From the NCBI GenBank assembly GCA_026683435.1, contig GCA_026683435.1_4866.1: a stretch of DNA of 64,000 nucleotides. One strand, 5' to 3'. This document shows positions 1 to 64,000 of this stretch, piece after piece. Within the stretch, counting starts at the first letter, position 1. The number at the start of each line of letters is the position of its first letter. The DNA is from a phage. Made by a program: the position numbers and the translations under genes. The notes under the pieces were generated by a model. It had not been told where the DNA came from and made no database searches. It saw nothing but the letters and a program-made list of their open reading frames with translations.

Positions 1-122
1 TATAACGAACCGAAAGGGAAGAATCTGCGAGGTAAGAAAGGTCGAATGCGGGTTGCTTCTGCGAGGCTGAAGCCATCCTGGTTTAATCCTTCAATAGCAC
101 TAGGATTACTTGGTCTGTACAT
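1..122 (-). CDS. hypothetical protein, N-terminal fragment (gene runs off the window start)
   Basis: Minus-strand ATG at 120-122 preceded by AAGG RBS; frame stays open to position 1. Confidence 0.35.
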   Translation of the reverse strand, partial: MYRPSNPSAIEGLNQDGFSLAEATRIRPFLPRRFFPFGSL

Positions 123-180
123 GATGCTTACCTTTTATAGTCGAGTTGGGGAAATTCAGATGAGGCTTTCTCATCTCACT

Positions 181-199
181 TAGGTAATATCTATCTGTG
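181..199 (-). promoter_or_regulatory. conserved upstream motif P1 (plus-strand reading TAGGTAATATCTATCTGTG), copy 1
   Basis: One of four near-identical copies; lies 51-69 nt upstream of the minus-strand start at 122. Confidence 0.4.
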
Positions 200-211
200 A
201 ATATTTGGGAT

Positions 212-254
212 ACAAAAAAATAAAAGAGTTGTCCTCACTCCGAAGAGTGAGGAC
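212..254 (-). terminator. intrinsic terminator: 10-bp stem with CGAA loop (231-254) plus T-run on minus strand
   Basis: gtcctcactc-cgaa-gagtgaggac hairpin directly downstream of the 345..1166 gene, followed on the minus strand by a T-rich run (plus-strand A-run 212-229). Confidence 0.6.
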
Positions 255-344
255 TTCCCTGGTGTTGGCATGTAAATCTACAAGGTCTTACAAGGTCAGA
301 CGAGGGCTAATCGTCAGGAACATAGCTACTGGGCGTTAGCTAAT

Positions 345-1166
345 TCAGCGAAGGGCGTCGGTAGTCTTACCGTGAGAGTTAACCACGTAGACTTCGTCGC
401 CTTTATAAAACAGTTCGTACAACGCACCGGCACTGATCTGGTTATCAGGATCGTACCCAGATTCTTCTTCGATGCACATTGCGCCAATCAGTTCATCGAC
501 TGACCGGTCGCCAGGGCGAGCGCCTTTTAAAACAGTAACAACACACTCACCGTTAATCCACTGCGACTGCTCCTGGACATCAGTGAACTCGATAGATGGG
601 CCAGGCTCTAATTCGACTTGTTGCAGTTCTTCCTGAGTGTAGACAATGATCGCCATGTCGCTATCAGGAGATGGTTTGTACCAGCCTAATTTCTCTGGGG
701 GAGTACCGTAACCGATGATTTCACCACGTATGCTAGCCACAGCATCAGGTATACTGGAATTTGTGTCCAGTACCAGAACAGCATTACTTTTTTCACCCAG
801 CACATAGCTGATAAAGCCACGTCCATTGCAGTTAAACAACGCAACGTCGTCCAAATCAGGAATAACCAGATTCGGGAAAAGCTGTTTCAGGTATAAATGG
901 GCAGCTTCCTGATCTTTAAGCATTCGGGTTAGCCAACTGTAATAATCGGACGGGTGTATGGTGTTCGGATCAGGCACATCAGGGGCAACGCGTTTTAACC
1001 CCGGATTAAGGGCTAACTTTTCATCATCGACAACGATGTCGAAGCGCTCGTTCTCGAGCATTTTTAATGCCTCGCGGAATACACGAGACTTACGGTCACC
1101 GATACGAACCTTTTCATGCTCGGTAATAATGCGGTCACCATCAATTACACGTTTAACTGTAAACAT
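345..1166 (-). CDS. hypothetical protein (273 aa)
   Basis: Long ORF; AGAAGGAAG RBS upstream of ATG at 1166. Confidence 0.6.
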   Translation of the reverse strand: MFTVKRVIDGDRIITEHEKVRIGDRKSRVFREALKMLENERFDIVVDDEKLALNPGLKRVAPDVPDPNTIHPSDYYSWLTRMLKDQEAAHLYLKQLFPNLVIPDLDDVALFNCNGRGFISYVLGEKSNAVLVLDTNSSIPDAVASIRGEIIGYGTPPEKLGWYKPSPDSDMAIIVYTQEELQQVELEPGPSIEFTDVQEQSQWINGECVVTVLKGARPGDRSVDELIGAMCIEEESGYDPDNQISAGALYELFYKGDEVYVVNSHGKTTDALR

Positions 1167-1622
1167 GTTGCTTCCTTCTTACTACTATTGCTGCTTCTAT
1201 TGGTAGTCCACGACATATCCCTCGTGGGTGGGTTCGGTGTGTAACCGAATAAGTTTTTCTGTTCCCAGGGCAACGCACCAGGCTTAATTGATTTAGTTGG
1301 CAAACCAGGAACAGAAAAGGGGTATACAGACTAGGGCGCGAGGTGGCTCTGGATTGATGCGTAAGAAAAACCCAAACGGCCCTGGCCTGTAAGTTGGCCC
1401 GAAGTCACCGTGTCGGAGGACAGCCCATGCAGGTAGGCGGCAATGGACACGGTGACCGCGGAAGTGGTTCGTGTTACCCTTGACCCGTGTGTGGATACGC
1501 GTCTTATTTCGAATGCCTTCGGGATAAGGATAACACAAATAGGGCGAGCAAGTGGCAGGGATTCGAACCGTCGAAATATCCGATTATGAGTCGGGTGTTA
1601 ATTCCTCTAACTTCGCTGCTCT

Positions 1623-1691
1623 TGCTTTGACCGGTCTCGAACCGGCGACCTTCCTCAAAGAGGCTGCTCTACCTACCTGAGCTACAAAGCC
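1623..1691 (-). ncRNA. tRNA-like element, possibly a degenerate or pseudo tRNA
   Basis: Minus-strand sequence has an acceptor stem, a D-arm (GCTC/GAGC) and a good T-arm (GCCGG-TTCGAGA-CCGGT), but the anticodon arm does not fold canonically (CCTC-TTT-GAGG). Confidence 0.3.
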
Positions 1692-2452
1692 GTTGTAAGG
1701 TGCCGGTGCTTCCCGGCGTGTGTTAGTGCACTCAGCTCCCTCGGGCTTATCTGCGGCAACACGTTGCCCGGAGCACCGACATATACCACAGTAACCTCGT
1801 AAAGTCACTCTGGTATTGTTCGTTGCATACTACTAAGTTACCACGTAAACGATTTCATCACTTCCATAAATAATAATTAACCTAAATTCATTTCTGAATG
1901 CAGGTGATGGACTTCTTCTTCTGAGCCTGGCCGTAAGGTCAGGTCTTAGCGTCTCCAAGCACCACCCGCTATCACGTACATTCGTGGCGTACCGGCCGTA
2001 TGAGGTACCGCGCCTACGGTGACACACAGTCACCCTAACACTGGGAACTCAATCCCATTCGGTTATCAAATTGTGGATTTACAGGCGTAGCGTAGCGGCT
2101 TAATGGGCCGGTGCTTGCCTGTCCCCTAGGGACGGTTGTCGTGGAGACGCCAGTCTGTAAGTGGGGCCCTTGCGGGAAAACCCATCGCCTGTAAACCAAA
2201 CATGATTGAATACCCAGAACCGGACGTTGGAAATCAACATCCTGATGTACTGGAGTATTTCATGCATAAACGTGTCTCGTATCGAATGAGGTTATGACCG
2301 GTCAGATACCCAGCATCCTGTACAAGCGACCTGGTGCTTTGTGTACCTGGCTGCTACGGATTTATTGGTCTACCGTAGGTCTAAGCTACTACCGGCTCAT
2401 GCGGGACATCAACCCGCACAATCTGAGTAAGTATCACGGCTCGAATAGGGTT

Positions 2453-2470
2453 AGTGGGCCGAAGCCCACT
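2453..2470. other. CGAA-loop hairpin (gtgggc-cgaa-gcccac)
   Basis: Inverted repeat read directly; member of the recurring hairpin family; no clear T-run. Confidence 0.4.
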
Positions 2471-2472
2471 GT

Positions 2473-2715
2473 TTAGCCAGCGTTGAACGATTCATGAACG
2501 ACGGTCCCAGCAGGATAGTGCGTAGTGCCGATAAGAGTAACGGTCAGGGTAACCCCTTCATCCCAGCGCTCTTTCGGTAACCAGCGGCAGTCCATCCAAT
2601 GACCACGGTCGGGAGGAATTGCACACGCGGCTTGCTCCGTAGGAGCCGCCACGATTATGGAATCAAATTCATCATACCCGATATCGTCAGTTCGTTCTAG
2701 CAAGTACAAATTCAT
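2473..2715 (-). CDS. hypothetical small protein (~80 aa)
   Basis: ORF with GGAGA RBS before ATG at 2715 (ORF track started at an upstream TTG). Confidence 0.4.
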   Translation of the reverse strand: MNLYLLERTDDIGYDEFDSIIVAAPTEQAACAIPPDRGHWMDCRWLPKERWDEGVTLTVTLIGTTHYPAGTVVHESFNAG

Positions 2716-2769
2716 GTTGTTCTCCAACAGTTGACAAATCTGTGTCTTCTGTGTTGAACCTGAATTCGT

Positions 2770-2845
2770 TGGCTAAATGTGGCGGGGGCACGAGGTTTCG
2801 AACCTCGAACCTTCGGTTTTGGAGACCGGTGCGCTACCAATTGCG
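2770..2845 (-). tRNA. trnW: tRNA-Trp (anticodon CCA)
   Basis: Clean cloverleaf on the minus strand: acceptor GGGGGTA/TGCCCCC, D-arm GCGC-AATTGGTA-GCGC, anticodon loop CTCCAAA, T-arm CGAGG-TTCGAAA-CCTCG, discriminator G, encoded CCA. Confidence 0.85.
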
Positions 2846-2983
2846 CCATACCCCCAGAATCTTTACTCGGGTGCCATACGGATGGGAGGGGACTTCTTGC
2901 GCTGACCAAACAACGTCAAAACCGTATCCCGTAAACCCAACTGCTTTGGCTTATCCTGATTCTTCTTCGGCTTTTGAGACACG

Positions 2984-3454
2984 TTAAATCTCCTGGACTG
3001 GGCCACCCGTGTTGATATCAAACTTTGCAGCGATGCGAACAGCGTCTGCTGAACTCGCCCCTGCTGCCATTGCCCCGATTGCAAACTCGCAACCCGACCC
3101 AACCGCGACCGGTGGTTGCACAACCGCCATCCAGGGAAGTTCATCGTCTTCGTACTGGCCGCCAGTGTACACAACACCTTTGTCCGTAATCGCGATGTAC
3201 TTGAGCGTGATACCTTTGGGGAATCGGTGGTTGGACGTGAGACCGTTGTAACTCGTCAACGCTTCATGAACCGCTTGTACGCCAACCAGTTTTCCAGCGA
3301 CGCCATAAGCCACGATTTGATTACCATCCAAACGCCAGTTATCGCTGGGTTTGGCCATGAAGATTTTCTGCGTGTTCATGTCCAGGCGATAATCGCCTAA
3401 GGTCATCTGGCTGTCAGAAGCCAGGACTTTTCCGTCGAACGCTATCGTCGTCAT
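2984..3454 (-). CDS. HslV-like / proteasome beta-type Ntn-hydrolase peptidase
   Basis: Begins Met-Thr-Thr-Ile (N-terminal Thr nucleophile), has DSQMTLG and VAVGSGCEFA segments resembling HslV GDGQATLG and IAIGSGG; GAGGAAGG RBS; ATG overlaps the upstream stop (ATGA). Confidence 0.6.
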   Translation of the reverse strand: MTTIAFDGKVLASDSQMTLGDYRLDMNTQKIFMAKPSDNWRLDGNQIVAYGVAGKLVGVQAVHEALTSYNGLTSNHRFPKGITLKYIAITDKGVVYTGGQYEDDELPWMAVVQPPVAVGSGCEFAIGAMAAGASSADAVRIAAKFDINTGGPVQEI

Positions 3455-4026
3455 TGGGTCACCTTCCTCGGTGTGTACTCGAATGTCGTTTCCGTCAGGT
3501 AATCCTGGCGGATCCAAGTCAGCTCCTGGCCTTGCTCACACTTGATGTTCGTAACCAAACCGGCTTCAAGTGGTAGCTCACAGACCGAAACGATTCCGGG
3601 TTTATCACCGTCCCAATATGCGAATGCCGCAGCAGGGGTTGTTGCCCCGACGATGATTCCGGAATCGACGTAGTCTTCGGTAGCGGCGTCGCTGTACACC
3701 AGGTACAGTTTGAGCGTCGAAGGTTGTTTAACCTGAAATCCGAAATACGTCCCGGTGTTGCCTGAGGGAAATTCCCAGGAATGTCTGGCAGGTTCGGAAA
3801 CAAACTCCAAACCGGGATGGGAGTAATCTTCCCATCGGCCCATCTTCAGGACTACGCCTGCAGCGACATCCGTTGCGGCAACTGGACCGTCGTAGCAGCA
3901 CGCAACCGCTGGACGCTCTGCGCTAACCGGCCAGAAGGATTTGGCCTGCTCCTCGTTTTCGGCTAAGACAACCAAAACCGATTCTGGTACCTCGTTCCGG
4001 TAAAACCCGATGCGATACAAGTTCAT
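3451..4026 (-). CDS. hypothetical protein (191 aa), translationally coupled to the HslV-like gene
   Basis: Long ORF; its stop overlaps the downstream start. Confidence 0.55.
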   Translation of the reverse strand: MNLYRIGFYRNEVPESVLVVLAENEEQAKSFWPVSAERPAVACCYDGPVAATDVAAGVVLKMGRWEDYSHPGLEFVSEPARHSWEFPSGNTGTYFGFQVKQPSTLKLYLVYSDAATEDYVDSGIIVGATTPAAAFAYWDGDKPGIVSVCELPLEAGLVTNIKCEQGQELTWIRQDYLTETTFEYTPRKVTQ

Positions 4027-4933
4027 GGTTTAATTCTCCGTTTGGTTTATCATACCTCACGCAGAATCTGTAAATTTTAATCAGCCAGGTACTGGCGTTT
4101 CACAACGGGAGTACCCACCCCTCTCGTCTGTTCCGAGCCGTCAAGATCCGATCACCCCACTTTGGAGTTATCCCCCAAGTCTGCGGTTCTACACGCAGAC
4201 CCCTTTTCGACGCAACGCCGAATTCGAATCAGTTTTGGCCCGACGCCAGAGCGGAATCAGCGATAACTATCGGAGGTAAGTTCAACGACGTCTCTCCGCT
4301 GCCCAGTCCTCTGGCGCTGCCACGGTCAACTCGGATTTTGTCATGGGTGAGCAGTCGACTTTCTCGACACTCTCGCAAACCGAACTACGCCCGACGTAGC
4401 ACCGTCGGCAGGTCGGTTATTTACCGAGTACCTGAATGGGTGGTGATTGTCGGAATCCCCGCCGACGCTCACCGGTTCTGTTCCACGGCGAAAGTTTTCC
4501 AGAACATAATAAATCACGCAGTGTTAGATTGCGCTTTGTCGAAGACACCACGGTAGGTATTTTCGAAAAAGCGTCCTGGGTAACAATCCCAGGACTTGGA
4601 GCCCTAGCGTGCAGGGTTTAAAAGTGATTGGACCATTGGCGCGGTCAATCGCTATTCGCATATAACAACAAACTCACGTAATCAAAAAATTACCGGCTCG
4701 AGGCGTAGGCGTCCAGGAGCCGGTGAGTCACACAGCAGTGAGTCCCTCTGCGGGGATTTTCGTGGAGCTTGTCGTTGGAATAAAAATCCGTCCCCGGACG
4801 GGTTGGTATTGTGGGTCGACTTGTCAGAGTCTAACGACCAGGGAGGCGACCACCGAAGCTATGGGTTTTTGGACATCGAGTGGTGGTCTGAACACACGAT
4901 AGGGAAACCACGTAAAAAATACACGGGGTACCC

Positions 4934-5177
4934 GATCTCGGTCTTCCGTCCGATCACGATCTCTTAATAAGGATCACGCGCGCGCCCGCACGCGTTTTAA
5001 GATCTTAATATATTAATATATTTATTTATATAAATAATTATAATAATTAAATATAATACCTAAAGGTATTATTATATTTAATATTATTATATATTTTAAA
5101 AGATCCTGGAGGATACGGGTGCGCGCACGCGCACGCGTATAAGGAAAGGGTCTTCGACCCGATCCACAGGATCGATC
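4934..5177. other. GATC (Dam-site) cluster: 9 GATC in about 244 bp
   Basis: Counted directly: GATC at 4934, 4952, 4958, 4972, 5001, 5102, 5161, 5170, 5174. Confidence 0.7.
4973..5139. repeat. ~100-bp nearly pure AT palindromic core (centre near 5059-5068) flanked by alternating-CG tracts; candidate DNA unwinding element / origin
   Basis: Left flank cacgcgcgcgcccgcacgcg, right flank gtgcgcgcacgcgcacgcg; AT core with imperfect inverted symmetry around acctaaaggt. Confidence 0.6.
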
Positions 5178-5232
5178 TAAAAAACAATCTAAGTGATTGT
5201 TTTAAAAAGAAATTTTGAGAATTAGATTAAAT

Positions 5233-5252
5233 TATCCCCTAAGGGGGATTTT
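5233..5252 (+). terminator. hairpin atcccct-a-agggggat followed by TTTTAG
   Basis: Inverted repeat plus short T-run read directly. Confidence 0.35.
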
Positions 5253-5740
5253 AGAGTGAGTTAAACAACCCAAAGAACTCGTAAGTAACCGACAGTGTGT
5301 GTCGGTTACAGAACGATCCAGTTTTCACCCAGACATGGCACGAAGTGCTACCCAACGTGTGATCGTCGTCGCCGGCCGCGACCGTTGTCCCGGAACCGAA
5401 ACGGGAATGGCTCTCTCGCGCTCTCAGCGGCCCGCTGGCGCGATTTTCCGGTATAGGGAACCCAAGTGTACCGGGTCTGAGTTAAATCTCGTTCTAGCGC
5501 TTTCTAGAGCGTTTTTAATAACTGGTTAAAAAACATACAATCCTGAATCCCCATTCCCTGAATTTCCTCGCTCCGACAAAAATAAATTCTCTGTCTCGAT
5601 ACATAACCCCCTCTAAAACGCACGTAACCGACCCTAGAAAACGATAAACTGCCAAAAACGAGCTACCCTACGTCGATACCACCTAATCGTTTTCTGATGC
5701 TTCCCAGACCCCTTTAACCGGTTGGTTAAAAAGTAACCAA

Positions 5741-5789
5741 AAAAATAAAAAAAAAATAAGATTGGCGTACTCCCCGAAGAGAGTACGCC
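5741..5789 (-). terminator. intrinsic terminator: hairpin ggcgtactc-cccgaaga-gagtacgcc plus T-run on minus strand
   Basis: Directly downstream of the minus-strand gene ending at 5797; plus-strand A-run 5741-5760. Confidence 0.6.
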
Positions 5790-5796
5790 TAGTGAC

Positions 5797-6306
5797 TTAA
5801 CACTTGATGGTGTAGCCATCAAGGCCAAGGTGTACTGGTTTTATCCATAACCCTGGCTCCCCGAAAATATTCAGGTCGTAAGTTTGGTAATGCATGATCT
5901 TTGCAGGAACATGCACACCCATGCTTTGCAGAAATTCCCAGACGGCGACGTAGCGTTCACGAGTGATGAACATTAGCCCGGAGTCGAACCCGGAACCGAT
6001 GTCTAGGAAATTACCAAGAGAACTGTCAAAACTTGACACCCCATCTTGAGTAAGTGCGACCAACCCTTTAGTTAAATCTCTGTGGTTGTCAATGAAGTTA
6101 CAGAGATCTACGATGGTTATTTGACCGTAAATACGACGGAGGACGGCAGCAACAGCCAAAATCTCGCTGGTATTTCCGTAGTCACCTAAAGGGTTATGGT
6201 CCATCATCGCAGTAATTATGCTTGTGTCGCAGAGGTCGATTAACCGCTGGTCGTGTACCGCCAGGTTAAGACCTTGCCCCACCTGCACGGTTGGCGCAGT
6301 AAACAT
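5797..6306 (-). CDS. hypothetical protein (169 aa)
   Basis: ORF; strong AAGGAG RBS before ATG at 6306 (ORF track began at an upstream in-frame Met). Confidence 0.55.
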   Translation of the reverse strand: MFTAPTVQVGQGLNLAVHDQRLIDLCDTSIITAMMDHNPLGDYGNTSEILAVAAVLRRIYGQITIVDLCNFIDNHRDLTKGLVALTQDGVSSFDSSLGNFLDIGSGFDSGLMFITRERYVAVWEFLQSMGVHVPAKIMHYQTYDLNIFGEPGLWIKPVHLGLDGYTIKC

Positions 6307-6316
6307 AGGAGGCTCC

Positions 6317-7450
6317 TTACGTTTTGACTGACTGTGAAGGTAATCTGGCATCGTACATTAAAAAGATTTCCAGCAGGCTCATACCCGTCGCGTAAAAGAT
6401 TTGGTCTGTGATGACACTCACTAACGCATCTGGGTCAATCGCATCTACTGCGAAATCGCTGTCGAACTGCCAGAACTCGACGTCATCCCCCTTTTCAAAC
6501 GTCGCGGCATACAATCCAGGTTTCACACCACGCCGGAACGAAAAGAGTTTTGCGTCAGACTCAGTGTCCTTACCATAAATTTCCCCGTCGGTCCGTGTGA
6601 TCGCTGCGCGTTTACACCGAGTTACCGTAAGGAGCGCACGGTTTGCAGATGCTTGCGATTTAAACGGATAGGGGCCATCGTATGTCGGGACATTCTGGTC
6701 GCCTAAGGCATCAAGTGCCTTACTCCGATAGACTACCGGAGACTTAAAATTACACAGTCGATTCCCTTCGGTAAACATTGTGTATTCGACCTTAACGTCG
6801 GTACCGACGAGGTCAGCAGGGGACACTTTGTAGTGTGCTAACTGTCCCTGCACGCGGCGAGAGAGCATCGATGCCAGGAAGGTATGGTTGCCCTGTGTAC
6901 GCAAGACATAACCGAACTCTGTGCAGTCGACGATACGAGCGTCCATACGTCGTACAGGCTCCAGCCGGTAAGTCACATCATTCGCTTCGATAAGAAACTG
7001 ACTGATGCTAACATCGCGAGATCGATGTTTGATTGCTTCAAACACTTCACCCGCTTCCAGAATAGCTGGTTCAATTACATTGACCTGGAATGGGAGGGGT
7101 TTCGTCGGCCGTTGACCCATTGTTGTCACTGTCATCGAACGTAGCCACGGATCGTCCTCGCTAGGGTCATTGGAAAGCCAATGTGTTAACCAGCGAGAAA
7201 GGTTCTGAGGAATCGTTGCGGTTGAATATAAAATCACGGTACCCATTATGCCTGCATCGGCCAGCAAGCGCGCGAGTACCGTGTTCATCGAATCGTATTT
7301 GCCATTTCGAAGAATAGGTAATCCCCCGACCTGGACCATTTCGCAGATGACGCCGTGCGGCAGCACCCACATCTTCACTTGTTGGGCAGAATGTATCTGC
7401 CCCGTGCGTAGCTTTTCTTGCCACGCGTGCTTACGTTCATAGTTCATCAT
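6317..7450 (-). CDS. hypothetical protein (377 aa)
   Basis: Long ORF; AAGGAG RBS before ATG at 7450. Confidence 0.6.
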   Translation of the reverse strand: MMNYERKHAWQEKLRTGQIHSAQQVKMWVLPHGVICEMVQVGGLPILRNGKYDSMNTVLARLLADAGIMGTVILYSTATIPQNLSRWLTHWLSNDPSEDDPWLRSMTVTTMGQRPTKPLPFQVNVIEPAILEAGEVFEAIKHRSRDVSISQFLIEANDVTYRLEPVRRMDARIVDCTEFGYVLRTQGNHTFLASMLSRRVQGQLAHYKVSPADLVGTDVKVEYTMFTEGNRLCNFKSPVVYRSKALDALGDQNVPTYDGPYPFKSQASANRALLTVTRCKRAAITRTDGEIYGKDTESDAKLFSFRRGVKPGLYAATFEKGDDVEFWQFDSDFAVDAIDPDALVSVITDQIFYATGMSLLEIFLMYDARLPSQSVKT

Positions 7451-7522
7451 TGGGTAAAATCTCCTTCAGGTATACTCTCAGTATGATAACATATATCCGT
7501 AAATTTTTAGAGGTTTAGTGCC

Positions 7523-8899
7523 ATGTCTGAACTGGTTTATGATTTCAGTACCGGTTGTTATCGCGATACCGGAGTGAAGGTTGCCGTCGAATCATTCGGA
7601 CGTGACCCATTCTTCGACGATGACACGTATTCTACGGGCTTGTATTACGACTACGGTTTTGGCGGCTACGTTCCGATGGGGCTGGTAGTTGCTGCAGAAG
7701 CCATGAAGAATGACCGATTACGTAAAGTGTTTGACGAATGCTTTAAACACGTCGTAATCGATCGTCGTTTTGCAAAGCAAATTCAACTTCACGTAGACAA
7801 CATCCTTAAACGTGAAGGCAATGTGGAGTGGCTAGGGTCTAATCTATTAGGCGTCCACACCATTCGTTTCTACGATTCTGACCGTAACCGCTTTTTTGAA
7901 GATGTCTTGAAAGTGGATGAAGATTATCTGTTCGAGATGATTAAAGAATCGGGTACGATTAACACCGACTGGGCAGTGGCGGGTGATCCGTATAACCTCT
8001 CTACAGTGTATACTCTACATCGAATGATGTCGAAATTCGCCGATCGTGAAATCCACGCCGCGGCGGTATCGTTGGTAACGTTGCTGCAATTCAAATTCTA
8101 CTCCAGTATATATTATCACTTCTTCCCCAAGCCGGTCGACATGGCCGCTGCCGACGCCGCATACTCGATGTTGTCGTTAAAGTTCGATATCCGTCGTTTA
8201 GGCAACTGGGGTCTGCACATGCAGGAGCGTTCAGAATACTTCTGTTCTCCGGAGTACCCAAACTACGACGCGGTTAAACGTTTTGATACGCCAGACCTGG
8301 TATTGCGTTTTATCACCGACCTGAACACCCGTACCAAACAAACTGTGAAGGACTATTACGCGGTGCTGGACAAAGTGCGTCGTGATAACAGTCGTGTGAT
8401 TACGCAGTCAACCCGAATTGAGTTAGACGGTGAATCGATTATCCGTGACAAAGTGGGTGCGCTGGATATCGCTAAGCAGAATTTGTTCGATGCGTCTTAC
8501 GACATCAACAATCTCTACAAAGAGCAATTGGCAAAAGTGGTGTTGGAGCTAGTACCCAAAGCATCTCCCGCGGCACTGAAAACTTTGCTGGCGTATATTG
8601 CAAGTCTACCGCTTGGCAAAAAGCGTGATGAGATTAACGCTATCATGGAGGACACGCTATCGCACGCGTTCGATGAAATTGTTACCTCTCGTCTGAACTT
8701 TAACGATGCGAGCACGGTTCTACTGCGTATGCGTTCGTTGTACCAGGCTTCGAAGTCCCCTAACCCATACGTGTTATCGTTGCGTGAACGGATTGAGAAA
8801 CTGGCCGCACGGGAAACACACATCCGCCATGAAGCCGCTCTGGCTGCCTTACGTAATGCGTTACTGTTGTACTTCTTGATCCGCTCTTTGCAGAAATAA
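7523..8899 (+). CDS. hypothetical protein (458 aa)
   Basis: Long ORF, lone plus-strand gene here; followed by a terminator. Confidence 0.6.
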   Translation: MSELVYDFSTGCYRDTGVKVAVESFGRDPFFDDDTYSTGLYYDYGFGGYVPMGLVVAAEAMKNDRLRKVFDECFKHVVIDRRFAKQIQLHVDNILKREGNVEWLGSNLLGVHTIRFYDSDRNRFFEDVLKVDEDYLFEMIKESGTINTDWAVAGDPYNLSTVYTLHRMMSKFADREIHAAAVSLVTLLQFKFYSSIYYHFFPKPVDMAAADAAYSMLSLKFDIRRLGNWGLHMQERSEYFCSPEYPNYDAVKRFDTPDLVLRFITDLNTRTKQTVKDYYAVLDKVRRDNSRVITQSTRIELDGESIIRDKVGALDIAKQNLFDASYDINNLYKEQLAKVVLELVPKASPAALKTLLAYIASLPLGKKRDEINAIMEDTLSHAFDEIVTSRLNFNDASTVLLRMRSLYQASKSPNPYVLSLRERIEKLAARETHIRHEAALAALRNALLLYFLIRSLQK

Positions 8900-8907
8900 A
8901 ATAAAAT

Positions 8908-8950
8908 GCCACCTCTCCAGTTTCGGAGAGGTGGCTACGTCGTATTTTTT
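8908..8950. terminator. bidirectional intrinsic terminator (gccacctctcc-agtttc-ggagaggtggc)
   Basis: 11-bp stem; T-run downstream on plus strand and A-run upstream (T-run for minus strand); sits between convergent genes. Confidence 0.65.
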
Positions 8951-8965
8951 CGAGTTAAAGTTGAT

Positions 8966-9208
8966 TCAGGCGAGTGCTCCCGATACGGCAACTTGATGTA
9001 GGGTATACACAACGTGTAGCCCCGCGGTCGATAGTCCACCGATAAGCAATACGCCAAAGCTACAGATAATCTGTCCGAGCCGCATTGTGCGTGTGCAGAC
9101 ATCGTGGCTTTGTGCGTGTATGCGTATTACTTCGATGGTGTGGCGTAAGCCAAAGTATAGGCAAATCCACATTACCAGCACGATTGCGTAGTAGAGTTGA
9201 GTCATCAC
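8966..9208 (-). CDS. small predicted membrane protein (80 aa, two hydrophobic segments)
   Basis: ORF whose ATG overlaps the stop of the terminase gene (ATGA coupling); two hydrophobic stretches. Confidence 0.45.
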   Translation of the reverse strand: MMTQLYYAIVLVMWICLYFGLRHTIEVIRIHAQSHDVCTRTMRLGQIICSFGVLLIGGLSTAGLHVVYTLHQVAVSGALA

Positions 9209-11316
9209 TTCATCCTCTGTCGTTGGATTAGCTCTTTCAAGCTTTCCATCGATGCGACGTTACGAACGTCAGTGTTGAGTTGAGAGACGAGCGCTTGAAT
9301 ACGATTCTTGTACATGAGCTGTTGTACCGGGTCGGCTACAACTTGACTCTGCCTAATCATCGTTTCAATTTGCCCCATCAGTTGTTGTTGCTTTTCTTCT
9401 TCCTCGACTGCAGCCTCTTCATCGAATTCACCTGCCATGCCCCCAAGCATATTGCGGTTGCGCATCATCAGTCGGCTGTTACTTATACCGTAGTGGCCTA
9501 AGTTGTTGCCGAACAGAAGTAACCACATTGCCAGAAGCCAGGATATTACCAGGTCATCGTGACCGGATGCACGGTGGTCTATGCGCCCGTTTCGTTCGAC
9601 GAGACCGAGGATTTGGTCGATCAATTCGCCTGACCGCAGTAAGTCCGCAGAAAGACGCAACGCCGTGGTAAATACTTCACCATACAACTTACGGCGTTTA
9701 TCCTGGTCGGTTGAGAAACCGATGTATTTACGGAATTTGTCCCAGAAGCGCTCTGGACTGCCCACAGGGCCACGATGGAACTCTTTGTAAAGTTCATCGT
9801 TCCTTGAGTAATCCTGGGTCACTTTCACGTACAAACGACGATGCAAATCGCGAACCTTAGATTGCAGCTGCAGTATAATGGCATCTGCTACCGAGGAGCC
9901 GGTAGACCGTCGTTCCAGAATGAGTACCGTGTTCGGATATTCGATCATGAAGTCTGCTAAGTGAATCGCAAACCCGATGACGTTTGTTTCGTTCACGGTG
10001 AGCTTGCCGGCATATTCGGCAGTGACAGAGTTGACGATTGACATGGCAATGGCGTCCCGCCCCACGGCTTCGGAAGTATCCAAACCGATGATGTGGCGGT
10101 CTTGCATTTTAACCAGCATCTGTTCTTCAGTGTAATACCAATCCGTTACGTAGTTGGAAGCAGAGATAATTTTCTGTGCTGCCCGAATACGCGAGGCGTT
10201 CATACGTCTTGCATCATCGCCTGAGAACGGTTTGTTGTAACCACCGGTTGTCCATTCACCACCGAAGTCACGGCGGATTTGGTCTAGTGTACCTGGGGCG
10301 TTCGCAATCATATCTGCGAGTTCTTCGTCCGTGGTACCGAGTTGGCGGTGGTTGTATTTCACGTAGAACATGATACGTGGAATCTTCGCAGTAGAGCCTT
10401 TGCGAATCATGTCAATCAGTTGTGCACGAGTCGGAATGTCGATATACCGTTCATCCCACGAAATCCCCGACGTCATCAGGCTGTACATGTACTCGCCTTC
10501 TTCTGTCGCCAAATCCCCAGGCGTTGTTGCGAAGACGTTGCCGTATGGAACACCTTCGGCTTCGTTAATACGACGCGCCGCAGTACCCGATGCTAGTGCA
10601 GCGGGGAGGATATGGTGGATGTTGTTGGTAAACGGTCCTTCATCCGAGAACAGGCGTCCGGCTGTGAGTCCACGGCCTACCCCGTTCGCAGCTTCCTTAT
10701 CGTTTTGACCGATGCCGGTGATAAGTTTGTTACCCTGTGCTAGACAAGCAAATGTCTCACGGTTATCAGGATCGTCCGGATGATGAGGCCAGAGATAATC
10801 CGGTAACGCGTTACGCAGTTGTTTCATTTTGTTGATAGTTTCTTCACGCAGGGCAGGACCCTTCGTGATAAGAATCGTACGTGAGTTCTCCAGGAAGCGC
10901 ATCAGCCACAATAGCAATGCGGACATCCCGACAGTCTTACCATGCTGACGGAGAAACTCGATAGCGGCGTCGATGTTGTTGAAGAAAATCCAATACATCG
11001 AAAAGTTACCGCGGTCTAGACGAAACGGCATCCCGTTCTTTACACCATCCGCAGGGACCCGGACACACTCACGGAAGAAGTACCATGGGTTTTCCGCACA
11101 CTCCGTAACAATCATCGCTTTTTGTTCGAGTGTTAAATCCGGGCTAAACGGATCAACACCACGGAGTTCGGGATTGTGTAATGCCAGGTGGACGTACCAA
11201 TGCTGGACACCTAATCCTTGTAGTGTTGTGGCGAATTGAAGGAAGTGCACGTTTGGTGTGACATCGTCAACAATCGCCCCCGGATAGTGTCGCCAATCGT
11301 TTTTTCGCAGTATCAT
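9205..11316 (-). CDS. terL: terminase large subunit
   Basis: Deviant Walker A LRQHGKTVG as in T4 gp17-type terminases; C-terminal nuclease-like GHDDLVISW motif; 703 aa. Confidence 0.75.
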   Translation of the reverse strand: MILRKNDWRHYPGAIVDDVTPNVHFLQFATTLQGLGVQHWYVHLALHNPELRGVDPFSPDLTLEQKAMIVTECAENPWYFFRECVRVPADGVKNGMPFRLDRGNFSMYWIFFNNIDAAIEFLRQHGKTVGMSALLLWLMRFLENSRTILITKGPALREETINKMKQLRNALPDYLWPHHPDDPDNRETFACLAQGNKLITGIGQNDKEAANGVGRGLTAGRLFSDEGPFTNNIHHILPAALASGTAARRINEAEGVPYGNVFATTPGDLATEEGEYMYSLMTSGISWDERYIDIPTRAQLIDMIRKGSTAKIPRIMFYVKYNHRQLGTTDEELADMIANAPGTLDQIRRDFGGEWTTGGYNKPFSGDDARRMNASRIRAAQKIISASNYVTDWYYTEEQMLVKMQDRHIIGLDTSEAVGRDAIAMSIVNSVTAEYAGKLTVNETNVIGFAIHLADFMIEYPNTVLILERRSTGSSVADAIILQLQSKVRDLHRRLYVKVTQDYSRNDELYKEFHRGPVGSPERFWDKFRKYIGFSTDQDKRRKLYGEVFTTALRLSADLLRSGELIDQILGLVERNGRIDHRASGHDDLVISWLLAMWLLLFGNNLGHYGISNSRLMMRNRNMLGGMAGEFDEEAAVEEEEKQQQLMGQIETMIRQSQVVADPVQQLMYKNRIQALVSQLNTDVRNVASMESLKELIQRQRMK

Positions 11317-11328
11317 ACAATCTCCATA

Positions 11329-11352
11329 CCTCCACCCCCGAAGGGGTGGAGG
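11329..11352. other. 10-bp stem CGAA-loop hairpin (cctccacccc-cgaa-ggggtggagg)
   Basis: Perfect inverted repeat between two minus-strand genes; no clear T-run, so possibly a processing or stability hairpin rather than a terminator. Confidence 0.5.
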
Positions 11353-11360
11353 AAGGTTTG

Positions 11361-13004
11361 TTACTCGATGTGGTGCGCCAGCATTGGCGTAGCCGCGAGG
11401 TTAAGCGTATCCGTAGGAGTGCGACGAATCCAGCGAATAACTAACGAATCGTCCAGAGCGATACGATAATCTACCGTTTGCTCATTTAACCACTCATCGA
11501 TGCTGTGGGTGTAAACCTTACCACCGACATGCACCTCAAAGTGTGTAGGCTCGGGAGCCTCAGATTCATTACGACGATCGTAGAGCGGATAAATCGGCTC
11601 GTACAACGCTTTAAGCCACTCGGCTTTAGAGGCACAACCACAACGAAGGTTCAGCGTGGAGTAGTTGACGTTAGAGTATTTGAACTCCGCCCAAATTTCA
11701 TTACCGTAGACCAGCCCATCGGGCAGGTATTCGATAAGGAAGTTGGTATTCAACTCGTTACCTGGGTTCACTAACGTGATGGCGAAAGACTGCGCCTGGA
11801 TGAATGCGCGGAATTGTGGATTTACTTTGCTGATATCCACCTGCACATTCAGACGCTGTTTCACACCCATCAATAGTGGGTCGAAAGTAGTCCCTGTGGT
11901 GTACTGGATGTTTGCGGTCGCGTCGTAGACTTGGCCGCGTGTCAGGTTGTACAGCAGGAACGACAGACGATAACCACGGTTCGCATCCAACCAACGCGGA
12001 ACCACAAACAGCTTCATGGAATAAGCACCATCGACTGTTTCGGTTACAGCGGTGTAGTCTTTGACAATTGTATCTTTAACAATGTCAGTACCACCGTAGG
12101 TTTCACCGCGAGCCAACTGATAGCTTAACTGGCAAGGTAACTCATTACCGGCGTTTGAAGCGATGTAAAACGTGTCATGTGCACCAGAGTTACGCAGACC
12201 GTTAAACTTCACACGCGAACCATCGATAGGTAGGCGTTTGGTTCCGTCGCTGTACTGGATGTCACACCACAGCGGAATAGATTCCAGCGGGATGTTAATC
12301 GGCAGCGTTAGCGTAGTACCATTGTCGTCTACCAGGAACGGTGAAACCAGTTTAATACCTAGCACAGTGCGAGATGGAGTCTCTTGCGCCATCACCAGAT
12401 TGGTCTTGATGATGTGACCGTGGGCGATCTGAACAACGTTACCGGTGTCAGAGTAAACCAGGAAAGTACACTCTTCACCGTTACTGACTTCGGCCAGACA
12501 GCTCCCAGGAATCGCTTGTTTCACCACAGTTTCTGCGTCAGCCGCACTGATAGTCTGCACCGGCAGATAGTTCTTTTTCAGAACCCCGTCTTTGTAATAA
12601 CCAGACAGGATTTCCGCAGCATCGTTTACAGATGAGCCACGCAGGATACGCACACCATCGATATCAGGACCGTTGAAAGTGACGGCATCATCGATAACCA
12701 TCGTCGGTGGAAGTTTGGTGCTGTCCACGTAGACGCGATATCTGTCAGAGCGTAGTGGGTAGTGACCATTAAGACGCCCGTCTTGGTTTGCCACACCAAC
12801 GCCACCGAACGGTTCTGTTTCCCACGACGGTACCGAATAGTTTACGCTAACCACGCGGTCAAAACCGGAGGTCATGTCGTTCACGATAAGGTCACGTGGG
12901 TTAGGTACGTAACCTGTTGGTTTGTTTGGTTCGTACAATTCACTCGGGTCCCAGACTTCGAACCCGCGATCCTTGTCGATTAATTTGGACGCAATCTTCG
13001 CCAT
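11361..13004 (-). CDS. hypothetical protein, putative virion structural protein (547 aa)
   Basis: Long ORF in the structural block between terminase and sheath. Confidence 0.55.
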   Translation of the reverse strand: MAKIASKLIDKDRGFEVWDPSELYEPNKPTGYVPNPRDLIVNDMTSGFDRVVSVNYSVPSWETEPFGGVGVANQDGRLNGHYPLRSDRYRVYVDSTKLPPTMVIDDAVTFNGPDIDGVRILRGSSVNDAAEILSGYYKDGVLKKNYLPVQTISAADAETVVKQAIPGSCLAEVSNGEECTFLVYSDTGNVVQIAHGHIIKTNLVMAQETPSRTVLGIKLVSPFLVDDNGTTLTLPINIPLESIPLWCDIQYSDGTKRLPIDGSRVKFNGLRNSGAHDTFYIASNAGNELPCQLSYQLARGETYGGTDIVKDTIVKDYTAVTETVDGAYSMKLFVVPRWLDANRGYRLSFLLYNLTRGQVYDATANIQYTTGTTFDPLLMGVKQRLNVQVDISKVNPQFRAFIQAQSFAITLVNPGNELNTNFLIEYLPDGLVYGNEIWAEFKYSNVNYSTLNLRCGCASKAEWLKALYEPIYPLYDRRNESEAPEPTHFEVHVGGKVYTHSIDEWLNEQTVDYRIALDDSLVIRWIRRTPTDTLNLAATPMLAHHIE

Positions 13005-13006
13005 GA

Positions 13007-15520
13007 TTAACCCTTGATTATCAGATACTGATTAAGCTGCACTTCGCCATTCAGATAACGTTCATTGACGCGGTCTAAGAAGGCAAAGCCAAGTTCGTTG
13101 ATTTCTACCGTTTCGTACTTCACATGCGGATGCAGTTTCACAAACGCTTTATCGTAACCGATATAGGCCGGGTCAAACGGCAGGAGGTCTTTATAACGCT
13201 CCATGATGTCATCCAGCTGTGACGTCGAGATACGATACTCCGGATCGTCTTCCCGCAGAATCAGAATACCTTGCAAGTAGTCCCACAAGATTTTGTTCAG
13301 GGTTGGCGAATAGAGGTGATACAGATACGGCAACGGTACCGGGTTAACCGGCGGAGGTGTCGGGAACCAGTTAGACAGATAAGCCTCGACGCGTGTGTCC
13401 AAATCACGGGCAGTGTCGCGCAAGTCGTACGTATCGCCGCTTACCAGCGTCCGCAACGGAATAGTCGGATCGTCGACCGAGTATGGGAACCCGTCTTGCA
13501 CGATGTCAACACCTACAGTGTTGTCTTCACGGAACACGACTTCGTCACGCAATAGCAGTGAACCACCACCCACGACACGAATCACTTTGTCGTCACGGCA
13601 ATCAAACTGGCTGTTATTAGACAGCAGTCCGTTTGACACGAAACCATGTTTAGGAATACGGAGTTCACCGGTCACGCCACGACAACGCACTGAGACTTTA
13701 TTTGTATCCCCGTCCGCCATCCACGCTTTACAAACCACCACAATTTCCGGCCAGCGGGTGTGGTAATCGATACCGTGCACCAGTGGGTGGTTGTTCAACC
13801 ACACTTCAACCGTTTCCATCGGTAGCCACAGCGTGCGCTGCTGCCCGTCTTGGTTGCGTGCTACAATCGGAATACGTATCTGACCTTCCGACACCTTAAC
13901 ATCCACTTCGAAGAACAGATGGAAGTCGTCGTAAATCACTGTCGGGTGACGTCGTGTCCGATCTACGGTCCAGGTGATTTTATTTCCGTCGCGAGTATAA
14001 TCCGTTCCTTCCTCGGCTTTGTAGTAGTCGTTGGTTGGAACTTCCCCGATGACCATTCGAATCCACAACCCAACGTTTGAACCTGGCTCAATTTCAAAGT
14101 CGGGAGCGTTGTCAACAATCTTCACCGCATCCGAGACTTCACCCGCAATAGCCTCGATGATTCGTGCTTCTGGATTGCGAGGGATGTAAACATCGTAGCC
14201 TGCATTACGGTGATGTTCTAACAGCAACCCATCGGCATCGTACTCGTATACAGTTGACAGCGTTGCCAGTAAGTCGGGCAAAGTACCACGATAGCCACCG
14301 GATGTAAGTTCCAGACGCTGTGGAGTGTCGGCACTGTAACGTGCGGCGGCATTGTAGCCGTACGCATCAGTGCAGAGATCGCGTGTGATGTTCCGGAGTT
14401 TGGCTGCTGCTAACCGATTCGCTGCCGATTCTTCGAGCGCTGCTGCGGTCCACTCTGGTACGTTAGAGTTTGCCCCCACCATCGCACCGATGATCTGCTC
14501 GTCACTAAGACGATAGAGATCGTGCGTGTGGGTGGAGTTATACAACGGCTTCAGGTCAAGGAAATCGTCACGTATCAATAAACGAATCGTTAGTTCGTCG
14601 ATATCATTCATTGGGTTAGTGAAAGCGGTGCGGTATTTCGAAATCCGCATCGACGGAATCGATATATCGTTCCACGTCAATTGACGCACGGCCTGATGAC
14701 GGTGGCGGTGGTAGTAACGCCCTTCGCCTTTCCACAACAACTGAATTTCACAGTCGTTGTTGAAAATCCAAATGCCATCCCCTTTTGGAATGTGCAGCAG
14801 GTATTTTCGTGTTTGGTCAAGCGTTGAGTAGAACGTTTGCAAATCCCCACAACGGTATTCAATCACACGACGAATACGCCCATCGACACGGATTTCAACA
14901 TCATCCCATGCTTTGATATCCGCGGGCTTAGGATTAGCAATCATCTTTCCGTTTACCCAGAAATCGACATAGCCGATTTTCTGGCCTTTCAACAGATTAT
15001 AACGGTCTAAGACGATCTGGATCTGTTGTGGGTTCGGCGGATTATACGGTTCGATGAATGTCGGTTTAACAACAGGAGCGTTTTCGCCGCCATCATTACC
15101 AGCATAAATGCGCAGATAACACGGCGTGTCGTCTAACCACTTGTAGCGTTCCGTTTGCGGAATCGCCATGTAAATCTGACCAGAGAGTGTCCGCCAGAAA
15201 TACACAGAGTTCGACGGGATAATTGTCCCATCTTCGTTGTACACCTGCATCCACGCATGGAAGTTATTTACACACGTAGTAAGTTTCTTCCAGCGCTCAG
15301 GAGGGATACTCAAGTTGCCGTAGTTGAGGTGGAGCTTGTCAATTACAAACGCGTGCCACCACCCCTCGCCCGGTAAAGGAATCGGATTACGCCCGTGCTT
15401 GAAAAACCCGATCGCTCCGGTCTTTTCAGTTAATCGAAAAGGCGCAATGTTCAACACCCCATCGAGGTACGGACGCTGCCACGCATTTTTAACGGCGTGA
15501 GCGACCAGCCAGTTCTCCAT
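13007..15520 (-). CDS. hypothetical protein, putative virion structural protein (837 aa)
   Basis: Long ORF packed against neighbours. Confidence 0.6.
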   Translation of the reverse strand: MENWLVAHAVKNAWQRPYLDGVLNIAPFRLTEKTGAIGFFKHGRNPIPLPGEGWWHAFVIDKLHLNYGNLSIPPERWKKLTTCVNNFHAWMQVYNEDGTIIPSNSVYFWRTLSGQIYMAIPQTERYKWLDDTPCYLRIYAGNDGGENAPVVKPTFIEPYNPPNPQQIQIVLDRYNLLKGQKIGYVDFWVNGKMIANPKPADIKAWDDVEIRVDGRIRRVIEYRCGDLQTFYSTLDQTRKYLLHIPKGDGIWIFNNDCEIQLLWKGEGRYYHRHRHQAVRQLTWNDISIPSMRISKYRTAFTNPMNDIDELTIRLLIRDDFLDLKPLYNSTHTHDLYRLSDEQIIGAMVGANSNVPEWTAAALEESAANRLAAAKLRNITRDLCTDAYGYNAAARYSADTPQRLELTSGGYRGTLPDLLATLSTVYEYDADGLLLEHHRNAGYDVYIPRNPEARIIEAIAGEVSDAVKIVDNAPDFEIEPGSNVGLWIRMVIGEVPTNDYYKAEEGTDYTRDGNKITWTVDRTRRHPTVIYDDFHLFFEVDVKVSEGQIRIPIVARNQDGQQRTLWLPMETVEVWLNNHPLVHGIDYHTRWPEIVVVCKAWMADGDTNKVSVRCRGVTGELRIPKHGFVSNGLLSNNSQFDCRDDKVIRVVGGGSLLLRDEVVFREDNTVGVDIVQDGFPYSVDDPTIPLRTLVSGDTYDLRDTARDLDTRVEAYLSNWFPTPPPVNPVPLPYLYHLYSPTLNKILWDYLQGILILREDDPEYRISTSQLDDIMERYKDLLPFDPAYIGYDKAFVKLHPHVKYETVEINELGFAFLDRVNERYLNGEVQLNQYLIIKG

Positions 15521-15530
15521 AGTGGGCCTC

Positions 15531-16436
15531 TTACTTGATGTTCAGTGGTTTGGTGTTTTGATTCATCAGAAGGTTGTAGGTGAATTCAAACTTATCGCGT
15601 TTCTTAGCGGTGTCTGACTTCTTCACAATCCCACCTAACCGACTGCGGTTAAACATGTTATTATCCAGACAAGCCTTAATCATAACGAAGAGACTAGGCG
15701 GATATTCGATGGCGCTAGTAGCGAGTTGTTTTTCATAACTCACCCCGAAGAAGCTGGTATTCAACATCTGCTGCAGAGACAGAATGCTCAGGTCACGCAC
15801 CCGCGGAGTGATATCTGCAGCCTGCACCATTTCGACGAATTCTGCGATATTACGCGGGAAAAGATATTCTGTGTGGCCTGTCACTGATTCAAACAGTTCT
15901 GCAGGTAAGCCTAATTGCTGCTCCAGCATCTGCTGCAAACGTAACGCTTTCACATCATCTTCGATGTGATTATAGAACTGCCCCACAGAGAACAATGCAG
16001 CCAACGCTTTGATTTGCCCACTTTGATATGGAGCAAGTGCAAACGTGTGGGTAATCGCATCCGACACCCATTTGCTGAAAATCTCATGGTGGTAGGGCAT
16101 CTGTGCCATCAGTGCAGCAAGCTTACCATTACTCCGTTTCCACACCAATTCCCAGCGAGCCTGGTCGAGACGCAATGCGTGTTCGACTGGGTTTCGTATT
16201 TTTAGCTCGTTGGTCTTATCCAGCGTGGTAAACGTGGCTGCGTATACATAAACGTCGTCGCCGATAACAATCGGCAAAGGAAACGGTTTTACATCAGCGG
16301 TCTCAACAACGTAATGAACTTCATCGGACTGCGGGACAGTTTGGTTAAGTTTACGGGCTAATTCCAGGTCTGCCTTGGTGCGAGTAAGGTCGATTGCATT
16401 AAATGGATTACCGCTGTAAGCGTTTTCGAGTGCCAT
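15531..16436 (-). CDS. hypothetical protein (~301 aa)
   Basis: ORF; start placed at the ATG at 16436 with AAGGA RBS to avoid overlapping the divergent sheath gene. Confidence 0.5.
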   Translation of the reverse strand: MALENAYSGNPFNAIDLTRTKADLELARKLNQTVPQSDEVHYVVETADVKPFPLPIVIGDDVYVYAATFTTLDKTNELKIRNPVEHALRLDQARWELVWKRSNGKLAALMAQMPYHHEIFSKWVSDAITHTFALAPYQSGQIKALAALFSVGQFYNHIEDDVKALRLQQMLEQQLGLPAELFESVTGHTEYLFPRNIAEFVEMVQAADITPRVRDLSILSLQQMLNTSFFGVSYEKQLATSAIEYPPSLFVMIKACLDNNMFNRSRLGGIVKKSDTAKKRDKFEFTYNLLMNQNTKPLNIK

Positions 16437-16493
16437 GAGTATGATCCTTAGTATGACCATCAGGTCTTTAAGACGAATATATGGAGACGTTCC

Positions 16494-18539
16494 ATGACTT
16501 TTATTCCACGAAACGGCGCGCCGTTGAATAACAAGCAAGGTTGGCAGGATAACTCTGTCCCCGAGCTTGTGCGTACCCCTACGGGTGACGCAATTCATAA
16601 GCCGCTGATCTTCACCTTTGCCGCGCGCGGGGTAGACAACGAGGCGTTCCCGTTAACCGGGGATAATGCACTGTCTCTGCTTGGTCGCAATGTCTTTGAC
16701 TTGCGAGGCCCCTACGCGACGTTTAACACGCCCTATCAGGCGATGTTCAACGCTAACGCAAACGAGTGTATGTATCAGCGCTTGATCCCTGAAGATGCGA
16801 AAACCGCAAGTGTTCGCGTATTCGCCGACGTACTCGAAACGAAAGTTCCGTCCTACGAACGCGACAGCAACGGGATCGTTCAGTACGGCAACTCGGGCAA
16901 GCCCAAGATCAAAGAACAAGTTGACGGTTTGGTAATCGTCTTCCGTTCTGTCGTAATCGACGAAACTACCCCGGCCATCGGCGCAGGTGTGGTTATCGAG
17001 GGGACGATGACTGGCGAAGGCGGCACGAAATCGAAGCTGTATCCGTTGTTCGATATCGCAGGCCCGTATGCGGGTGCTGACGTCAACGGTTTCGGTTTCA
17101 AACTGATCCCACTCAGCGAGAAATCCAGCCCGGCTCTGACCTCCTCCTATCAAAATGAAGTCGGTGGTCGTGTTTACACCCTGCAATGGTTCGAAACCCT
17201 GGCAGGCGTGACTTCTCCGGTAGTGTGGAAAACTCTCACTGGCATGAGTAGCATCAATTTTAGCTTTAAGCCCGATGCATACTATCAGCCGATGAGAACG
17301 CAACTCGACTTCGAAGTTGTTGTTGCGGATGCATATCGTCAGACGATGCCTGACATTGGCGAGCTGCCAGATTATGGTCCTTTCGAGCAGTTCTATCTGT
17401 ATCGCGAGAACCTGGAAACTGTACTGGGCTTGGCTCAGGCCGCTATCACAACTGATGCGCCTGCTGACCCGTATATGGTTGACATCTTTGGCGGCTATGA
17501 TTTACTGGGCCAGCCTTACGATGGTCTTCAGGTAAACCCGGCTACTGAAACCGGTAAAGTTGTGTTCTCCGCATCCAACATCCACTACCTGCAAGGTGGT
17601 AGCGATGGTACCATGAACAACGACGTTTACGACGAACTCGTTCGCCGTGAAATGCTGCTGTTCCCGGATGGTGGTAAAGTCCGTTACGACAACGAGCTGA
17701 AATACTCGCTGGGTTGTTTCTGGGACTCTGGCTTTAGCTTCGATACTAAAGCTGCGCTCGTGAACTTCATCGGTCGTTCACGTAACACCTTCTTGACGCT
17801 GGCGACTCACGTTTACAGCCAAGGCCGTAACGATGAGCAGACAGAAGAAAGTGCAAAAATCGCCCTGATCGAATTGATCACAGCGGTACCGGAATCTGCC
17901 TATTACGGCACTCCGGCTGCACGTGGTATGGTCACCGGCCAATCGGCGTTCATCAAGAACTCTTCCTACAAGAAGCCTGTTCCGATGAACTACTCCCTGG
18001 CGAACTTCTTCTCGAAGTACCTGGGTGCAGGCGACGGTCGTGCAAAACCGGCTTATCGTTTCAGCCGTGGCGAACTGACGATTATCGAAGATCTGACTGA
18101 CCTGAGTATGCCGTGGAAAGGCAACGAAGTGTATGCGTCTGACTGGGATGTGTCGCTGATCACTGCCCGTTCCTACGACTACTATCGCTTGTTCATTCCG
18201 GCGATTCAGTCAATCTACAGCGAAGATCGTTCTGTACTGAACAACGCCCTGTTCAACTTCATGATGACCTACGTCTATCGTGTTTCCGACCGTGTATGGG
18301 CGGACATGTCTGGCGAAGCGGCCATGACGGATGATGAACGTGCGAAGATGATTGAGAACAAAATTATCGAACGTCTGGAAGGCCGTCTCGATAACGTTGC
18401 TGTCGTCACTCCGAAGGCGTACTTCACTGCAGACGATAAATCCAATGGTTACTCTGTGACGCTGGACCTGATCGCTGAAGGCGGTGTGCTGCTCACCCAG
18501 TTCAACACCACTATCAAAGTTTACCGTCGGGAGAGCTAA
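16494..18539 (+). CDS. putative tail sheath protein (681 aa)
   Basis: Size and pairing with a ~290-aa downstream gene match phiKZ-type sheath/tube pairs; GGAGA RBS; strong terminator after the pair; no diagnostic motif checked. Confidence 0.5.
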   Translation: MTFIPRNGAPLNNKQGWQDNSVPELVRTPTGDAIHKPLIFTFAARGVDNEAFPLTGDNALSLLGRNVFDLRGPYATFNTPYQAMFNANANECMYQRLIPEDAKTASVRVFADVLETKVPSYERDSNGIVQYGNSGKPKIKEQVDGLVIVFRSVVIDETTPAIGAGVVIEGTMTGEGGTKSKLYPLFDIAGPYAGADVNGFGFKLIPLSEKSSPALTSSYQNEVGGRVYTLQWFETLAGVTSPVVWKTLTGMSSINFSFKPDAYYQPMRTQLDFEVVVADAYRQTMPDIGELPDYGPFEQFYLYRENLETVLGLAQAAITTDAPADPYMVDIFGGYDLLGQPYDGLQVNPATETGKVVFSASNIHYLQGGSDGTMNNDVYDELVRREMLLFPDGGKVRYDNELKYSLGCFWDSGFSFDTKAALVNFIGRSRNTFLTLATHVYSQGRNDEQTEESAKIALIELITAVPESAYYGTPAARGMVTGQSAFIKNSSYKKPVPMNYSLANFFSKYLGAGDGRAKPAYRFSRGELTIIEDLTDLSMPWKGNEVYASDWDVSLITARSYDYYRLFIPAIQSIYSEDRSVLNNALFNFMMTYVYRVSDRVWADMSGEAAMTDDERAKMIENKIIERLEGRLDNVAVVTPKAYFTADDKSNGYSVTLDLIAEGGVLLTQFNTTIKVYRRES

Positions 18540-18542
18540 TAG

Positions 18543-19418
18543 ATGGCAATCAAAGATCGTCTCATTTTGCCTGATCAGGGTCTGCACGTCGACGGCGGCC
18601 AGTACGATATGGTCAACGCGTTCTCCTCGGGCCAAAACGGCCCGGTTGGACAGGTTGGCAAGTTCGTTACTAACGCCTCTCGTCTGCGTCGTAACGTCAT
18701 CGCGCGCGTCATGGAATTCCCTCGTTGGGTGGATTACATGCCGAACCCGCAGATGTGGCGTCAGGCTATCAAGTCCTTTATCGAGGTTCACTCCGAGATT
18801 ACTGGTCTGGATAAAACCCTGAGCCATGCGGCTGTTGAAACTCAGCAGGGTCGTAACAACCGCACCCAGTATGAAGCTGGTCTGGTAACGGAAGCACTGT
18901 CCTCTGTTACCTTCACCACCCCGGATAAACTCGGGAAGGTGTACCAAAACATGCTGTGGGCGTGGCTGGTTTACGGTGTTTGTGATCCCCAGACTGGTCA
19001 CCCGGGCCTGGCCGCAATCAACCCGAACGTTCCTGACCACCTGCCGGATATGTACAGCATGACCGTGCTGTTCATCGAGCCAGATGCGTATCAGCGTAAA
19101 CCGCAGAACGCGTGGTGGTTAACGAACATGATTCCGGAAACCGCTGGCCAGGATATCGGTGAGCGTGAAACCAACACCGGTCCGCAGATTAACGAACTGT
19201 CAATCGCCTTTACCTCCCAGCAATGGACAGGTTGGGGTCCGATGCAGGCTGCTGCGAAAGAGCTGGAGCGTATGAAGCTGTACGGTCTGCGTCCTTACGA
19301 GCGCAAACTGTGGCTTACTCCGTCTCAGCAGACCGATGGTATCAACCCGGACGTCAACGCAACCCCAGGTGGTTACAACTCTGTCTCCGACGAGCAGATG
19401 GCCAACCAGATGCGCTAA
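18543..19418 (+). CDS. putative tail tube protein (291 aa)
   Basis: Starts 4 nt after the sheath stop; followed by a strong terminator. Confidence 0.45.
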   Translation: MAIKDRLILPDQGLHVDGGQYDMVNAFSSGQNGPVGQVGKFVTNASRLRRNVIARVMEFPRWVDYMPNPQMWRQAIKSFIEVHSEITGLDKTLSHAAVETQQGRNNRTQYEAGLVTEALSSVTFTTPDKLGKVYQNMLWAWLVYGVCDPQTGHPGLAAINPNVPDHLPDMYSMTVLFIEPDAYQRKPQNAWWLTNMIPETAGQDIGERETNTGPQINELSIAFTSQQWTGWGPMQAAAKELERMKLYGLRPYERKLWLTPSQQTDGINPDVNATPGGYNSVSDEQMANQMR

Positions 19419-19420
19419 GA

Positions 19421-19476
19421 CAAAAAAAAACAAGCGTTACCTCTCTCCAGACGGAGAGAGGTACGTTTTATTTTTT
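19421..19476. terminator. bidirectional intrinsic terminator (acctctctcc-agac-ggagagaggt)
   Basis: 10-bp stem 19439-19462 flanked by A-run upstream and T-run downstream; between convergent genes. Confidence 0.7.
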
Positions 19477-20013
19477 CGGTTGGCTAGCATCAATTTCACG
19501 CTGCGCATTAGCACGAATTAATAGGTTCTTAATTTGCAGCAGTAACAGATAAGTTACGAGCACATCGAACTCAGACGGTGGTTGAACGTCACCTAGGTCA
19601 GGATGGGCAATCTTCCAGAGAGACATCCCGTCTTTATAACCTTGCCCCGATTCGGCCGCGAGAATGTCGTTGGCAGACATGCTAATGAGTTCGTGTTCCA
19701 GCCGACGGAGTACCTCGTCACCCAGCTCTACTTGCAACAAGCACTTAAAGCGGATGATAAAGCCCGCGATAATACGCCCGCTACTACCTTTGGTGATCGT
19801 GTCGAGAAAACGTTGGTAGCCGTTGATGGTGTGCGGAATAATCTCAACCGGATATTCGGCAATGGTTTCGAAAGCATCTTCCAATATGGCTTTCATGGAC
19901 AACGTAAACACGTCACCGATCTGATTGATGTGGCGAATAATGTCTTCACGTTTCATATCAGATGGAATCGGTTTGATATCATCCTGACCGAGAGTATTAA
20001 GTTGCTTCATTGT
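19468..20013 (-). CDS. hypothetical protein (181 aa)
   Basis: ORF; start placed at the ATG at 20013 preceded by GGAGCT. Confidence 0.5.
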   Translation of the reverse strand, partial: TMKQLNTLGQDDIKPIPSDMKREDIIRHINQIGDVFTLSMKAILEDAFETIAEYPVEIIPHTINGYQRFLDTITKGSSGRIIAGFIIRFKCLLQVELGDEVLRRLEHELISMSANDILAAESGQGYKDGMSLWKIAHPDLGDVQPPSEFDVLVTYLLLLQIKNLLIRANAQREIDASQPKK

Positions 20014-20065
20014 AGCTCCAAAATCAAAAAAAAATAGGGCAGTCATAAGACCACCCCATTGTTTA

Positions 20066-20269
20066 CTACTTCCGACCGTATAGCGAAGCAAGCCCTTCTA
20101 ACTGCAGCGGCTTCGGCATAGGTTTAGGGAAGGTGACAGTGAGACCGATTTCCTCGTGTGACGCAATGGTGCCATCCCAACGTAACCCAGTAGCAGGATT
20201 CACATTAGGATGGCATTCCACTTTAGCCCCGAGTAGCTCAGCGAGTTCCTTTGGGCTGGACGGAATCAT
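20066..20269 (-). CDS. hypothetical small protein (67 aa)
   Basis: ATG overlaps the stop of the upstream gene (TAATG coupling). Confidence 0.3.
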   Translation of the reverse strand: MIPSSPKELAELLGAKVECHPNVNPATGLRWDGTIASHEEIGLTVTFPKPMPKPLQLEGLASLYGRK

Positions 20270-20757
20270 TATTCGTCGTCTTCGTCTTCTTCATCGGTTG
20301 CCATCATGGACTTGGCAAACTCTTTACGCAGCTTGCCTTCCAACGCTTTAGACTTCGGAGAACCGAAACCGTAAGAGATGGACGCTGCCCATTCTTTCTG
20401 AGTTGGGTTTTCAGTAACCGGGCGAGAGAACACGGTAGAGAATGCTGCGTTACCGATATCCAGCGTTAAGTCCAGTGCACCGATATCGCTATCCGCTTTC
20501 GCACGGTCAGCAATCAGACCACCGGCAATGCCACCGAACAGTTCAGTGAAGTTTGCGTCGTGCTGTCGCAGAGCGTCCGCGTCTTCCAGTGTGAAGCGAT
20601 AGTCCACATCCCCAACACGTGTTACGGGGAGTGTTTCTTCGTAAATCTTAACCAGCGGCTCAGCATTCAGCGCCAGGTCTTCGGACAGGGTTGCTGCCGG
20701 CGTGTCCAGTTCAGCGATCAGTTTGTGCAGTGCTTTCATTGAAGTTACTTCAGCCAT
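20269..20757 (-). CDS. hypothetical acidic protein (162 aa, C-terminal EEDEDDE tail)
   Basis: ORF with AAGGAA RBS. Confidence 0.55.
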   Translation of the reverse strand: MAEVTSMKALHKLIAELDTPAATLSEDLALNAEPLVKIYEETLPVTRVGDVDYRFTLEDADALRQHDANFTELFGGIAGGLIADRAKADSDIGALDLTLDIGNAAFSTVFSRPVTENPTQKEWAASISYGFGSPKSKALEGKLRKEFAKSMMATDEEDEDDE

Positions 20758-20783
20758 CTTAATATTCCTTAAGGTCGGTGTGA

Positions 20784-21455
20784 TTAATCGTGTGAAAGAC
20801 GAGCTTCGAGGTCGTCGATAATGGTATCTGTGAAATAGCTAATATCTAGCTGCTCCACGAAATCCCTGCGTTCCAGAATGCGCTCTGCGAAGAGCGTACC
20901 GTACCAACTAGGGACATTACTAATACCGTTGCGTCCGAACTTCTGTTGGACGTGACCAACGGCATGGAATTTTGCATCGCCTTTACTTTTACCCTGTTCA
21001 CGGGCAAACAGATAAGAACGGTGCATGTAATTACTCACGTCATCTACAGACGGTATACCACGGTCAGCTGCGGCAACTATCTCAGAGACAATCCCGTTGT
21101 AGTTCCCTTTGTGAGAACTGCGGTGTTCTAAGACTGCATGGGCAATCGTCAAACATTCATCATCGGTAAGTTTATACTTACGTTTGAGCACTGGCTTGTT
21201 ATCCAGTATCCAGCTATACCCTTTGATGTGGTGCGATGCACGGTCTTCTTTGGTAGAGAAGATATCGTGAGCTGCCACCGCAATCAGTACCAGCTTCAGG
21301 TGTTCGGTTTGCCCAAGCATATACGCGATACGAATCGCATTTGATTTAACTGAGTTGATGTGATCCATGCGATGCGCACTATCGGTATAACGATAGAAGT
21401 CGCGGAATTGACGAACCAGTTTTTCCCAAAGTTTGTTGAGTTCAGTGCCCTGCAT
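20784..21455 (-). CDS. HD-domain phosphohydrolase
   Basis: H...HD signature (AHRMDH, VAAHDIF); TAAGGAATATT RBS. Confidence 0.6.
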   Translation of the reverse strand: MQGTELNKLWEKLVRQFRDFYRYTDSAHRMDHINSVKSNAIRIAYMLGQTEHLKLVLIAVAAHDIFSTKEDRASHHIKGYSWILDNKPVLKRKYKLTDDECLTIAHAVLEHRSSHKGNYNGIVSEIVAAADRGIPSVDDVSNYMHRSYLFAREQGKSKGDAKFHAVGHVQQKFGRNGISNVPSWYGTLFAERILERRDFVEQLDISYFTDTIIDDLEARLSHD

Positions 21456-21473
21456 GTAAATATTCCTTACGAT

Positions 21474-21487
21474 AATGGTCGATTAAC
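21474..21487 (-). promoter_or_regulatory. conserved palindromic motif P2 (TAATGGTCGATTAA), copy 1
   Basis: Same 14-mer, one mismatch allowed, found 18-34 nt upstream of three minus-strand starts. Confidence 0.4.
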
Positions 21488-21489
21488 TA

Positions 21490-21879
21490 CTACGAGAATG
21501 TGTGATAACAACGTGTCAGTGTAACCTTCACGTTATCAGAATGGTCTTCGTTGGTATACAACACCGGCCAGATAATGTTATCAGACGAAAGCGCCTTTGA
21601 TAACCCTTCAATCAATTCCTTCATTGAGGTTCCCTTCAGCCGATGGGTCGTACGCCACCTGTGTGACGTCATACGGCTATAAACCACCATATCTGGTGTA
21701 AGGGTACTACTTTCCTCTTTAATCTCCTCTAAACGCTTCTCCTCGCTTTCTACGAAGCTTAGTAAAGCATCTGGATTTCGAACAAACTCACCGAAACGAT
21801 CGTCTCGGCGCAAGCCACAAAGAACCCACAGCGTGAATGGGTCTCTGCACGCATCTACTAACCCCTCTGCGATTTTCAT
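21490..21879 (-). CDS. hypothetical protein (129 aa)
   Basis: ORF in operon context. Confidence 0.5.
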   Translation of the reverse strand: MKIAEGLVDACRDPFTLWVLCGLRRDDRFGEFVRNPDALLSFVESEEKRLEEIKEESSTLTPDMVVYSRMTSHRWRTTHRLKGTSMKELIEGLSKALSSDNIIWPVLYTNEDHSDNVKVTLTRCYHTFS

Positions 21880-21933
21880 TTTATTCCTTCCTACACAGTC
21901 AAAGGATTTGTACGATTCGTGATTTTTGAGAGA

Positions 21934-22332
21934 TCAGATTAGCTGCTCGGCGCGCAAACGTCTCAAAGTGTTCGTTGCTGTAACAAGAACATCTTGCAGT
22001 TCTTGCATTGCTTCACCAACAAAGAACGGTTTAAGATGCAGGTCGCTAGTGATGAGTCCGCCGTATTTGTACGGTAGGTCTGTAATATCACAGACGATGG
22101 GATTTTTTGCTCGCCACGTTTCATCAGCAACAAGAATAAGAAACTTCCAGGCGTCTTGATTGCCGAGCGATTCACCGGTTTCTGGCTTGTAGAGTTCTTT
22201 TAAACGTTTATCGCGCTCGGAGATAAGGTATTCGTCATCAGTCAACAGACGAATTAAATCGGCTTCGTTGCTCTCGGCTTTAGCACAAAGCATCATGGCA
22301 ACAAACGGGTCTTGGCGTAGTTGGTTAGTCAT
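21934..22332 (-). CDS. hypothetical protein (132 aa)
   Basis: ORF; AGAAGGAG RBS. Confidence 0.5.
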   Translation of the reverse strand: MTNQLRQDPFVAMMLCAKAESNEADLIRLLTDDEYLISERDKRLKELYKPETGESLGNQDAWKFLILVADETWRAKNPIVCDITDLPYKYGGLITSDLHLKPFFVGEAMQELQDVLVTATNTLRRLRAEQLI

Positions 22333-22352
22333 TGTAAATACTCCTTCTGGGT

Positions 22353-22366
22353 AATAGTCGATTAAA
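22353..22366 (-). promoter_or_regulatory. motif P2 (TAATAGTCGATTAA), copy 2
   Basis: 21-34 nt upstream of the start at 22332. Confidence 0.4.
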
Positions 22367-22388
22367 GCGTTAACGTGTAACGCTCACC

Positions 22389-22417
22389 TAAGTAATATAT
22401 ATCTCAGTTCTTTTTGA
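22389..22417 (-). promoter_or_regulatory. motif P1 (TAAGTAATATATATCTCAG TTCTTTTTGA), copy 2
   Basis: Near-identical to the copies at 181, 54049 and 63167. Confidence 0.4.
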
Positions 22418-22478
22418 ATGCAATTAATAAAATAAAAAGACTCACCCGTATCCGAAGATAGGATGAGCCTAGTGGAGC

Positions 22479-23027
22479 TTAGACTTGCAGTAGTGTCCCC
22501 GAGTGAGTAATCGGGTCATTGTAGAACGCTTCACACTGGAGGCAAATGCCATCAATGTTCGGTTCTTCAGTTCGCGACCATATTGCCGCGCCACCTTGCA
22601 AAATCCATTCTCGACAGTTACGACCATAATCGTCGACAAGCAAATTACCTCGCGAGGCGTAAGCTTTCTTCTGCCCTGAACTTTCGGTGACGATGACTTT
22701 GTCAGCTGGTACCCCAAAGTGCTTCATGAACCACCGTTGTTTTGAATCCACGACCAATTGGTGGTCGTAGTGATCTTCTGACCCAGAGGTGAGTATTGCC
22801 CAACTGTCGCAAAGTCTATCTACCGTTTCCAGGATTCGCTCTACACCCTCAATTGGTTCGAGTTTGTAAAACAAGTCAGGATCGTTCTGATACATCGAAC
22901 GAACCAAACTACGACGGCGGAGTTCAGGTAATGCGTTAAACTCTTTAATCGTCATTCCGGGAAAATGTGTGGATAAAACGTATTTACGCCAGCGTGCAAA
23001 AACGCCATCGCTATCCAGATAAAACAT
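22479..23027 (-). CDS. HAD-superfamily hydrolase, 5-prime(3-prime)-deoxyribonucleotidase-like
   Basis: N-terminal FYLDSDGVF (HAD motif I, DxDG) and C-terminal LLVDD; AAGGA RBS before ATG at 23027. Confidence 0.5.
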   Translation of the reverse strand: MFYLDSDGVFARWRKYVLSTHFPGMTIKEFNALPELRRRSLVRSMYQNDPDLFYKLEPIEGVERILETVDRLCDSWAILTSGSEDHYDHQLVVDSKQRWFMKHFGVPADKVIVTESSGQKKAYASRGNLLVDDYGRNCREWILQGGAAIWSRTEEPNIDGICLQCEAFYNDPITHSGTLLQV

Positions 23028-23080
23028 TTTCTTGTCCTTATTTTGTTCCCCAACACATGAAACCAACCTCATGTAAAAAA

Positions 23081-23425
23081 TTACATCTGCTTTATTGCCA
23101 TATTCGAACGATACGGCTCAGTGAGTAGAAAGTAAGTACGGCGATAGTCGATTGTCACTCCGGCCTCTTTAATGTCGCAATAGAGCGCCATGATATCTAG
23201 CGACGCGATTCCGGAGATAATGTTATTAACCTTGCGTTTTGTATCAAATCGTTCCGATAAGATTTCGGCAAGCACTTCCTTACCAGCCTTTCCTTGGATG
23301 GCGTAGATCGCTAACGCTTTCAGTTCTTCCGGCGTCAAACAACGAAGGGTCGGAGGTATTGCGATGTTAACGACCTTCATGCGTCCCCCTACTGTAGTGG
23401 TTTTTAGTTGTGATTTGCAGACCAC
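23081..23425 (-). CDS. hypothetical protein (114 aa)
   Basis: ORF. Confidence 0.45.
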   Translation of the reverse strand: MVCKSQLKTTTVGGRMKVVNIAIPPTLRCLTPEELKALAIYAIQGKAGKEVLAEILSERFDTKRKVNNIISGIASLDIMALYCDIKEAGVTIDYRRTYFLLTEPYRSNMAIKQM

Positions 23426-23435
23426 GAACTAGGCA

Positions 23436-24065
23436 CTACGGTGAAACGACGTATTCGTTCAGTGCGTTATCAAAAGCAGTACGCGCAGTGGCGACCGCCT
23501 CCGAGACCTTAACTTCACCGCGCTCCCAGTTGACGCTGATAATCAGCCGATAAAACTCGCCGGCTTTCAGCAGTTGACTGGTAGACAGGCGCACATCTTG
23601 TCCGAAACTTAAGTGATAGACAAAAACATGACCACCGTTGCGAAGTTCTGACAACCGCATCTCGCCCAGGTAAATCGGTTTGATATCCCAGTTCGACATG
23701 CGGTGTGGTACAATCCATACTTCACCCGCCCGATTCGGTTCCTGTGTCAGGTTGACCGAAGGCTGCGCTACATCACGTTCATCAAAACCGTAAAGATACA
23801 ATCGTGTGGGTATTTCGATTGCAGAGAAGTTGTGACGTGCACCCTTAATCGCTCGCTCTAAATCTACCGAGCAGCAAATCCTGGGCACGGTCTTGTCTTC
23901 ATCCGGCGCGCACGAAAGTGGGATACGCGGCGAAAACGTCGGTATCTTACACTTGCTTAAATGCAGCGGCTGTTCAGTCAGTTTACGTAACGTCAACTTT
24001 TTGGCGACGTGCGGCATCTGGCGTTCACACCACCGCTCTAATGACGGGTCGACATGTTCTGCCAT
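23436..24065 (-). CDS. hypothetical protein (209 aa)
   Basis: ORF. Confidence 0.5.
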   Translation of the reverse strand: MAEHVDPSLERWCERQMPHVAKKLTLRKLTEQPLHLSKCKIPTFSPRIPLSCAPDEDKTVPRICCSVDLERAIKGARHNFSAIEIPTRLYLYGFDERDVAQPSVNLTQEPNRAGEVWIVPHRMSNWDIKPIYLGEMRLSELRNGGHVFVYHLSFGQDVRLSTSQLLKAGEFYRLIISVNWERGEVKVSEAVATARTAFDNALNEYVVSP

Positions 24066-24069
24066 TTTT

Positions 24070-24873
24070 TTACCAGCTCCTTACACCCATGCCCATTACC
24101 CGCAGATTGGACACTTTCGGAGCCAGCTGCAGGTATTCCTGCGCGAGTTGCTGGAGAGCACCACGACGGGACTCAGTGGCAACAGCGCTGGTCGTTGTCG
24201 GATTGTACAGAATGTCTTCCAACACTTGACGACTGATAGGGCGGTCGACGTAAGTGCGAGTAGATTCCTGTGCCACTTTACTACCGCGTTGAATCGCAGA
24301 GTATTTGTTACAGATTTGCAGGCCATCTTCAATAACCCAGTCAAAGGTGACCAGTTTATCGATGCGGCGTACGATAGTCGTACCCAGACGACCTTCACGA
24401 ACGATAGCACGCAGTGAGAAACACACGTTCTGATGTGGGTTCTCTAGTGCTTCCGCCAGAAGCGGACCACGTTCACGGTTAGGTTTAATCCAACCCCAAA
24501 TTTCCATCACCGGCAGACCGTTACACATCTGGTCGGTCGGCTTCACTTCTACTTCGCGAATGTGCATACACACGTTACGCGTTTCGATCCATTCGTTACG
24601 TTCGATCCACTGGGCTTCGCTCATGCCTTGTTCGTATTGCGGATGGTCTTCTTCACCGAAGAGATTCCCCGCCAAAACTTTACGCATGAAAACGTTAGAG
24701 CGCTCGAAGACATGTTTTGACTCGTTATAGGCGTAGTAAATATTCTCAGAGTTGAAAATATTCAGTGCACCTAACAGGACGTAGTAATACCCGTCCGCAT
24801 CTTTCTTTAGCGTTGCCCCTTTATTGACCCCAGCGAGTGCCACGCAGTTATAACGTAGTGACAAGTTTTCCAT
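24070..24873 (-). CDS. hypothetical protein (267 aa)
   Basis: ORF. Confidence 0.55.
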   Translation of the reverse strand: MENLSLRYNCVALAGVNKGATLKKDADGYYYVLLGALNIFNSENIYYAYNESKHVFERSNVFMRKVLAGNLFGEEDHPQYEQGMSEAQWIERNEWIETRNVCMHIREVEVKPTDQMCNGLPVMEIWGWIKPNRERGPLLAEALENPHQNVCFSLRAIVREGRLGTTIVRRIDKLVTFDWVIEDGLQICNKYSAIQRGSKVAQESTRTYVDRPISRQVLEDILYNPTTTSAVATESRRGALQQLAQEYLQLAPKVSNLRVMGMGVRSW

Positions 24874-24935
24874 TGGTTTCCCCAGTTGTTATTACCGAAG
24901 CGGGTTATTGGGGACGTACAATAACCCTACCTCAG

Positions 24936-25664
24936 TTACCTCATATACAAATCCTCGAGTGGCTCTGCACGTACCGGATCGACCTGGAGTGCAGAACGGA
25001 TACCCTGTTTCAGTTCCACATCTGCAATCTTGGCCAACCGGGAAGTTTTGTTCAATGAACCTGAACGCAGCGGAATAAACTGCACCCGATTCATCAAATC
25101 GCTGTCTTTTTTCAGGGTGTAGCGGAAATACGTCCGCGGGTCGCCAACCTTACGCTGTGTGTGGGCAGCATAACAGTCAGCGGTGATCTGGTCGTTAAAG
25201 ACCGTAAAGCCGTTCCACGTCTTAGTGTCAGACAATAGCTCAGCGTCATCTACTGCGGTGTACCAGAAAGGCCGGTTTCCGAAGTCGTAGATGTACGAAG
25301 CGATGTTGTAGACTGGCGAGGAGAGCACTTGCAGCATTCGGTTGGGGAACACCACCGTGCCGGGGTCAAAACGGAACTCGTAATACGGCACACCCTGAAC
25401 GTCAATTTCCTCAAACGCCGACGGGGTAATTTCAATGAACGTCGTGACGTTCGATACCCCGTAGGTTTTGCGGTCAGTGGAGATAGCGAAAATGCCGACG
25501 ATTTCGACTTGCGAAGAAATTACCGCCAGCTCTTTAGCCACGAAGCCAACAGGGATGTAAATGTAACATCCCCCTTTGGTGATGGTGGCCGTGCCTTGGT
25601 CCACTAAATCTGCATGAATTTTCGTCGCGTCACGACGTGCTGTTTCAATGGCGCTCACGACCAC
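24936..25664 (-). CDS. hypothetical protein (242 aa)
   Basis: ORF. Confidence 0.55.
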   Translation of the reverse strand: MVVSAIETARRDATKIHADLVDQGTATITKGGCYIYIPVGFVAKELAVISSQVEIVGIFAISTDRKTYGVSNVTTFIEITPSAFEEIDVQGVPYYEFRFDPGTVVFPNRMLQVLSSPVYNIASYIYDFGNRPFWYTAVDDAELLSDTKTWNGFTVFNDQITADCYAAHTQRKVGDPRTYFRYTLKKDSDLMNRVQFIPLRSGSLNKTSRLAKIADVELKQGIRSALQVDPVRAEPLEDLYMR

Positions 25665-25673
25665 CTCTCTTTA

Positions 25674-27149
25674 TTAAACTTTGCTCGGTACAGAAATAAC
25701 CACACCGCCACAAATCCAATCCAGAACGTAGTTAATCATCCAGTCGGTTGCTACTTCGTCAGGTTGACGGTTAGCAATCATACCACGATGAATATCCAGC
25801 ATCAGCTTGGACAGTTCGTATTCGCCGAAGACCTCAGTCGCGGAGACTTTGATAACGAACTCTGTGATGTCGGTGGTGTCGGTTGTGAAGAACGAATCGA
25901 TGAAGCTTGCCGTTGATTTCTTAACGAACTCCGGCGTTGCTACCTGACCGTCCTGTCCACGCCAGAACAGCTCAGGATCGGTCGCATCGATAGCCACGTT
26001 AAACGCTTGTTTCAGTGACTGGCGATTGCGCGTTACCCAACTGTTGTCGAGCTTAGCACGCTGAATCGCAGAACGGTGCCCCCAGGCAGCGATGTAGTCT
26101 TTCTGTTTTTCCAACAGTGAAGCTACACGCGTGGAGACATTGGTGTCACCTTCGTCCAGCTGGTAGATAGCGCCCAGTAACGCTTCAACGCTACCGCCTT
26201 TTTCCAGATAGTCGTCCATCACTTCCTGACAGATATACACTTTCTTCTCAACGTTGTCGTATCCGAAGACAATGTTACCGGTCTTGATGCGGGTAACGAT
26301 GTTCTGGGTGTAGGCGTAAACCCAACCGATATAGCTGTAATGCAATGGCAGCATCTGTGCTTTCCACTGCCCGCTATTCAGACCAGAGTCTTTCCACGGC
26401 ATTTCCAGGTAGTAGCCAGAAAGCAGCATAAACAGAATGTTGCGTTTCAGGTTGTGTGGTGCCTGGTCGCTTACCGGAGAGAGCATGTTCCCTTCGAGCA
26501 TGTTGCGAACGGCTTCGTTGATATTCCAACCCAGCGCATTCAACAGTTCTTTAACCAGATCGTCGTATGCTTTGCTGCCGGTTTCTGGCAGTTCGATATC
26601 GGCAGGGACGTTGGCTTTAACTGCAGGGTGCGTAGTACCATTGCCCAGCGGGTTTTCTACCGAATCAATTAACGCCTGTACCACCGGGGAGTTCAACGCC
26701 GGGTCCATACCTGCAGGCACAAGTGCCCATTCTTCGCTAACTGCCTGGTTTTCAATACCCTGGTTGTTTTGGATAACCAGTTGAACAAACGGCTGAATAA
26801 CGTTACGGGCAAAGTCAAGCATACCCTGACAACGCTGGATCGCCATACGTTTCAGTTCGAACAGTGTCGGTTCGTGGTCTTCGACGTTCAGCGTTTCTGG
26901 ACCCGCTGCCGTGTCCGCGATTACAGACGCTTCGCCTGTACCGGCCTGCGGCGTTTTCAGTGCAGTGATATCCGGCAGAGACTGGAAGAACTCTTCGTCA
27001 GTTATCTGTGTATCGAAAACGCTCTGCTGCGTAGTCGCTTTTGTCAGTAGACCAACAGGACTGTCAACGTCAGCTTCCAAACGAACCTGGTGTTGTTTCG
27101 CCAGTTTCATTGCGTTGGTGACAGCATTAAGTGAATATAAGTTGATCAT
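25674..27149 (-). CDS. hypothetical protein (491 aa)
   Basis: Long ORF. Confidence 0.6.
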   Translation of the reverse strand: MINLYSLNAVTNAMKLAKQHQVRLEADVDSPVGLLTKATTQQSVFDTQITDEEFFQSLPDITALKTPQAGTGEASVIADTAAGPETLNVEDHEPTLFELKRMAIQRCQGMLDFARNVIQPFVQLVIQNNQGIENQAVSEEWALVPAGMDPALNSPVVQALIDSVENPLGNGTTHPAVKANVPADIELPETGSKAYDDLVKELLNALGWNINEAVRNMLEGNMLSPVSDQAPHNLKRNILFMLLSGYYLEMPWKDSGLNSGQWKAQMLPLHYSYIGWVYAYTQNIVTRIKTGNIVFGYDNVEKKVYICQEVMDDYLEKGGSVEALLGAIYQLDEGDTNVSTRVASLLEKQKDYIAAWGHRSAIQRAKLDNSWVTRNRQSLKQAFNVAIDATDPELFWRGQDGQVATPEFVKKSTASFIDSFFTTDTTDITEFVIKVSATEVFGEYELSKLMLDIHRGMIANRQPDEVATDWMINYVLDWICGGVVISVPSKV

Positions 27150-27439
27150 GCCTGACCCCCGTTTTTGGTGCTGATGGAATCCTGGATGCGGCCAGTAATA
27201 CGCGCACCCACCATATCAGCGATGTCTCGTTTCAGCAAACGCTGATCGCCCATGCGGTCAGACAGGCCATTGCTGCCCTTCAGCAGTCCGTGAATAATTT
27301 CGGTGGCCAATTCAACCGCATTGCCCAGAACAACAAAGTTCATGCGTTGCTGTGGGGAATAACCTTCCGTTTCCGGATTCGTGCTATTACGGCCCACCGG
27401 AATCCCATGCTGCTGCTTGAGCGTATCTAAAATTCCCAT
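27146..27439 (-). CDS. hypothetical protein (97 aa)
   Basis: ORF; stop overlaps downstream start (ATGA). Confidence 0.45.
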   Translation of the reverse strand: MGILDTLKQQHGIPVGRNSTNPETEGYSPQQRMNFVVLGNAVELATEIIHGLLKGSNGLSDRMGDQRLLKRDIADMVGARITGRIQDSISTKNGGQA

Positions 27440-27463
27440 TATTAACTCCGGAGTTTATTTACC

Positions 27464-27482
27464 GGGCGGGAGCGACCCGCCC
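27464..27482 (-). terminator. hairpin gggcggg-agcga-cccgccc downstream of the RNAP beta-like gene
   Basis: 7-bp GC stem just past the stop at 27487; weakly T-rich tail. Confidence 0.35.
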
Positions 27483-27486
27483 TACA

Positions 27487-30400
27487 TTAGTTGATTTTAG
27501 CCGGCAAGGCTGGGACGTCTTCACCATCTAAGATGCGTCCGATATTCTCCCCACCACGATACCCGACAGCGTTGGTGGTTCCGATGCGCATGATAGAACC
27601 TACGATACGTGCGTCGACGGAATCACGACCAAAGATAATGTCGAGTTCCTGCCCGTCTTCCGTTTTGTTGGTTCCATACATCACTTCCTGAACCGTCGTT
27701 TTCAGCTGGTTAGCAATAACCATCTTATCCGCTGCTGCCATCTCTACCCGGTGTGTGATGTAGAATCGGACACACAGGCTATTGTACGCTAACGGCACCC
27801 CCTCAACACGAAAATCACCGTTGACTCGACCGTCCTTCGGCACGTCACGTTTGAGAGCCAGCGCAGTCTTCCGACGTATACGGTCGTATTTACGAACCAT
27901 CTCCGCCAAAGACGGGGTCATATCTTCCACCTCGCCGTGGTAAACCACTTCGATTTTGTCGATAAACCCACGAACACCAGAGCGTGGTGCAAAGGAGCTT
28001 AACTCACGCAGCGTTTCCGCTGCTTCTTTACTGAACCCGCTCATATCGCCGGTCAGGTTGTCGGTGAAGGTGCATAGAATTGAATCCACGTCTACGTGGT
28101 CCCCTTCTTTTACCATCTCCAACAGGTTCTGGGTAAACGTCATTGTGACTTCTTTGAGTTTGGTAACATCGGCTTCAGCCTTAGCAGCGAACCGCTCACT
28201 AATGGCGTTGGAGTCCTCAATTACTTCTTCCCCTTCAATCAAAGCGACAGTTGCCAGTATCCCGTTTTTAAAACTGACCTGCGTTGGATCGTAGATGTCT
28301 GGTTCAAAGTGTTGTTCGTTGTACGTGATAACGGCACCGGCGGGGAGTTTATCTCCGCGCTTCCATTTCGTTACCAGGGTGTGTGGGTAGTAAGTCCCTT
28401 CGTGCGGACCGAACCAACGGCCCAGTGGGAAAGCTTCTTCCTCTCCGTCGTCGTATTTGATTTTAACGTGGTCGTTAAGAACCTCCACAATCTTGCCTGG
28501 TTTATCGATTACGCGTGCGTGCTTCACAGAAGTACGGTGTGCCACGAACTTTTCTTGCTCGGTACGATACGGTGTGGTGGTTGCGCCAACACAACTGGTC
28601 GCAGAACCGAATTGAATCCCAACGAAGTTCTGACGCTTAGCATCGTCCATCAGGGTATCCGGCACCAAGCCATCAATAAATGACAGTGCCTCACCTGGCT
28701 TCAGTTTATCGAGGTCCTTTTTAAAGGTCGTGCCGTCCACGGTGTCGTAACGCGGATTGTTTGTTGCAAAGGCGGTGATACCTACGTCGCCGTTATCGAC
28801 CGTGTTACCGGAGATAATCCCCAGGTCGCTCGGTTGGAATTCACGGGTACTGTATACCATGGTTTTGCGGTTACGACCGCCTGTACCGCCCATGGTAACA
28901 ACATCTTTTTCTTTGATGTTCTGTACCGGGTTTGCGCCAGGTGCCAGCAGAACAGACGGGTCGGAGTTAATTGCACCCCACACCATGTCCTGCGTCAACT
29001 CAAACTTACGATTCGAGTTAGGCGCGTTGTTGTAGTTACGCATCGCCCGCACCATCGCGGTGTAGATGTGATACGAAATACGTTGGTTCCCGATGAACAT
29101 CATTTCGTCACCGTTAATTTCCGGTAACGTGTGGTCCGTCTGCAGCAGTTCGTTAGAACGCTCCAGTAAGCCGATAAAGGTTTCCGGCTCGCCCATTTTC
29201 CTGAGGATACGCGCGTGCATGTCATCAACAAATGCGGTCCGCATCAGTTTCAGCTCTTTGATGTAGCGTGGTGTTAGCCCATCTGCATCGCGTAACAGGT
29301 TCAGATAAATGTCTTCCCGGTCAACTTCCGACTCGGTATACGTGGTAAAGTGTTTGATGTAACGGTCTAAGCCGTTGACAATCATCCTCTGTTGATCGTT
29401 CTCGCAGACAATTGCAATTTTCGCATCCTGGAGACGAATAATGGAGTCGAACTGACCTTTATCGATACGTTGTCCGACAGAGAGAACCTCGTAACTGATA
29501 CCAAAGTGTTTCAACATCCCGGTTAACCCGAGATAGTACGAAAACACAAAGCCCAGCGAGATTGATTTGCCCATCAGTGACAGTTCGGTCATTTCTCGTG
29601 GAGCCTTAGAGGTGTCCACGCCAAAGACTTCGGCGAGCGTACCCAGTGGTTCGGTCTTATCCTTATCCACTCGATAGAGCTGGGAGTTTTTATCCATACC
29701 GACGATGACATGACTCCGCGGTTTCTTCGCCACAGGTACCAGCTCGACACGGTCCGCGTCTGCCAGTTGCCCTTCGTTAAAGAATGCCGCTTTCTGTTTA
29801 ATGTCAAAGTTCCATTGGTACCCAATTGCGTTGAACGCTGCTACACGACGTGCCACCTCGGTGTACTGACGCGGCAGTTTAGACAGCGGATCGAACACAT
29901 TCGCCAGTTTTGCATCAGTGATTTCGGTGTTCTTTGGATCGACTGCACGAGTAATAATCGCGTTAGTGAGCCAACGTCCGTAATCATTGACGACTTTATC
30001 ACTGCGACGGACAAAGTTCTTCCCGTAGGCAGTGGTTAACGCTACAGTATCGTGGGACACTTTACGGATAGGAACATCAACGCGCTGACGACGCATTGTA
30101 TATTCCACACCATTCGCAACCCAAGTACCGTCTTCGGTTAATGCAGGAATTGAGAAACGTACCGTGGTTGGTTCTCCGCCAATCGGCTGAATACGCAACG
30201 TGTGGTGTTCGATATTCCCGGTAACGGAAATCTCTTTCTCAACAGTGTGATTGTGAATCGCCAAACCGAGACGCTGAGATGACGCCACTGCACCCAGAAC
30301 ATCTTTCGGGAAGATTTCCTGGTTGTACTGACGAATGATTTGGTCGGTAGTATTTTCCGCCCAGGCTTCATCCGTAACTAAGCGTTCAATCTTCTTAGGC

Positions 30401-31692
30401 TCGGCTTTAACTTCGAGTTTCTTCGGATCGATGGTCAGGCCTTCGCCGTACGTCTCTTTAGGATTGTACGGGTTGGGTAAGTTTACGAAACGTTTAGAAG
30501 ATTCGTTCAGGAACTGATACGCTTTGGCGGTGACGCGGCCCGCTTCTGCCAGGCGCTCAACTTCCTGTTTAATCACAGCATCGTGTGGGATGGTGCGTTC
30601 TACGACGATGGTGGTTGGTTTGACATCTTCTTTCGGCGCTTCGATGACCAGATCTTCTTTCTCATCGAACTCATGATCGTTCAATATATCGTCAACGTTG
30701 TCGCTTTGTGTTGCTTCATCGTCGACGATATCGAGGGTTTCTTCCGGTTTACTGGCAACGGCTTCAACAACATCGTCGTCCTCTCCCAGATGTACGCGTT
30801 CGTCCCCTTCCGGTGTAACGAACTCGTCATCTTCGTAGTCGGTAGACGGCGGTGTGGTCATCACAGTAGTCAGTGTACGGTAGAACATTCTGCCCATCTG
30901 TACGTCAGTCAAACGACCACCGGCAGACTTACGCATTCTTTCAATTACACCCATGTTCATGGATGTAAAACCACCGTTGTGCGTGAAGATAAAGTTCACA
31001 CGTGACAGCTGGTTCATGTCCATACCGTCAAACAGTGTTGCTTGCTGATCGCCGTACACCCAACCGAACAACTCCAGTAACCACAGGAGATTAAAGTCCT
31101 TAAAGCGCTCCAGTTTGGTTTTAACACGATCGTTATACGTCATTTTAAAACGATCGAAAGAAGGCAGTACGTTACCCAGTTCGATGATGTAGTAGTTCTG
31201 ACGCATGTACTCACGTGAGTCAGTTTTCATCTGGTTAGTTATCAGCAGCTGAATGTTGTGCAGACGTTCGTACCAGGACATCAGAGTATCAGGGTAGAAA
31301 TAATGCGGCAGCATCGGGGTGTAGTTTTCGATGAGCAGCACTTTCGGATCTGAACGCACCACGCCGTCTTCAATCATGCGACGAATACGACGATTGTTAC
31401 GATGGTACTGGAAGATTTGACGTTCTTGACCAACAACCGGTTTCTTACGCGGGTGGCCAATAATGCCGTCTTCAGGCAGCTGGAAGTGGTGACGAATCAT
31501 CGCCGGTTTTTCCAGCTGACCAAAACATGGTGTGGTTAACGGTGGTGCTAAAACCACCTGGTCTAAATCGATGGTGTGGTAGATAGAACCACGTGGGAGC
31601 TGGAGCTTCTCCAGCGGGATAATACGCGGACGACCGAACTCATCGGTCTTGCGCACGGTAAAGCGCTGGTTAAACTGTTTCAGAAAAATCAT
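27487..31692 (-). CDS. multisubunit RNA polymerase beta-like subunit (1401 aa)
   Basis: C-terminal half carries beta-like segments (IEDSNAISERF vs E. coli NFEDSILVSERV; AADKMV...EDGQELDIIFGRDSVDARIVGSIMRIG vs GDKMAGRHGNKGV...[26 protein letters not shown]); immediately downstream of the beta-prime-like gene. Confidence 0.6.
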   Translation of the reverse strand: MIFLKQFNQRFTVRKTDEFGRPRIIPLEKLQLPRGSIYHTIDLDQVVLAPPLTTPCFGQLEKPAMIRHHFQLPEDGIIGHPRKKPVVGQERQIFQYHRNNRRIRRMIEDGVVRSDPKVLLIENYTPMLPHYFYPDTLMSWYERLHNIQLLITNQMKTDSREYMRQNYYIIELGNVLPSFDRFKMTYNDRVKTKLERFKDFNLLWLLELFGWVYGDQQATLFDGMDMNQLSRVNFIFTHNGGFTSMNMGVIERMRKSAGGRLTDVQMGRMFYRTLTTVMTTPPSTDYEDDEFVTPEGDERVHLGEDDDVVEAVASKPEETLDIVDDEATQSDNVDDILNDHEFDEKEDLVIEAPKEDVKPTTIVVERTIPHDAVIKQEVERLAEAGRVTAKAYQFLNESSKRFVNLPNPYNPKETYGEGLTIDPKKLEVKAEPKKIERLVTDEAWAENTTDQIIRQYNQEIFPKDVLGAVASSQRLGLAIHNHTVEKEISVTGNIEHHTLRIQPIGGEPTTVRFSIPALTEDGTWVANGVEYTMRRQRVDVPIRKVSHDTVALTTAYGKNFVRRSDKVVNDYGRWLTNAIITRAVDPKNTEITDAKLANVFDPLSKLPRQYTEVARRVAAFNAIGYQWNFDIKQKAAFFNEGQLADADRVELVPVAKKPRSHVIVGMDKNSQLYRVDKDKTEPLGTLAEVFGVDTSKAPREMTELSLMGKSISLGFVFSYYLGLTGMLKHFGISYEVLSVGQRIDKGQFDSIIRLQDAKIAIVCENDQQRMIVNGLDRYIKHFTTYTESEVDREDIYLNLLRDADGLTPRYIKELKLMRTAFVDDMHARILRKMGEPETFIGLLERSNELLQTDHTLPEINGDEMMFIGNQRISYHIYTAMVRAMRNYNNAPNSNRKFELTQDMVWGAINSDPSVLLAPGANPVQNIKEKDVVTMGGTGGRNRKTMVYSTREFQPSDLGIISGNTVDNGDVGITAFATNNPRYDTVDGTTFKKDLDKLKPGEALSFIDGLVPDTLMDDAKRQNFVGIQFGSATSCVGATTTPYRTEQEKFVAHRTSVKHARVIDKPGKIVEVLNDHVKIKYDDGEEEAFPLGRWFGPHEGTYYPHTLVTKWKRGDKLPAGAVITYNEQHFEPDIYDPTQVSFKNGILATVALIEGEEVIEDSNAISERFAAKAEADVTKLKEVTMTFTQNLLEMVKEGDHVDVDSILCTFTDNLTGDMSGFSKEAAETLRELSSFAPRSGVRGFIDKIEVVYHGEVEDMTPSLAEMVRKYDRIRRKTALALKRDVPKDGRVNGDFRVEGVPLAYNSLCVRFYITHRVEMAAADKMVIANQLKTTVQEVMYGTNKTEDGQELDIIFGRDSVDARIVGSIMRIGTTNAVGYRGGENIGRILDGEDVPALPAKIN

Positions 31693-31710
31693 ACATGTGC
31701 CTTATGGGTA

Positions 31711-33324
31711 TCATTTCAACAGCGCAGCAGTCGTTCTTTTAATCACGTTGTTAACCGGATTGATTTTGAAACTGCCGTCTGTTGCAAACCAGTAGTTTTT
31801 CGAACTGACCCACTTCCGATTTTCCTCGAGCGCTTCGGTTGACATCGGGCAGTTTGCTGAGCCGGTGTCACCATCGTAGTCACCACCCAATCCACCTAAT
31901 CGGGATGGATGCGGTGCCATGGATTCCACAAAGGTTTTCACGGTACGGTCAGGGAAGCTAATTGCTCCCTTCTCTTTTAACGTGACCCAATCGTCTTCCA
32001 GTTCATGCAAATAGAGGGAAGAGGTGGTGGTCTCCAATCTTATGGTCGAGGAGTAAGTCGAACCGCGTCCCGTAACCGGATAACGCGTGATGAACGAGAA
32101 GTAGTCATTCCAAATATCGTAACCTGACAAATAGAGGAGTTCCGCTAAGCTCAGTCCGCGGACAAGCTTACGGTCACGTCCTTCCGGCAGGTCTTCAATA
32201 TCGTAAAAGATTTTGAAGCTGCGTTTGTCCTGGTAGATTAATGCCACGTAATGGTCCGGATCAATCATCAGCGGTTTATGTCGAAGCTCGCGCGCTTCCA
32301 TTCTGTTGATGAGTGTTTCGATGCCATCGTCGGTAGTGAAAAGGTCATACACCCGCCCGGAGACTTCCAGGAACTCACGCTTGAGTGTTTTGGTGTTAAC
32401 GCCGTATAAGTTGCCGTCCCCTGCCCGGATGTTACTGAGGTAACGTTCACGGATGTGGTATTGAGCCACAGGCAGTAATGCCTTCAGGGTTTGGTACAAA
32501 CCGATACGGGTATCCGTTGGACGAATCGCATCTTCGCGACCCATGACCTTGGAACCGGTTGAGAATGAAGACAGTACGTTACGCGTACCGTTCATTAACT
32601 TACGTGACGTCACTTTACGACGTGCAAAACCACCTTTACCATCCTGGATGTTGAAGAAGTACATCCAGATGTCATTAAAGGTTTGTTGGAGCTTCCAGCG
32701 AACCGGGTCAGTCAGTTCCGTTCGCGTACTGCGGTCGGGGATTGCACGCGCCAGAGAAATCAGACGACGGTAGAGTCCGCCAATCTCTTCTTCTTGGTCG
32801 CGGCCATCCTGACGAATGACCAAATCACGTAATCCCGCAGGCAGAACCAGCACATAGCGGCTGAGACTGACCGGACGGAACTTATTGAAGAAATCGACTG
32901 TCTCGTCGCGACGCATCGACTCGTTGCGACCCGGAGTCAGTTGTTCGTAGTAGCGTAGGAAGAAGTTGAAGCCGGTGTCTGCACCTTTATCACTGGGCAG
33001 AGCCGGCTCGAAATCTTTTTCTTTCTCATTCCAGATAGCGAATCGCTTCCCGGAACAGATTTCTTCGTACAGCTGTTTCAGCTGGAACAATGCCAAACAA
33101 ACGGTCGGCGAAATGATATCCAGTTTGATATCAATGTACGAGAACGTTGAGTCTCGTGCTTCGCTCCCTGTGAGGCCAAAAATTTCGGTTGAATACAGTC
33201 CTTCAGGGTGAAAGTTTTTCGTCAGTCCCTGAAAGGTGTCTGTTGTTGTAACTGGTTTTAAATGCGACACCAGGGACTTATTAACGTTCAGTAGATAAAA
33301 ATCTACCCAGTTAAGCTTTCTCAC
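31711..33324 (-). CDS. multisubunit RNA polymerase beta-prime subunit, N-terminal portion including the catalytic loop
   Basis: GLYSTEIFG (cf. GLFCARIFGP), YVLVLPAGLRDLV (cf. LPVLPPDLRPLV), GGLYRRLISLARAI (cf. NDLYRRVINRNNRL) and GGDYDGDTG (cf. NADFDGD); GTG start with AGGAG RBS. Confidence 0.75.
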   Translation of the reverse strand: MRKLNWVDFYLLNVNKSLVSHLKPVTTTDTFQGLTKNFHPEGLYSTEIFGLTGSEARDSTFSYIDIKLDIISPTVCLALFQLKQLYEEICSGKRFAIWNEKEKDFEPALPSDKGADTGFNFFLRYYEQLTPGRNESMRRDETVDFFNKFRPVSLSRYVLVLPAGLRDLVIRQDGRDQEEEIGGLYRRLISLARAIPDRSTRTELTDPVRWKLQQTFNDIWMYFFNIQDGKGGFARRKVTSRKLMNGTRNVLSSFSTGSKVMGREDAIRPTDTRIGLYQTLKALLPVAQYHIRERYLSNIRAGDGNLYGVNTKTLKREFLEVSGRVYDLFTTDDGIETLINRMEARELRHKPLMIDPDHYVALIYQDKRSFKIFYDIEDLPEGRDRKLVRGLSLAELLYLSGYDIWNDYFSFITRYPVTGRGSTYSSTIRLETTTSSLYLHELEDDWVTLKEKGAISFPDRTVKTFVESMAPHPSRLGGLGGDYDGDTGSANCPMSTEALEENRKWVSSKNYWFATDGSFKINPVNNVIKRTTAALLK

Positions 33325-33354
33325 TTTTTAGGCTCCTGAATTGGAAGAAACATT

Positions 33355-36300
33355 ATGGCAAAAAGAGGCAAAGACGGTTTCGATGATATCGATTTAGATA
33401 GACTCGACGACTGGGATGATTTCGGTGAACCACCCCGTCCCAAAGACGAGAAAAAACGAAGCCCGATACTCAGTACCCTGAATGTTGCCAGGAAGTCGGC
33501 GTTGTCAACTATCTGGCCAGAAGGGAAACGCGACCAAGTTATCCTCAAGGGGATGCCTAAGCCGGCAGCTGATGCATACGAGGGCTATCAGTCAGCGGCA
33601 GCTGCAGCAAAGGACATTTACGCCCATACGAAAGGGGAGCTTGAGAAGACCGAGCGCACGCTGAAGATGCAAGCGCGCCAACTCGGTCCGACAATGAAGA
33701 AATACTTGCCGGATGCAGTTACTAAGCGCATCGACAAGTGGTCAAAATCTGACCAGTTAGATTACCAGAACTACGATCCGAATCAGGCATTGATGGATCG
33801 TGAACTGGGCGACGTATTCTCAGGTGTGCCAAAGGACGCCGACGAACAACGTCAGCTGCAGGACCGCATGGTAGAGGATAAGCTCCGCGACAGCATCAAA
33901 GAGATGCGCGCGGATGCAATGCACCAAACCATGATTGGGATGGCGAAAGACATTAACCTGCTAACCGGGTTAAGCCGTGGGGTATTCTTAAACATCGAGC
34001 GTAAGAAACTCGAATTGCAATACCGTACCCTGTTCGCCATTCAAGACATCGTGAAGATGAAGCAGTCGGAGTTCGATCGTAACACGCCTGCTTTAGAAGC
34101 CATCGTGAAGAACACGGCGCTGCCAGACTACGCGAAGGAAGATTTCTCAGAAGTCCGTTGGGCAAACGTTAAACGCCAGGCTGCGGAATGGATGAACCCA
34201 TTGCGTTATGCTGACGGGTTTATGGACATGATTCGCGAAAATACCAAGAAGAAAATTTCTGGTATATTCGGCGAAGGTCGTGGTTTGTTAGAGTCTGTTC
34301 TCGGCATGGGTGTTGAAGACGATTTCGGCATGAGCGACAGCTCTTCGTTGACTGCCGAACGTCGCAAAACAAATGCTCGCGATAAAGCAACTGCATGGGG
34401 TAGCGGATTCCTTGCGAAGAAACTACTCGGCCCACAAATCGAGAAACTCCAGAAATGGACTCGTGAGGAGATGGAGAAAAATCCAGAGGTCATGAAACGC
34501 CTGCAGAAGGGCGCGTTCACCTTTGGTAATCTTTCCTCTATCTCGAACTCAGCTATCGCAGGCGAAACGCAAGGACCTTTGGCGGATTTGTTCCGGGTAC
34601 TGAATGAACTCGGTATTGTCCAACCGTTAAACCGTGAGAAAGCCTTCCTTGATGAGCGTAATGGCGAAACGTTAAGTCGCTCGGCGAAGTTTGACCGTAA
34701 AGCGTATCTTAGCCTGGTTGAAGTTATTCCTGCCTGGCTGGCAGAGATTAACAAATCTGTTCGTCGTGGCTATGGCGAACATGCCGATCTGGAATACGAC
34801 ATCACCAGTCGTGGTTTCGTGGACCGCAAAGTGGTCGGTAACCGTGTACGCAAAGCGGTTGCAAACGATGAGCAGCGCCTGCGTCTCCAAAATTCCATTA
34901 ACAGCACTGTGGATTTTGTTGACCGTGGCAAAACGCTCTCGCAGAAGGATCGGCAGCATCTTGCCGACTATATCGAGTCACGTGCCTCGCAGGGCCGCGC
35001 ATTCGACGTAGAAGCGATTCTGAAAGACCCGATGCATCTTCATCGGTATATGCCAGGAAACGCCGCAGAACGCATTAAGGAAGCGTTACAGGGGCATTCT
35101 GATAGCTTGGTCGGTGGTAGCAACGAATTAAGTAACGAGCTGGCCCGCAAAATCTCCACAGTGCAGTCATCTATCACCCAACGTCAGGCAATTATCGACG
35201 AGGCGGTGAATATTTACGGTGAGCGAGCATTGCGTGATGCGGGTATCTTTAACTACGACGCGAAGAGTGACACTTTCGGCGTGGATAAAGACCTGTCCGA
35301 TCCCTATACCTTGTTTAATGACTTGGCGATGGGTAAGACACGCAGCGGGCGTGCATTGACTCGTGACCAGGAGATTCAACGTAAGCTGCAAAACGGTTCG
35401 GCGTTAGGCGACTATCTGCGCCGAATGAACCAAGGGGCAAGTGGTGGTGCCGATGACACGTCGTTGCCGCCGGCTTTACGTGGCGGTGGTAAAGGCCGCG
35501 GAATGTCGCCTCGGCAGTTAGCCGCAGTTCTCTACGGTGAAACCTCGACTAACTTTGTTGAATTGTTGAGTCAACGTAACCGCGGCGAAGAAGCACCACG
35601 GAATAACTTTGACGGCATCATCGAAGCGATTCGGGGTAATAACAACAGCGACACCCTCCAGAAAATTCTGGAACACGTTAGAAGTATGGACGAAGAAGGG
35701 GTTCTCCTGGCTTCGTTAGCAGGGGGTGCTGGTTCTGGTGACGAAGAGATGGGACCACCTCGTCCTGGTGGTGGTAGCGGTGGCGGTAAACGCCGCCGTA
35801 TTATCATCGGTGAGGATGGGCTTATTCGTCGTTGGGGCGGTGTGTTGTTCGACACTGCAGCAGGAATCGGTGGCTTTGCAAAACGTGGTGTTAAAGGTGC
35901 CTGGAATAAACTGAATCAGTTCGGTGGCTGGGCGCGCGGTAAAATCGCGGGGATGGGCGGCGGAGAAGGTCCTGGTTTCTTAACCCGGATGCGTGGCCTT
36001 ATCAGCGGTAGTGTCCGTGGGGGCTTTGAAGCGGTAAGCTCTTTCGGTAAAGGATTGCTGGGTATCCGCGACGTTTACGATGACCATGGTAATGTTGTAC
36101 TGCAAGGTGCACGTCTGGAAGCTGGAGAATACTATCAGGTCATTGATGGTAAAATGGTTCAGCTGAAAACGCTGGACGACATCAAACTGGGGAGTGATAT
36201 TGTTGACTCCGCAGGTAATCTGGTATTAGCAGCCGCTGACTTAGCCGCTGCGGGTAAACTCCGCTACTATAAAGGCGGGAAAATCCAAGCACTGACCCAA

Positions 36301-39300
36301 GGTCTGGCCAGTAAGATTGGCTTAGGCTTTAATAAGGTGGCTAAGCTACCGAAACGGTTCCTGGATTTCCTGTCACCGAAAGCAGGCAGCATCGTTGGTA
36401 AGATTAAGGACTGGCTGAACGAGATTCCGGAGGGTGAAGAAAAGACACGTCTCCAGAAAGCGTTCAACCGCGTAACGAGCTTACCGGGTAAAGTGCTCGG
36501 TTTTGCGAAACGTGGTGTCGACCGTCTGAAAGACATGATTACCGACAACCCACTGACGCGTTGGTGGAAAGGCCGTAAAGATGGTGGGGGTGGTGGTTTC
36601 AGTATCTTCTCATCAACCGGAAAGAAAACCAACCACATTCTTATCCGTATCTACAAACTGTTGAACCAACGTTTACCGGGTGATCCGGAAGACGAAAGTT
36701 GGACAGAAGAAATGGAGAAGGGTGTCGGTGGCGGTGGTAGTACGATCGGCCGTGCAGTTCGCGGGGCGTATAATCGTGCGAAATCGTCGTTGTCTGAACG
36801 TTTTGGTGGACGTTGGTCAAGAACAAAAGCGTTCTTTGGTCGTGGACGTGACCGCCTGCGTGGTTGGTTCAGTGGTTTCCGAGGCCGGGCTGGGGATATG
36901 CTCGATGGGTATCGTGGAGCACGACACGACATTGCTACACGTTACGAAGTTGAACGTCGGTTGGCTGGACGTGATGACGACGTTGCTGAGTTTTATCGCA
37001 GTCATTTGAACGCGAAAGGTGGCCTTTCTGGCCGTAAAGTCTACGGTGACGCGAAGGACGACCTTGAGACCGCGCGCGATGCAGCAGGTCGGGTTATCAA
37101 CAAAGGGAAGAACGCTGCCAAATCTGCAGGTGCAAGGTTATTCGAACGCTTGGACCGAATGATTGGCTTGCAAGAGATGTCATGGTTTAACACCATGCGC
37201 GAATCAGTATCCCGTGCAGGTGGTGACGATGGCATTATTCGTACCATGTTTGCGAAGTTCGGTAAACGTAACAAGCCACCTGAAAGTGATGAAAAACGCG
37301 ACTACCTTAACTTCTTCAAACGTTGGCGTGAGAAACGTAAGGAGAAGAAAGAGAAAGCGCAGGGCTCCAAAGGGAAATCTGGCGGTCTGTGGGATATGGT
37401 GAAAGGCTTACCTATCATCGGTCCCATCGTCAGTATCTTGGGAACTGTGGGTAATATACTCGGTTCTATCACGAAATGGGGTGTGTTAAAACCAGTAGGT
37501 CTTTTAGGTAAGGCTGCGTGGAATGTCGGTAAGTTCGCAGTAACCCGTTTGGCGGCACCCGCGGTGTCCGCTGTGGCAACTGCGGCATCTGCCGTCGTGA
37601 CAGCAGTGGGCTGGCCGGCAATTCTTATCGGTGGTGCGATCGCTGCGGCTGGTTACGCCGCGTACAGGATTGCAACGACTACCTATACCCAGTACCTGGA
37701 TAAGATGCGTTTAGCTCAGTACGGTTTCCGTGATTACGATAAGTGGTCGTCGGACGACGGGGCGAAAGCGCGTTACTTAGAAGACGCATTGCGTGAGTAT
37801 GTGTCTTACGCGGAAGATGGCCAAGCCAGTCTCCGCGGGCTAAGTGGAAAAGACGTTCAGAAGTTAGCTGAAGGGTTCGGTATTAACGTCGAGGAAAAAG
37901 GCGAGATGTTGGCCTTCCAAGCGTTTATGCTTCAGCGCTTTATTCCGATTTATCTCCGCTGGATTACGGCACTGAAGTCAATGCCGAACAGTATCCAGTT
38001 GGCTGACGTCGGCGATGCGAAGAAAGTATCGAAAGAGGACATGCTGACTCTCTTCAACAAAATGAAGATGACTAAGGATGCAAAAGCGTTCTCTTCGTTA
38101 ACTGACCCACGCAAAGTCAACCAAGGTTTCTTCTCGAAGGCTTGGGACGTCGTAACCTTTACACCGAAGGAGTTTTTGAGCGGTGAAGAGGTTATGGAAG
38201 TGCAGAATGAAGTCGAGCGTGCAATCAAGTCCAGAATGGACGATAAGAAAGCACGTAAGTACGGAATGGCACCGGCCGTGGAGGGGATTAAATCCGCTGG
38301 CGTTGATGAAGCTATCAACAAACTAGGACAGCTGGATAACGAACGTAACAAAAATCTGGCGAAGGTAGAAGGTTGGGAAGACGGAACAGAGCAGGTTCAG
38401 ATTCAGGTAGACTGGAATGCGGTGCTCGACCAGAAAGACATGAATGCGATGGAATCGGTGCGTTGGAAGACTTACGGCTTTACCACCATCGATAACGCCA
38501 CCCGCACTTTGATCACGGTATTCGAGAAGAACGTCATCAAAGACATTGACGTGAAAACCGCAAGCTACAAAGGAGATTGGAAGAAAGCAATCGCCTCGAT
38601 GGTTCCAGACGCTATCGGCACACCGAAAGAAGATCGTTTGAAACGGTGGTTCTTTGACCGTTTCTTACCGGTATTCATGACGTATTTGGTTGGGGTGAAG
38701 CGTTACCTGCCAACAGCCGATCCGCTGAACTTGAAACTGACCGGCGGCTACCTGTACGAAATCAGTCTGATGATGTCAACTGCCTACAGCTTGAAAGGTG
38801 GTATAAGACAGTCGGTGTGGGAAGTGAATATCAACCCATTAGGGGGTGAGGCTAACACGAACCCATCGTCTATCAAAGCCGAGCTGGAAACGCTGAAGCT
38901 GTTGTCAAAAGAAGCTGACCTTGCCGTGCGTAACATGATTAAAGCCATTAAAAATAATGGCAAGCGTGCACGCTGGAAGGATCGTAACAAGAACCGCAGT
39001 TCTCTGGAAGTTACCGATGAAGATGAAGAAGACTCGAACATCAGTTCGGGAGATTCTTTGTCATCTGACGGTGCTCGCGCCTCAGGCTACATTCCATCGG
39101 GTACGAGTGGTGGTGTGCCGGGTAACTTGGGTCAAGTCGTCGATGCGGTTGGTGGTGTGCGGAACTACGCTGCAATGACCACTGGTTCGTCTTCGATTAA
39201 CCTGAGTGATGTGAAAGACGGTGATTATAAGTCACTGGCTGAAAAATACCCGATAGAAATGTTGGGTAGAAAGGGTGCGTTGAACGTTCCGAATATCAAA

Positions 39301-40476
39301 GCATTGATTACCGATGCGGCGAACATGATGGGCGTGCCACCTGCAGTAGCGTTAGCAATGGCTAAAGCGGAATCCGGTTTTAACTACACCGCTAAAAACC
39401 CGTATGCTTCGGCGTCTGGGCTGTTCCAGTTCATTGACGGCACGTGGAACGGGATGATGAAGGGGTATTCGCGGAAGTTCGGTATTCCGCGTGTTAACCA
39501 AATGGACCCGTGGGCGAATGCTATATTGGGTGTACAGTTCATTCGTGACAACATCCAACAAGCACAGCGTGACCTGGGTGGTAAAGCACCACCTCCAGCC
39601 GTGGCTTATCTGTACCACTTCTTGGGTGCAGGCGGCGGTAAGAAGTTCTTGGAAGCATGGAAGCGTAATCCGAATATGGCGGCATCAAGTGCTCCTGGGA
39701 TTACATCTGCAATACTGAGAGGGAATGCCAACGTCTTCTACAGCAACGGTCGTATACGTAGCGTAGACGGGGTTATTCAGGAACTGAACCGCCGCATGGG
39801 CGCAATTTCCGCCAACGAAGTCGCTGCCGATCCGAGTAAGACGAAGGATATGGTTGCAGGCTTGTCGCCTAATTCACCAACCAACCCGGCAGCAGCAATG
39901 GGTGCACCGGCCGCTAATGATCCGAGTCTGTCGCCAGCAGATAACCTGCCGGCAGATAATGCTAATCGTCGTGATGACGCATTGACGCAGAAAGGGGCCA
40001 TGGCGGCACAAGATGCAATGGCTACCGCCGCAGGTAATGTAGGACCAGCAGCACCTACACCAACCACAGGCGGTACCGGAACATCCGATGCCTCAACAAC
40101 GGCCGAAACCGTAGCGTCGCAAGCTGCAGCAGAAGGATTGTCTGCGACGGATGTTGCTAAAGTGAAAGCAGGCGCGGAAGCGCAGGTTAACGCAGCAGCT
40201 CGTCCAGTTGCCGCTCCAACTTCTGATGCTACAGCATCGACGCCAACGCTGAATGGTGACCCGATAGATGTTCAGCAGCTCAAGGTACTGATTCAGTCTC
40301 GCGATTACTTGAAAGAGATTCGTGATATTTTGAAATCAAATCCAAGAGCGGCAAACGACACACGGGGTGGTAGTATCCAGCAAGCGGCAAATGTGGCTCC
40401 TCCGGGCTCAGCTGCACGTAGGCAGGAAATAACCCAACCGACACCGTCGTTAAACGTAAGTCGGAAAGCAAGCTAA
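33355..40476 (+). CDS. giant virion protein (2373 aa) with C-terminal lytic transglycosylase (SLT) domain; putative tape-measure / cell-wall-penetrating protein
   Basis: SLT signature AKAESGFNYTAKNPYASASGLFQFIDGTWNGM near nt 39350-39700; hydrophobic segment (aa ~1350-1440); Gly-rich and basic repeats (AKRGVKGAW, FAKRGVDRLK); uninterrupted 7.1-kb ORF. Confidence 0.85.
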   Translation: MAKRGKDGFDDIDLDRLDDWDDFGEPPRPKDEKKRSPILSTLNVARKSALSTIWPEGKRDQVILKGMPKPAADAYEGYQSAAAAAKDIYAHTKGELEKTERTLKMQARQLGPTMKKYLPDAVTKRIDKWSKSDQLDYQNYDPNQALMDRELGDVFSGVPKDADEQRQLQDRMVEDKLRDSIKEMRADAMHQTMIGMAKDINLLTGLSRGVFLNIERKKLELQYRTLFAIQDIVKMKQSEFDRNTPALEAIVKNTALPDYAKEDFSEVRWANVKRQAAEWMNPLRYADGFMDMIRENTKKKISGIFGEGRGLLESVLGMGVEDDFGMSDSSSLTAERRKTNARDKATAWGSGFLAKKLLGPQIEKLQKWTREEMEKNPEVMKRLQKGAFTFGNLSSISNSAIAGETQGPLADLFRVLNELGIVQPLNREKAFLDERNGETLSRSAKFDRKAYLSLVEVIPAWLAEINKSVRRGYGEHADLEYDITSRGFVDRKVVGNRVRKAVANDEQRLRLQNSINSTVDFVDRGKTLSQKDRQHLADYIESRASQGRAFDVEAILKDPMHLHRYMPGNAAERIKEALQGHSDSLVGGSNELSNELARKISTVQSSITQRQAIIDEAVNIYGERALRDAGIFNYDAKSDTFGVDKDLSDPYTLFNDLAMGKTRSGRALTRDQEIQRKLQNGSALGDYLRRMNQGASGGADDTSLPPALRGGGKGRGMSPRQLAAVLYGETSTNFVELLSQRNRGEEAPRNNFDGIIEAIRGNNNSDTLQKILEHVRSMDEEGVLLASLAGGAGSGDEEMGPPRPGGGSGGGKRRRIIIGEDGLIRRWGGVLFDTAAGIGGFAKRGVKGAWNKLNQFGGWARGKIAGMGGGEGPGFLTRMRGLISGSVRGGFEAVSSFGKGLLGIRDVYDDHGNVVLQGARLEAGEYYQVIDGKMVQLKTLDDIKLGSDIVDSAGNLVLAAADLAAAGKLRYYKGGKIQALTQGLASKIGLGFNKVAKLPKRFLDFLSPKAGSIVGKIKDWLNEIPEGEEKTRLQKAFNRVTSLPGKVLGFAKRGVDRLKDMITDNPLTRWWKGRKDGGGGGFSIFSSTGKKTNHILIRIYKLLNQRLPGDPEDESWTEEMEKGVGGGGSTIGRAVRGAYNRAKSSLSERFGGRWSRTKAFFGRGRDRLRGWFSGFRGRAGDMLDGYRGARHDIATRYEVERRLAGRDDDVAEFYRSHLNAKGGLSGRKVYGDAKDDLETARDAAGRVINKGKNAAKSAGARLFERLDRMIGLQEMSWFNTMRESVSRAGGDDGIIRTMFAKFGKRNKPPESDEKRDYLNFFKRWREKRKEKKEKAQGSKGKSGGLWDMVKGLPIIGPIVSILGTVGNILGSITKWGVLKPVGLLGKAAWNVGKFAVTRLAAPAVSAVATAASAVVTAVGWPAILIGGAIAAAGYAAYRIATTTYTQYLDKMRLAQYGFRDYDKWSSDDGAKARYLEDALREYVSYAEDGQASLRGLSGKDVQKLAEGFGINVEEKGEMLAFQAFMLQRFIPIYLRWITALKSMPNSIQLADVGDAKKVSKEDMLTLFNKMKMTKDAKAFSSLTDPRKVNQGFFSKAWDVVTFTPKEFLSGEEVMEVQNEVERAIKSRMDDKKARKYGMAPAVEGIKSAGVDEAINKLGQLDNERNKNLAKVEGWEDGTEQVQIQVDWNAVLDQKDMNAMESVRWKTYGFTTIDNATRTLITVFEKNVIKDIDVKTASYKGDWKKAIASMVPDAIGTPKEDRLKRWFFDRFLPVFMTYLVGVKRYLPTADPLNLKLTGGYLYEISLMMSTAYSLKGGIRQSVWEVNINPLGGEANTNPSSIKAELETLKLLSKEADLAVRNMIKAIKNNGKRARWKDRNKNRSSLEVTDEDEEDSNISSGDSLSSDGARASGYIPSGTSGGVPGNLGQVVDAVGGVRNYAAMTTGSSSINLSDVKDGDYKSLAEKYPIEMLGRKGALNVPNIKALITDAANMMGVPPAVALAMAKAESGFNYTAKNPYASASGLFQFIDGTWNGMMKGYSRKFGIPRVNQMDPWANAILGVQFIRDNIQQAQRDLGGKAPPPAVAYLYHFLGAGGGKKFLEAWKRNPNMAASSAPGITSAILRGNANVFYSNGRIRSVDGVIQELNRRMGAISANEVAADPSKTKDMVAGLSPNSPTNPAAAMGAPAANDPSLSPADNLPADNANRRDDALTQKGAMAAQDAMATAAGNVGPAAPTPTTGGTGTSDASTTAETVASQAAAEGLSATDVAKVKAGAEAQVNAAARPVAAPTSDATASTPTLNGDPIDVQQLKVLIQSRDYLKEIRDILKSNPRAANDTRGGSIQQAANVAPPGSAARRQEITQPTPSLNVSRKAS

Positions 40477-40480
40477 TCGT

Positions 40481-40500
40481 AGGGGGTGGCAACACCCCCT
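40481..40500 (+). other. GCAA-tetraloop hairpin (agggggtg-gcaa-caccccct)
   Basis: Perfect 8-bp stem with GNRA-type loop, 5 nt after the giant gene stop. Confidence 0.5.
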
Positions 40501-40524
40501 AATCATCTTACAGAGAGGTTTTAC

Positions 40525-42747
40525 GTGGAAGCAAGACAACTAAAAGATTCAGGATGGGTAACCGGCCTGTTTGGCGGTACAACCGCACAACGCGATGAGC
40601 GTTTCCTGGGTTTGCGTCGTTACTCTAACGCGATGCTCTCGTTTGAAGATACCACGATGGGTGGTTCGCAAGCGTTAAATGCGCCGCCGCAGTTTACGAT
40701 GTTTGCTGATCCGAGTTCAACAGGCGCCTTTGCACAACCTGATGCGGGTCGTGGCTCGTACTCAAAGTACGTTAAAGGTCAAGACCAACGTGGTTCCTAT
40801 CGTTTAGGGACTTTCTATTACGAAGCTATTAACCAAAACAGTTTTTATCTTCATTGTCGTTTCGGTAAACCTCGATATATCGGGGTCGCTGCATTCTTCG
40901 CGAATATGTACGATTCCAACCTAGCGTATCTGGCGCGCACAGGTGACTACCCTGGTATGTTGCGTGCGATGGGGACGTATGTTGCCGCCGCAGCAATATG
41001 GGCCGCAGTAGGTACGGTTGCCTTTGCGGTTATTCTAATTACACCACGTATGTTGAAGATGGTGCTGAACAAGCAGACTTCTCGCTACTACTACGTGAAA
41101 CCGACAATGCACTTGTATCTGCGCGCTGTGCAGAATATGGTTAACACCCAGTTAGTTTATCGCCGATTGGTACCAACGGGTGTGTTAGGGACTTTCCAGC
41201 TTGCTAATGCTGTAGACGGGTCTGAGAAAGGCGGTACTGCTAATAAGTACAACGGCGACCGTAAAGAGTGGTACTCCATGCTGCCAGAAATCTGGACAGC
41301 TGATGGTGAGTTCGATATCTATCGAATGATTAACCGCTACCAAACATTAGCCAACTACCAGGCGAAAACCATCGATAAAATTCGTAAAGAGTCGAGTAAC
41401 GAAGAGGACATGGCTCGTCGTTTGCGAAACTTCTATCTGGAAGCGACGTATTCAACAACCCATTTGGAGAAAGCTGCGCAGTACGAGGTTTCTTTACGTA
41501 ACCTTGAATACGTAGCCAAAGCTGGTAAAGGGTACGATGCTGGTTTTGAAAACGTCGACAACAAAGAAGACGAACTGGTAGCAGGGATGAACGGCAGCAT
41601 TCAGGATGCTCAGTCACAAGGAGGTAAAGCTGAAAACTTCGAAAACGAAGGTGATGCGCAACGTAAAAAGCTTGCCGAGCGTATGGCACAGGTTGAAAAG
41701 AACCAGGCTCAGGTTGCTAAAAGTCAGACTGAAGCAAACTCAATGGATGAGAATAATCTCGACATTGGGAAGATTGAAAACTGGATGGACCAAGGCCAGA
41801 AAGAATCTGTCGGTAGCGTCTTCAAAGACTATATCGATATTTTAGAAGGCGCTATGGATGGGTTAACTTCGAACATCGCTTCGGAGATACGCAATGGTTC
41901 GCAGTGGATTACTTGGCGTGTTGATGGACGTGATACCGTAGGGCGTTCGTTCTCCAACACCACCAAAGAACCTGAAATCTCTGGCACGGTTAACTCCGCC
42001 ACACAGAAAGCACGTTCTTTAGAAGTAAACCTCTCTGGTGGTAAGACTGGTTTCGACGCAGTCGATGGTCTCATTACTGGGTTGAAGTCCGCCTTTACAG
42101 GCGCACTCGATTTCTTGCATTTATCAGGGATTATGTCGCTGTACAACTCGTCAGTGATTGACTTCCCGGAAGTGTGGGACTCCTCAGACACCTCAGGTGA
42201 CGATATCTCGCTAAGTATTCCCCTTCGCTGTTGGTCGGGTAACGACTTAGATGTGTTCCAGGATCTGATTGTCCCGTTGTCGTTCTGGTTAGCGGCAGTT
42301 TGCCCGTTAGCAACCGGTAAACAATCGTTTACGCACCCGTTCTATCTGGAGTGTTATTCTCGTGGTCATTATTCCATGCGTAATGCCATGGTAACTAACT
42401 TGAGTCTCCAGTTTGGTACAGGTGGGTTAGGGTGGCGTGCTGACGGTCTGCCGTTGTCGTGTGATATACAGGTAACTATTCGTGACCTGTCGCGTGTTAT
42501 GTACATGCCGATTGTAACTGATATTGGTGTGTTTGATGATGATAACAAGTTCAGTGAATTTATGTCTGTGTTGGGCGCTGCCACGCTTTACGAGCGTACC
42601 AACGGTATCGCGCAGGCTAAAATCAATGCGTCTATCTGGGCGCAGAACTGGGCAAGTGCCTGGTCACAGGGCAGCATCGTCAACGCCGCATTAGATATCA
42701 TACCAGCACGACAAATCGCGAACATTTTCCTACCACAAGCGCGATAG
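40525..42747 (+). CDS. hypothetical protein, putative virion protein (~740 aa)
   Basis: Long ORF; start placed at GTG 40525 preceded by AGAGAGG RBS (ORF track began at GTG 40486, inside the hairpin). Confidence 0.55.
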   Translation: MEARQLKDSGWVTGLFGGTTAQRDERFLGLRRYSNAMLSFEDTTMGGSQALNAPPQFTMFADPSSTGAFAQPDAGRGSYSKYVKGQDQRGSYRLGTFYYEAINQNSFYLHCRFGKPRYIGVAAFFANMYDSNLAYLARTGDYPGMLRAMGTYVAAAAIWAAVGTVAFAVILITPRMLKMVLNKQTSRYYYVKPTMHLYLRAVQNMVNTQLVYRRLVPTGVLGTFQLANAVDGSEKGGTANKYNGDRKEWYSMLPEIWTADGEFDIYRMINRYQTLANYQAKTIDKIRKESSNEEDMARRLRNFYLEATYSTTHLEKAAQYEVSLRNLEYVAKAGKGYDAGFENVDNKEDELVAGMNGSIQDAQSQGGKAENFENEGDAQRKKLAERMAQVEKNQAQVAKSQTEANSMDENNLDIGKIENWMDQGQKESVGSVFKDYIDILEGAMDGLTSNIASEIRNGSQWITWRVDGRDTVGRSFSNTTKEPEISGTVNSATQKARSLEVNLSGGKTGFDAVDGLITGLKSAFTGALDFLHLSGIMSLYNSSVIDFPEVWDSSDTSGDDISLSIPLRCWSGNDLDVFQDLIVPLSFWLAAVCPLATGKQSFTHPFYLECYSRGHYSMRNAMVTNLSLQFGTGGLGWRADGLPLSCDIQVTIRDLSRVMYMPIVTDIGVFDDDNKFSEFMSVLGAATLYERTNGIAQAKINASIWAQNWASAWSQGSIVNAALDIIPARQIANIFLPQAR

Positions 42748-42769
42748 TACACCACAGAGGTAGCGCATT

Positions 42770-43309
42770 ATGAGTTTATTTGGAAAGACCGCAAAAGAGT
42801 TGGTTTACGATCTTATCGTGTCCCAGAATCCCGGACTGGCTGGTAAGGGCGTGACCATCGATAAATTGTCGTTCGGTAACCCGTCGCACATCACCGCAGC
42901 CGATCCTGACCCAGAACAGTACACCAGACTGAACACCAGTCTCGATGTTTCTGGTATCGTTGAGAAAGGTACGTTTGGTAAGATGGGTCTTACTTACCGT
43001 CGACTGGACGTAGCCCACCTGTTTGAAAACGTGGTGCTGTCTGTAGATGGTAGTAGCGCATCCACTGCTGCTGATCTTGTCCCGTTATTGCAGGCTAAGT
43101 ATAACTGGATGATTGACACATCGGAGATCTATGCAAACGAGTCAATGACATCTTCCACGAAACACAATTTGCGTTTCAATGGCAAGTCTTTGGCTTGGAC
43201 TGGCACGGTTGAAGTTTATCTAACCGAAGTTCCAAGTGATGGCGTCGATATCAGTAAACTGATCACTGTTACTGAGCTGAATGGCTTGGTTTATGAAGTC
43301 TCGATATGA
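42770..43309 (+). CDS. hypothetical protein (179 aa)
   Basis: ORF with GAGGT RBS; followed by a terminator. Confidence 0.55.
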   Translation: MSLFGKTAKELVYDLIVSQNPGLAGKGVTIDKLSFGNPSHITAADPDPEQYTRLNTSLDVSGIVEKGTFGKMGLTYRRLDVAHLFENVVLSVDGSSASTAADLVPLLQAKYNWMIDTSEIYANESMTSSTKHNLRFNGKSLAWTGTVEVYLTEVPSDGVDISKLITVTELNGLVYEVSI

Positions 43310-43320
43310 CGCAGGCGTAA

Positions 43321-43375
43321 CAAAAAATAAGTATTACGAGTACCCCGTCGGGGTACTCGTTTGCTTTATTTTTTA
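43321..43375. terminator. bidirectional intrinsic terminator (acgagtacccc-gtc-ggggtactcgt)
   Basis: 11-bp stem 43336-43360 followed by ttgctttatttttt; A-run upstream; between convergent genes. Confidence 0.7.
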
Positions 43376-43795
43376 GCGTTCAATAATCACTTTTACGATA
43401 TCTTCTACCGGAGGGTAATACCACAGAACCACGCTGTTTCGTCCCAAGTCTTTTGGAAACGTTTGACAGTACGCAATGTCGGTGCCGAAGCGCTCAGAGA
43501 GCTTTAAAACGTTCTCTGGGAATTGACAGCCTCCTCGCCAATCATGCGTATAGAGTACCTGCTGTAGTAACTTCACATTAGCATCGAAGAAGTACAGATT
43601 TTCCACTGGCGCAATATGTGGTACCGGAATTGGCGTGTCTGTAAGTACGAACTCCAAACCACCACATTGTTCTGAACGCTCCGCTAGGAATTTCAGATGC
43701 CATGGCATTAGACCGTGGTCTTCCCAGACGATATTGTTGACCAGTAAACGATCAACGTATTCATCGTAATCAACCGTGAACAGTTTCTTCGCCAT
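43373..43795 (-). CDS. hypothetical protein (~140 aa)
   Basis: ORF; start placed at the ATG at 43795. Confidence 0.45.
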   Translation of the reverse strand: MAKKLFTVDYDEYVDRLLVNNIVWEDHGLMPWHLKFLAERSEQCGGLEFVLTDTPIPVPHIAPVENLYFFDANVKLLQQVLYTHDWRGGCQFPENVLKLSERFGTDIAYCQTFPKDLGRNSVVLWYYPPVEDIVKVIIER

Positions 43796-44711
43796 CGGTA
43801 AACGCCTCATCTTTTACAGTAAGGGAACCGTTTACTTCGATTTCAGCGGCGGTCATGTCTGCTTCTTTAACGAATATACCGTCCGCGTTCAGGAAACCCT
43901 TACGGTCTTTGATTTCATCCCACGCCAGAGAGAAACACTGTTCCAGAGTCATATCGTACGCATTAGCCAGCGCATTGGCGTATTCGACCATCTGCGCGAA
44001 GTGACATTCGATCATTACCGCGTCGCTGTTCTCGAAGTGTTTATATTCGAGTTGCTTAGCTGAGTCGATGCCGGCTTGATCCCAGATGTAATCAACAGCT
44101 GCTGTGAGATGGAAACGCATTTTGTGGAACAAGTAATGACTGTTCCCGGCATGTGGGTTCTTTGAACGCGCTTCGTTGACATATGTGCTGATATCGGTCG
44201 AGTCAAACTTAATGAGTTCCATCAAGTTAACCAGCACGACCAGAGCATCACCGATACCGTCCATGATGTAACGGCGTTTGTTTTTACTGATACCGGTTGC
44301 CGCTTCACCGTCTTCTTCGTAGAGTTTGGTGGCTTGGCTATACCAGACGCCGTTATCCAGAATACCACGCGCTTTAGACCAACCCATAACGTTAGTAATA
44401 CATTGTGGGATGGTGTACAAAGGTACGTAACGCGGACGATCAACCGTACCACGATACTCGACACCTTCCAATGTCCACGGCATTTCGAAATCGTTTACTT
44501 CTAAACTCTGATCGCCGGTAAAGACTTTACCTTCGACGTAAGTGTGACCGGTTTCACTGTTCACGCACAGGGTGTACAGTTTCTCAAAGGACCACGGTTT
44601 AACAAACTGACGTTGGCAAAATCCAGCCAGAAGCTCATTAATCTGTGCCAGGTACTGGTTAGGTTCAACAATTACGTTGTACGGAATCTGGATAATGAAA
44701 CGATCGCCCAT
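43770..44711 (-). CDS. hypothetical protein (313 aa)
   Basis: Long ORF; no secure motif. Confidence 0.55.
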   Translation of the reverse strand: MGDRFIIQIPYNVIVEPNQYLAQINELLAGFCQRQFVKPWSFEKLYTLCVNSETGHTYVEGKVFTGDQSLEVNDFEMPWTLEGVEYRGTVDRPRYVPLYTIPQCITNVMGWSKARGILDNGVWYSQATKLYEEDGEAATGISKNKRRYIMDGIGDALVVLVNLMELIKFDSTDISTYVNEARSKNPHAGNSHYLFHKMRFHLTAAVDYIWDQAGIDSAKQLEYKHFENSDAVMIECHFAQMVEYANALANAYDMTLEQCFSLAWDEIKDRKGFLNADGIFVKEADMTAAEIEVNGSLTVKDEAFTDGEETVHG

Positions 44712-44724
44712 TTTGATAGCTCCT

Positions 44725-44763
44725 TAAACAAAAAAATAACTAGGGTGTCCATATGGACACCCT
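44725..44763 (-). terminator. hairpin agggtgtcc-atat-ggacaccct with T-run on minus strand
   Basis: 9-bp stem; plus-strand A-run 44727-44737. Confidence 0.5.
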
Positions 44764-44974
44764 AATACGTATTTTAAATCTTGCACGCACCACCGGTGCA
44801 GTTGTCGTCGTCTTTCGACGGGTCAACGCCACCTTCCACACCTGCATCCGGGTCAAGTCCAGGGATAACCATCTCGTCATCCGGAGACATGTTTACATCC
44901 GCACCTAACCCATCACGATACATGAACGTTGTGGCTTGCCCACGACCGAGTTCTCCAGCCATATTTTCCTCTAC

Positions 44975-45454
44975 TTAATTAATCAGGTGTATCACAACGT
45001 CTGGCGTTACTACGTCGACCAGACTGCGATAGATTTTATCGTAACTGAACTTGTTGAAGAAGAAACCCGCTTCGTCGACAATAACCAAGCCGAATTTCTC
45101 GTAGCCGGATATACCAGCACCCGTCGCGCGTTTCCAACCCTCGGGCAAGTAGTTACAGTGTACGGTCAACCAACCGTTCCCGGCAGCCTTTTCATGGAAC
45201 TTCTCCACTACTTCGTTTCGTAACGATTCATTGTGGACCAGATACAGAACGCTGCCGTGGAACTTTGCTGACATATCAACGGCGTGTGTTGTAACGCCCT
45301 TCTGACGACCGGCACCGTAACGGATGGTACGGAACTCACTCAGTGCAATGTGTGGCAGGAAGCCACAGCTGCGGGCTTCATCGGAGTCCAGTTCGATAAG
45401 ACCTTTGGACAGTTCTTTTACCACGGCACGATAATCGATCCGAGTTATAGACAT
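44975..45454 (-). CDS. hypothetical protein (159 aa) with Walker-B-like LVIVDEAGFF
   Basis: ORF; resembles the thymidine kinase DEAQFF segment but no N-terminal P-loop. Confidence 0.5.
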   Translation of the reverse strand: MSITRIDYRAVVKELSKGLIELDSDEARSCGFLPHIALSEFRTIRYGAGRQKGVTTHAVDMSAKFHGSVLYLVHNESLRNEVVEKFHEKAAGNGWLTVHCNYLPEGWKRATGAGISGYEKFGLVIVDEAGFFFNKFSYDKIYRSLVDVVTPDVVIHLIN

Positions 45455-45465
45455 CTGTTTTCACC

Positions 45466-46233
45466 TTATTTGTAGTTAACCATATACGGCGCGCCCTGCT
45501 TAGTAAAGCCAACCGTCAGCTTGCTCGCCTCTTCTTTTACCCATGCGGGTAATTCTTCACGGAATGCCGGATTCAGGAACCAAATCTGCTCATAGCGCCC
45601 GTCAATCTTTTCAACAACACGTTCCCAACCTTCGACGTACGTCAACGAGAACCATTTAGAACGCGCCTGGCGTGCCCAGTAGTGGTATTCGATGGTTCGA
45701 CCGACGTGAGTCAAGACATCAATCAGAACTTGGTAGAAGCTCGGCTTTCCGATGACATGGCTATACTCGAAGATAACAGACTCTTCGCCAGGGACGAAGT
45801 TATCTTCAAAATTCTTCTCCCCTGTTAACGGTACCATTATCGTGTCGTCGTTGATACATAACAACCAGTGCTTATTCGAAAATATCGGCGTGTCGCCTGA
45901 GAAACGAGCCCAGCGATAATTTTCAATCGCGACGCCAATCTGTGGCCGTAGTGTATCGACCACCTTCGCTATCGCTGCAGGGTCTATCGGCTCATAAACC
46001 AGACAAATCGCTTGCGCTTGCTCTCTTTCCTGCTCAGGTTCCGCAGGTCGTGGTCGCCGCCCCAGCATCAAAATACCACTAAGATTAGTTTCCCCAATCT
46101 CAATGATTTCTATTTCGCTAGTGGGAAGCTGCCGTTTAGCGTCCTCCATGTCGACGGCCCCTAATAACCCGTATTCGTAGTCGTCAAATTCCACTGTGTA
46201 GAATTCATCGGAGAACGCAAAGAGTTTCATCAT
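45466..46233 (-). CDS. hypothetical protein (255 aa)
   Basis: ORF. Confidence 0.55.
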   Translation of the reverse strand: MMKLFAFSDEFYTVEFDDYEYGLLGAVDMEDAKRQLPTSEIEIIEIGETNLSGILMLGRRPRPAEPEQEREQAQAICLVYEPIDPAAIAKVVDTLRPQIGVAIENYRWARFSGDTPIFSNKHWLLCINDDTIMVPLTGEKNFEDNFVPGEESVIFEYSHVIGKPSFYQVLIDVLTHVGRTIEYHYWARQARSKWFSLTYVEGWERVVEKIDGRYEQIWFLNPAFREELPAWVKEEASKLTVGFTKQGAPYMVNYK

Positions 46234-46234
46234 C

Positions 46235-46486
46235 TTATTTCTCCATTGTTTTAAAGAGAACGTCTACGCTGTTACGGAGCATATTCAGTTCTTCTTCTTT
46301 CTTACGCAGCAGCATTTCAGGAGCGTTCTTTGCAAACTCTTTCAATGCCATTTGGACGACATGCGAATCGGTTTCGTCCGGGAACAGAGCCTTTAATGCG
46401 ACCCATTCTTCCGCCGTGAAAACGTCGCCTTTGCGAACATTACGCTGTTGTGGTAGTCGAATTGTTTTAGTGAGTCGGTCAGTCAT
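46235..46486 (-). CDS. hypothetical protein (~83 aa)
   Basis: ATG at 46486 overlaps upstream stop (ATGA); GGTGGAG RBS. Confidence 0.45.
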   Translation of the reverse strand: MTDRLTKTIRLPQQRNVRKGDVFTAEEWVALKALFPDETDSHVVQMALKEFAKNAPEMLLRKKEEELNMLRNSVDVLFKTMEK

Positions 46487-47019
46487 AGCTCCACCCAAAT
46501 CAGTTTAAAGGTATCACCTTCTAAGCCAGTCGGATGGATAATCATCGCTTCGGTATAGATAGGCTCTTCTTCTGCAATGCGGTGTTCAGCTGCTAAGCCT
46601 GAAAGGTGCATGTAGAGGTCTTCATCCATATCCCCGTTAAAAGATGAGGTCAGGATGAAAGGTGTGGATTCTGCGATTTGCAAAAGCGTTTCTTTGCTAA
46701 TCTGCATCTCCATTGTCCGACGTCGTTCCATCCAACTGCCTTGTTCGTGGATATACGGGTCGGTATTAATGCGAACGACAGGTTCCGTAGACACACCCAG
46801 ACCACGCGACATCATCTGGATGGCCAGAAGCGTCCACCATTCTTGTTCAGCTATCGGGAAACCGATAGCTTTCATCGTCCCGTCCGGTTGTGGAACGTGC
46901 AATTGCCCACGATGCTCGTCTGGAAACTCGATGATCTTCTGTCCATTGACAGGAACAAACGGCGGTTCGTCCGTAGCAACCACCACTTTAGGTTTGAATG
47001 GAACGACGTTGTCAACCAT
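46483..47019 (-). CDS. hypothetical protein (178 aa), co-transcribed downstream of thyA
   Basis: ORF; not DHFR-like on inspection. Confidence 0.55.
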   Translation of the reverse strand: MVDNVVPFKPKVVVATDEPPFVPVNGQKIIEFPDEHRGQLHVPQPDGTMKAIGFPIAEQEWWTLLAIQMMSRGLGVSTEPVVRINTDPYIHEQGSWMERRRTMEMQISKETLLQIAESTPFILTSSFNGDMDEDLYMHLSGLAAEHRIAEEEPIYTEAMIIHPTGLEGDTFKLIWVEL

Positions 47020-47031
47020 AAACGCTCCTAA

Positions 47032-48069
47032 TTAGATAGCGACAGGCGCAGATATTTTTTCATGAGACTGATACCCAACGATCTCAAAATCTTCGAACTT
47101 ATAATCGAAGATAGAATCCGGTTTACGCTTGATGACCAGTTTCGGTAAAGGTAAAGGTTCGCGCGTCAGCTGCAATTTAGCCTGTTCCAGATGGTTGGAG
47201 TACAGATGTACGTCACCACCACTCCAAACGAAATCGCCTGGAACCATGTTAACTTGCTGAGCTACCATGTGTACGAGTAATGCGTAAGACGCGATGTTGA
47301 ACGGTGTTCCCAGGAAGAAGTCTTGGGAACGTGCATACAGCTGACATGAAAGAATGCGGCGAGGTATTTCAAGTGCGTCCATCTCAACGTGGAACACTGC
47401 GTCGTCTGCAACAGCTTCATTACTAAAGCGGGAATCGTTAAATTGATCTGGAAGGTTCTTTTCAAACCAATCAAGACGCTCGTCGATAGACAGCTCACGA
47501 GTGTAGAACTGAAAGAACGCATGACACGGAGCTAACGCCATTTGATCCAACTCACCCACATTCCATGCGCTGACAATAATACGGCGACTGTCAGGATCGT
47601 TACGCAGTTGGTCAATCACCTTAGAGATTTGGTCGTGTAGTTTCAGAAGTACACGCGCATCGAACATTTGTGAACCGTCGTCCGCGTCGCCATAATCCAC
47701 GTATCCTGCATCTTGCAGTTTCTCGAGTAAAGCTGCATTTTTCTTAGGCACCAGTTTCACATCTTTCCAACGTCTCCACTGTTCCCCATACAGGGGGCCA
47801 AGGTTCCCATTTTCATCTTGCCACTCCCGCCAAATGGTAACGCCGTTATCTTCCAGATATTTGGTGTTGGTATCGCCACTAAGGAACCACAGCAGTTCGT
47901 GAATAATAGAACGCAGGTGGAGTTTTTTAGTCGTGACTAGCGGGAAACCTTTGCGCAAATCAAAACGCATTTGGCGACCAAAGACGGAGAGCGTCCCTGT
48001 TCCAGTACGGTCGCCTTTAACATGCCCTTCATCCAGAATATTCTGCATCGTTTCAAGGTATTGCTTCAT
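47032..48069 (-). CDS. thyA: thymidylate synthase
   Basis: Near-identical blocks to E. coli ThyA (MKQYLE...[51 protein letters not shown], ends ISAPVAI); two insertions relative to E. coli. Confidence 0.92.
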
Positions 48070-48929
48070 TAGATACTATCCCTCTTTAAGCTTTCAAATA
48101 AGTAAAGTAGATCATCATTCATCACCACATTCACACCGCCATCTGTGTAGGCTGCGGTTATTTCAGGTACACGTTCGAACAGGATACGATTCCAGCGCAC
48201 TGAGTCACGAACATATTTGTCCAGCAGTTCGTTTAACGTAGTTGCGAGTGCAGCATTGATTGTCGGCAACTCGTCGCGTTTAAACGGCCGGTGGCAATAG
48301 GGCGCAAGGTGCGTAGCGACACAACTGTCCAGGACAGTCTGGAACATCAGACAGATGGCTGGCCCAGACATCTGTCTAGAACCAGGCAATTTATCGCCAG
48401 TAAAATCATCAGACGCGGGAACAAACAACCCGATGCCGTTCATTTCACCTTTCGTGTTGATTAGCACACGATGTCCGTTGTATATTACACGGCCGAATTC
48501 CAGGCCGCAGATACGCGCCAACATTCGGTATTGTCGCGCCAAACTATGCAGCTCGGTAACGTAGCTGTGGGGCTCGTGCTCATCTTGCAATATGAGTCCA
48601 ACCACTTCGGTGGCAACAACAAAAAGGTTATGAAGACGGAACTCTTTGGTGTTTCCCGTGGTGCGGTCTTTTATAGCTGCATCCAGTGGAATAACGAAAT
48701 CTCCCACGTTCGTGTGCTTGCCGAAGTGCAACAGACCAACGAACGCCCAAAGAGAGCGACCCATGGCCGCCGCCACTTTCAAGTTGTCCATCTTCTGCAC
48801 ACCTTCAGCGACGTCGCCTAATGTGCGATAGAACTTGGCAAGCTGCTGCTCGCGTGTCCCGTATTGGTAAATCTTCGCTTGCCGGTACCAATCATCAACC
48901 GCCTGAGTCTGCTGAATAATACTAAGCAT
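48069..48929 (-). CDS. hypothetical protein (~286 aa)
   Basis: ORF; start placed at ATG 48929 with AGGAGG RBS; stop overlaps the thyA start. Confidence 0.55.
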
Positions 48930-49341
48930 ACTCTTCCTCCTGATACGCGTAGCAGATTGCAAAGTTAAGCTGGCCGGTTGCGCGAGAAACGACAACGGCG
49001 ATAGTCTGGTCTTCTACACCCGACATCGGTGTGCCCTGGTTAACCATTTGACCTGCGGCTTTACTTACCGGACCCAGCAAACGCCAGCTGTACAGACGGC
49101 TACGTAACGCGGCGTTTTGTAAGAAAGCGGAGCCGCAATCATAGTCGACGTTAAACGCTGCAAACATTGGACCACAGTCCGCCATTGTGCCGTTTAACGG
49201 TAACTCGCTCGTCACCACGATTTTCACCGGCTTGTCTTTGAGACGTTGCGCTAACGCTTCCCAGTTAGCGTTATTAGTGCCAGCGACGATGGTGTTGTTC
49301 AGAAGTAAGCCAACGCCTTTTTCAAACGCGATATTGTTCAT
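48922..49341 (-). CDS. hypothetical protein (139 aa)
   Basis: ORF. Confidence 0.5.
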   Translation of the reverse strand: MNNIAFEKGVGLLLNNTIVAGTNNANWEALAQRLKDKPVKIVVTSELPLNGTMADCGPMFAAFNVDYDCGSAFLQNAALRSRLYSWRLLGPVSKAAGQMVNQGTPMSGVEDQTIAVVVSRATGQLNFAICYAYQEEEYA

Positions 49342-49389
49342 TATAGTTCTCCTTGGGGTCTTTTACATACGTACAGCCGTGGCCGTAAA

Positions 49390-49752
49390 TTATCGAAGAA
49401 TAAGAATTTGGCTACTGTCGTGCACATTGTACGTATTCATCCTGGGCTTGCTAGGCGGGTTGAATCCCATCAATAATTCGCACAATACACGACCAGGCTG
49501 CCCACTGAAGATAACCAGGTGTGTGGTGTCTTCGCCGTCTCCAAGTCGGGAGAAAGCAACGCGTGGTGATGCAGCTTGCGTGTAGAGTTGCAATAGTTGA
49601 AACTTACCTTCTGCGAAGGGAGCAAGTTTCTCTTTCCACTCGACCATAGATGTTTCGTCGAGTTCTAACGTGCGTACACGTCTCCCGTCACTATCCGGAA
49701 CACCACAAACAAACACGATTCCGTGACGATTAAAGAAGAAGCCGATTTGCAT
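49390..49752 (-). CDS. hypothetical protein (120 aa)
   Basis: ORF. Confidence 0.45.
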   Translation of the reverse strand: MQIGFFFNRHGIVFVCGVPDSDGRRVRTLELDETSMVEWKEKLAPFAEGKFQLLQLYTQAASPRVAFSRLGDGEDTTHLVIFSGQPGRVLCELLMGFNPPSKPRMNTYNVHDSSQILILR

Positions 49753-49770
49753 TTACATACTCCTTAAGAT

Positions 49771-49806
49771 AAAAAATAAAGATACCCTCTCCCGAAGGAG
49801 AGGGTA
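49771..49806 (-). terminator. intrinsic terminator taccctctcc-cgaa-ggagagggta plus T-run on minus strand
   Basis: 10-bp stem with CGAA loop directly after the stop at 49811; plus-strand A-run 49771-49780. Confidence 0.65.
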
Positions 49807-49810
49807 CGAC

Positions 49811-50473
49811 TTAGATGCGGGTTTCATTATCCCAGTAGTTCCGAATGACTTCCTGGGCTTCAGCATCAGACGGGTTGCCTGGAATAGCGTCTTCTACTGC
49901 AAACGGCAATACGTCCTTGATAGACGTCAGCTCAAATCGCTCAACTTCCAGTTCGACTTTTACCCATTCACCGAATGTCGTGGAGTCACGCAGTTCGTTG
50001 ACAAGGTCTTCGAAACCTGCCTGCGATTCGATAACTGGGTGACCTGCCAGTTTAAAGAACAGATCAATATCCCAATGCTTCGCACCTTGCTCTGCCAGTT
50101 CACCTGGTTCGAGTTTGATACGACGCACGAGATGTGCAAGATTGCCATCTTCGTAGAAGGTCAGACCCGAAGCAAACCCGATATCCGAGTTCTCTTCGAT
50201 ACGTCCGTCAGATGCTTGTCGTTTTAACGTTAAGACTGCGGTTTTATCGGTGGACAACCGCACACGACGTTTGCCGTTAACGACCGGCATGATGACATCC
50301 AGGAACGTTTCACCTGTCTGACCAAACAGCCATTGCCAACCTTCTTCAGTGGGTTTAACCCACATGCAATACTCACGTTCCTTCTCCGTAGAGATGGACT
50401 CACGCGCAACAGTAATGACTTCTTTTTCCTGCTGCTCGTCTAAGTTTTTGAGAATATCAAATAGTCCCATCAT
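49811..50473 (-). CDS. hypothetical protein (220 aa)
   Basis: ORF. Confidence 0.55.
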   Translation of the reverse strand: MMGLFDILKNLDEQQEKEVITVARESISTEKEREYCMWVKPTEEGWQWLFGQTGETFLDVIMPVVNGKRRVRLSTDKTAVLTLKRQASDGRIEENSDIGFASGLTFYEDGNLAHLVRRIKLEPGELAEQGAKHWDIDLFFKLAGHPVIESQAGFEDLVNELRDSTTFGEWVKVELEVERFELTSIKDVLPFAVEDAIPGNPSDAEAQEVIRNYWDNETRI

Positions 50474-51308
50474 CGATTCCTAGTTTCTTCAAAAGTTCGG
50501 TTCGATCAAACGTACTGTCCTCAGGATCGATATGTTCAGCTATCATCTCAATCAGATTTGGTAGCCAGTCCCAGTGTGCTGGGAATATCTTACGCCCTTG
50601 CATCATGTAATAATGCTTAAGCGGGATACGTGCTCGCAGAATCTCTGCAAATACATTACCTAACGATGTCCCGTCGACCGACAGTATAAAGAGTTTATTT
50701 ACCAGCGCATGGATAAAACGGCTTTCTGTAACCGGGGTAAATGAACCGGGCTTATAGCTGGTTCCTCCGTAGATTTCCGCTTTCAGATTACGACCTAACC
50801 GGATACAGTCGGTGCCATCCAGTGCACGCAACTTCTCAATATCAGGCCAGGTGTTCACTGCCTGTCGCATGATATCAAATTCCATCACCAAAGTGCGGTT
50901 ATCAATTTCACGCATTAAGTAATCCAGAATACGCAGGTAATGATAATAACCTTCGAGCGTCCGGAAAGGTCCGTGGGGGGTAACAAAATACTCACCAGGG
51001 CGAGCATAGAAGTTACTCGCCATCCGACCTATCTCAGTTCGCCCCTGCGAATAGATGTTGAAGTGATTCAGACCGTCTGTAGACGGCGTGATGTCCACCA
51101 AGGTACTCTGGTAACCCATACGCAGTAAATAGCGTACAAAGGCTTCCTTTTCTTCTGGTGGGAGGATGGGACGTAAAACAGGATATGTGGCTTCTACCGA
51201 GGCGGGCAACGTAAACCCAAAAGCAGCTGCCAAAGCATCCACCGATGCACCATCGACACGTAGACGTTCCAACGCACTACGCAAAAACTTACCTTCATCT
51301 TTCGACAT
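50457..51308 (-). CDS. hypothetical protein (283 aa)
   Basis: ORF. Confidence 0.55.
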   Translation of the reverse strand: MSKDEGKFLRSALERLRVDGASVDALAAAFGFTLPASVEATYPVLRPILPPEEKEAFVRYLLRMGYQSTLVDITPSTDGLNHFNIYSQGRTEIGRMASNFYARPGEYFVTPHGPFRTLEGYYHYLRILDYLMREIDNRTLVMEFDIMRQAVNTWPDIEKLRALDGTDCIRLGRNLKAEIYGGTSYKPGSFTPVTESRFIHALVNKLFILSVDGTSLGNVFAEILRARIPLKHYYMMQGRKIFPAHWDWLPNLIEMIAEHIDPEDSTFDRTELLKKLGIDDGTI

Positions 51309-51317
51309 AGAGGTACC

Positions 51318-52592
51318 TTACAAGGCGAAATAGCTCTGCACCAGCGTACTGGCAGACTGATATTGGACACTACCACCGGCGATAACGTACGGACGTTTCT
51401 CGGTGGTCAGGAGTGCTTGAATCGCATTACTGTTGGCGTACGTGTAAAGCTTAAGCTCAACCATTCCCGGATTCGTTTTAGAGATATCCCAGTTTGGATT
51501 AAGCGTTTTAAACAACGTCAACAGTCGTTGGCCGTAGGTGCTGTAACCCACACCCGGCTCAACGTTAAGGTTCATCAGAAGATTCTGAATAACAGTATCT
51601 GCAATCTCAGCACCTTGACCTGGCTGTAGTTTAGGCAAGTAATACTCAACAGAATTGAGATTACCCGCAGCCGCAGCCTGTATCATCAGTTCGCCGTACA
51701 ACGCTTGTTGTGCAACAGGATCGGTGATAGCCTGAATCATCGGATCGATGCGATTCGGCAGACCGTATTGATTGAGCTTCGTGGACATACCGTATATCAA
51801 CGCAGACGAGGTGTTGATATCCAGCGAGGAGAAATTTCCACTCCCGCCCGTAAAGCTATCAATGATCCCGTCGATAGACAAGAAGTCGTCCAGGTCCTTA
51901 AAGCTATCAAACGTGTGCGTAACATCGTCAATCAGTGCGGTGACTTGCCACTTGGCGCTATTGGCCATATCGACGTAGTTACCGATTTCACGCTGTACCT
52001 CACCAGGCAGTTTGGCAAGCTGTCCCGCGATGTTCATCGTGGATTCCAGGCGAGCTTTCACTGACGCATAATCTGTCCCGACCGCGCTTAAAGCGCTATC
52101 GCGAAGATCAGTCAGTGTATCCCATCCCTTACTTAACAGACTACCTGCGCCGCCCGGTGAGAGATAGCTCAGTGCAGTTTTCCCTTCCTGGTTTACCTTC
52201 TGAAAGGGTTCGGACACATCACGCTTCTGTGGATCGATAACTGGCAGCGCTTCTTTCGTGTTGGAAGCAAAAGTAGGCACACGTTGTGGCGGCGATACTC
52301 CGGAAGCCGCTGAACCTGCTGCCTTTTTACCACCCACCGTGACTTGGTCGCCACCCCCGAACACGTTACCAAATTTTTCACTTATCGTGTTGCCAATGTT
52401 GGAGATCTTGTCGAACGTCTCTCCGGCTTTAGCAGTTGCGTTATTGTACAAATTTTGAGCACTTTCAATACCGCGCTCGGCATTACCAATCGTTGACTGG
52501 ACACGGTTTTGAACATCGTTAACTTTGTTCTCTATTGCGCCCGTTGTGCTGCTTATCTGGTTGGTAATCCCATCAAGGTTGTTCAGTTTCAT
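51318..52592 (-). CDS. hypothetical protein (424 aa)
   Basis: ORF. Confidence 0.55.
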   Translation of the reverse strand: MKLNNLDGITNQISSTTGAIENKVNDVQNRVQSTIGNAERGIESAQNLYNNATAKAGETFDKISNIGNTISEKFGNVFGGGDQVTVGGKKAAGSAASGVSPPQRVPTFASNTKEALPVIDPQKRDVSEPFQKVNQEGKTALSYLSPGGAGSLLSKGWDTLTDLRDSALSAVGTDYASVKARLESTMNIAGQLAKLPGEVQREIGNYVDMANSAKWQVTALIDDVTHTFDSFKDLDDFLSIDGIIDSFTGGSGNFSSLDINTSSALIYGMSTKLNQYGLPNRIDPMIQAITDPVAQQALYGELMIQAAAAGNLNSVEYYLPKLQPGQGAEIADTVIQNLLMNLNVEPGVGYSTYGQRLLTLFKTLNPNWDISKTNPGMVELKLYTYANSNAIQALLTTEKRPYVIAGGSVQYQSASTLVQSYFAL

Positions 52593-53451
52593 TGGAACTC
52601 CAGAATCTATACGTCGCTAACGGAACGTTGTCGCTGACCTCATATTCTCTACCACTACGATGGCGAACTTTGAAAGTGATTTCGAACTCACGCACGTCCA
52701 GCGCTTGTAAGATTATTAGAAACCAACGCCAGGTGATTGCCTCGGTGTGACGCATCGCCTGTTTCATGTTGTTTCGTCTGTCCCCACGTTTGGATGATGT
52801 GCCTGGGCACAACTTAGGGTTGTTGACGTAGTTCGTCGTCCACCGTTCCAGTTTATCACCATCGATTTTATACCCACGAATAATTTTGTAGATTAAACGC
52901 AGGAGAATATGCTTCATCACATGTTCGATGGTGTGATCGATGTTCGCGATATACTCGTTAACGTCGTGAGATGCAGGATGCTCGAAACGCTCTTTACGTT
53001 TCTTCCTGTTCTCATTACGTAAGTTCTTAATGAAGTCCTCACGCACAAACGTACTGTCGAATACAAAACACTTCGTGTCAAAGCTTCCCCGCTTAGTCAG
53101 CATGGTGACTGTTAGCGTTTGCATCTCCAGGATAACTAATCCCTCGATGAAACGTTTCCACGTAAAATCGACTGTCAGGTTACGTACCGAACCACCCGTA
53201 AGTGAGGTGTTCAGCCGGTTAACGCGGTCAGTCATCGTGGTCAGTTTGCTGTCACGAAACTGTTTCAGATACTCCGGGTCGTTGACATGTTGACGGATAA
53301 GGTCTTTCCATATCCCGTCGCTAATACCCATCAACTTAACCAGATTCCAATAAGCATTCCTTAACGGGTAGCTGGTATCCGACGCTGGTGGCGTACCGTG
53401 CCAAATTTGCTCGCGTGTGCTATTCAGCGGCGGCTTTTTCTCATCATCCAT
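52573..53451 (-). CDS. hypothetical protein (292 aa)
   Basis: ORF. Confidence 0.55.
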   Translation of the reverse strand: MDDEKKPPLNSTREQIWHGTPPASDTSYPLRNAYWNLVKLMGISDGIWKDLIRQHVNDPEYLKQFRDSKLTTMTDRVNRLNTSLTGGSVRNLTVDFTWKRFIEGLVILEMQTLTVTMLTKRGSFDTKCFVFDSTFVREDFIKNLRNENRKKRKERFEHPASHDVNEYIANIDHTIEHVMKHILLRLIYKIIRGYKIDGDKLERWTTNYVNNPKLCPGTSSKRGDRRNNMKQAMRHTEAITWRWFLIILQALDVREFEITFKVRHRSGREYEVSDNVPLATYRFWSSNETEQP

Positions 53452-53484
53452 ACATCACCTTGTTACAAGGGAATAGATTAAAAG

Positions 53485-54015
53485 TTAGAGATAGTGTTCC
53501 ACTATCACTTCTAACTCGCGGAAGATATGTGCGGTTTGATTAAACAGCGTATCCTGCTCGGGTGTTTGTTTATCAAATGCACGCTGATACAGTTCTAACA
53601 TAGCGAAGACTGTGCGCAGTTTTTCGCGCGCGACTTCAGGATCGGATGCACCGAAATAGTGATCAAGCCATCGTGGTTCTGAACTCTCTCCTTTTCTATC
53701 GATTGCCTCAGGCAACTCTAACCAACGTTGATTGGGAATGTTGCTACTGGATACACGGTTATACTCAGAAATGAAGAATTCCAATCGCTCCACCAACGTG
53801 TCAAAATCTCGAATACGTAATTCGAGTTGTCCACGCAATGAAAAAGGAAGGTATTCTTTCCCATTATATTCCAGAGGCTCTGTAATGAGTTCTAAGCCCA
53901 CCATCACTCTGTGCAGGGTGTTATGGGTATTCTTATGAAACTCAGCCTCCAAAGAGCGTCTGCGAGCTTCTACAGCCTTACGACGCAGGAGTGTTGAAAG
54001 CCATTTAAAAAGCAT
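53485..54015 (-). CDS. hypothetical protein (176 aa)
   Basis: ORF; P1 motif 34-52 nt upstream. Confidence 0.5.
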   Translation of the reverse strand: MLFKWLSTLLRRKAVEARRRSLEAEFHKNTHNTLHRVMVGLELITEPLEYNGKEYLPFSLRGQLELRIRDFDTLVERLEFFISEYNRVSSSNIPNQRWLELPEAIDRKGESSEPRWLDHYFGASDPEVAREKLRTVFAMLELYQRAFDKQTPEQDTLFNQTAHIFRELEVIVEHYL

Positions 54016-54048
54016 AGGTGTTATCCTATTATGAGATGTTGTCTCGGA

Positions 54049-54077
54049 TAGATAATATCTGTCTGAGTTCTTTTTGA
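54049..54077 (-). promoter_or_regulatory. motif P1 (TAGATAATATCTGTCTGAG TTCTTTTTGA), copy 3, in a divergent intergenic region
   Basis: Between the minus start at 54015 and the plus start at 54092. Confidence 0.45.
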
Positions 54078-54091
54078 GATGAGGTTATCCC

Positions 54092-54562
54092 ATGAGCGAA
54101 GAAGTGAAATACCAAGCGTTCGACGGAGATGTGGACAACGAAGATTCGCTTCTCCGCCAAACACAACAGCTACGCGTTAAGCTCGTCACGGATATGGTGA
54201 ACGACGGTGAAGTACACAAAGACTTAAAAGCCGTCGACCGAATCGAACGCCTAATCAACGGCATCGACAAACAGGTCATGACGAAGCGGAAAATTAAAGC
54301 TGCTGAGAAAGGCGCTGAGGCGACTCAAGATTTGGCCAACAGTTTAAACGGCTTCTTAATGACCCGTGCTGGCGTTGGTATCAAACGTCACGATGATGAA
54401 GAAGATTTAAATAACGGATACCAACCCACCGTCCCACAGATTGCCGCAGTACGGCCTCCGAAAGAAGGTGAGTTGGCACCAGTAGGCGAAAAGATTGACG
54501 TTGACCAGATCATGGCGTCTGCGTTTGCGAGTCGTCGTCCTGCTGATGACGACGAAGACTAA
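54092..54562 (+). CDS. hypothetical acidic protein (156 aa, C-terminal DDDED)
   Basis: ORF with GAGGT RBS; 3-prime end overlaps the convergent gene 54510..55238. Confidence 0.5.
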   Translation: MSEEVKYQAFDGDVDNEDSLLRQTQQLRVKLVTDMVNDGEVHKDLKAVDRIERLINGIDKQVMTKRKIKAAEKGAEATQDLANSLNGFLMTRAGVGIKRHDDEEDLNNGYQPTVPQIAAVRPPKEGELAPVGEKIDVDQIMASAFASRRPADDDED

Positions 54563-55238
54563 ACAGCGCAGTGTCCTTTACGTCAGTACCGACGTATTGT
54601 GCAAGAAAACGGGTGGACTCCTTAAAGGGGTTCACCTTATCTCTTTTTATTTGCGCGATTGCTTCTTCCGTTAATTCGCTGGTCAGCATACTCGGTCGGG
54701 TAATCGTAAAATCCGGAATCGGTTTCTGGAAATGGTTCGCGTGTTGTTCTATCCACGGATACCAATCGTACATTATCCAACCATCCCATGCAGATGCAAG
54801 TCGTCCTGGTGTAAGATCGCTGTGAGGAATAACAACGACGTCTACTTGCACTTCGTTATAGTAGTAACGCAGTTCTTCCAAAAACGCATGACGTTCTTCA
54901 TCATCGAGATCAGCGTATGGCCACAGGTTAAACGTTAAGACAGGTCGCTCGATAGGAGCGTGCATCTGTATCGTCATTAACATTGCCTGTACTTCGTTCT
55001 TTAGCGTAAGCAACATTTCTGTTGGCTGCGCGTTCTGCAACGCGCGTTTATCACGCTCCGCGAACTTTTTATTCCAGTCCTGAATTCCTACCACTTCGGC
55101 CCACGCATCTGTGAACCGCATCCGATACACTTCTAAATCAAGCTTCTCTAATACATCAGGCTGCAGCACTTTCGCCCAACCAATTCGTGTATCGAAGATT
55201 GTGTCGATATCGACTAAGAAACGGCGTCCTAATCTCAT
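54510..55238 (-). CDS. hypothetical protein (242 aa)
   Basis: ORF. Confidence 0.5.
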   Translation of the reverse strand: MRLGRRFLVDIDTIFDTRIGWAKVLQPDVLEKLDLEVYRMRFTDAWAEVVGIQDWNKKFAERDKRALQNAQPTEMLLTLKNEVQAMLMTIQMHAPIERPVLTFNLWPYADLDDEERHAFLEELRYYYNEVQVDVVVIPHSDLTPGRLASAWDGWIMYDWYPWIEQHANHFQKPIPDFTITRPSMLTSELTEEAIAQIKRDKVNPFKESTRFLAQYVGTDVKDTALFSLRRHQQDDDSQTQTP

Positions 55239-55903
55239 TCCGGGCGTCCTAAGTTGTTACCGATGTGCATTGCTTTAAAGTACGAAGACCATGTACGCGG
55301 CGCTTTTGAACTAGTACGCTCAGCCCCTTCCAGGTTGATGCGACCTTTACCGGTTTGCCGTAGCGATTGATAGAACGCACGTTGTAACGTATCGTTACCA
55401 CCACGCGCCCACAGGAACTCCTGGAGCGTTGAGTCGTGTCCATCCGAGTACATGATGTACGCTTCTGGAAACGAAACACCCGAAGCTTTGGAAGGCCCTA
55501 CTACCTGACCTGAGAGTTTATCGCGGACTTTATCGTTCTTCGCCACCGCCATTTTCTTCTCATGCATCTGCGTCTGGCGACGTGCAGGCAGGCGGAAGAC
55601 TAAATGGGGGTAACGGGTACGTTGTAGGATACCGGTTTTCGGTTCCGTGAGCCACAGGCGCTGACACAAGCTCAGTCCCATCGCTTCGCAAATTTTAATA
55701 TTGCGCATATGGTCAATTTTGACCTTGCCACCAGTTGGGTTGTAAACAGGCAACCCTTCGCGCAGACGATTGAACTCTTCGTCAGACATTCGCGAGAAAG
55801 CGCGCTTGGCAGCTTCCGCGTTAATCCCGGTCGGGTCAACTAAGTTCAGTAACTGTAAAGCATAAGCTTCTGCTTTTTTTCGCCGTGCCGGGTCTAATCT
55901 CAT
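55235..55903 (-). CDS. hypothetical protein (222 aa)
   Basis: ORF, ATGA-coupled. Confidence 0.5.
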   Translation of the reverse strand: MRLDPARRKKAEAYALQLLNLVDPTGINAEAAKRAFSRMSDEEFNRLREGLPVYNPTGGKVKIDHMRNIKICEAMGLSLCQRLWLTEPKTGILQRTRYPHLVFRLPARRQTQMHEKKMAVAKNDKVRDKLSGQVVGPSKASGVSFPEAYIMYSDGHDSTLQEFLWARGGNDTLQRAFYQSLRQTGKGRINLEGAERTSSKAPRTWSSYFKAMHIGNNLGRPE

Positions 55904-56175
55904 TTTTTCATCCTCTCGCGGAGCACTGGAAGAACCACACGTTCCAGGTCTTCAATCCAGTACGGGATATCTTCATTGTGTTCAGGCACACCGACCGCAT
56001 CAACCTTCGGTTTATCATTAATCAGGTTGCCGTAATGGGCATTTACCTGATGACTAAATTCAGACAGTGCATGTCGCGGTGCTGAGAACTCGTTATGGAA
56101 CGCGGTGCTAAGTTCCTGGCTAATACCAGCGAGACCCAGACACAGACGCTCTACAATATCTTTCTGATAACGCAT
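55900..56175 (-). CDS. hypothetical protein (91 aa)
   Basis: ORF, ATGA-coupled. Confidence 0.4.
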   Translation of the reverse strand: MRYQKDIVERLCLGLAGISQELSTAFHNEFSAPRHALSEFSHQVNAHYGNLINDKPKVDAVGVPEHNEDIPYWIEDLERVVLPVLRERMKK

Positions 56176-56190
56176 CGCTAATCCTCAGGG

Positions 56191-56216
56191 GGAAAAAACA
56201 GGCGGGTTGCCCCGCC
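56191..56216 (-). terminator. hairpin ggcggg-ttgc-cccgcc with T-run on minus strand
   Basis: GC stem just past the stop at 56222; plus-strand A-run 56193-56199. Confidence 0.5.
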
Positions 56217-56221
56217 CATGC

Positions 56222-57715
56222 TTATTTCTTCTTAGTCAAGAACTTAGGTTCCAGACCATCCACGGCCATCGCCAGTAATGACATTGCTGTTAAGCAACGC
56301 TTACCACCTTTGACTTCCTGATCCTTGAACATCCAGTATTCCACTGTATTGTCCAGAATTTCATTCCAGTCCCACTTTTCGTCGATAACTTTATAAAGCT
56401 CCGCCGGTGAGAGATGGTACTTCATTTCCAGTCGGTGGTAGTTATTCTGCATGTACGCTAGTGCGGCGGTGATTTCCAACGCACGGCGCAAACGCGGGTT
56501 GCTGTCACACATGTCGCGAATCGTGGTACGCATGAAAGATGTACCAGGTAGCAAATCGAGGGTATAGTTAGCACCACTACGTTTGTAGCCCCATTCATCT
56601 TTCAGTGTGTCGCTCAGGTAATGCCACAGAGAGAGGTGATAAAGCAGACCCATCTCCTGCGAGAAGACCATTTTGAACTTAACGCCTGTGTGACCACCCT
56701 TCGCACGGTACTGCGTGAAAACAATTTCTTTCAGGTCGTTCACCGAAGCATTCATTGCTTTCGAACGCGCAGTCGGGTATTTCTCTTCGTTTACACCGGT
56801 CTTCGCGTTGTAAGTCTGATCCTGCTTCAACTCACCAGACTTGGTTGCAACCAGCAGGGAGTTAGTTAAGAACGACAACTGACGGCGCGGGATACCCGCA
56901 AACTTCAGATCATCGCCTGCATCGTCCAGCAGTTTACCGTTCGCCTTCGGTCCACCACGGCCACCTGCCGCCATTGCTTTACCCGCATCGTCGGCCAACT
57001 GAGCAACGAAGCCCATATAGAAACCACCACGCGCAAACGCAGACGGCCAACGGCTCATCATATTCGATTTCTGCAACGCATCGTGGGCGTTCAGGATGTT
57101 CTGTTCAGAATCACCGACTTCTGATTTGGCATGTTTCTCTTCCAGGGAAGAAGTGTGCCATTCGGACAGGGAGTCAATCGAGTACAACCACGGGTCGAGA
57201 ATCTTTTTCGCAGAGCGACGGATTGGGTCCGGGAACGGTGTTTCGCGTGCCTTACCAGCCATGTACTCTTTGAAACGTTTTTCGACTTCGTCACGGATAT
57301 AAGCAGAGTAATACTCCTCACCCGCCATGATATCCGAGCCAACCATGTTGTAACGACCTTCGTGGATCAGGTCCAGCACGCCGCCCGTTGGTGGTACTTC
57401 TAATCCGTTTGCTTTCGCTGCGGAAATGTACCCTGTTTCCAGACGACTTAATGCTGCCGTAACTTCGGTATCATATTTCGATCCCCAGGCTGCATTATAA
57501 CGTTGCAGAATCATGAAAATACAGAAGTCCAATAAGGTGGACTTAAAGGTATTCCCACGACCTGCGAAGCCCATGATGTGGGCAAAACCACCGTTGAGGT
57601 AGTACAAACCATCTTCCCCGCGCTCGTAGTTACCGAGAGCGTGGTCCATGATGGTATATACGTTAAAACGAGGGCGAATCACTTCACCCATGACTTGTTT
57701 AGCTGGACCTGCCAT
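56222..57715 (-). CDS. hypothetical protein (497 aa), possible deviant P-loop ATPase
   Basis: Long ORF; GFAGRGNTFKST loosely resembles deviant Walker A of recombinase-type ATPases; tentative. Confidence 0.5.
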   Translation of the reverse strand: MAGPAKQVMGEVIRPRFNVYTIMDHALGNYERGEDGLYYLNGGFAHIMGFAGRGNTFKSTLLDFCIFMILQRYNAAWGSKYDTEVTAALSRLETGYISAAKANGLEVPPTGGVLDLIHEGRYNMVGSDIMAGEEYYSAYIRDEVEKRFKEYMAGKARETPFPDPIRRSAKKILDPWLYSIDSLSEWHTSSLEEKHAKSEVGDSEQNILNAHDALQKSNMMSRWPSAFARGGFYMGFVAQLADDAGKAMAAGGRGGPKANGKLLDDAGDDLKFAGIPRRQLSFLTNSLLVATKSGELKQDQTYNAKTGVNEEKYPTARSKAMNASVNDLKEIVFTQYRAKGGHTGVKFKMVFSQEMGLLYHLSLWHYLSDTLKDEWGYKRSGANYTLDLLPGTSFMRTTIRDMCDSNPRLRRALEITAALAYMQNNYHRLEMKYHLSPAELYKVIDEKWDWNEILDNTVEYWMFKDQEVKGGKRCLTAMSLLAMAVDGLEPKFLTKKK

Positions 57716-57730
57716 TTAGCGCTCCGTCAA

Positions 57731-58030
57731 TTAGCGTTTTTTCAGTGGGAGTAACAGACGACGTTTATGCCAAACTTCGAAATGCATTTCTGCCCACTCG
57801 GTGACTTGACTGTCATCTTTAGGGTTGATATTAGAAATGCTTTTGAAGCGGTTACGGTTACGTTCGTCGATTTCGATTTCCAGAACGCGTTGACCATCAG
57901 CACGTGTGGTCACGTTCAGGATTTTACCAACCACGATCGGACTACCATCGGTATTCTTCTTCGTCGGGGTGGTGTAAATCTCAGGTTCGATACGAGAGGT
58001 TAAAGCGCGAGTCAGTAATTTGATTCTCAT
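57731..58030 (-). CDS. hypothetical protein (99 aa)
   Basis: ORF. Confidence 0.45.
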   Translation of the reverse strand: MRIKLLTRALTSRIEPEIYTTPTKKNTDGSPIVVGKILNVTTRADGQRVLEIEIDERNRNRFKSISNINPKDDSQVTEWAEMHFEVWHKRRLLLPLKKR

Positions 58031-58128
58031 CAGATGTTACCTTTTTGCAGTTCTCGTACATAAGGTTTGGGTGATACGTAAAAGACTTACTATGTAGCCC
58101 AATCCCTTATATATTCGAGGTTGATAGA

Positions 58129-58884
58129 ATGAATGTTAATCCACTTGCAGCGTTGTCGGGCTTTGTTGCCAAAGCATCCACGATTCTGCCTAAAGCCTTT
58201 AGCGGCTCTCAACAGGAACTCGCGCTGACCACCTATGACGACATGTCTGATGTGTCCAAGTGGATGCAGCAAGAGAAGTTTTTAAACTTTACCGGAATGC
58301 TTGTACCCGTACCACCGGGCTTCAACACGTATGTGATGGACCACATAGAACGGTTGGAATCTGTATGGGCTGTGCTCCAGAAGATTCAGGAAGGGGTTTT
58401 AAGTCCCATCGACAAACGTTTCGGCGCGATGACCCACGACCTGGGCATGTTAACTCTGCCGATTGGGTTTAAGTTCAAAGACCTGAACTATCCACTGAAA
58501 AACATTAACCCGAAAGACCTGGTTGAGAAACTGGCGAAGTCGTACACCAACAATGTGATCGACCAGCGTGCGATTGAAAAGACCTACCACAGTGCAGGTG
58601 AGATTGACGTTGCGTTTAATCGTGCCAAAGCGCTGAACCTGGAAGTGACTAAGAAACTCCAGAAAGGTATTGACCGTACAGTTGAAAGCATCAACGTCTC
58701 TGTAGACATTATCTCTAATTCACAAGTCCATCCTAATGTGGCGGCAGAGTTAGTGAAAATGGCTGACATGGGTGCTGACTGGGTTGAGCTGTTCGGACTG
58801 TTTATGAAACAGATTAATGAACTGACAGAATGCCTGAACGTAACCGGTGATCGCCTCAAGACCCTGAAAGCAAACAAAAAATAA
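58129..58884 (+). CDS. hypothetical protein (251 aa)
   Basis: ORF; lone plus-strand gene, followed by a terminator. Confidence 0.55.
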   Translation: MNVNPLAALSGFVAKASTILPKAFSGSQQELALTTYDDMSDVSKWMQQEKFLNFTGMLVPVPPGFNTYVMDHIERLESVWAVLQKIQEGVLSPIDKRFGAMTHDLGMLTLPIGFKFKDLNYPLKNINPKDLVEKLAKSYTNNVIDQRAIEKTYHSAGEIDVAFNRAKALNLEVTKKLQKGIDRTVESINVSVDIISNSQVHPNVAAELVKMADMGADWVELFGLFMKQINELTECLNVTGDRLKTLKANKK

Positions 58885-58940
58885 AAAAAAATAAGCATTA
58901 CCCACTCCCATAAGGGGAGTGGGTAGGCTTTATTTTATTT
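58871..58940. terminator. bidirectional intrinsic terminator (tacccactccc-ataa-ggggagtgggta)
   Basis: 11-12-bp stem 58899-58925, A-run upstream and ctttattttattt downstream; between convergent genes. Confidence 0.7.
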
Positions 58941-59858
58941 GCATTTAGAACCGTTGACAAATGTCGGCGGTATCCATTTCAAAATCTTTGTCCGATTCCC
59001 GTCACGTGGACCGAGCCAGTAAGTACGCCAGTGTGCACGACGCATATGCGCACATCTGCTACCTTGTGTTCTTTTCTCCGTATCAGTATCAAATTCTTCA
59101 AGATACTCGCTTTGTGCTTTTACGGTGGAGAGGACAGTCGGTTTAGATTTTGGTTCAATGTGGTAATTGGCGATACGTTTCTTTCCAGTTAATTGTCTCA
59201 GTTTGACGGGTGTAGGGTTGTGCGGGATCAGTGAGAATGTAAACATGGTAGCGCCGACAATGCGTAACGTTTTCTCATTGGCCGGCGTACCAGTTTCCGC
59301 CACACGCAAGGATACAAAGCCGTCACCCACGTCCACGATTTCAAAGGTTTCCCCCTCGATACGTTTTCCAAAAATCATCATTGTTAAACAATCTTTCCCT
59401 TTAAACATTCGCCGACCGAAAACGTAAGTCTTTTCTTGGATACCGATATCTTTAGCGCGATAGCACACTGAAAAGGAGACGGCCCAACCGGGAATCTTGT
59501 CTATCCAGCTGCGTGGTATCTCAGTGAGAACGTCGCCAAGTAGAACTTGTTCAAAAATATTAAGATCAAATTCCATTTGGATACCCCCGTATCGCCAGCC
59601 GTAGGCAAGAGACAGGAAGTCTGCGGTGCATTCTTCGGCGAAGCAGTTCTTTAGGAACGCCTCAATCGGTATAAAGTGCTGGCCTATCTCGCCACAATGG
59701 GCTATTGCGTATTGCTCGATGATGGCGGGATCTCCACTTCTGGATTTCACACGTTCGTCGATTTTAGTAAGACCGTTTAAGAAATTACTCGGGGATTCGC
59801 GCATACCGATTACATCTACATTTACCGATTCTGCCAAATCAAAAAGAAAGCTGTCCAT
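58935..59858 (-). CDS. hypothetical protein (307 aa)
   Basis: ORF; AAGGAG RBS; P2 motif just upstream. Confidence 0.55.
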   Translation of the reverse strand: MDSFLFDLAESVNVDVIGMRESPSNFLNGLTKIDERVKSRSGDPAIIEQYAIAHCGEIGQHFIPIEAFLKNCFAEECTADFLSLAYGWRYGGIQMEFDLNIFEQVLLGDVLTEIPRSWIDKIPGWAVSFSVCYRAKDIGIQEKTYVFGRRMFKGKDCLTMMIFGKRIEGETFEIVDVGDGFVSLRVAETGTPANEKTLRIVGATMFTFSLIPHNPTPVKLRQLTGKKRIANYHIEPKSKPTVLSTVKAQSEYLEEFDTDTEKRTQGSRCAHMRRAHWRTYWLGPRDGNRTKILKWIPPTFVNGSKCK

Positions 59859-59875
59859 TTAATACTCCTTTAGAT

Positions 59876-59889
59876 TAATGGTCGATTAA
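59876..59889 (-). promoter_or_regulatory. motif P2 (TAATGGTCGATTAA), copy 3
   Basis: 18-31 nt upstream of the start at 59858, just downstream (minus sense) of a terminator hairpin. Confidence 0.45.
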
Positions 59890-59922
59890 AATAAAACTAC
59901 GGACACTCCGAAGAGTGTCCGT
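59885..59922 (-). terminator. intrinsic terminator acggacactc-cgaa-gagtgtccgt
   Basis: 10-bp stem with CGAA loop directly after the stop at 59927; A-rich on plus strand upstream. Confidence 0.55.
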
Positions 59923-59926
59923 TTAA

Positions 59927-60469
59927 CTAGAATTTACTAATAGCGAGTGGCTGCATTGGCTCAATCACAATCAGTATTTCTTTCAGACGTGAAACGATAT
60001 GCTCCCAGACCTGCGCTTCGAGATGACGTAGCATAGTGGTGAACTCCTCCATATACATCTTTTTATACTCTTCGCGGTTGAGATTTTCCCACGCTTCTTT
60101 CAATGGGCCTGCTTCCGGTCCAGACATCTTAATCATCATTTCGATGTCCTTCATTTCATCAAAGGCTTTACCGACCTTATCAATAACCTCATCGGTCTTG
60201 AGTTCGAGTGAGAAGCGACCCATCTTAGACTGCAGGAAGCCGTCTTCAATGTCTTCGTCGTTGTATTCGAAACACGCAATACGTTGCGCGAGTTGATGAA
60301 CTTCATTTACCGCGATATTGACATACGCTGCAGAGATAAGCCCAGCGAGGTGCTGACGATCGATATTCTTCGGTATTAGATAGTCTTCACACTTACGCTT
60401 AAACTCGAACAACGCCGCTGGAAATATTTCACGAAATTCGTCATCGAGTAAGTCAATGAATATCTTCAT
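59927..60469 (-). CDS. hypothetical protein, paralog family member A (180 aa)
   Basis: ORF; shares N-terminal MKIFIDL and length with the next two genes. Confidence 0.55.
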   Translation of the reverse strand: MKIFIDLLDDEFREIFPAALFEFKRKCEDYLIPKNIDRQHLAGLISAAYVNIAVNEVHQLAQRIACFEYNDEDIEDGFLQSKMGRFSLELKTDEVIDKVGKAFDEMKDIEMMIKMSGPEAGPLKEAWENLNREEYKKMYMEEFTTMLRHLEAQVWEHIVSRLKEILIVIEPMQPLAISKF

Positions 60470-60479
60470 TCAACACCCT

Positions 60480-61049
60480 CTATAGTTGAAAACTGAAACG
60501 CAAATGGATTTCCCTTACCGTATCTACCACTTTCCGATAAACGTCTCCCATCACATCCCTCAAATCACGCTCAAGCAGATACACGATTTTCTCACACAGC
60601 TCGCTGCTAAAAGGATAACGTGTCACTGTATAACTGCCCGGATGTTTTTCGGCATGTTCGATGATTGCTTTATCACTAACGGCATACGCGGCAACACGCT
60701 TGCCGTCGTCACGATAGACTACATAAGCGATGTTGTCGAAAGACTCGACGTGGCGTCGAAAATTCGCTACCAAATCCGAAACATCATCGCGTTCAGTCAG
60801 CGAAGTTATTCTGCCAGCATAAACCCCATCGACCAGATCGGCATCAGTAATCTCAACCTGTAAAACGCGCTCCGTTAACGCAATCAAATCTTTCAAAAAG
60901 GGATTGAGCAGCAGCAACATGATGTGCTTTCGATGTTCTTCAGGCATGATACTCTCAAGCATGGCGTCGTAATCTCTGTTGAGAGTTTCGATGAGGCCTT
61001 TCCACATTTCCTCATGCCCAGGCGTGGTCAGATCAAGGTAGATTTTCAT
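60480..61049 (-). CDS. hypothetical protein, paralog family member B (189 aa)
   Basis: ORF; N-terminal MKIYLDL. Confidence 0.55.
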   Translation of the reverse strand: MKIYLDLTTPGHEEMWKGLIETLNRDYDAMLESIMPEEHRKHIMLLLLNPFLKDLIALTERVLQVEITDADLVDGVYAGRITSLTERDDVSDLVANFRRHVESFDNIAYVVYRDDGKRVAAYAVSDKAIIEHAEKHPGSYTVTRYPFSSELCEKIVYLLERDLRDVMGDVYRKVVDTVREIHLRFSFQL

Positions 61050-61585
61050 TCAATAACCTCCCCATATTTCTCGCCGAGGTACAACAGCTCACGGCGACAG
61101 ATAGCCAGCACTTTCATTTCCGCTTCACGATACAACTTGGTGATTTTGTCAATGATTGGCTGGTCAACGATATCAGACCATGTTACCGTGTCCGTAACGT
61201 TTGACGATTGTCCGTTAATGACCACAGCAACGTACGTCTCGCCGAGGTTCTCTTGATGTAACCCCGCCAGAGATTCACCGACCTTATCAAAGGCTTCACT
61301 CAACAAGTCGGTGATTTGGTCCGTCCCTTCTACCAGTTCAAAACGATGGGGATAGTTCAGAATGTTACGCAGCCGCGTGAACATACGTTCAATAAGCTGA
61401 TTTACCATATCCCCAGTGTCACAGATAGTCACATCTACACCCGAACCTATTTCGTCAGACAAACGATTTTCGTGGACGGCCAACGCATCGTGAAGTTCAA
61501 ATTCCACGTCACGTTTTAATCCTAACAGAATTTCATCTAGCTGACGTCTCGACTCCGACAGAGCGAAGTCAATTACGATTTGCAT
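61046..61585 (-). CDS. hypothetical protein, paralog family member C (179 aa)
   Basis: ORF; N-terminal MQIVIDF; ATGA-coupled to member B. Confidence 0.55.
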   Translation of the reverse strand: MQIVIDFALSESRRQLDEILLGLKRDVEFELHDALAVHENRLSDEIGSGVDVTICDTGDMVNQLIERMFTRLRNILNYPHRFELVEGTDQITDLLSEAFDKVGESLAGLHQENLGETYVAVVINGQSSNVTDTVTWSDIVDQPIIDKITKLYREAEMKVLAICRRELLYLGEKYGEVIE

Positions 61586-61595
61586 CTAATGCTCC

Positions 61596-62003
61596 TTAAA
61601 AGTTACTTAACTCGGGCTGCGTATACCAGTATCTGCACGCTACGAGATCCACAACGTTATATTTCAGTTGTCCACCGTGCTGTGACGTGTCTGCCAATTC
61701 ACGCGCAAGCTTGAACGCCAAGTCTCCACGGTTGTCGAGGATAAGCAACACAACACGTTGCACCTCATTAAAGATATCCAGTTCACGTAAACAACTGTAG
61801 CGGTCGCTAAGATGCTTAATAACGCCTTTATAAACATCTCCTGGTACAGCAGTGCCATTTTCTGCCGCGTGGAATGAAACAAGCACGATTTTAATTAAAA
61901 TCTCGACAACCATGGAGTATATCATTCCACGGTTGCCGTTAATTTCCACATGCTTTAGATACTCTTGCAAGTCCATCAATGACTCGCTATACACCTTTAA
62001 CAT
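61596..62003 (-). CDS. hypothetical protein (~135 aa)
   Basis: ORF; start placed at ATG 62003 to avoid a 71-nt overlap. Confidence 0.45.
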   Translation of the reverse strand: MLKVYSESLMDLQEYLKHVEINGNRGMIYSMVVEILIKIVLVSFHAAENGTAVPGDVYKGVIKHLSDRYSCLRELDIFNEVQRVVLLILDNRGDLAFKLARELADTSQHGGQLKYNVVDLVACRYWYTQPELSNF

Positions 62004-62013
62004 ACCGCCCCCA

Positions 62014-62385
62014 TTAGCTGGTAGCTGGCCAAACCCCCGGCGATGGAATCGCATCGTATCCACGCCATTTCTTAATGGCAACAAGGCTAGTGCCTGGGGA
62101 GCCGTCTAAATCGAAACCGACGGTTGCAACCACATCAACTTCGGTTTCTAAGTTAGAGTGGCCGATCGGAGAGAGGTGGGAGAAGCTGACGACTTTACCG
62201 CCCTGGATGGCGGTATCTCGAACTATACGAGCCATCTGTCTTATTTCTTGAGAAACTGGGCCGCGTAGGGTGGTTACCCGCGACGATAACGTCAACCAGT
62301 TTTCGCTCTCGGGTGCGACTATGTACAGAATAGTCCCTTCTTTAAAGTATTGTTTAACCAGTGTTTCAAATTCGTCTTGCGTCAT
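62014..62385 (-). CDS. hypothetical protein (123 aa)
   Basis: ORF. Confidence 0.45.
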   Translation of the reverse strand: MTQDEFETLVKQYFKEGTILYIVAPESENWLTLSSRVTTLRGPVSQEIRQMARIVRDTAIQGGKVVSFSHLSPIGHSNLETEVDVVATVGFDLDGSPGTSLVAIKKWRGYDAIPSPGVWPATS

Positions 62386-62398
62386 GTTAAATACTCCT

Positions 62399-63133
62399 TC
62401 AGTAGTTTAGTTTCTCAGAGACTTCTTTACGGATGCGACACATCACCACCATCGCACCATTCGGAATTTGGCTCACGCAGTTATCCGTGTAAAACTTACC
62501 TTCACAGAGATAAAAGTCCAGACACATGGCATCGGTCAGTTCGTGCCACAGTGTGCCGAAACCGTACTGCCAAGGGCCAGAATGAACGACATCGTAATCG
62601 CCTTCAGTTATGCCAAAAGCGGCAGTAGCGGAAGACCACAGTGTTGAGGAGGTGGTATAAGTGTCATACCAGTAACCGAGCAGACGATGGTTACGACGTA
62701 TCTCAGCTAACCGCTCGTACATTGGGATGAATACATCTTCCACCTGCGTGACAAAATCAGCCAGCATCAACTTTTCCGTGAACCACTCGATCCACGCAAA
62801 GATTTGTTCTTCAACGTCTTGTTGACTTAACCCCGTGGAAGTGATACCTTCTTCGTAGCTGTAACCTTCGTAGACGTCAACAACATTAATCTCTACATGT
62901 TCTAGCGTGAACAACCGTTCGGTGTTGATGCAGTCGTACATCTCTTGTAACCACGCAGTGAAGACTTCTATACAGACGTTGATGGCTGTATACTTGAACT
63001 CGTCACGCAGAGGATACCACTGTGGGTTATCCTTTAGTTCGTTCTTCGCGAACGCGGGCCAATGCTTTTCGAACAACGCTTCAAAGAACTGGGGCGTGAG
63101 GTTTAAAAGCACTGGCACTTCGACTTTAAGCAT
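62399..63133 (-). CDS. hypothetical protein (244 aa)
   Basis: ORF; AAGGAG RBS; P1 motif 34-52 nt upstream. Confidence 0.55.
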   Translation of the reverse strand: MLKVEVPVLLNLTPQFFEALFEKHWPAFAKNELKDNPQWYPLRDEFKYTAINVCIEVFTAWLQEMYDCINTERLFTLEHVEINVVDVYEGYSYEEGITSTGLSQQDVEEQIFAWIEWFTEKLMLADFVTQVEDVFIPMYERLAEIRRNHRLLGYWYDTYTTSSTLWSSATAAFGITEGDYDVVHSGPWQYGFGTLWHELTDAMCLDFYLCEGKFYTDNCVSQIPNGAMVVMCRIRKEVSEKLNY

Positions 63134-63166
63134 CGTGAATAAATTCTCCTTAAGGTTACGTCCCTG

Positions 63167-63198
63167 TAGATAATATCTATCTCAGATTACTTTAAGAG
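63167..63198 (-). promoter_or_regulatory. motif P1 (TAGATAATATCTATCTCAG ATTACTTTAAGAG), copy 4
   Basis: Same spacing to the gene start (63133) as copy 3. Confidence 0.45.
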
Positions 63199-63927
63199 AT
63201 GCAAGAAGCGTGCTGCCTGTTCTGTAAAGTGAAAATACTCGATGGTATCAGGTTCGTCCGAGTGAATGTCATCCGGGTCCAGCAGGTAGCCCGAGATATC
63301 ATCCGTTAAAACCCAAGCGTCTCCCTGCAGGAAAATACCCATCGGTTTTTCTACCACGGACATCACCAAGTCGGAATAAGAGTTACCTTCTGCTACCTTT
63401 ACAATGTCTTCACACGGGTCAACAATATACAGGTTGCAGAGACTACGATCTTTAAGACTGCGATGAAACATCGCTCGATCGTACCAAATAACCTGAGAAC
63501 AATTATCTTCGTCACCCGCCACATCGACCAACTCTGTCCAGAACCGATGTAAGAACCAGTTCAACGCACCGGTTATTAGCTCGTTCGGTTTCAGCATTCT
63601 AACGTGTTCGTCGTACAACTCTTCCATTGTCCAGATTCGACAATGCTCACGATCGATTGTCGGTAGCGGAGGTATTTGCGGCGGGACTTGTTTAGGCATC
63701 GGTTCATCACATCTTGCGTTGTAACGCGCAATTGTTTCGGTAACCAGCTCTGCCACAACATCACAAGCCGCTTCAAATCCCCACTTGTACAACACGTCGT
63801 AATCTTCCATGGGCGCAGCACCAAACTCACGGTTCGTTGCCATCCACGACATCCATCCGTATTGCTCCACACAGTTAATCAGACTTTGTGTGTGGAGCGT
63901 GAGCGATTCACTCACGACTCGCAACAT
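63187..63927 (-). CDS. hypothetical protein (~246 aa)
   Basis: ORF; start placed at ATG 63927 with AGAGGTG RBS. Confidence 0.5.
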   Translation of the reverse strand: MLRVVSESLTLHTQSLINCVEQYGWMSWMATNREFGAAPMEDYDVLYKWGFEAACDVVAELVTETIARYNARCDEPMPKQVPPQIPPLPTIDREHCRIWTMEELYDEHVRMLKPNELITGALNWFLHRFWTELVDVAGDEDNCSQVIWYDRAMFHRSLKDRSLCNLYIVDPCEDIVKVAEGNSYSDLVMSVVEKPMGIFLQGDAWVLTDDISGYLLDPDDIHSDEPDTIEYFHFTEQAARFLHLLK

Positions 63928-64000
63928 GTTACACCTCTTCTTCTCGCAGTATGCGACGGTTTGCGTAATACGCACACCACAACCCATGATACTCTTTACC

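Follow-up and report, generated by a model that had tools for sequence, protein, structure and literature searches.

A shrunken tRNA gene array in an SPN3US-like giant Salmonella phage with two non-decoding tRNA-shaped genes amid conserved structured RNA and a small gene

Introduction

Phage tRNA clusters are usually read as devices for codon supply or as devices against nucleases, and odd tRNA calls within them tend to be ignored as pseudogenes; papers on jumbo-phage genomes often contain pseudo-tRNA calls of this kind. The tRNA cluster of T4 comprises a precursor of ~1.75 kb with eight tRNAs, the species I and II RNAs and segB, whose target is the T-loop motif GGTTCRANTCC of tRNA genes (PMC2330249). 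In the giant phage 201phi2-1, an sRNA derived from a 5'UTR lies immediately upstream of a tRNA (PMC11512511).

Here we describe an ORF-poor stretch within 64,000 nt of phage DNA (hereafter, the window), which is the remnant of a shrunken tRNA gene array in an SPN3US-like giant Salmonella phage. It holds two tRNA-shaped genes without decoding ability, TL1 and TL2, amid ~1 kb of conserved, unannotated structured RNA that includes a 55-codon gene.

Results

Sequence comparison places the window among the SPN3US-like jumbo phages (Seoulvirus), at 96-99% identity, and all features of the region lie on its minus strand (Table 1). Among close relatives, the non-coding region carries 1-14 variable sites per 100 nt, versus 24-56 in the flanking genes. 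An initial annotation had described positions 1167-2470 as poor in ORFs, which is right in that the longest ORF there spans at most 81 codons but overlooks a 55-codon ORF at 2267-2100 that is conserved and translated-looking; most of the 1.3 kb had in fact been missed and consists of other conserved structured RNA and this small gene. That annotation had also named a tRNA-Trp as the sole canonical tRNA. ARAGORN at default settings agrees, giving one call in the 64-kb window, a tRNA-Trp(cca), although it places the gene at 2780-2855 (minus strand) and not at 2770-2845, an offset of 10. The 84-aa protein gene upstream of the region shows coding-type divergence from SPAsTU and pEa29, and it belongs to phrog_5444, a family of unknown function.

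Table 1. Coordinates of the features in and around the ORF-poor region.
Feature	Position	Strand	Details and basis
tRNA-Trp(CCA), canonical; upstream neighbour outside 1167-2470	2780..2855	-	ARAGORN; Rfam tRNA 65.6 bits
84-aa protein gene, phrog_5444	2473..2727	-	ORF list; PHROGs E = 2e-36
Stable hairpin 3' of 84-aa gene	2454-2469	-	GUGGGC-UUCG-GCCCAC; conserved vs SPAsTU and pEa29
Small-ORF RNA, structured 5' domain	2304..2421	-	RNAalifold, pair counts, 15 lineages
H1; H2; H3/H4	2421-2397; 2378-2354; 2348-2304	-	H1 with conserved loop UUGAUGU
Unannotated 55-codon ORF	2100..2267	-	MHEILQYIRMLISNVRFWVFNHVWFTGDGFSRKGPTYRLASPRQPSLGDRQAPAH; open in 15/15 lineages
Small-ORF RNA, structured 3' domain	1896..2115	-	Covariation, cross-genus conservation
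H5/6	2115-2089	-	UAA stop of the ORF in 7-nt loop
H7; H8/9	2057-2042; 2033-2019	-	Followed by variable hairpin
Long H10/H11 stem	1973-1896	-	Invariant purine-rich internal loop GGAGRCG / GAAGAAG
AT-rich spacer with sigma-70-like promoter match	1870..1898	-	TTCAGA-17-TATTAT; consensus scan, 9/12 matches
Module C, non-coding, directly 5' of TL1	1692..1850	-	Ends ...GCACCGGCACCUUACAACG; alignment with SPAsTU, pEa29
TL1, non-decoding tRNA-like gene	1622..1691	-	Rfam tRNA 37.1 bits, homolog comparison
TL1 acceptor stem	1685-1691/1623-1629	-	GGCUUUG/CAAAGCA; 6 Watson-Crick pairs + G1.A72 mismatch
TL1 D stem	1679-1682/1666-1669	-	GCUC-AGGUAGGUA-GAGC
TL1 'anticodon' stem, 4 bp	1660-1663/1653-1656	-	Triloop 1657-1659
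TL1 T stem	1642-1646/1630-1634	-	GCCGG-UUCGAGA-CCGGU, loop UUCGAGA
TL2, damaged tRNA(CAU) ortholog	1541..1620	-	Homology, family cloverleaf covariation
TL2 anticodon arm, intact	1579-1595	-	CCCGA-CUCAUAA-UCGGA
TL2 T stem	1568-1572/1556-1560	-	GACGG/CCCUG, 3/5 positions paired
Module D, structured array trailer	1398..1540	-	RNAalifold, 5 lineages
Module D ~15-bp stem	1540-1467	-	UUUGUGUUAUCCUU... with ...AAGGGUAACACGAA
Module D 12-bp hairpin	1462-1398	-	Caps conserved 25-nt loop AUUGCCGCCUACCUGCAUGGGCUGU
Remaining non-coding leader of downstream 273-aa gene (345-1166)	1167..1397	-	Partly conserved; alignment, ORF list

TL1 passes the Rfam tRNA model (RF00005) at 37.1 bits, above the gathering score of 29 (E = 3.6e-4, whole window against 4227 families), and in the resulting alignment its acceptor, D and T arms are intact and its anticodon loop bears a 4-nt deletion. 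Base pairs and nucleotides read directly from the sequences give it the 7-bp acceptor stem of a canonical tRNA as well as D and T arms with the nucleotides of the tertiary-contact positions (U8, A14, G15, C48, G18G19 and U54-A58). In place of a 5-bp anticodon stem and a 7-nt loop with U33, TL1 has a 4-bp stem and a 3-nt loop (CCUC-UUU-GAGG, 1653-1663), and the collapsed anticodon arm initially reported for an element at 1623-1691, with its other three arms intact, is thus real. TL1 encodes no CCA, and its 3' trailer is AAG.

The initial annotation had left room for an intact tRNA in some other register, and none emerged from ARAGORN with intron and lowered-threshold options. Default settings call neither TL1 nor TL2, and 80% thresholds force a 'tRNA-Lys(ttt)' onto TL1 and a 'tRNA-Met(cat)' onto TL2, both with visibly aberrant arms; we rejected these alternative registers as forced models of inconsistent identity. 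Of the Rfam tRNA and tmRNA models, proposed at the same time as a check, the former places TL1 above threshold and leaves TL2 without a match, and neither an ARAGORN tmRNA call nor a match to an Rfam tmRNA family (clan CL00001) was obtained in the window, which also rules out a tmRNA-like reading of the small ORF. It is very improbable that TL1 is nonetheless a genuine decoding tRNA that matures in an unusual way, through a small intron in copies of the SPAsTU and Asesino type or with an abnormal anticodon loop. The ARAGORN intron option does yield models for the SPAsTU copy (tRNA-Lys(ctt), 32-nt intron) and for the Asesino element (tRNA-Arg, 48-nt intron), and depositors have annotated tRNA-Asp, tRNA-Ile and tRNA-OTHER; however, the window copy, with just three nucleotides in its loop, offers no segment to splice, the forced models depend on C33 for U33, on a stem of 2 bp or on an intron in a non-canonical position, the implied anticodon would alternate between Lys, Glu and Asp in phages that are ~97% identical, and the tools disagree on the identity of the same element.

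Homologs of TL1 are present in 34 phage records of SPN3US-like (Seoulvirus) genomes at an identity of at least 94.7% and a coverage of at least 80%; the element is labelled 'tRNA-OTHER' in the SPN3US RefSeq record and 'tRNA-Asp' in Proteus phage 7. All five positions that vary among the Seoulvirus copies are unpaired and the stems are invariant, which is weak evidence alone ((30/70)^5, ~0.014) because the many Seoulvirus genomes hardly differ and conservation is unusually high throughout the non-coding block. Counted by truly independent lineages, the conservation of TL1 is seen in about three. A diverged metagenomic homolog carries three compensated acceptor pairs (GGCUUUG/CAAAGC to GGCUCCA/UGGAGC), and no genus compared departs from the G1.A72 mismatch or the AAG spacer. 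The anticodon arm, for its part, is non-decoding in every lineage, yet different each time: its loop is UUU, UUC or AUC among ~97%-identical genomes, the SPAsTU copy has a 39-nt GNRA-capped extension instead of the triloop, and the homolog in L018 has a 6-nt loop (Rfam 42.4 bits). Single-sequence folding of TL1 is unexceptional (z = -1.7), and an alternative D/anticodon hairpin competes with the cloverleaf in folding. The comparison of copies indicates selection on TL1 for the shape of a tRNA without decoding. Of the two readings offered at the outset, decayed tRNAs or tRNA-derived structured RNAs, the latter fits TL1, with its conserved shape and an arm that is non-decoding but different per lineage; TL1 is not simply decaying, and decay describes the locus as a whole and TL2, which is damaged here.

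Phage tRNAs are known counter-measures against anticodon nucleases. A 2026 jumbo-phage review also treats them as such (PMC13282480). By the same token, a tRNA-derived TL1 could be a mimic that resists cleavage and soaks up a host nuclease or modifier directed at tRNAs, or some other protein that binds tRNA, and it does offer a tRNA body with all tertiary-contact nucleotides and no anticodon loop, for which relaxed ARAGORN settings give tRNA-Lys(ttt) here and Lys(ctt) with an intron in SPAsTU. We regard such a decoy as quite improbable: the feature that known anticodon nucleases recognise, the anticodon loop, is missing from TL1; the closest canonical tRNA, a possible parent of TL1, was not found among BLAST matches, which were generic (73-78% over many isotypes; 75-78% for Met, Thr, Gly, Asp and Ala tRNAs); 'Lys' is not conserved, as the loop varies by strain (UUU/UUC/AUC); and TL1 has no known binding partner.

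Separated from TL1 by the invariant AAG spacer, TL2 is orthologous to a tRNA(CAU) gene that sister phages have in intact form. Its anticodon arm (CUCAUAA) is identical to and syntenic with those of the pEa29, phiEaH2 and L018 copies, and its D stem pairs GUUA with UAAC. The CAT hairpin without a pairing T stem first noted at 1553-1625 is recognisable in TL2, where the CUCAUAA arm is present and three of five T-stem positions are paired. The window copy departs from the family consensus of a 5-bp T stem and a 7-bp acceptor, the latter pairing at 5-6 positions with a bulge, and it has no Rfam tRNA match even at E <= 10; its relatives score 30.6 (SPN3US), 31.9 (MET_P1), 31.3 (SPAsTU) and 47.6 bits (Caitlin). 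Across the family, 92.3% of cells are paired versus 25-45% in slid controls, with 11 double-change pairs versus 1-2, and the unpaired T-stem cells come from the allele of the window and phage 1252 only. TL2 is a tRNA(CAU) with a bulged acceptor stem, still under structural selection in most relatives; in this genome it is a damaged gene.

The lesion in TL2 starts directly after GGTTCGAATCC, and its 3' half, CCCUGCCACUUGCUCGCC, is the allele common to the window and phage 1252. Exactly after this deviant 3' half, phage 1252 carries an HNH_3/PHROG-59 ORF of 179 aa (Pfam HNH_3 25.3 bits; PHROG 59, E = 5e-33), and L012 has an HNH ORF at the same junction; the HNH homing-endonuclease ORF is not in the window. 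The T stem and 3' acceptor strand of TL2 match the sequence next to the phage 1252 cassette and may be a co-conversion scar, a reading drawn only from the allele in common and from the cassette lying beside it in another genome; given such a scar, the window copy is probably non-functional.

The equivalent site in sister phages houses 6-11 canonical tRNAs, as seen in SPAsTU, Caitlin, Asesino, phiEaH2 and metagenomic relatives. The array reads Asn, Gln, Ile, Asp, Glu and Tyr in SPAsTU and Asn, Met, Ser, Asp, Glu and Tyr in Caitlin, with up to 11 tRNAs in other relatives, and in the SPN3US lineage every canonical tRNA of the array is gone and TL1 and TL2 are kept. MET_P1 retains tRNA-Asn and a 257-nt module bordered by ACAATGG on both sides, Proteus phage 7 retains the module only, and SPN3US and the window have neither. 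On this comparative record, 'decay' is right at the level of the locus. The natural deletion series shows the leftovers after one lineage dropped all ordinary tRNAs of its array, namely a pair of non-canonical genes shaped like tRNAs, and ~1 kb of RNA that covaries and conceals a small gene.

Neutral decay would extend this loss to TL1 and TL2 themselves, as dead pseudogenes that persist owing to a young lineage or to their position between constrained RNA modules. The disappearance of the canonical tRNAs, the broken T stem of the window TL2 and its lack of an Rfam match are what it predicts, and the 96-99% identity of Seoulvirus genomes leaves little time for decay. We nevertheless consider it unlikely. 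Diverged lineages have non-decoding elements of the TL1 type in the same slot, where the acceptor changes are compensatory and G1.A72 and AAG are invariant; SPAsTU has TL1 beside five canonical tRNAs, and TL1 is therefore older than the collapse of the array; the TL2 family covaries strongly; and the deletions took the canonical tRNAs and spared exactly TL1 and TL2 in 34 records.

The ~520-nt RNA at 2421-1896 (minus strand), analysed with RNAalifold and pair counts on 15 lineages, contains 35 compensated pairs and is 96.5% paired versus 32-44% in slid controls; none of 500 shuffles reached the values observed for its helices. In the 5' domain, compensatory double changes affect 20 of the 26 pairs of H1-H4, with 89-100% of cells paired, and the 3' domain, which is single-copy in the window, is conserved more widely than any other block, with 70-80% identity in phages of Machinavirus and Erskinevirus. 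The small ORF spans 55-69 codons across the 15 lineages and ends at the same UAA in all. Its differences by codon position (107/62/133 in the N-half; 39/26/38 in the C-half) reveal protein-like evolution of the N-terminal half, and the 3' half overlaps conserved RNA hairpins. It matches phrog_26199 at E = 1e-4 here and at 3e-45 for an Erwinia-phage homolog.

That one real small ORF had been missed, and that depositors annotate short ORFs here (gp263 in SPN3US, two in Lh1B), might suggest ordinary protein-coding DNA with missed genes and incidental RNA structures. We give this almost no credence: besides the 55-codon ORF no frame is open across lineages, gp263 is antisense to TL1 and TL2 and has only 48 codons in the window, indels outside the ORF are not multiples of three, and the 35 compensated helix pairs exceed all 500 shuffles. 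GenBank annotations at the locus are partly unreliable ('tRNA-Asp', 'tRNA-Ile', gp263), and by tblastn the conserved small gene is absent from the annotation of every Seoulvirus record.

In five lineages, this leader RNA stops 3-12 nt short of the first tRNA. It matches no Rfam family at E <= 10, GOLLD, ROOL and the group I intron included, and a permissive-filter cmscan covering 1000-3100 gave chance-level matches only, such as the L17 leader at 22 bits on one hairpin. A scan of viral sequences recovered 11 loci, all from the same clade; a metagenome scan gave nine true matches and eight chance matches in unrelated coding DNA; and the 11 matches of a genome scan all fell in unrelated bacteria, mostly of high GC, and were taken as chance. 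Across the sequences scanned, the leader RNA is limited to one clade of enterobacterial jumbo phages.

Module C is conserved within Seoulvirus, with few substitutions among close relatives, and module D forms 44 pairs, 14 of them with compensatory changes (RNAalifold, five lineages). The sigma-70-like match in the spacer is weak and, as SPN3US-like phages use their own RNA polymerases, of uncertain relevance; such sites are no more numerous in the region than in shuffles. Beyond tRNA, no module of the region matches an Rfam family, nor did gathering and permissive thresholds yield anything else in the window and 13 loci. Matches to YrlA, mascRNA, Plastid-ycf2 and the L17 leader were rejected as sub-threshold and explained by tRNA-like or hairpin similarity; YrlA (RF02553, gathering 69 bits) gave only 20-26-bit matches across adjacent true tRNAs in relatives and none in the window. 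An RNase P RNA, suggested by eye by GAAGAAGUCC and ACAG...CCGGC motifs, was discarded on their reversed order and the lack of an Rfam match, and a group I intron on flanking genes that differ between lineages and the lack of a model match.

Discussion

The account that we consider probable, though well short of assured, is a reduced stable-RNA operon in which TL1 is kept as a non-decoding tRNA mimic and TL2 is scarred. The region would be the reduced form of a co-transcribed 'stable-RNA operon' common to SPN3US-, Machina- and Asesino-like jumbo phages, in whose full version a structured RNA with a small ORF runs straight into an array of 6-11 tRNAs. This array ends in a fixed trio (tRNA-like element, AAG spacer, tRNA(CAU), tRNA-Asn), followed by a structured trailer. 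In this lineage its canonical tRNAs were lost in steps, one or more of which took place between short ACAATGG repeats, leaving the leader, TL1, TL2 and the trailer. TL1 would have been retained by selection as an L-shaped tRNA mimic unable to decode. Most likely it is excised from the precursor in a tRNA-like manner by RNase P and 3' trimming, and its acceptor/T/D body may then be the active part, serving as a processing handle that sets where the flanking RNAs end, or else being bound as a ligand by a tRNA-binding factor. The processing-handle role is not obviously needed, since TL2 or adjacent structures could supply cleavage sites.

A broader proposal, which we put forward tentatively and hold to be rather doubtful, is that nucleus-forming enterobacterial jumbo phages possess an undescribed RNA system that heads the tRNA operon and combines the ~520-nt RNA/mRNA with dedicated anticodon-less mimics, with a function beyond codon supply. 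In it, the ~520-nt, multi-helix RNA would also serve as the mRNA for a 55-69-aa protein whose stop codon is displayed in a conserved hairpin loop, and each tRNA mimic would form a fixed tandem with an odd tRNA(CAU) that has a bulged acceptor. SPN3US kept these parts and discarded every ordinary tRNA; if the proposal is true, their RNA-based function would therefore be unrelated to codon supply and might lie, for example, in tRNA/mRNA processing or export control, or in neutralising host tRNA-directed defence. Our literature search found no description of these elements. SPN3US is a genetically tractable giant phage with amber-mutant genetics, in which the role of non-decoding tRNA mimics, the leader RNA and small protein as a unit, and the remodelling of tRNA genes by homing endonucleases are all testable.

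Among described systems, the T4 tRNA region shares the arrangement of tRNAs, non-tRNA stable RNAs and small ORFs on one polycistronic precursor, which is presumed at our locus, and the likeness to species I/II (rnaC/rnaD) is drawn on organisation only. T4 carries the free-standing homing endonuclease segB in its cluster, much as an HNH cassette adjoins TL2 at its 3' edge in the related phage 1252; however, segB is of the GIY-YIG type and the endonuclease of the relatives here is HNH, the canonical tRNAs of the array are gone here, and nothing described in T4 corresponds to the leader RNA and the ORF embedded in it. The leader RNA resembles GOLLD, ROOL and the 201phi2-1 sRNA in being long, conserved, supported by covariation, of unknown function and beside phage tRNA genes; unlike them, it contains a translated-looking ORF, matches no Rfam family and occurs in one enterobacterial jumbo-phage clade.

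TL1, in turn, recalls mascRNA of MALAT1 (RF01684), which is likewise tRNA-shaped, has a degenerate anticodon arm and lies directly 3' of a long structured RNA. By the same logic, an RNase P cut at TL1 would free a small RNA and at once define where the upstream RNA ends on its 3' side. mascRNA is eukaryotic whereas TL1 belongs to a phage, and the Rfam mascRNA model misses TL1, with weak sub-threshold matches only on true tRNA-Glu genes in relatives. Finally, TL1 is like the pseudo-tRNAs or 'tRNA-Other' calls in that it scores as a tRNA without a usable anticodon. Unlike most such calls, which have never been examined, TL1 has a shape conserved across lineages, an anticodon arm that is freely varied or extended, and a fixed partnership with tRNA(CAU).

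A conserved non-coding block in a jumbo phage

The window belongs to a SPN3US-like jumbo phage (Seoulvirus), and its 1100-2900 region was matched by 41 phage records, with Salmonella phage SPLA3 as the best match (98.7%), and by 59 records, Erwinia jumbo phages among them, in a more sensitive search. All genes around the ORF-poor interval at 1167-2470 are carried on the minus strand, and we describe features in the 5' to 3' direction of this strand, with coordinates descending. Across 11 close genomes, the non-coding block contains 1-14 variable sites per 100 nt versus 24-56 in the flanking protein genes, and this high variability of flanking genes among near-identical phages suggests allele replacement or mosaicism. 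The flanking genes, at 600-1000 and 2700-3400, encode a 273-aa phrog_17697 protein and an HslV-like peptidase. Farther out, at 4800-5250, there is a sharp AT-rich trough (32-37% GC). On the minus strand it contains the top promoter-like matches (TTTAAA-18-TATAAT) together with several hairpins resembling terminators, and it probably marks a boundary between transcription units, upstream of the gene block described here.

Depositors annotate the locus inconsistently: it is 'tRNA-OTHER' in SPN3US, 'tRNA-Asp' and 'tRNA-Ile' in Proteus phage 7 and a 179-aa ORF in phage 1252, and MET_P1_082_240 has a real tRNA-Asn there. ARAGORN called a single tRNA in the 64 kb, a canonical tRNA-Trp at 2780-2855, which upholds the gene proposed in the initial annotation but moves it up by 10 nt. 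With intron and relaxed options, it found no intact tRNA in another register and returned only forced models, namely a 'tRNA-Lys(ttt)' with a 2-bp anticodon stem and C33 for the tRNA-like element TL1 and a 'tRNA-Met(cat)' for the adjacent tRNA(CAU)-like element TL2.

Features of the locus in the window
Feature	Coordinates	Strand	Observation
Leader helices H1-H4	2421-2304	-	covariation
Small ORF	2267-2100	-	between helix groups H1-H4 and H5-H11
Leader helices H5-H11	2115-1896	-	covariation
TL1	1622-1691	-	Rfam tRNA model 37.1 bits (gathering score 29)
TL2	1620-1541	-	T stem 3/5 paired; no Rfam match at E <= 10
Module D (trailer)	1540-1398	-	downstream of TL2; two long hairpins

TL1 resembles a tRNA that does not decode

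TL1 reads GGCUUUG UA GCUC AGGUAGGUA GAGC AG CCUC UUU GAGG A AGGUC GCCGG UUCGAGA CCGGU CAAAGCA. In line with the degenerate tRNA-like element originally described here, it matches the Rfam model over the whole of the acceptor, D and T arms, with 4 nt gone from the anticodon loop. Its single-sequence folding is unremarkable (z = -1.7), and BLAST could name no parent tRNA. TL1 is held by 34 phage records (SPN3US-like genomes) at at least 94.7% identity and at least 80% coverage, and the five positions that vary among 14 distinct copies are all unpaired: position 27 (G/A), two in the triloop (UUU, UUC or AUC), one in the T-loop and one in the D-loop. Because the loop, read as an anticodon, would switch between Lys, Glu and Asp among phages that are approximately 97% identical, we consider it highly improbable that TL1 is a real decoding tRNA, as the forced tRNA-Lys model would have it.

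In SPAsTU, the anticodon arm of TL1 consists of CCUCC and GGAGG enclosing 39 nt with a CCAC-GAAA-GUGG hairpin, with the other arms identical; folding gives an extended hairpin (z = -3.5). A metagenomic homolog (L018; 42.4 bits) has a 6-nt loop and an acceptor, GGCUCCA/UGGAGC, that differs from the GGCUUUG/CAAAGC of TL1 by three double changes, and in pEa29, Caitlin and phiEaH2 the slot is filled by a compact tRNA-like element whose loops measure 6, 7 and 4 nt. All of these elements share G1.A72, a 3' AAG and immediate tandem placement with tRNA(CAU). From these comparisons we conclude that TL1 appears to be a selected, non-decoding tRNA mimic, for which independent support is thin (approximately three lineages).

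TL2 and a putative homing scar

TL2, separated from TL1 by the spacer AAG, reads AGCAGCG AA GUUA GAGGAAU UAAC A CCCGA CUCAUAA UCGGA UAUUUC GACGG UUCGAAU CCCUG CCACUUGCUCGCC, and the initial description of it as lacking a pairing T-stem agrees with our table. It is orthologous to a tRNA(CAU) called tRNA-Met by ARAGORN in Caitlin, Asesino and phiEaH2. When ten lineages were aligned to the cloverleaf and compared with slid controls and 500 shuffles, 92.3% of cells were paired (25-45% in slid controls) and 11 pairs were changed on both sides (1-2 in slid controls), values matched by none of the shuffles (1/500 for pair types). T stems are paired in relatives, as GACGG/CCGUC in SPN3US, whose copy scores 30.6 bits, GCGGG/CCCGU in MET_P1 and GCAGG/CCUGU in SPAsTU. 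Judged by this alignment of window 1543-1620 with its homologs, the tRNA(CAU) of these phages appears to be an unusual yet structurally selected tRNA. In six of the ten lineages the family also shows an odd one-nucleotide bulge on the 3' side of the acceptor stem; a C27.A43 mismatch is universal, and U8 is absent.

In the window, GGUUCGAAUCC is directly followed by CCCUGCCACUUGCUCGCCCU, an allele common only to the window and phage 1252. The latter has an HNH cassette inserted exactly after the shared CCCUGCCACUUGCUCGCCCU, its 179-aa ORF being an HNH endonuclease (Pfam HNH_3; PHROG 59, E = 5e-33), and in the metagenomic relative L012 this cassette likewise follows the CAU element. In T4, the homing endonuclease SegB lies within the tRNA cluster and recognises GGTTCRANTCC, a T-loop motif, and its action leads to co-conversion of the neighbouring markers (PMC2330249). 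From the shared allele, the cassette junction and this precedent, we infer that the TL2 lesion may be a homing-associated conversion tract, with the window in a pre-insertion or post-loss state of the cassette. The cassettes span L004:1948-2487 (phage 1252) and approximately 11640-12200 in L012, both exactly at the 3' edge of a tRNA(CAU)-like gene, which in L012 has an additional insertion in its variable region.

Reduction of the tRNA array

In more distant relatives the array is full: it runs Tyr, Glu, Asp, Ile, Gln, TL1, TL2, Asn in SPAsTU and Tyr, Glu, Asp, Ser, the compact element, Met(CAU), Asn in Caitlin, and holds up to 11 tRNAs in Asesino, phiEaH2 and metagenomic genomes. BLAST mapping gave a deletion series from the full array of SPAsTU, through a 257-nt module with TL1, TL2 and Asn in MET_P1 and that module with TL1 and TL2 in Proteus phage 7 and the SPFM/SPLA5c phages, to TL1 and TL2 only in SPN3US and the window. 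Since ACAATGG lies on both edges of the 257-nt module, its loss by recombination between short repeats is suggested. The decay initially proposed holds for the array, from which canonical tRNAs were lost. TL1 seems not to be simply decaying, and we regard neutral decay of TL1 and TL2 as an unlikely reading.

The 257-nt module (L003:2177-2433 in MET_P1_082_240; also in L002, L004, L005:2134-2265 and L007:1190-1300) starts with an approximately 85-nt RNA, GGGAGCG...CGUUCCC-CCA, whose terminal stem has 7 bp and whose CCA is encoded. Of its three internal hairpins, one covaries between lineages (GAGUGA/UCACUC versus GACAUG/CAUGUC), and the RNA has the appearance of a further stable RNA of the tRNA operon. 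A 120-nt element (L009:298-418 in Asesino; approximately L013:3440-3560 in phiEaH2; L020) has acceptor, D and T arms, with an insert of approximately 65 nt replacing the anticodon arm. The annotation reads 'tRNA-Ile(aat)', ARAGORN with introns gives 'tRNA-Arg(acg)+48-nt intron', and we take the element as a second family, within this array, of tRNA mimics that lack an anticodon.

A structured leader with an embedded ORF, and a trailer

Conservation of window 1896-2133 extends to Machinavirus and Erskinevirus phages, at 70-80%. For the leader RNA, sampled from 15 distinct lineages in GenBank, IMG/VR and metagenomes, RNAalifold gave 75 pairs with compensatory changes in 34. Over 69 pairs, compared with slid controls and 500 shuffles, 96.5% of cells were paired (32-44% in slid controls), and 35 pairs (4-13) and 154 cells (6-20) were changed on both sides, values matched by no shuffle (4/500 for pair types). 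Because its 3' end lies 3-12 nt upstream of the first array tRNA in five lineages, we consider it the leader of a tRNA operon. It is single-copy within the window and matches no Rfam family; pattern scans of metagenomes and 185,579 genomes gave only putative chance matches beyond this phage clade: the extra matches in metagenomes lie within coding DNA that is unrelated, and those in genomes, all from unrelated bacteria, are taken as chance. At 1987-2018 on the minus strand, the hairpin GGCGCGGUACCUCAUACGGCCGGUACGCC, which the Rfam L17-leader model matches weakly (22 bits), is shared almost unchanged by the window, pSal-SNUABM-04, Asesino and L012. SPAsTU, pEa29, Caitlin and Machina carry unrelated hairpins in its place, and it seems to behave as an exchangeable module within the conserved RNA.

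The small ORF remains uninterrupted in each of the 15 lineages (55-69 codons) and always stops at the same UAA, which falls inside a conserved 7-nt loop. Its N-terminal half has the codon-position differences of a coding sequence (107/62/133), with only synonymous differences between close pairs, indels in threes and CGG->AGA relative to SPAsTU; its C-terminal half (39/26/38) overlaps covarying hairpins. It matches phrog_26199, of unknown function, and by tblastn is unannotated in every Seoulvirus record. That missed protein genes explain the interval as a whole is, in our estimation, barely credible. SPN3US gp263, a 78-aa 'hypothetical protein' (VOG9117) corresponding to window 1443-1589 on the plus strand, is antisense to TL2/TL1 and, in the window, truncated to 48 codons; we regard this gene call as probably spurious. 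Module D has 14 compensated pairs in five lineages, and in every lineage the final array tRNA is followed by the first strand of this module, UUUGUGUUA.

Comparison with known phage RNA operons

TL1 is already known as a 'tRNA-OTHER' flag in RefSeq, and pseudo-tRNAs are common in jumbo phages. Our literature search found no account of its conserved non-decoding design, of its tandem placement next to a bulged tRNA(CAU), of a leader RNA with an embedded ORF or of the trailer. We rate the locus a phage tRNA/stable-RNA operon, in which the RNA-plus-sORF leader is the part likeliest to reward experiments.

From the homology, structure, covariation, array reduction and conserved ORF established here, we infer a model in which the whole region would be one transcript that RNase P punctuates at tRNA-shaped modules, TL1 may use its tRNA body to serve as a processing handle or a protein ligand, and TL2 of this genome is probably inactive; a role for TL1 as an anti-defence decoy seems to us quite improbable. 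The model follows the precedent of T4, in which tRNAs, stable RNAs and segB come from a single precursor (PMC2330249).

Follow-up and report, generated by a model that had tools for sequence, protein, structure and literature searches.

Phage homologues of the proteasome and of HslV that are encoded without HslU have already been described bioinformatically. In 2021, the PPH family was reported as proteins of about 140 residues from Caudovirales phages and prophages, and was placed as a group-I homologue near BPH and HslV (PMC8665760). The published set comprised 324 nr90 sequences, and PPH was called "the first true viral member" (PMC8665760). PPH subunits lack helix H2, the propeptide and S12/H5; H2 is absent only from PPH and from RPC, and RPC has a C-terminal extension, unlike PPH (PMC8665760). 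HslV-like genes without HslU were also remarked upon in a genome paper on a related phage (PMC7823757). In SPN3US, the gene orthologous to the one analysed here (gp001) lies at the same locus and is annotated as "peptidase HslV family", as it is in many relatives, so that an annotated orthologue is present in GenBank and RefSeq. A search of the accessible literature found no PPH that had been studied by enzymology, structure determination or genetics. SPN3US gp1 is not mentioned in the virion proteomics papers or in one supplement, which apparently does not use "gpN" names.

The window analysed here is a stretch of 64,000 nucleotides (64 kb) of phage DNA that encodes only one PPH. Over a 4-kb query across the locus, identity to SPN3US-like Salmonella jumbo phages (Seoulvirus, ~240 kb) is 93-98%. 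The features of the locus are listed in Table 1.

Table 1. Features of the PPH locus, in window coordinates.
Feature	Position	Strand	Remarks
84-aa protein (phrog_5444), conserved downstream neighbour of the PPH/tRNA-Trp slot	2473..2727	minus	PHROG 5444 at 2.1e-36
tRNA-Trp (CCA)	2780..2855	minus	ARAGORN; Rfam tRNA 65.6 bits
Segment of weak or absent nucleotide similarity to SPN3US-type phages	2885..3441	minus	blastn breakpoints 2884, 3357
PPH-family proteasome/HslV-like Ntn threonine peptidase homologue	2984..3454	minus	156 aa; stop codon included
191-aa ORF, overlapping PPH by ATGA	3451..4026	minus	lineage-specific insertion
Shine-Dalgarno-like GAGGAAGG	3462..3469	minus	7 nt before the PPH ATG, inside the 3' end of the 191-aa ORF; read from sequence
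Conserved structured RNA element, ~250 nt, ORF-free	4076..4325	minus	directly upstream of the operon
Near-invariant 29-mer TCTTGnCGGCTCGGAA(n)AGACGAGAGGGG, core of the RNA element	4118..4146	minus	11-sequence alignment

An earlier note on this DNA had described a two-gene operon beside a tRNA-Trp gene, and both the arrangement and its coordinates were borne out. The TGA stop of the 191-aa ORF sits within ATGA and gives a 4-nt overlap with PPH, and the tRNA lies downstream on the same strand, 128 nt from the PPH stop codon. The mechanically listed ORF spans 2984..3517 on the minus strand; the sensible start of PPH is the ATG at 3454-3452, from which the N-terminus reads MTTIAFDGKVLASDSQMTLGD…, MTTIAFDG…. 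A terminator scan found no terminator-like site from PPH to tRNA-Trp, and the two are probably co-transcribed. Homologues of the 84-aa protein lie downstream of the same slot in SPN3US, SPAsTU and phiEaH2, as well as in IMG/VR loci that have no PPH. None of the three proteins (PPH, 191-aa and 84-aa) matched a defence system in PADLOC.

The placement of the protein was addressed by profile searches and structure prediction. PPH matches PHROG 1040 ("peptidase HslV family") at E=4.9e-35. As a single sequence, it scores 12.9 bits against the Pfam Proteasome model (PF00227; cut-off 22.4), and two of its homologues carry a precomputed PF00227 match. When a profile of 29 homologues was compared with the PDB, all 251 matched chains belonged to proteasome beta, HslV or BPH, each of which reached ~1e-8 at best. 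The AF2 model (pLDDT 95.2) shows the alpha-beta-beta-alpha sandwich of Ntn hydrolases, and Foldseek agrees with a proteasome/HslV-like placement. Structure prediction had been proposed as a check in the earlier note, which named an unrelated fold in profile searches as a refutation; both kinds of analysis returned the proteasome-beta/HslV fold. In the model, a single helix (56-67) precedes the second sheet, at the position where HslV and proteasome subunits carry H1 and H2; aligned with E. coli HslV, the protein shows an 18-residue gap opposite HLVKAAVELAKDWRTDRM, the H2 segment of HslV. The protein has neither a propeptide nor a C-terminal H5, and the chain ends 10 residues past H4. A compact subunit encoded by a tailed phage, with no propeptide, no H2 and no C-terminal extension, is what has been described for PPH. 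Membership of the family rests here on these defining features and on PHROG 1040 as the nearest proxy for the published set, and on this basis the protein is an ordinary representative of a family already known.

The same searches bear on the size of the family. An exhaustive profile search, in which a canonical HslV would reach only ~1e-4 at such a database size, gave 13,199 clusters (50% identity) at E<=1e-3 and 9,499 at E<=1e-10. Judged by these matches, the family is far larger than published (~9,500 clusters vs 324 nr90 sequences). Family lengths range from 131 to 293 with a median of 154. PPH matches are carried by 81 phage records, and 243 PPH loci were confirmed in IMG/VR with a 13-sequence alignment as query. 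That the PPH ORF is a real gene and not a chance reading frame is confirmed by the PHROG 1040 match, the pLDDT of the model, the 9,499 clusters and the recurrent MTT starts of its homologues. Taken as a whole, the protein is likely a minimal proteasome-beta/HslV-type Ntn hydrolase of the PPH family, accessory and independent of a partner, with a predicted catalytic activity.

The protein had been read in the earlier note as an HslV-like, proteasome beta-type peptidase. The fold, the N-terminal threonine and the active-site set agree with that description; the protein is not an HslV orthologue. Orthology is ruled out by scores of about 11 bits against cut-offs of 137–158 in the NCBIfam equivalog models (10.8 vs 157.75 for TIGR03692 and 11.2 vs 137 for NF003964), by the missing H2 and by the lack of an adjacent hslU. 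Anbu was also rejected, since its subunit of ~230-240 aa with a long C-terminal H5 does not correspond to PPH. A non-orthologous protein might act as a functional surrogate of HslV, docking onto or poisoning the Salmonella HslU hexamer and thereby redirecting or blocking host ATP-dependent proteolysis. This reading is improbable, as both equivalog models are missed by more than 120 bits and the sequence profile lies as near to 20S beta and BPH as to HslV. H2 is deleted as well, and since the C-terminal tails of HslU dock into HslV and bind between its subunits, alterations of that surface are relevant. Furthermore, the three PPH alleles found in one genus are 36-63% identical, which is hard to square with one conserved host partner. 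With H2, PPH also loses part of the surface that mediates ring and activator contacts in HslV and in 20S, so that its assembly into a ring is not assured; Fuchs et al. give the same caution for several proteasome homologues (PMC8665760).

The active site is well conserved within the family. In the 29-sequence alignment, M1, T2, T3, D14, K30, G54, G119 and G121 are invariant and S120 and D146 near-invariant; T149-G150-G151 is near-invariant in alignments of 11 and 13 sequences. Residues T2, D14, K30, G54, S120, D146 and T149 correspond to proteasome Thr1, Asp17, Lys33, Gly47, Ser129, Asp166 and Ser169. The Met-Thr-Thr start that had first drawn attention to the ORF is present, and it is shared by 161 of the 174 family sequences examined. 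E. coli HslV begins MTTIV…, with the same Met-Thr arrangement, and its Thr1 is exposed by methionine aminopeptidase. The catalytic Thr, the Lys and the Gly-Ser-Gly segment (residues 119-121), whose conservation had been named as a check, proved invariant or near-invariant after alignment. The claim of shared "GD-Q-TLG" and GSG segments holds but for one detail: the D, Q, TLG and GSG are present, and PPH reads S-D-S-Q-M-T-L-G where E. coli HslV reads GDGQATLG.

A mechanism can be proposed by analogy. Met1 would be removed by the host methionine aminopeptidase, as in E. coli HslV. Thr2 would then become the N-terminal nucleophile, assisted by Asp14 and Lys30, with Gly54 forming the oxyanion hole and Ser120, Asp146 and Thr149 in supporting roles. 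Extrapolation from HslV, BPH and the proteasome suggests that PPH hydrolyses peptide bonds, and its presumed substrates are extrapolated from the same enzymes. By analogy with HslV and BPH, the working form is probably a homo-oligomer.

The earlier note had also raised the 191-aa protein as a possible co-transcribed partner. The ATGA overlap implies that PPH is translationally coupled to this ORF in its own lineage, and every contig with the exact PPH allele carries the pair. An obligate two-component enzyme is nevertheless hardly credible. The pair is not conserved: the 191-aa ORF is missing from SPN3US, MET_P1_082_240, SPLA3, SaP7, SPAsTU and phiEaH2, and no homologue was found within 6 kb of PPH in any of 80 IMG/VR loci. 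A search of 5.8 billion proteins returned no distant homologue, the close ones coming from 27 Seoulvirus records and a few Logan assemblies, and Pfam, PHROG, NCBIfam and PADLOC gave no match. SPAsTU has a different, unrelated 129-aa gene at the position of the 191-aa ORF, and phiEaH2 has nothing there. In SPAsTU, the 54 nt that lie upstream of the ORF here (4023-4076) stand directly before PPH, a sign that the ORF was inserted, and window positions 4034-4326 align immediately upstream of PPH in phiEaH2. Given this leader alignment and the patchy presence, the 191-aa ORF appears to be inserted and dispensable. Judged from these comparisons, the ORF is a lineage-restricted insertion, variable in presence and absence, and not a conserved partner of PPH. 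The AF2 model of the 191-aa protein was unusable (pLDDT 52.6 from a 5-sequence alignment). A likeness between the second half of this protein and the 84-aa protein (phrog_5444) was considered and set aside as weak (pairwise E=0.02), as was an internal repeat (E=0.22).

The absence of a nearby HslU-like ATPase, also pointed out in the earlier note, extends to the full window, in which no HslU-like ORF was found. Likewise, no HslU-like protein lies within 6 kb of PPH in the 80 IMG/VR loci. Some related jumbo phages encode an HslU-like AAA+ ATPase (phrog_4339, 569-586 aa) ~100 kb from PPH. Its AAA+ segments are both 38-48% identical to those of E. coli HslU, and the representative in Erwinia phage RAY, gp116, localises to the phage nucleus (bioRxiv 10.1101/2023.02.24.529968). 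The phages in which PPH and the ATPase occur together include Machinavirus phages, SPAsTU, MET_P1_082_240, phage 1252, Machina, Huxley, Parshik, ChrisDB and Caitlin, as well as pEa_SNUABM_4/8/10/42/43 and pSal-SNUABM-04. Such co-occurrence, with the HslU-like core and the nuclear localisation, favours a split HslUV-like protease of which PPH would be the peptidase half; the ATPase locus falls outside the 64-kb window, and this reading is judged from the relatives.

The pairing is loose. In phage JN03 the ATPase is cut down to residues 1-73, and matches to it were few among the other SPN3US-type records, yet these phages keep PPH. Conversely, Kwan has the ATPase and a 246-aa protein in the PPH slot, and PPH is apparently missing from the RAY group and CR5, which have the ATPase; the PPH matches include no Cronobacter record. 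Small phages carry PPH and no ATPase. Moreover, the C-terminal docking tail of HslU (...EDLSRFIL) is absent from the phage ATPases. The loose co-occurrence and the missing tail make the split protease a very doubtful reading of PPH, and a dedicated phage HslUV pair in some lineages is possible, if poorly supported. Across the genomes compared, the presence of the phage ATPase does not track PPH. Nor does it track the type of PPH allele, as phage 1252 and MET_P1_082_240 combine an SPN3US-type allele with a full-length ATPase. RAY gp116, described as "HslVU protease family" and nuclear, was considered as a PPH homologue and is in fact the 569-aa HslU-like ATPase. The adjacent RAY gp117 and gp118 (179 aa each) and the ORFs beside the Seoulvirus ATPase are not PPH-like. 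PPH probably needs neither the 191-aa protein nor a phage-encoded ATPase, since the majority of PPH-carrying phages lack both.

Essentially the whole PPH ORF and ~100 nt downstream fall in the variable segment of Table 1, and the flanks are 94-100% identical to SPN3US-type phages. In a sliding comparison with SPLA5c, identity is 98-100% at 3442-3595, 57-65% at 3322-3441 and 37-53% at 2983-3321, and it recovers after ~2885. At the protein level, PPH is 43% identical to SPN3US gp001, 63% to SPAsTU and 60% to phiEaH2; between the SPN3US-type and SPAsTU alleles, identity is 36-37%. No annotated phage allele exceeds the 63% of SPAsTU; 99%-identical PPH was found only in four unannotated Logan assemblies, always with the 191-aa ORF. 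A divergent allele within near-identical flanks is, on this sequence comparison, an allele replacement. In three IMG/VR contigs (L109, L110 and L116) and in Kwan, PPH is replaced by an unrelated 246-aa protein (phrog_20200). PPH is therefore probably an accessory cargo gene in a fast-turning slot between a structured RNA leader and tRNA-Trp, a slot that within one genus holds at least three very different PPH alleles and sometimes receives small lineage-specific ORFs ahead of PPH, here the 191-aa ORF. Such turnover hints at a role in host interaction.

The immediate neighbours of PPH also differ among the 80 IMG/VR loci. The terminase large subunit is among the neighbours in 23 of them, and other recurrent neighbours are endolysin, portal, a MuF-like protein, scaffold, the head-tail adaptor Ad1 and Neck1. 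The setting of PPH in small phages is thus the late, morphogenesis or lysis region, at sites where accessory genes are typically placed. Connectase is a proteasome homologue that has the same catalytic residues and is a ligase, so the residues alone need not mean a protease. PPH could be imagined not as a general protease but as a sequence-specific processing enzyme, a connectase-like transpeptidase or ligase, or a small-molecule amidase, acting as a monomer or dimer on one phage or host target. The very small scaffold without H2 would suit such an enzyme, as would the small-phage setting in late or morphogenesis modules (beside terminase, or between Ad1 and Neck1) and the rapid allele turnover, which suggests a specific, co-evolving target. 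The AF2 model, however, shows no connectase-like helical insertion between S3 and S4, and an essential prohead protease, gp245, is already present in SPN3US (PMC10052503). Little probability is assigned to this reading.

Directly upstream of the operon lies the structured RNA element of Table 1. It recurs at 73-100% nucleotide identity in 60 records from jumbo phages of the genera Seoulvirus, Erskinevirus, Machinavirus and Wellingtonvirus, none of which annotates it. RNAalifold predicted 59 pairs from an 11-sequence alignment, 25 of them with compensatory changes. Pairing is kept in 94.2% of cells, compared with 38-45% when partners are slid by 1-3 columns; double-change cells number 61, compared with 5-14 after sliding, and none of 500 shuffles attained these pairing and double-change values. 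The folding energy of the single sequence is unremarkable (z=-0.97), so that the support for the structure comes from covariation only. Rfam gave nothing for this RNA, including in a permissive search at E<=10. The 11-sequence alignment also shows a terminal hairpin with a GNRA loop. The 29-mer core is unique in the window, with 0 occurrences expected by chance, and is found in 12 IMG/VR loci, all of them ~240-kb jumbo-phage contigs or fragments. In four loci (SPN3US, phiEaH2 and two other contigs), 119-126 nt separate the 29-mer from the PPH start downstream of it, and the 246-aa phrog_20200 protein starts at the same distance from the core. The element is the immediate 5' leader of PPH in SPN3US and phiEaH2. 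From its position, the element would either serve the cargo slot as a 5' leader or be a stable RNA belonging to the tRNA region. Conservation without codon periodicity extends to the ORF-poor stretches around it, at 4330-5756 and 1698-2470.

These observations allow a bolder proposal, in which PPH is one of several interchangeable cargo genes of a hypervariable slot controlled by the ~250-nt RNA, works as a mini-proteasome independently of an ATPase and is engaged in an arms race with a host target. It is offered tentatively, as an unlikely reading. If it were true, expression would be timed or gated by the RNA, acting in cis as a leader or existing as a stable non-coding RNA within the tRNA cluster, and the host target might be, for example, a defence or proteostasis factor, which would explain three alleles within one genus that are only 36-63% identical.

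What is new at this locus is the divergent PPH allele in near-identical flanks and the unannotated, covariation-supported RNA of ~250 nt directly upstream. The PPH family comprises thousands of clusters in viral metagenomes, and the locus provides a tractable entry point to it, with the amber-mutant genetics of SPN3US, natural allele swaps and a natural gene replacement.

Several known systems can be compared with the minimal Ntn hydrolase encoded here. Closest is the published PPH family, with which it shares a length of 140-160 aa, a Met-Thr start, the lack of a propeptide, H2 and S12/H5, the Thr1/Asp17/Lys33/Gly47 set and tailed-phage encoding. The annotated gene of SPN3US-like phages occupies the same syntenic locus, yet the window allele is only 43% identical to gp001. 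Compared with HslV (ClpQ), PPH is ~20 residues shorter (156 vs ~175 aa) and ~20-31% identical, it lacks H2 (HslV ~70-88) and part of the H3/H4 connection, and hslU is not adjacent. Set against BPH and the 20S proteasome beta subunit, PPH lacks the long acidic pore loop (of BPH), the propeptide, H2 and H5, and it has no alpha-type partner subunits. The phage HslU-like ATPases (phrog_4339, including RAY gp116) are found in many of the same jumbo-phage genera as PPH and share the AAA+ core of HslU, but they differ from HslU in an enlarged I-domain and the lack of the C-terminal docking tail, and their gene is unlinked to PPH.

The operon encoding the threonine peptidase homologue (PPH) lies directly downstream of an unannotated structured RNA. 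This RNA is kept across 60 jumbo-phage records from at least four genera, and compensatory changes were observed at 25 of its 59 predicted pairs. The proportion of cells paired was 94%, compared to approximately 40% for slid controls. A search for a corresponding Rfam family returned none. In SPN3US and phiEaH2, the PPH start codon is located about 50 nt past the end of the RNA.

Features at the PPH locus and HslU-like ATPase loci of related phages (the window contains none of the latter)
Feature	Location	Strand	Basis or size
Structured RNA, unannotated	window 4076-4325	minus	~250 nt; conservation and compensatory changes
Core 29-mer of structured RNA	window 4118-4146	minus	
ORF-poor stretch, one side of PPH/tRNA-Trp	window 4330-5756		long
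ORF-poor stretch, other side	window 1698-2470		long
Second tRNA-like sequence	window 1622-1691	minus	Rfam tRNA, 37.1 bits, E=5e-5
HslU-like AAA+ ATPase, MET_P1_082_240	L010:3001-4761		
HslU-like AAA+ ATPase, SPAsTU	L011:3001-4761		
HslU-like AAA+ ATPase, RAY gp116	L009:6353-8062		

The gene following this RNA varies among relatives. In three IMG/VR contigs (L109, L110 and L116) and in Erwinia phage Kwan (locus L106:431-681), the place of PPH is taken by a 246-aa protein of unknown function, phrog_20200, which is unrelated to it. The slot holding this protein begins 115 nt after the RNA core; its downstream neighbours are tRNAs and the small phrog_5444 protein also seen at the PPH locus. In the window, the N-terminal segment of this 84-aa protein (2473-2727, minus strand), MNLYLLERTDDIGYDEFDSIIVAA, shows weak similarity to the 191-aa ORF (3451-4026) at residues 103-136, KLYLVYSDAATEDYVDSGIIVGA (pairwise E=0.02). 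The two proteins may have a small domain in common.

The ORF-poor stretches share 70.5% (4330-5756) and 80.7% (1698-2470) nucleotide identity with SPAsTU. The same comparison shows no third-position bias, and most indels are not multiples of three; taken together, this suggests that the stretches are conserved as non-coding DNA or RNA. A palindromic AT-rich core at ~5000-5100 contains a minus-strand TTTAAA-18-TATAAT site, and a scan of 2300-6000 found an excess of terminator-like hairpins (11 versus 4.4 expected). The second tRNA-like sequence was not called by ARAGORN; its SPN3US counterpart is annotated as “tRNA-OTHER.”

HslU-like AAA+ ATPases are encoded by many Erwinia and Salmonella jumbo phages and belong to phrog_4339, listed as “unknown function.” In JN03, an SPN3US-type phage, the gene is reduced to its first 73 codons, and in pSal-SNUABM-04 it is labelled “putative DnaA protein.” Just 3' of the Seoulvirus ATPase gene, a 161-aa gene (L010:4841-5326 in MET_P1_082_240) hits the “head maturation protease” family phrog_7478 at 9e-42. 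The counterpart of this gene in SPAsTU carries the annotation virion structural protein. Compared to HslU, the I-domain of the phrog_4339 phage ATPases is enlarged and their C-terminal tail is missing.

Follow-up and report, generated by a model that had tools for sequence, protein, structure and literature searches.

A conserved non-coding island in SPN3US-like jumbo phages with a predicted structured RNA domain and an AT-rich central element

Introduction

Phages carry several kinds of structured, untranslated RNA. The T4 species 1 and 2 RNAs (rnaC and rnaD) are stable transcripts of about 120-140 nt that lie in the tRNA gene region in the same direction and are processed from a common precursor, their function not being established, and the phi29 pRNA is an untranslated structured RNA of about 120-170 nt encoded near the genome end and the packaging genes. 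GOLLD and ROOL are large, elaborately folded RNAs found in phages and prophages near tRNA islands; their role has not been established, and GOLLD combines a conserved 3' region with a variable 5' region (PMC12286853).

Here we analyse a gene-free island of about 1.7-1.8 kb (positions 4027-5796) in an SPN3US-like giant phage, within a stretch of 64,000 nucleotides that we call the window (GenBank assembly GCA_026683435.1, contig GCA_026683435.1_4866.1). In the left arm of this island we describe R1, a predicted RNA domain on the minus strand. Like GOLLD and ROOL, R1 is phage-encoded, adjoins tRNA genes, and pairs a universal 3' domain with variable 5' parts; it is a multi-helix, covariation-supported fold with a 30-nt invariant core, where those RNAs have highly conserved unpaired nucleotides. 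It differs from them in that no Rfam model, in a set that should include both, matches here even at E <= 10 and its sequence and helices are unrelated, in its hosts, which are Enterobacterales jumbo phages, and in running straight into a protein-coding gene. The T4 species 1 and 2 RNAs are likewise phage RNAs found with tRNA genes, but R1 is longer and no sequence relationship is expected. With phi29 the locus shares proximity to packaging functions, the large terminase gene being 3.4 kb from the island, but pRNA resembles R1 in neither sequence nor structure and belongs to a different phage family.

Two further comparisons concern replication. As in ColE1 RNA II and T4 oriF/oriG, a structured transcript would lie beside an AT-rich unwinding element, but transcription of R1 would lead away from the AT-rich core, and we identified no antisense regulator. 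As in the enterobacterial oriC, an AT-rich unwinding region is accompanied by a GATC cluster (here 9 in 250 bp), but the island lacks DnaA-box-like or iteron repeats. The phage family that carries R1 replicates within a protein shell that keeps out the majority of host proteins (PMC13282480), so the host Dam/SeqA/DnaA logic may not apply. Finally, processive-antitermination and leader RNAs such as HK022 put are, like R1, structured RNAs upstream of genes with terminator-like hairpins on the same strand; R1 is much larger, matches no family, and has a downstream gene that is not conserved. Our literature searches returned nothing describing the island, an origin or a transcriptome for the SPN3US-like clade.

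Results

Conservation and coding potential of the island

The island is flanked by two minus-strand genes (3451-4026 and 5797-6351), and a Pfam search of the proteins encoded beside it gave no informative domains. An initial annotation of the window had described it as free of open reading frames longer than 76 codons, and this holds: the longest frame with a start codon inside the island encodes 76 aa (5299-5529, plus strand). A stop-to-stop frame of 160 codons (4074-4556, plus strand) lacks an ATG, and 88 codons pass before any possible start codon appears in it. Such an island is indeed unusual here, as the window contains just two long ORF-poor stretches, the other at 1179-2642. The description of the island as GC-balanced is accurate only in part, GC being 0.51-0.54 in its left part, 0.37-0.41 around the AT-rich core and 0.45-0.47 in its right part.

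Conservation in related phages, proposed as a check on the annotation, is extensive. The island is syntenic in Seoulvirus, Erskinevirus, Wellingtonvirus, Machinavirus and a clade of E. coli phages, and thus conserved in at least five related lineages with Salmonella, Escherichia, Proteus and Erwinia as hosts; its identity is 67-71% between genomes whose fourfold-degenerate sites are 45-66% identical. Against two diverged relatives, no 3-nt substitution periodicity was present in any 150-nt bin (all p > 0.2), the neighbouring gene serving as a strongly periodic control (p = 5e-10 and 4e-18), and 33 of 45 and 43 of 50 indels, respectively, were not multiples of three. In the window sequence the R1 interval has stops in all three minus-strand frames. 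Periodicity, indels and stops all speak against coding, and the split or recoded gene that the annotation had named as evidence against its own reading was not found. Small hypothetical proteins annotated in the island in some GenBank records change position and strand between genomes, and Machinavirus copies retain an ORF of 137-285 aa over R1. When the 886-nt left arm was compared with 5,426 E. coli genomes, the one match was to a 'plasmid' that is itself a jumbo phage, and the idea of a captured host RNA was rejected. Taken together, these comparisons indicate that jumbo phages of the SPN3US/Erwinia clade have conserved the island as a non-coding locus, which is neither junk nor a hidden gene.

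Table 1. Predicted features of the island and their positions in the window
Feature	Position	Strand	Basis
A/U-rich linker (GCUGAUUAAAAUUUACAG...) and ribosome-binding site, from R1 to the next start codon	4027-4077	-	sequence
R1, conserved multi-helix RNA domain, ~250 nt	4078-4345	-	covariation, RNAalifold, covariance model
Invariant 30-nt core of R1, 5'-AUCUUGRCGGCUCGGRA(C)AGACGAGAGGGG-3'	4118-4147	-	identity across lineages
Variable linker 5' of R1	4346-4425	-	identity 0.50 among close relatives, 0.31-0.48 in distant ones
Middle conserved block: 15-bp co-varying helix, GC-rich hairpin before it	4483-4632	-	15-genome alignment
Hairpin GUCCUGGG...CCCAGGAC then GCUUUUUCGA, terminator-like	4566-4595	-	terminator scan
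Hairpin CCGGCUC...GAGCCGG then UAAUUUUUU, terminator-like	4684-4724	-	co-varying stem
Hairpin CCGUCC-CC-GGACGG then AUUUUUAUUC, terminator-like	4780-4802	-	terminator scan
Central element: GATC-rich borders, alternating CG 'clamps', AT-rich core	4926-5175	.	composition, DNA folding
AT-rich core with small central palindrome TAATACCTAAAGGTATTA and inverted repeats	4997-5105	.	composition
Hairpin AUCCCC-UAAG-GGGGAU	5232-5249	.	hairpin here in all genera
10-bp hairpin GUAACCGACA-GUGUG-UGUCGGUUAC	5283-5310	.	pairing kept in 5 lineages
Universally conserved block GGAACCCAAGUGUACCGGGU (plus-strand reading)	5456-5480	-	all genera
Hairpin then T-run, terminator-like	5490-5517	+	terminator scan
Motif TGGTTAAAAAGT in small palindrome	5713-5734	.	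kept in nearly all genera
Intrinsic terminator for the 184-aa gene upstream: 11-bp stem, then long U-tract	5764-5789	-	terminator scan

Hairpin enrichment and known RNA families

The island had been singled out for its many short perfect stems, and the enrichment is real. Counting start positions of stems of at least 7 bp with loops of 3-12 nt, we obtained 20 in the island, 1.1 +/- 1.4 in dinucleotide shuffles and 0-1 in six coding controls of the same length; about ten distinct hairpins of at least 7 bp stand against about one expected. A terminator scan gave 10 terminator-like hairpins, where 2.7 +/- 1.8 were expected. The three stems cited as examples, near 4693-4724, 4789-4802 and 5183-5201, are all present; the first is kept in relatives with compensatory changes, and in place of the third, relatives carry a different hairpin at a shifted position. 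The interval of the best-supported RNA, 4078-4345, had not been picked out by the initial annotation, and when folded as a single sequence it is energetically unexceptional (minus strand, z = -1.0; plus strand, z = -2.8). We discarded single-sequence thermodynamic stability as evidence for RNA, since it is uninformative and, of the two strands, even prefers the wrong one. Comparative evidence, and not the number of hairpins, carries the argument for RNA structure.

The suggested covariance-model scan did not assign the island to a known family. Our Rfam set comprised 4227 models and should include GOLLD, ROOL, RNase P, tmRNA, 6S, group I/II introns and riboswitches; over 3500-6500 on both strands nothing rose above noise, every match having E >= 0.5 and a score that fell far short of its gathering threshold. 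At gathering thresholds the whole window gave only two tRNA matches, both outside the island, and ARAGORN found no tRNA or tmRNA within it.

The R1 domain

In the predicted fold of R1 a helix (CCGU/RCGG) closes the domain, which also contains a long, irregular hairpin capped by the loop GAACUUACC, a hairpin CGGCG-UUG-CGUCG, two more hairpins, the invariant core and a 3' hairpin. From a sequence-only alignment of 8 genomes, RNAalifold predicted 74 pairs, of which 31 are compensatory; 94.6% of cells pair, compared with 84.4% in shuffles (0 of 500 reaching the observed value), and slid controls on the same alignment gave 3-9 compensatory pairs. When 22 sequences were aligned to the model, compensatory pairs rose to 41 of 74, a number reached by 0 of 500 shuffles, and compensatory cells numbered 231 against 78 +/- 7. 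The signal is confined to one strand: broken cells number 31 on the minus strand versus 131 on the plus strand, where the helices fail, and G.U accounts for 105 of the 579 paired cells (18%) on the minus strand. Judged by these substitution patterns, strong selection maintains the base pairs of R1, and it does so on the minus strand alone.

The R1 covariance model scores 255.8 bits here and has one match per genome, at 103-256 bits and always in the island, with no match elsewhere in the 64-kb window. The core, which includes the hairpin CUCG-GAAAGA-CGAG, is identical in all lineages except for a 1-nt insertion in the SPN3US group; its motif occurs once per genome and, across three public collections, in jumbo-phage contigs only. 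A Kapabacteria MAG (L047) and L059 were considered as distant R1 homologues and dismissed as chance matches. The proposal that the island may encode structured RNAs is strongly supported by covariation over 4078-4345 on the minus strand, and a second helix further upstream (4532-4547/4557-4573) supports it as well. Our verdict from this evidence is that the island probably encodes at least one intricately folded RNA and that R1 would represent an undescribed phage RNA family.

Genes downstream of R1

R1 lies directly upstream of, and co-oriented with, a protein-coding gene in all lineages, as a leader does. The linker to the start codon measures 25-55 nt, ends in GGAG and contains no terminator in any lineage; this is also true of the linker here, which leads to the ATG at 4026. 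The one consistent downstream gene family that a riboswitch or gene-specific leader would have is missing: the gene directly downstream belongs to at least four unrelated families while R1 stays constant, and even within Seoulvirus it has been swapped by allelic replacement with R1 unchanged. Further downstream, an HslV-like gene and tRNA genes are found in all lineages. In the window tRNA-Trp lies at 2780-2855 (minus strand), the tRNA genes being 1-2 kb downstream on the same strand as R1, and tRNA clusters follow in SPAsTU, SNU29, SNU9 and L034.

In Kwan and Wellington, R1 itself harbours an HNH homing-endonuclease cassette, placed beside the invariant core and absent from the 99.6%-identical L022. 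The Kwan insert measures 634 nt, about 125 nt of it non-coding, and its HNH gene, which has its own hairpin and T-run, splits the 5' part from the 3' domain. A group I or II intron around this ORF found no support, as no Rfam intron model matched in L006 1000-2100.

The left arm upstream of R1

The variable linker that precedes R1 carries large indels between relatives. Upstream of it, the middle block contains the motifs CUAACAC and UUUA(N)UAUG (the latter near 4505) and a helix in which 4532-4547 pairs with 4557-4573. Across 15 genomes 95.6% of its cells pair, with 30 compensatory cells against 10.1 +/- 2.6 in shuffles (0 of 500) and at most 8 in slid controls, and its U.G pairs become mismatches if read on the plus strand.

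Predicted intrinsic terminators, in which a GC-rich hairpin is followed immediately by a U-tract, lie at 4566-4595, 4684-4724 and 4780-4802 and are conserved across genera. The first of these combines a co-varying hairpin with a U-tract that is the same in every genus; the U-tract of one such element can alternatively pair downstream in the co-varying 15-bp helix. The second has stem variants CCGGCC/GGCCGG, GCCCC/GGGGC and CCCGCUGUG/CACAGCGGG, its plus-strand A-run being kept in all genera, and at the third, relatives have a hairpin and an adjacent A-run of different sequence. Slightly better plus-strand consensus energies among 7 Seoulvirus genomes had raised the possibility of plus-strand transcripts over 4400-4960, which was not upheld with more genera.

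The central element and the right arm

The annotation had also placed an origin-like element beside the RNA, and an AT-rich, unwinding-type element does occupy the centre of the island. Its 9 GATC sites in 250 bp are the maximum of the window (mean 0.62; just 2 of 2550 windows reach 7), its CG clamps lie at about 4975-4996 and 5113-5140, and folded as DNA it gives z = -6.1. The 100 bp at 5001-5100 are 94% A+T, the most AT-rich in the window. The architecture and the AT-rich composition are common to all genera, and the AT-rich sequence itself drifts. Several GenBank records begin in the core, and these findings would explain the many genome records of the clade that start inside the island. 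No iterons or DnaA boxes were found, the repeat search giving only AT-rich low-complexity families and the two CG clamps. GC skew tracks gene orientation without a distinct switch at the island and was set aside as uninformative about an origin. One giant perfect palindrome over 4975-5140 was also rejected, since the clamps fold locally and only the AT-rich centre makes a hairpin; an Rfam 'MIR530' match is an artefact of the symmetry of this interval. We consider the central element most likely to be a DNA-unwinding site, that is, a replication origin and/or a promoter hub.

In the right arm, the stem at 5232-5249 is changed to CCGGCC/GGGCCGG or CCAGC/GCUGG in other genera, and that at 5283-5310 has undergone complete sequence turnover, with 7 of 8 pairs compensatory and a strand-symmetric signal. 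The block at 5456-5480, read as a hairpin, pairs in 93 of 96 cells on the minus strand versus 70 of 96 on the plus strand and displays no covariation. At 5490-5517 the stem is replaced in SPAsTU and SNU29 and the CGTTTTTAAT tail is kept, and the terminator at the right end of the island also has a compensated hairpin in relatives. The motif TGGTTAAAAAGT, for which a second copy is listed at 5523-5534, has its sole exact window copy at 5723; near copies with 2 mismatches lie within the island at 5523 and 4614. As a general promoter motif it was rejected, because it is exact only at 5723 and 2-mismatch matches are no commoner than chance, and a de novo search for an early-promoter motif among repeated 10-mers yielded terminator tails alone and identified no promoter. 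The minus strand of this arm is G/U-rich, which inflates G.U-rich helices there, and a consensus structure from 16 genomes was abandoned because alignment across genera was too poor.

Discussion

What might such an island do? We lean, with modest confidence, towards a two-part reading in which a minus-strand structured RNA and a central DNA-level element share one conserved non-coding locus. R1, the middle helix and the three hairpin-plus-U-tract elements would then form one non-coding transcription unit in the direction of the flanking genes, starting at or left of the AT-rich centre (candidate sites being the AT-rich core and the UUUA(N)UAUG motif) and reading on, with no terminator in the way, through the next gene to the tRNA cluster. 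R1 may be released, or may function, as a stably folded RNA whose invariant loops bind a partner from the phage or the host, perhaps as a ribonucleoprotein scaffold or a decoy, which would make it an organisational counterpart of the large ornate phage RNAs beside tRNA islands. Counting against the two-part reading are the leader-like arrangement at the 3' end, with no terminator after R1 and the next start codon 25-55 nt off, the failure of the motif search to yield a promoter, a minus-strand folding energy of R1 no better than that of shuffles, the Machinavirus ORF over R1, and a right arm that gives no strand assignment, inflates G.U-rich helices and aligns poorly across genera. For the central element, the lack of iterons and the uninformative GC skew count on the same side. 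Within it, we see the question of whether R1 is a trans-acting or processed RNA or a purely cis-acting leader as about evenly balanced.

The left arm might instead be purely a cis-acting structured 5' leader of the downstream operon, comprising the variable gene, the HslV-like gene and the tRNAs; its hairpin-plus-U-tracts would be attenuators, and R1 would control read-through, processing, stability or export. The short terminator-free linker in every lineage, the three conserved terminator-like elements upstream on the same strand, the attenuator-like arrangement of a U-tract that can switch partners into the co-varying 15-bp helix, and the constant HslV-like and tRNA genes downstream all fit such a leader. 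We nonetheless rate it as rather unlikely: R1 stays the same although the adjacent gene comes from at least four unrelated families and has been replaced even within Seoulvirus, none of the known cis-regulatory families gave a match, the Kwan HNH gene with its hairpin and T-run stands between the 5' part and the 3' domain, and invariance over 30 nt fits a binding or catalytic site better than it fits an attenuator. The conservation could in principle also stem from a protein gene that is hidden, split or recoded, or from several micro-ORFs, given the small hypothetical proteins in some GenBank records, the Machinavirus ORF and the 160-codon plus-strand frame. That explanation is scarcely credible in view of the missing periodicity beside a strongly periodic neighbour, the 73-86% of indels that break frame, the annotated ORFs that shift position and strand, the stops in three minus frames over R1 and a 1-nt indel in the invariant core.

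The central element invites explanations based on replication. Were it the phage origin, flanking transcripts could act in initiation, either as pre-primer or R-loop RNAs cut by RNase H or as transcriptional activators, in the manner of ColE1 RNA II and T4 oriF/oriG. The window's peak of A+T over 100 bp and its highest density of GATC sites do lie centrally, between the clamps, in an architecture conserved in all genera; minus-sense RNA from the right arm would be rich in G, its synthesis proceeding towards the AT-rich core; and in Goslar, a related Chimalliviridae phage, an RNase H-clamp protein is an essential replicase subunit (PMC13648698). About 800 nt, however, separate R1, the best-supported RNA, from the core, and its transcription would lead away from that core; neither iterons nor other initiator-binding repeats were found in the island, GC skew simply tracks the orientation of genes with no switch at the island, and literature searches found no mapped origin in any phage of the SPN3US-like clade, so that we regard an origin-linked RNA as quite unlikely. 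The hairpins might also act as single-stranded DNA of the minus-sequence strand, as single-strand initiation signals or cruciforms, and not as RNA. The region is hairpin-rich and adjoins an origin-like element, and folded single-stranded DNA tolerates G.T pairs, so strand asymmetry alone is no proof of RNA; yet the 18% G.U in R1 is typical of RNA and costly in DNA, a 74-pair multi-junction fold with long-range closing helices is unlike known single-strand initiation hairpins, and conserved U-tracts follow hairpins on the same strand, which makes this explanation very improbable. An unlikely but broader possibility is that the whole 1.7-kb island forms one giant multi-domain non-coding RNA module around a DNA-unwinding element, unprecedented in phages and serving a process of nucleus-forming jumbo phages, possibly RNA-primed or R-loop replication initiation in the phage nucleus, or an RNA scaffold or cage handling tRNAs or mRNAs; R1 would then be its catalytic or protein-binding core.

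In nucleus-forming jumbo phages transcription is separated from translation, and these phages possess their own RNA polymerases and an unusual replicase; to our knowledge, hardly any of their replication origins, promoters or non-coding RNAs have been mapped. A genetic system exists for SPN3US. Knock-down with antisense oligomers has been demonstrated in jumbo phages (PMC12571901). The function of R1 is thus directly open to probing by both routes. Our results correct existing annotations, in that several of the 'hypothetical proteins' of the island are probably spurious. The locus offers a concrete, testable object: an RNA domain of about 250 nt, supported by covariation, that adjoins the most origin-like sequence of the region.

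An island without a gene

The window comes from a Seoulvirus (SPN3US-like) jumbo phage, and 63 phage records matched its island at 4027-5796 in a database search. About 30 isolates (Salmonella, Escherichia and Proteus) match at 94-99% identity; SPAsTU follows at 71% and Erwinia phage pEa_SNUABM_29 (SNU29) at 68%, and other Erwinia phages match block by block. A syntenic gap of 1.1-2.1 kb recurs in Seoulvirus, Erskinevirus, Wellingtonvirus, Machinavirus and an E. coli phage clade known from metagenomes; in the window, tRNA-Trp is found 1.2 kb left of the island and the gene for the large terminase 3.4 kb right of it. In comparison with SPAsTU or SNU29, 67-71% of the island's positions agree over 1.7 kb, against 45-66% of the fourfold-degenerate sites of the two neighbouring genes, and the island is thus under purifying selection.

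What is being selected? An initial annotation had called the island free of ORFs, and indeed ORFs that have a start codon reach at most 76 aa, a 160-codon stop-to-stop frame at 4074-4556 (+) having no ATG. The discovery that it named as fatal to its reading, a split or recoded gene, was looked for and is excluded: a 3-nt periodicity of substitutions is absent from every 150-nt bin (p > 0.2 throughout; the neighbouring gene, as control, gives p = 5e-10 and 4e-18), 33 of 45 and 43 of 50 indels are not multiples of three, and the small annotated "hypothetical proteins" vary in position and strand among records. Machinavirus-type genomes carry an open frame of 137-285 aa across the RNA domain described below, on the RNA strand (gp278 in the Huxley annotation), which is probably spurious in sequence of 60% GC, the alternative being overprinting. 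Wild-type SPN3US stocks carry a single-T insertion "in a non-coding region" (PMC7411985, Table 1); its position, 239933 in JN641803, corresponds by arithmetic to approximately 5690 in the window, which fits with a noncoding right arm (5150-5796).

The richness in hairpins, too, is borne out. All three stems quoted initially occur in the sequence, and perfect stems of at least 7 bp begin at 20 positions, which amount to about 10 separate hairpins, against 1.1 +/- 1.4 in shuffles and 0-1 in six coding segments of equal length; terminator-like sites number 10 against 2.7 expected. Hairpin richness alone is no proof of structured RNA, and the single-sequence folding energy of 4078-4345 does not stand out (minus strand, z = -1.0; plus strand, z = -2.8).

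A probable minus-strand RNA with covarying helices

In a multi-genus alignment of the left end of the island, hairpin arms change together, and a 30-nt block is identical in all lineages. This domain of about 250 nt, R1, was aligned from eight genomes by sequence only (MAFFT), and RNAalifold returned 74 pairs, 31 of them changed on both sides. Pairing holds in 94.6% of cells against 84.4% in shuffles, and the covariation score is 0.381 against 0.183 (each 0/500); when the partners are slid by 1-3 columns, just 3-9 compensatory pairs remain. On the minus strand the helices contain 105 G.U cells and 31 broken ones, whereas on the plus strand their broken cells rise to 131; consensus energies are -72 and -42 kcal/mol respectively, and the predicted helices are thus specific to the minus strand. 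A covariance model derived from this alignment finds exactly one match per genome (103-256 bits), always in the island on the expected strand, and no second match anywhere in the 64-kb window. Among 22 sequences, pairing holds in 93.8% of cells and compensatory changes affect 41 of the 74 pairs, in 231 cells against 78 +/- 7 shuffled and 13-39 slid; this larger alignment was fitted to the model, and the independent eight-genome test remains primary. Judged from these patterns of substitution, a selected minus-strand fold very probably exists at 4078-4345. A 1-nt insertion within the invariant core in the SPN3US group rules out a conserved micro-ORF there.

Features of the island and its borders (window positions unless a locus is named; L numbers are relative loci)
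Feature	Position	Strand	Remarks
Bordering gene	3451-4026	minus	
R1	4078-4345	minus	
R1 closing helix		minus	CCGU with RCGG; GGC/GCC -> GGU/ACC; ties 5' end to core
R1 long irregular hairpin	after closing helix	minus	cap GAACUUACC
R1 hairpin CGGCG-UUG-CGUCG	after long irregular hairpin	minus	followed by two more hairpins
R1 invariant core	4118-4147, 3' of the two hairpins	minus	CUUGRCGGCUCGGRA(C)AGACGAGAGGGG
R1 3' hairpin	3' of invariant core	minus	single pairs in four different combinations
Variable linker	4346-4425		between R1 and centre
15-bp helix	4532-4547 with 4557-4573	minus	best-defined left-arm block after R1
Hairpin, conserved U-tract	4566-4595	minus	stem co-varies
Hairpin, conserved U-tract	4684-4724	minus	stem co-varies
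Hairpin, conserved U-tract	4780-4802	minus	stem co-varies
Centre	4926-5175		
10-bp hairpin	5283-5310		stems wholly different in five lineages, pairing kept
Universal block	5456-5480		
Hairpin with T-run	5490-5517	plus	T-run kept, stem sequence replaced
Bordering gene	5797-6351	minus	
Machinavirus-type ORFs over R1	L027 2095-2508; L028 2063-2476; L054 1651-2139; L037 8765-9622		

Besides the variable linker, the stretch between R1 and the centre holds blocks conserved in all genera. In the 15-bp helix 95.6% of cells pair, with 30 compensatory cells, where shuffles give 10 +/- 2.6 (0/500) and slid controls no more than 8, and its U.G pairs become mismatches if read on the plus strand. The U-tract of the 4566-4595 hairpin doubles as one arm of this helix, an attenuator-like arrangement. 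Of 15 genomes, 13 keep the motif UUUA(N)UAUG at about 4505-4514 (minus), which is similar to TATG, the start-site motif of late promoters in phiKZ (PMC7598289), a lead rather than a finding. A transcript of about 430 nt that includes R1 may start here. In the right arm conserved motifs and hairpins follow one another, and they can be assigned to a strand only weakly: the minus strand suits some helices better, but it is rich in G and U in this arm, and the genera align poorly.

A DNA-level element at the centre

The centre is a DNA-level element whose layout is common to every genus, with borders rich in GATC, a clamp of alternating CG on either side and an AT-rich core of 110-240 bp that bears a small central palindrome while its AT-rich sequence drifts. 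It contains the window's most AT-rich 100 bp (94%); the balanced GC content first ascribed to the island holds outside the centre and fails within it. It is also the densest GATC cluster of the window, with 9 sites per 250 bp against a mean of 0.62 (a count of 7 is reached in only 2 of 2550 windows); the clustering is repeated in 7 of 8 relatives checked, and folding as DNA gives z = -6.1. A repeat search found no iterons at the island, and GC skew follows gene orientation only. We infer an unwinding site, serving as origin, promoter hub or both.

Many GenBank records of the clade start or end inside the island (5002-5209): SPN3US starts at 5209, Proteus phage 7 at 5072, and EC001, JN03, Lh1B, SEGD1 and SPFM16/17 at about 5002-5011, while those of Asesino, Kwan, Huxley, CR5 and Derbicus end 0-3 kb from it. 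Rather than physical genome ends, these points probably reflect convention or breaks in assembly at the element of 94% AT.

At 1179-2642 the window has another stretch poor in ORFs (1.46 kb), where relatives have tRNA clusters. It contains a weak tRNA match (1622-1691, minus; Rfam 37 bits) that ARAGORN did not report, and may hold decayed tRNA genes or additional RNAs.

What does R1 do?

Between R1 and the next start codon lie 25-55 nt of A/U-rich linker that contain no terminator, an arrangement that fits a cis-acting leader. However, at least four unrelated families supply the gene that comes next, and even within Seoulvirus the window's 191-aa gene at 3451-4026 is unrelated to the HslV-like gene in the same slot of SPLA3, SaP7 and MET_P1, an allelic replacement in genomes otherwise 95-99% identical. 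Such turnover argues against gene-specific regulation and favours an RNA with its own function, which would be part of, or cut from, a transcript continuing to the tRNA genes. Our best guess, at about even odds, is a processed or trans-acting RNA of the RNP type; a cis-acting leader we consider less likely, and an origin-associated RNA improbable. The closest organisational parallels are GOLLD and ROOL, phage RNAs adjoining tRNA islands, GOLLD having a conserved 3' region and a variable 5' one (PMC12286853). No Rfam model matched R1 even at E <= 10, and R1 is therefore not a member of either.

In Kwan (L006 1172-1805) and Wellington, a 634-nt HNH endonuclease cassette sits in R1 directly 5' of the invariant core, replacing about 21 nt; the 99.6%-identical contig L022 is without it. 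The end of the cassette restores the conserved GGUGAUC element, so that the 3' domain of R1 is intact, which suggests that this domain of about 100 nt is able to act alone. Homing endonucleases usually target invariant, functionally important sequence. No intron core was detectable in the Kwan cassette. Its 5' untranslated part scores 31 bits against the Rfam int-alpA RNA, short of the 35.8 set as gathering score.

Distribution and significance

We scanned IMG/VR, JGI metagenomes and one genome per bacterial species for the core pattern, and every genuine match comes from a contig of 220-245 kb or from a fragment of such a phage. Matches in a Kapabacteria MAG contig (L047) and a metagenome fragment (L059) were rejected as due to chance, and a "Bacillota MAG" contig is a mis-binned phage of the same clade. 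Among 5,426 E. coli genomes, a counterpart of the left arm occurs only in one circular "plasmid" of 221,873 bp from a urinary isolate (L034, NZ_CP173450.1 146804-156872). This is a jumbo phage genome of the clade, 97.6% identical to an IMG/VR contig, with its 2.09-kb island left unannotated.

No paper describing this locus was found in the literature searched. The proposal of a structured noncoding RNA is supported, and the island appears, from comparative evidence, to hold a hitherto undescribed clade-specific RNA adjoining an origin-like DNA element. Derbicusvirus (L030-L033, including Cronobacter phage CR5 and Erwinia phage Derbicus), which has no match to the R1 model and keeps the neighbouring genes around a gap of just 420-550 nt, is a natural "deletion" lineage and a useful comparison.
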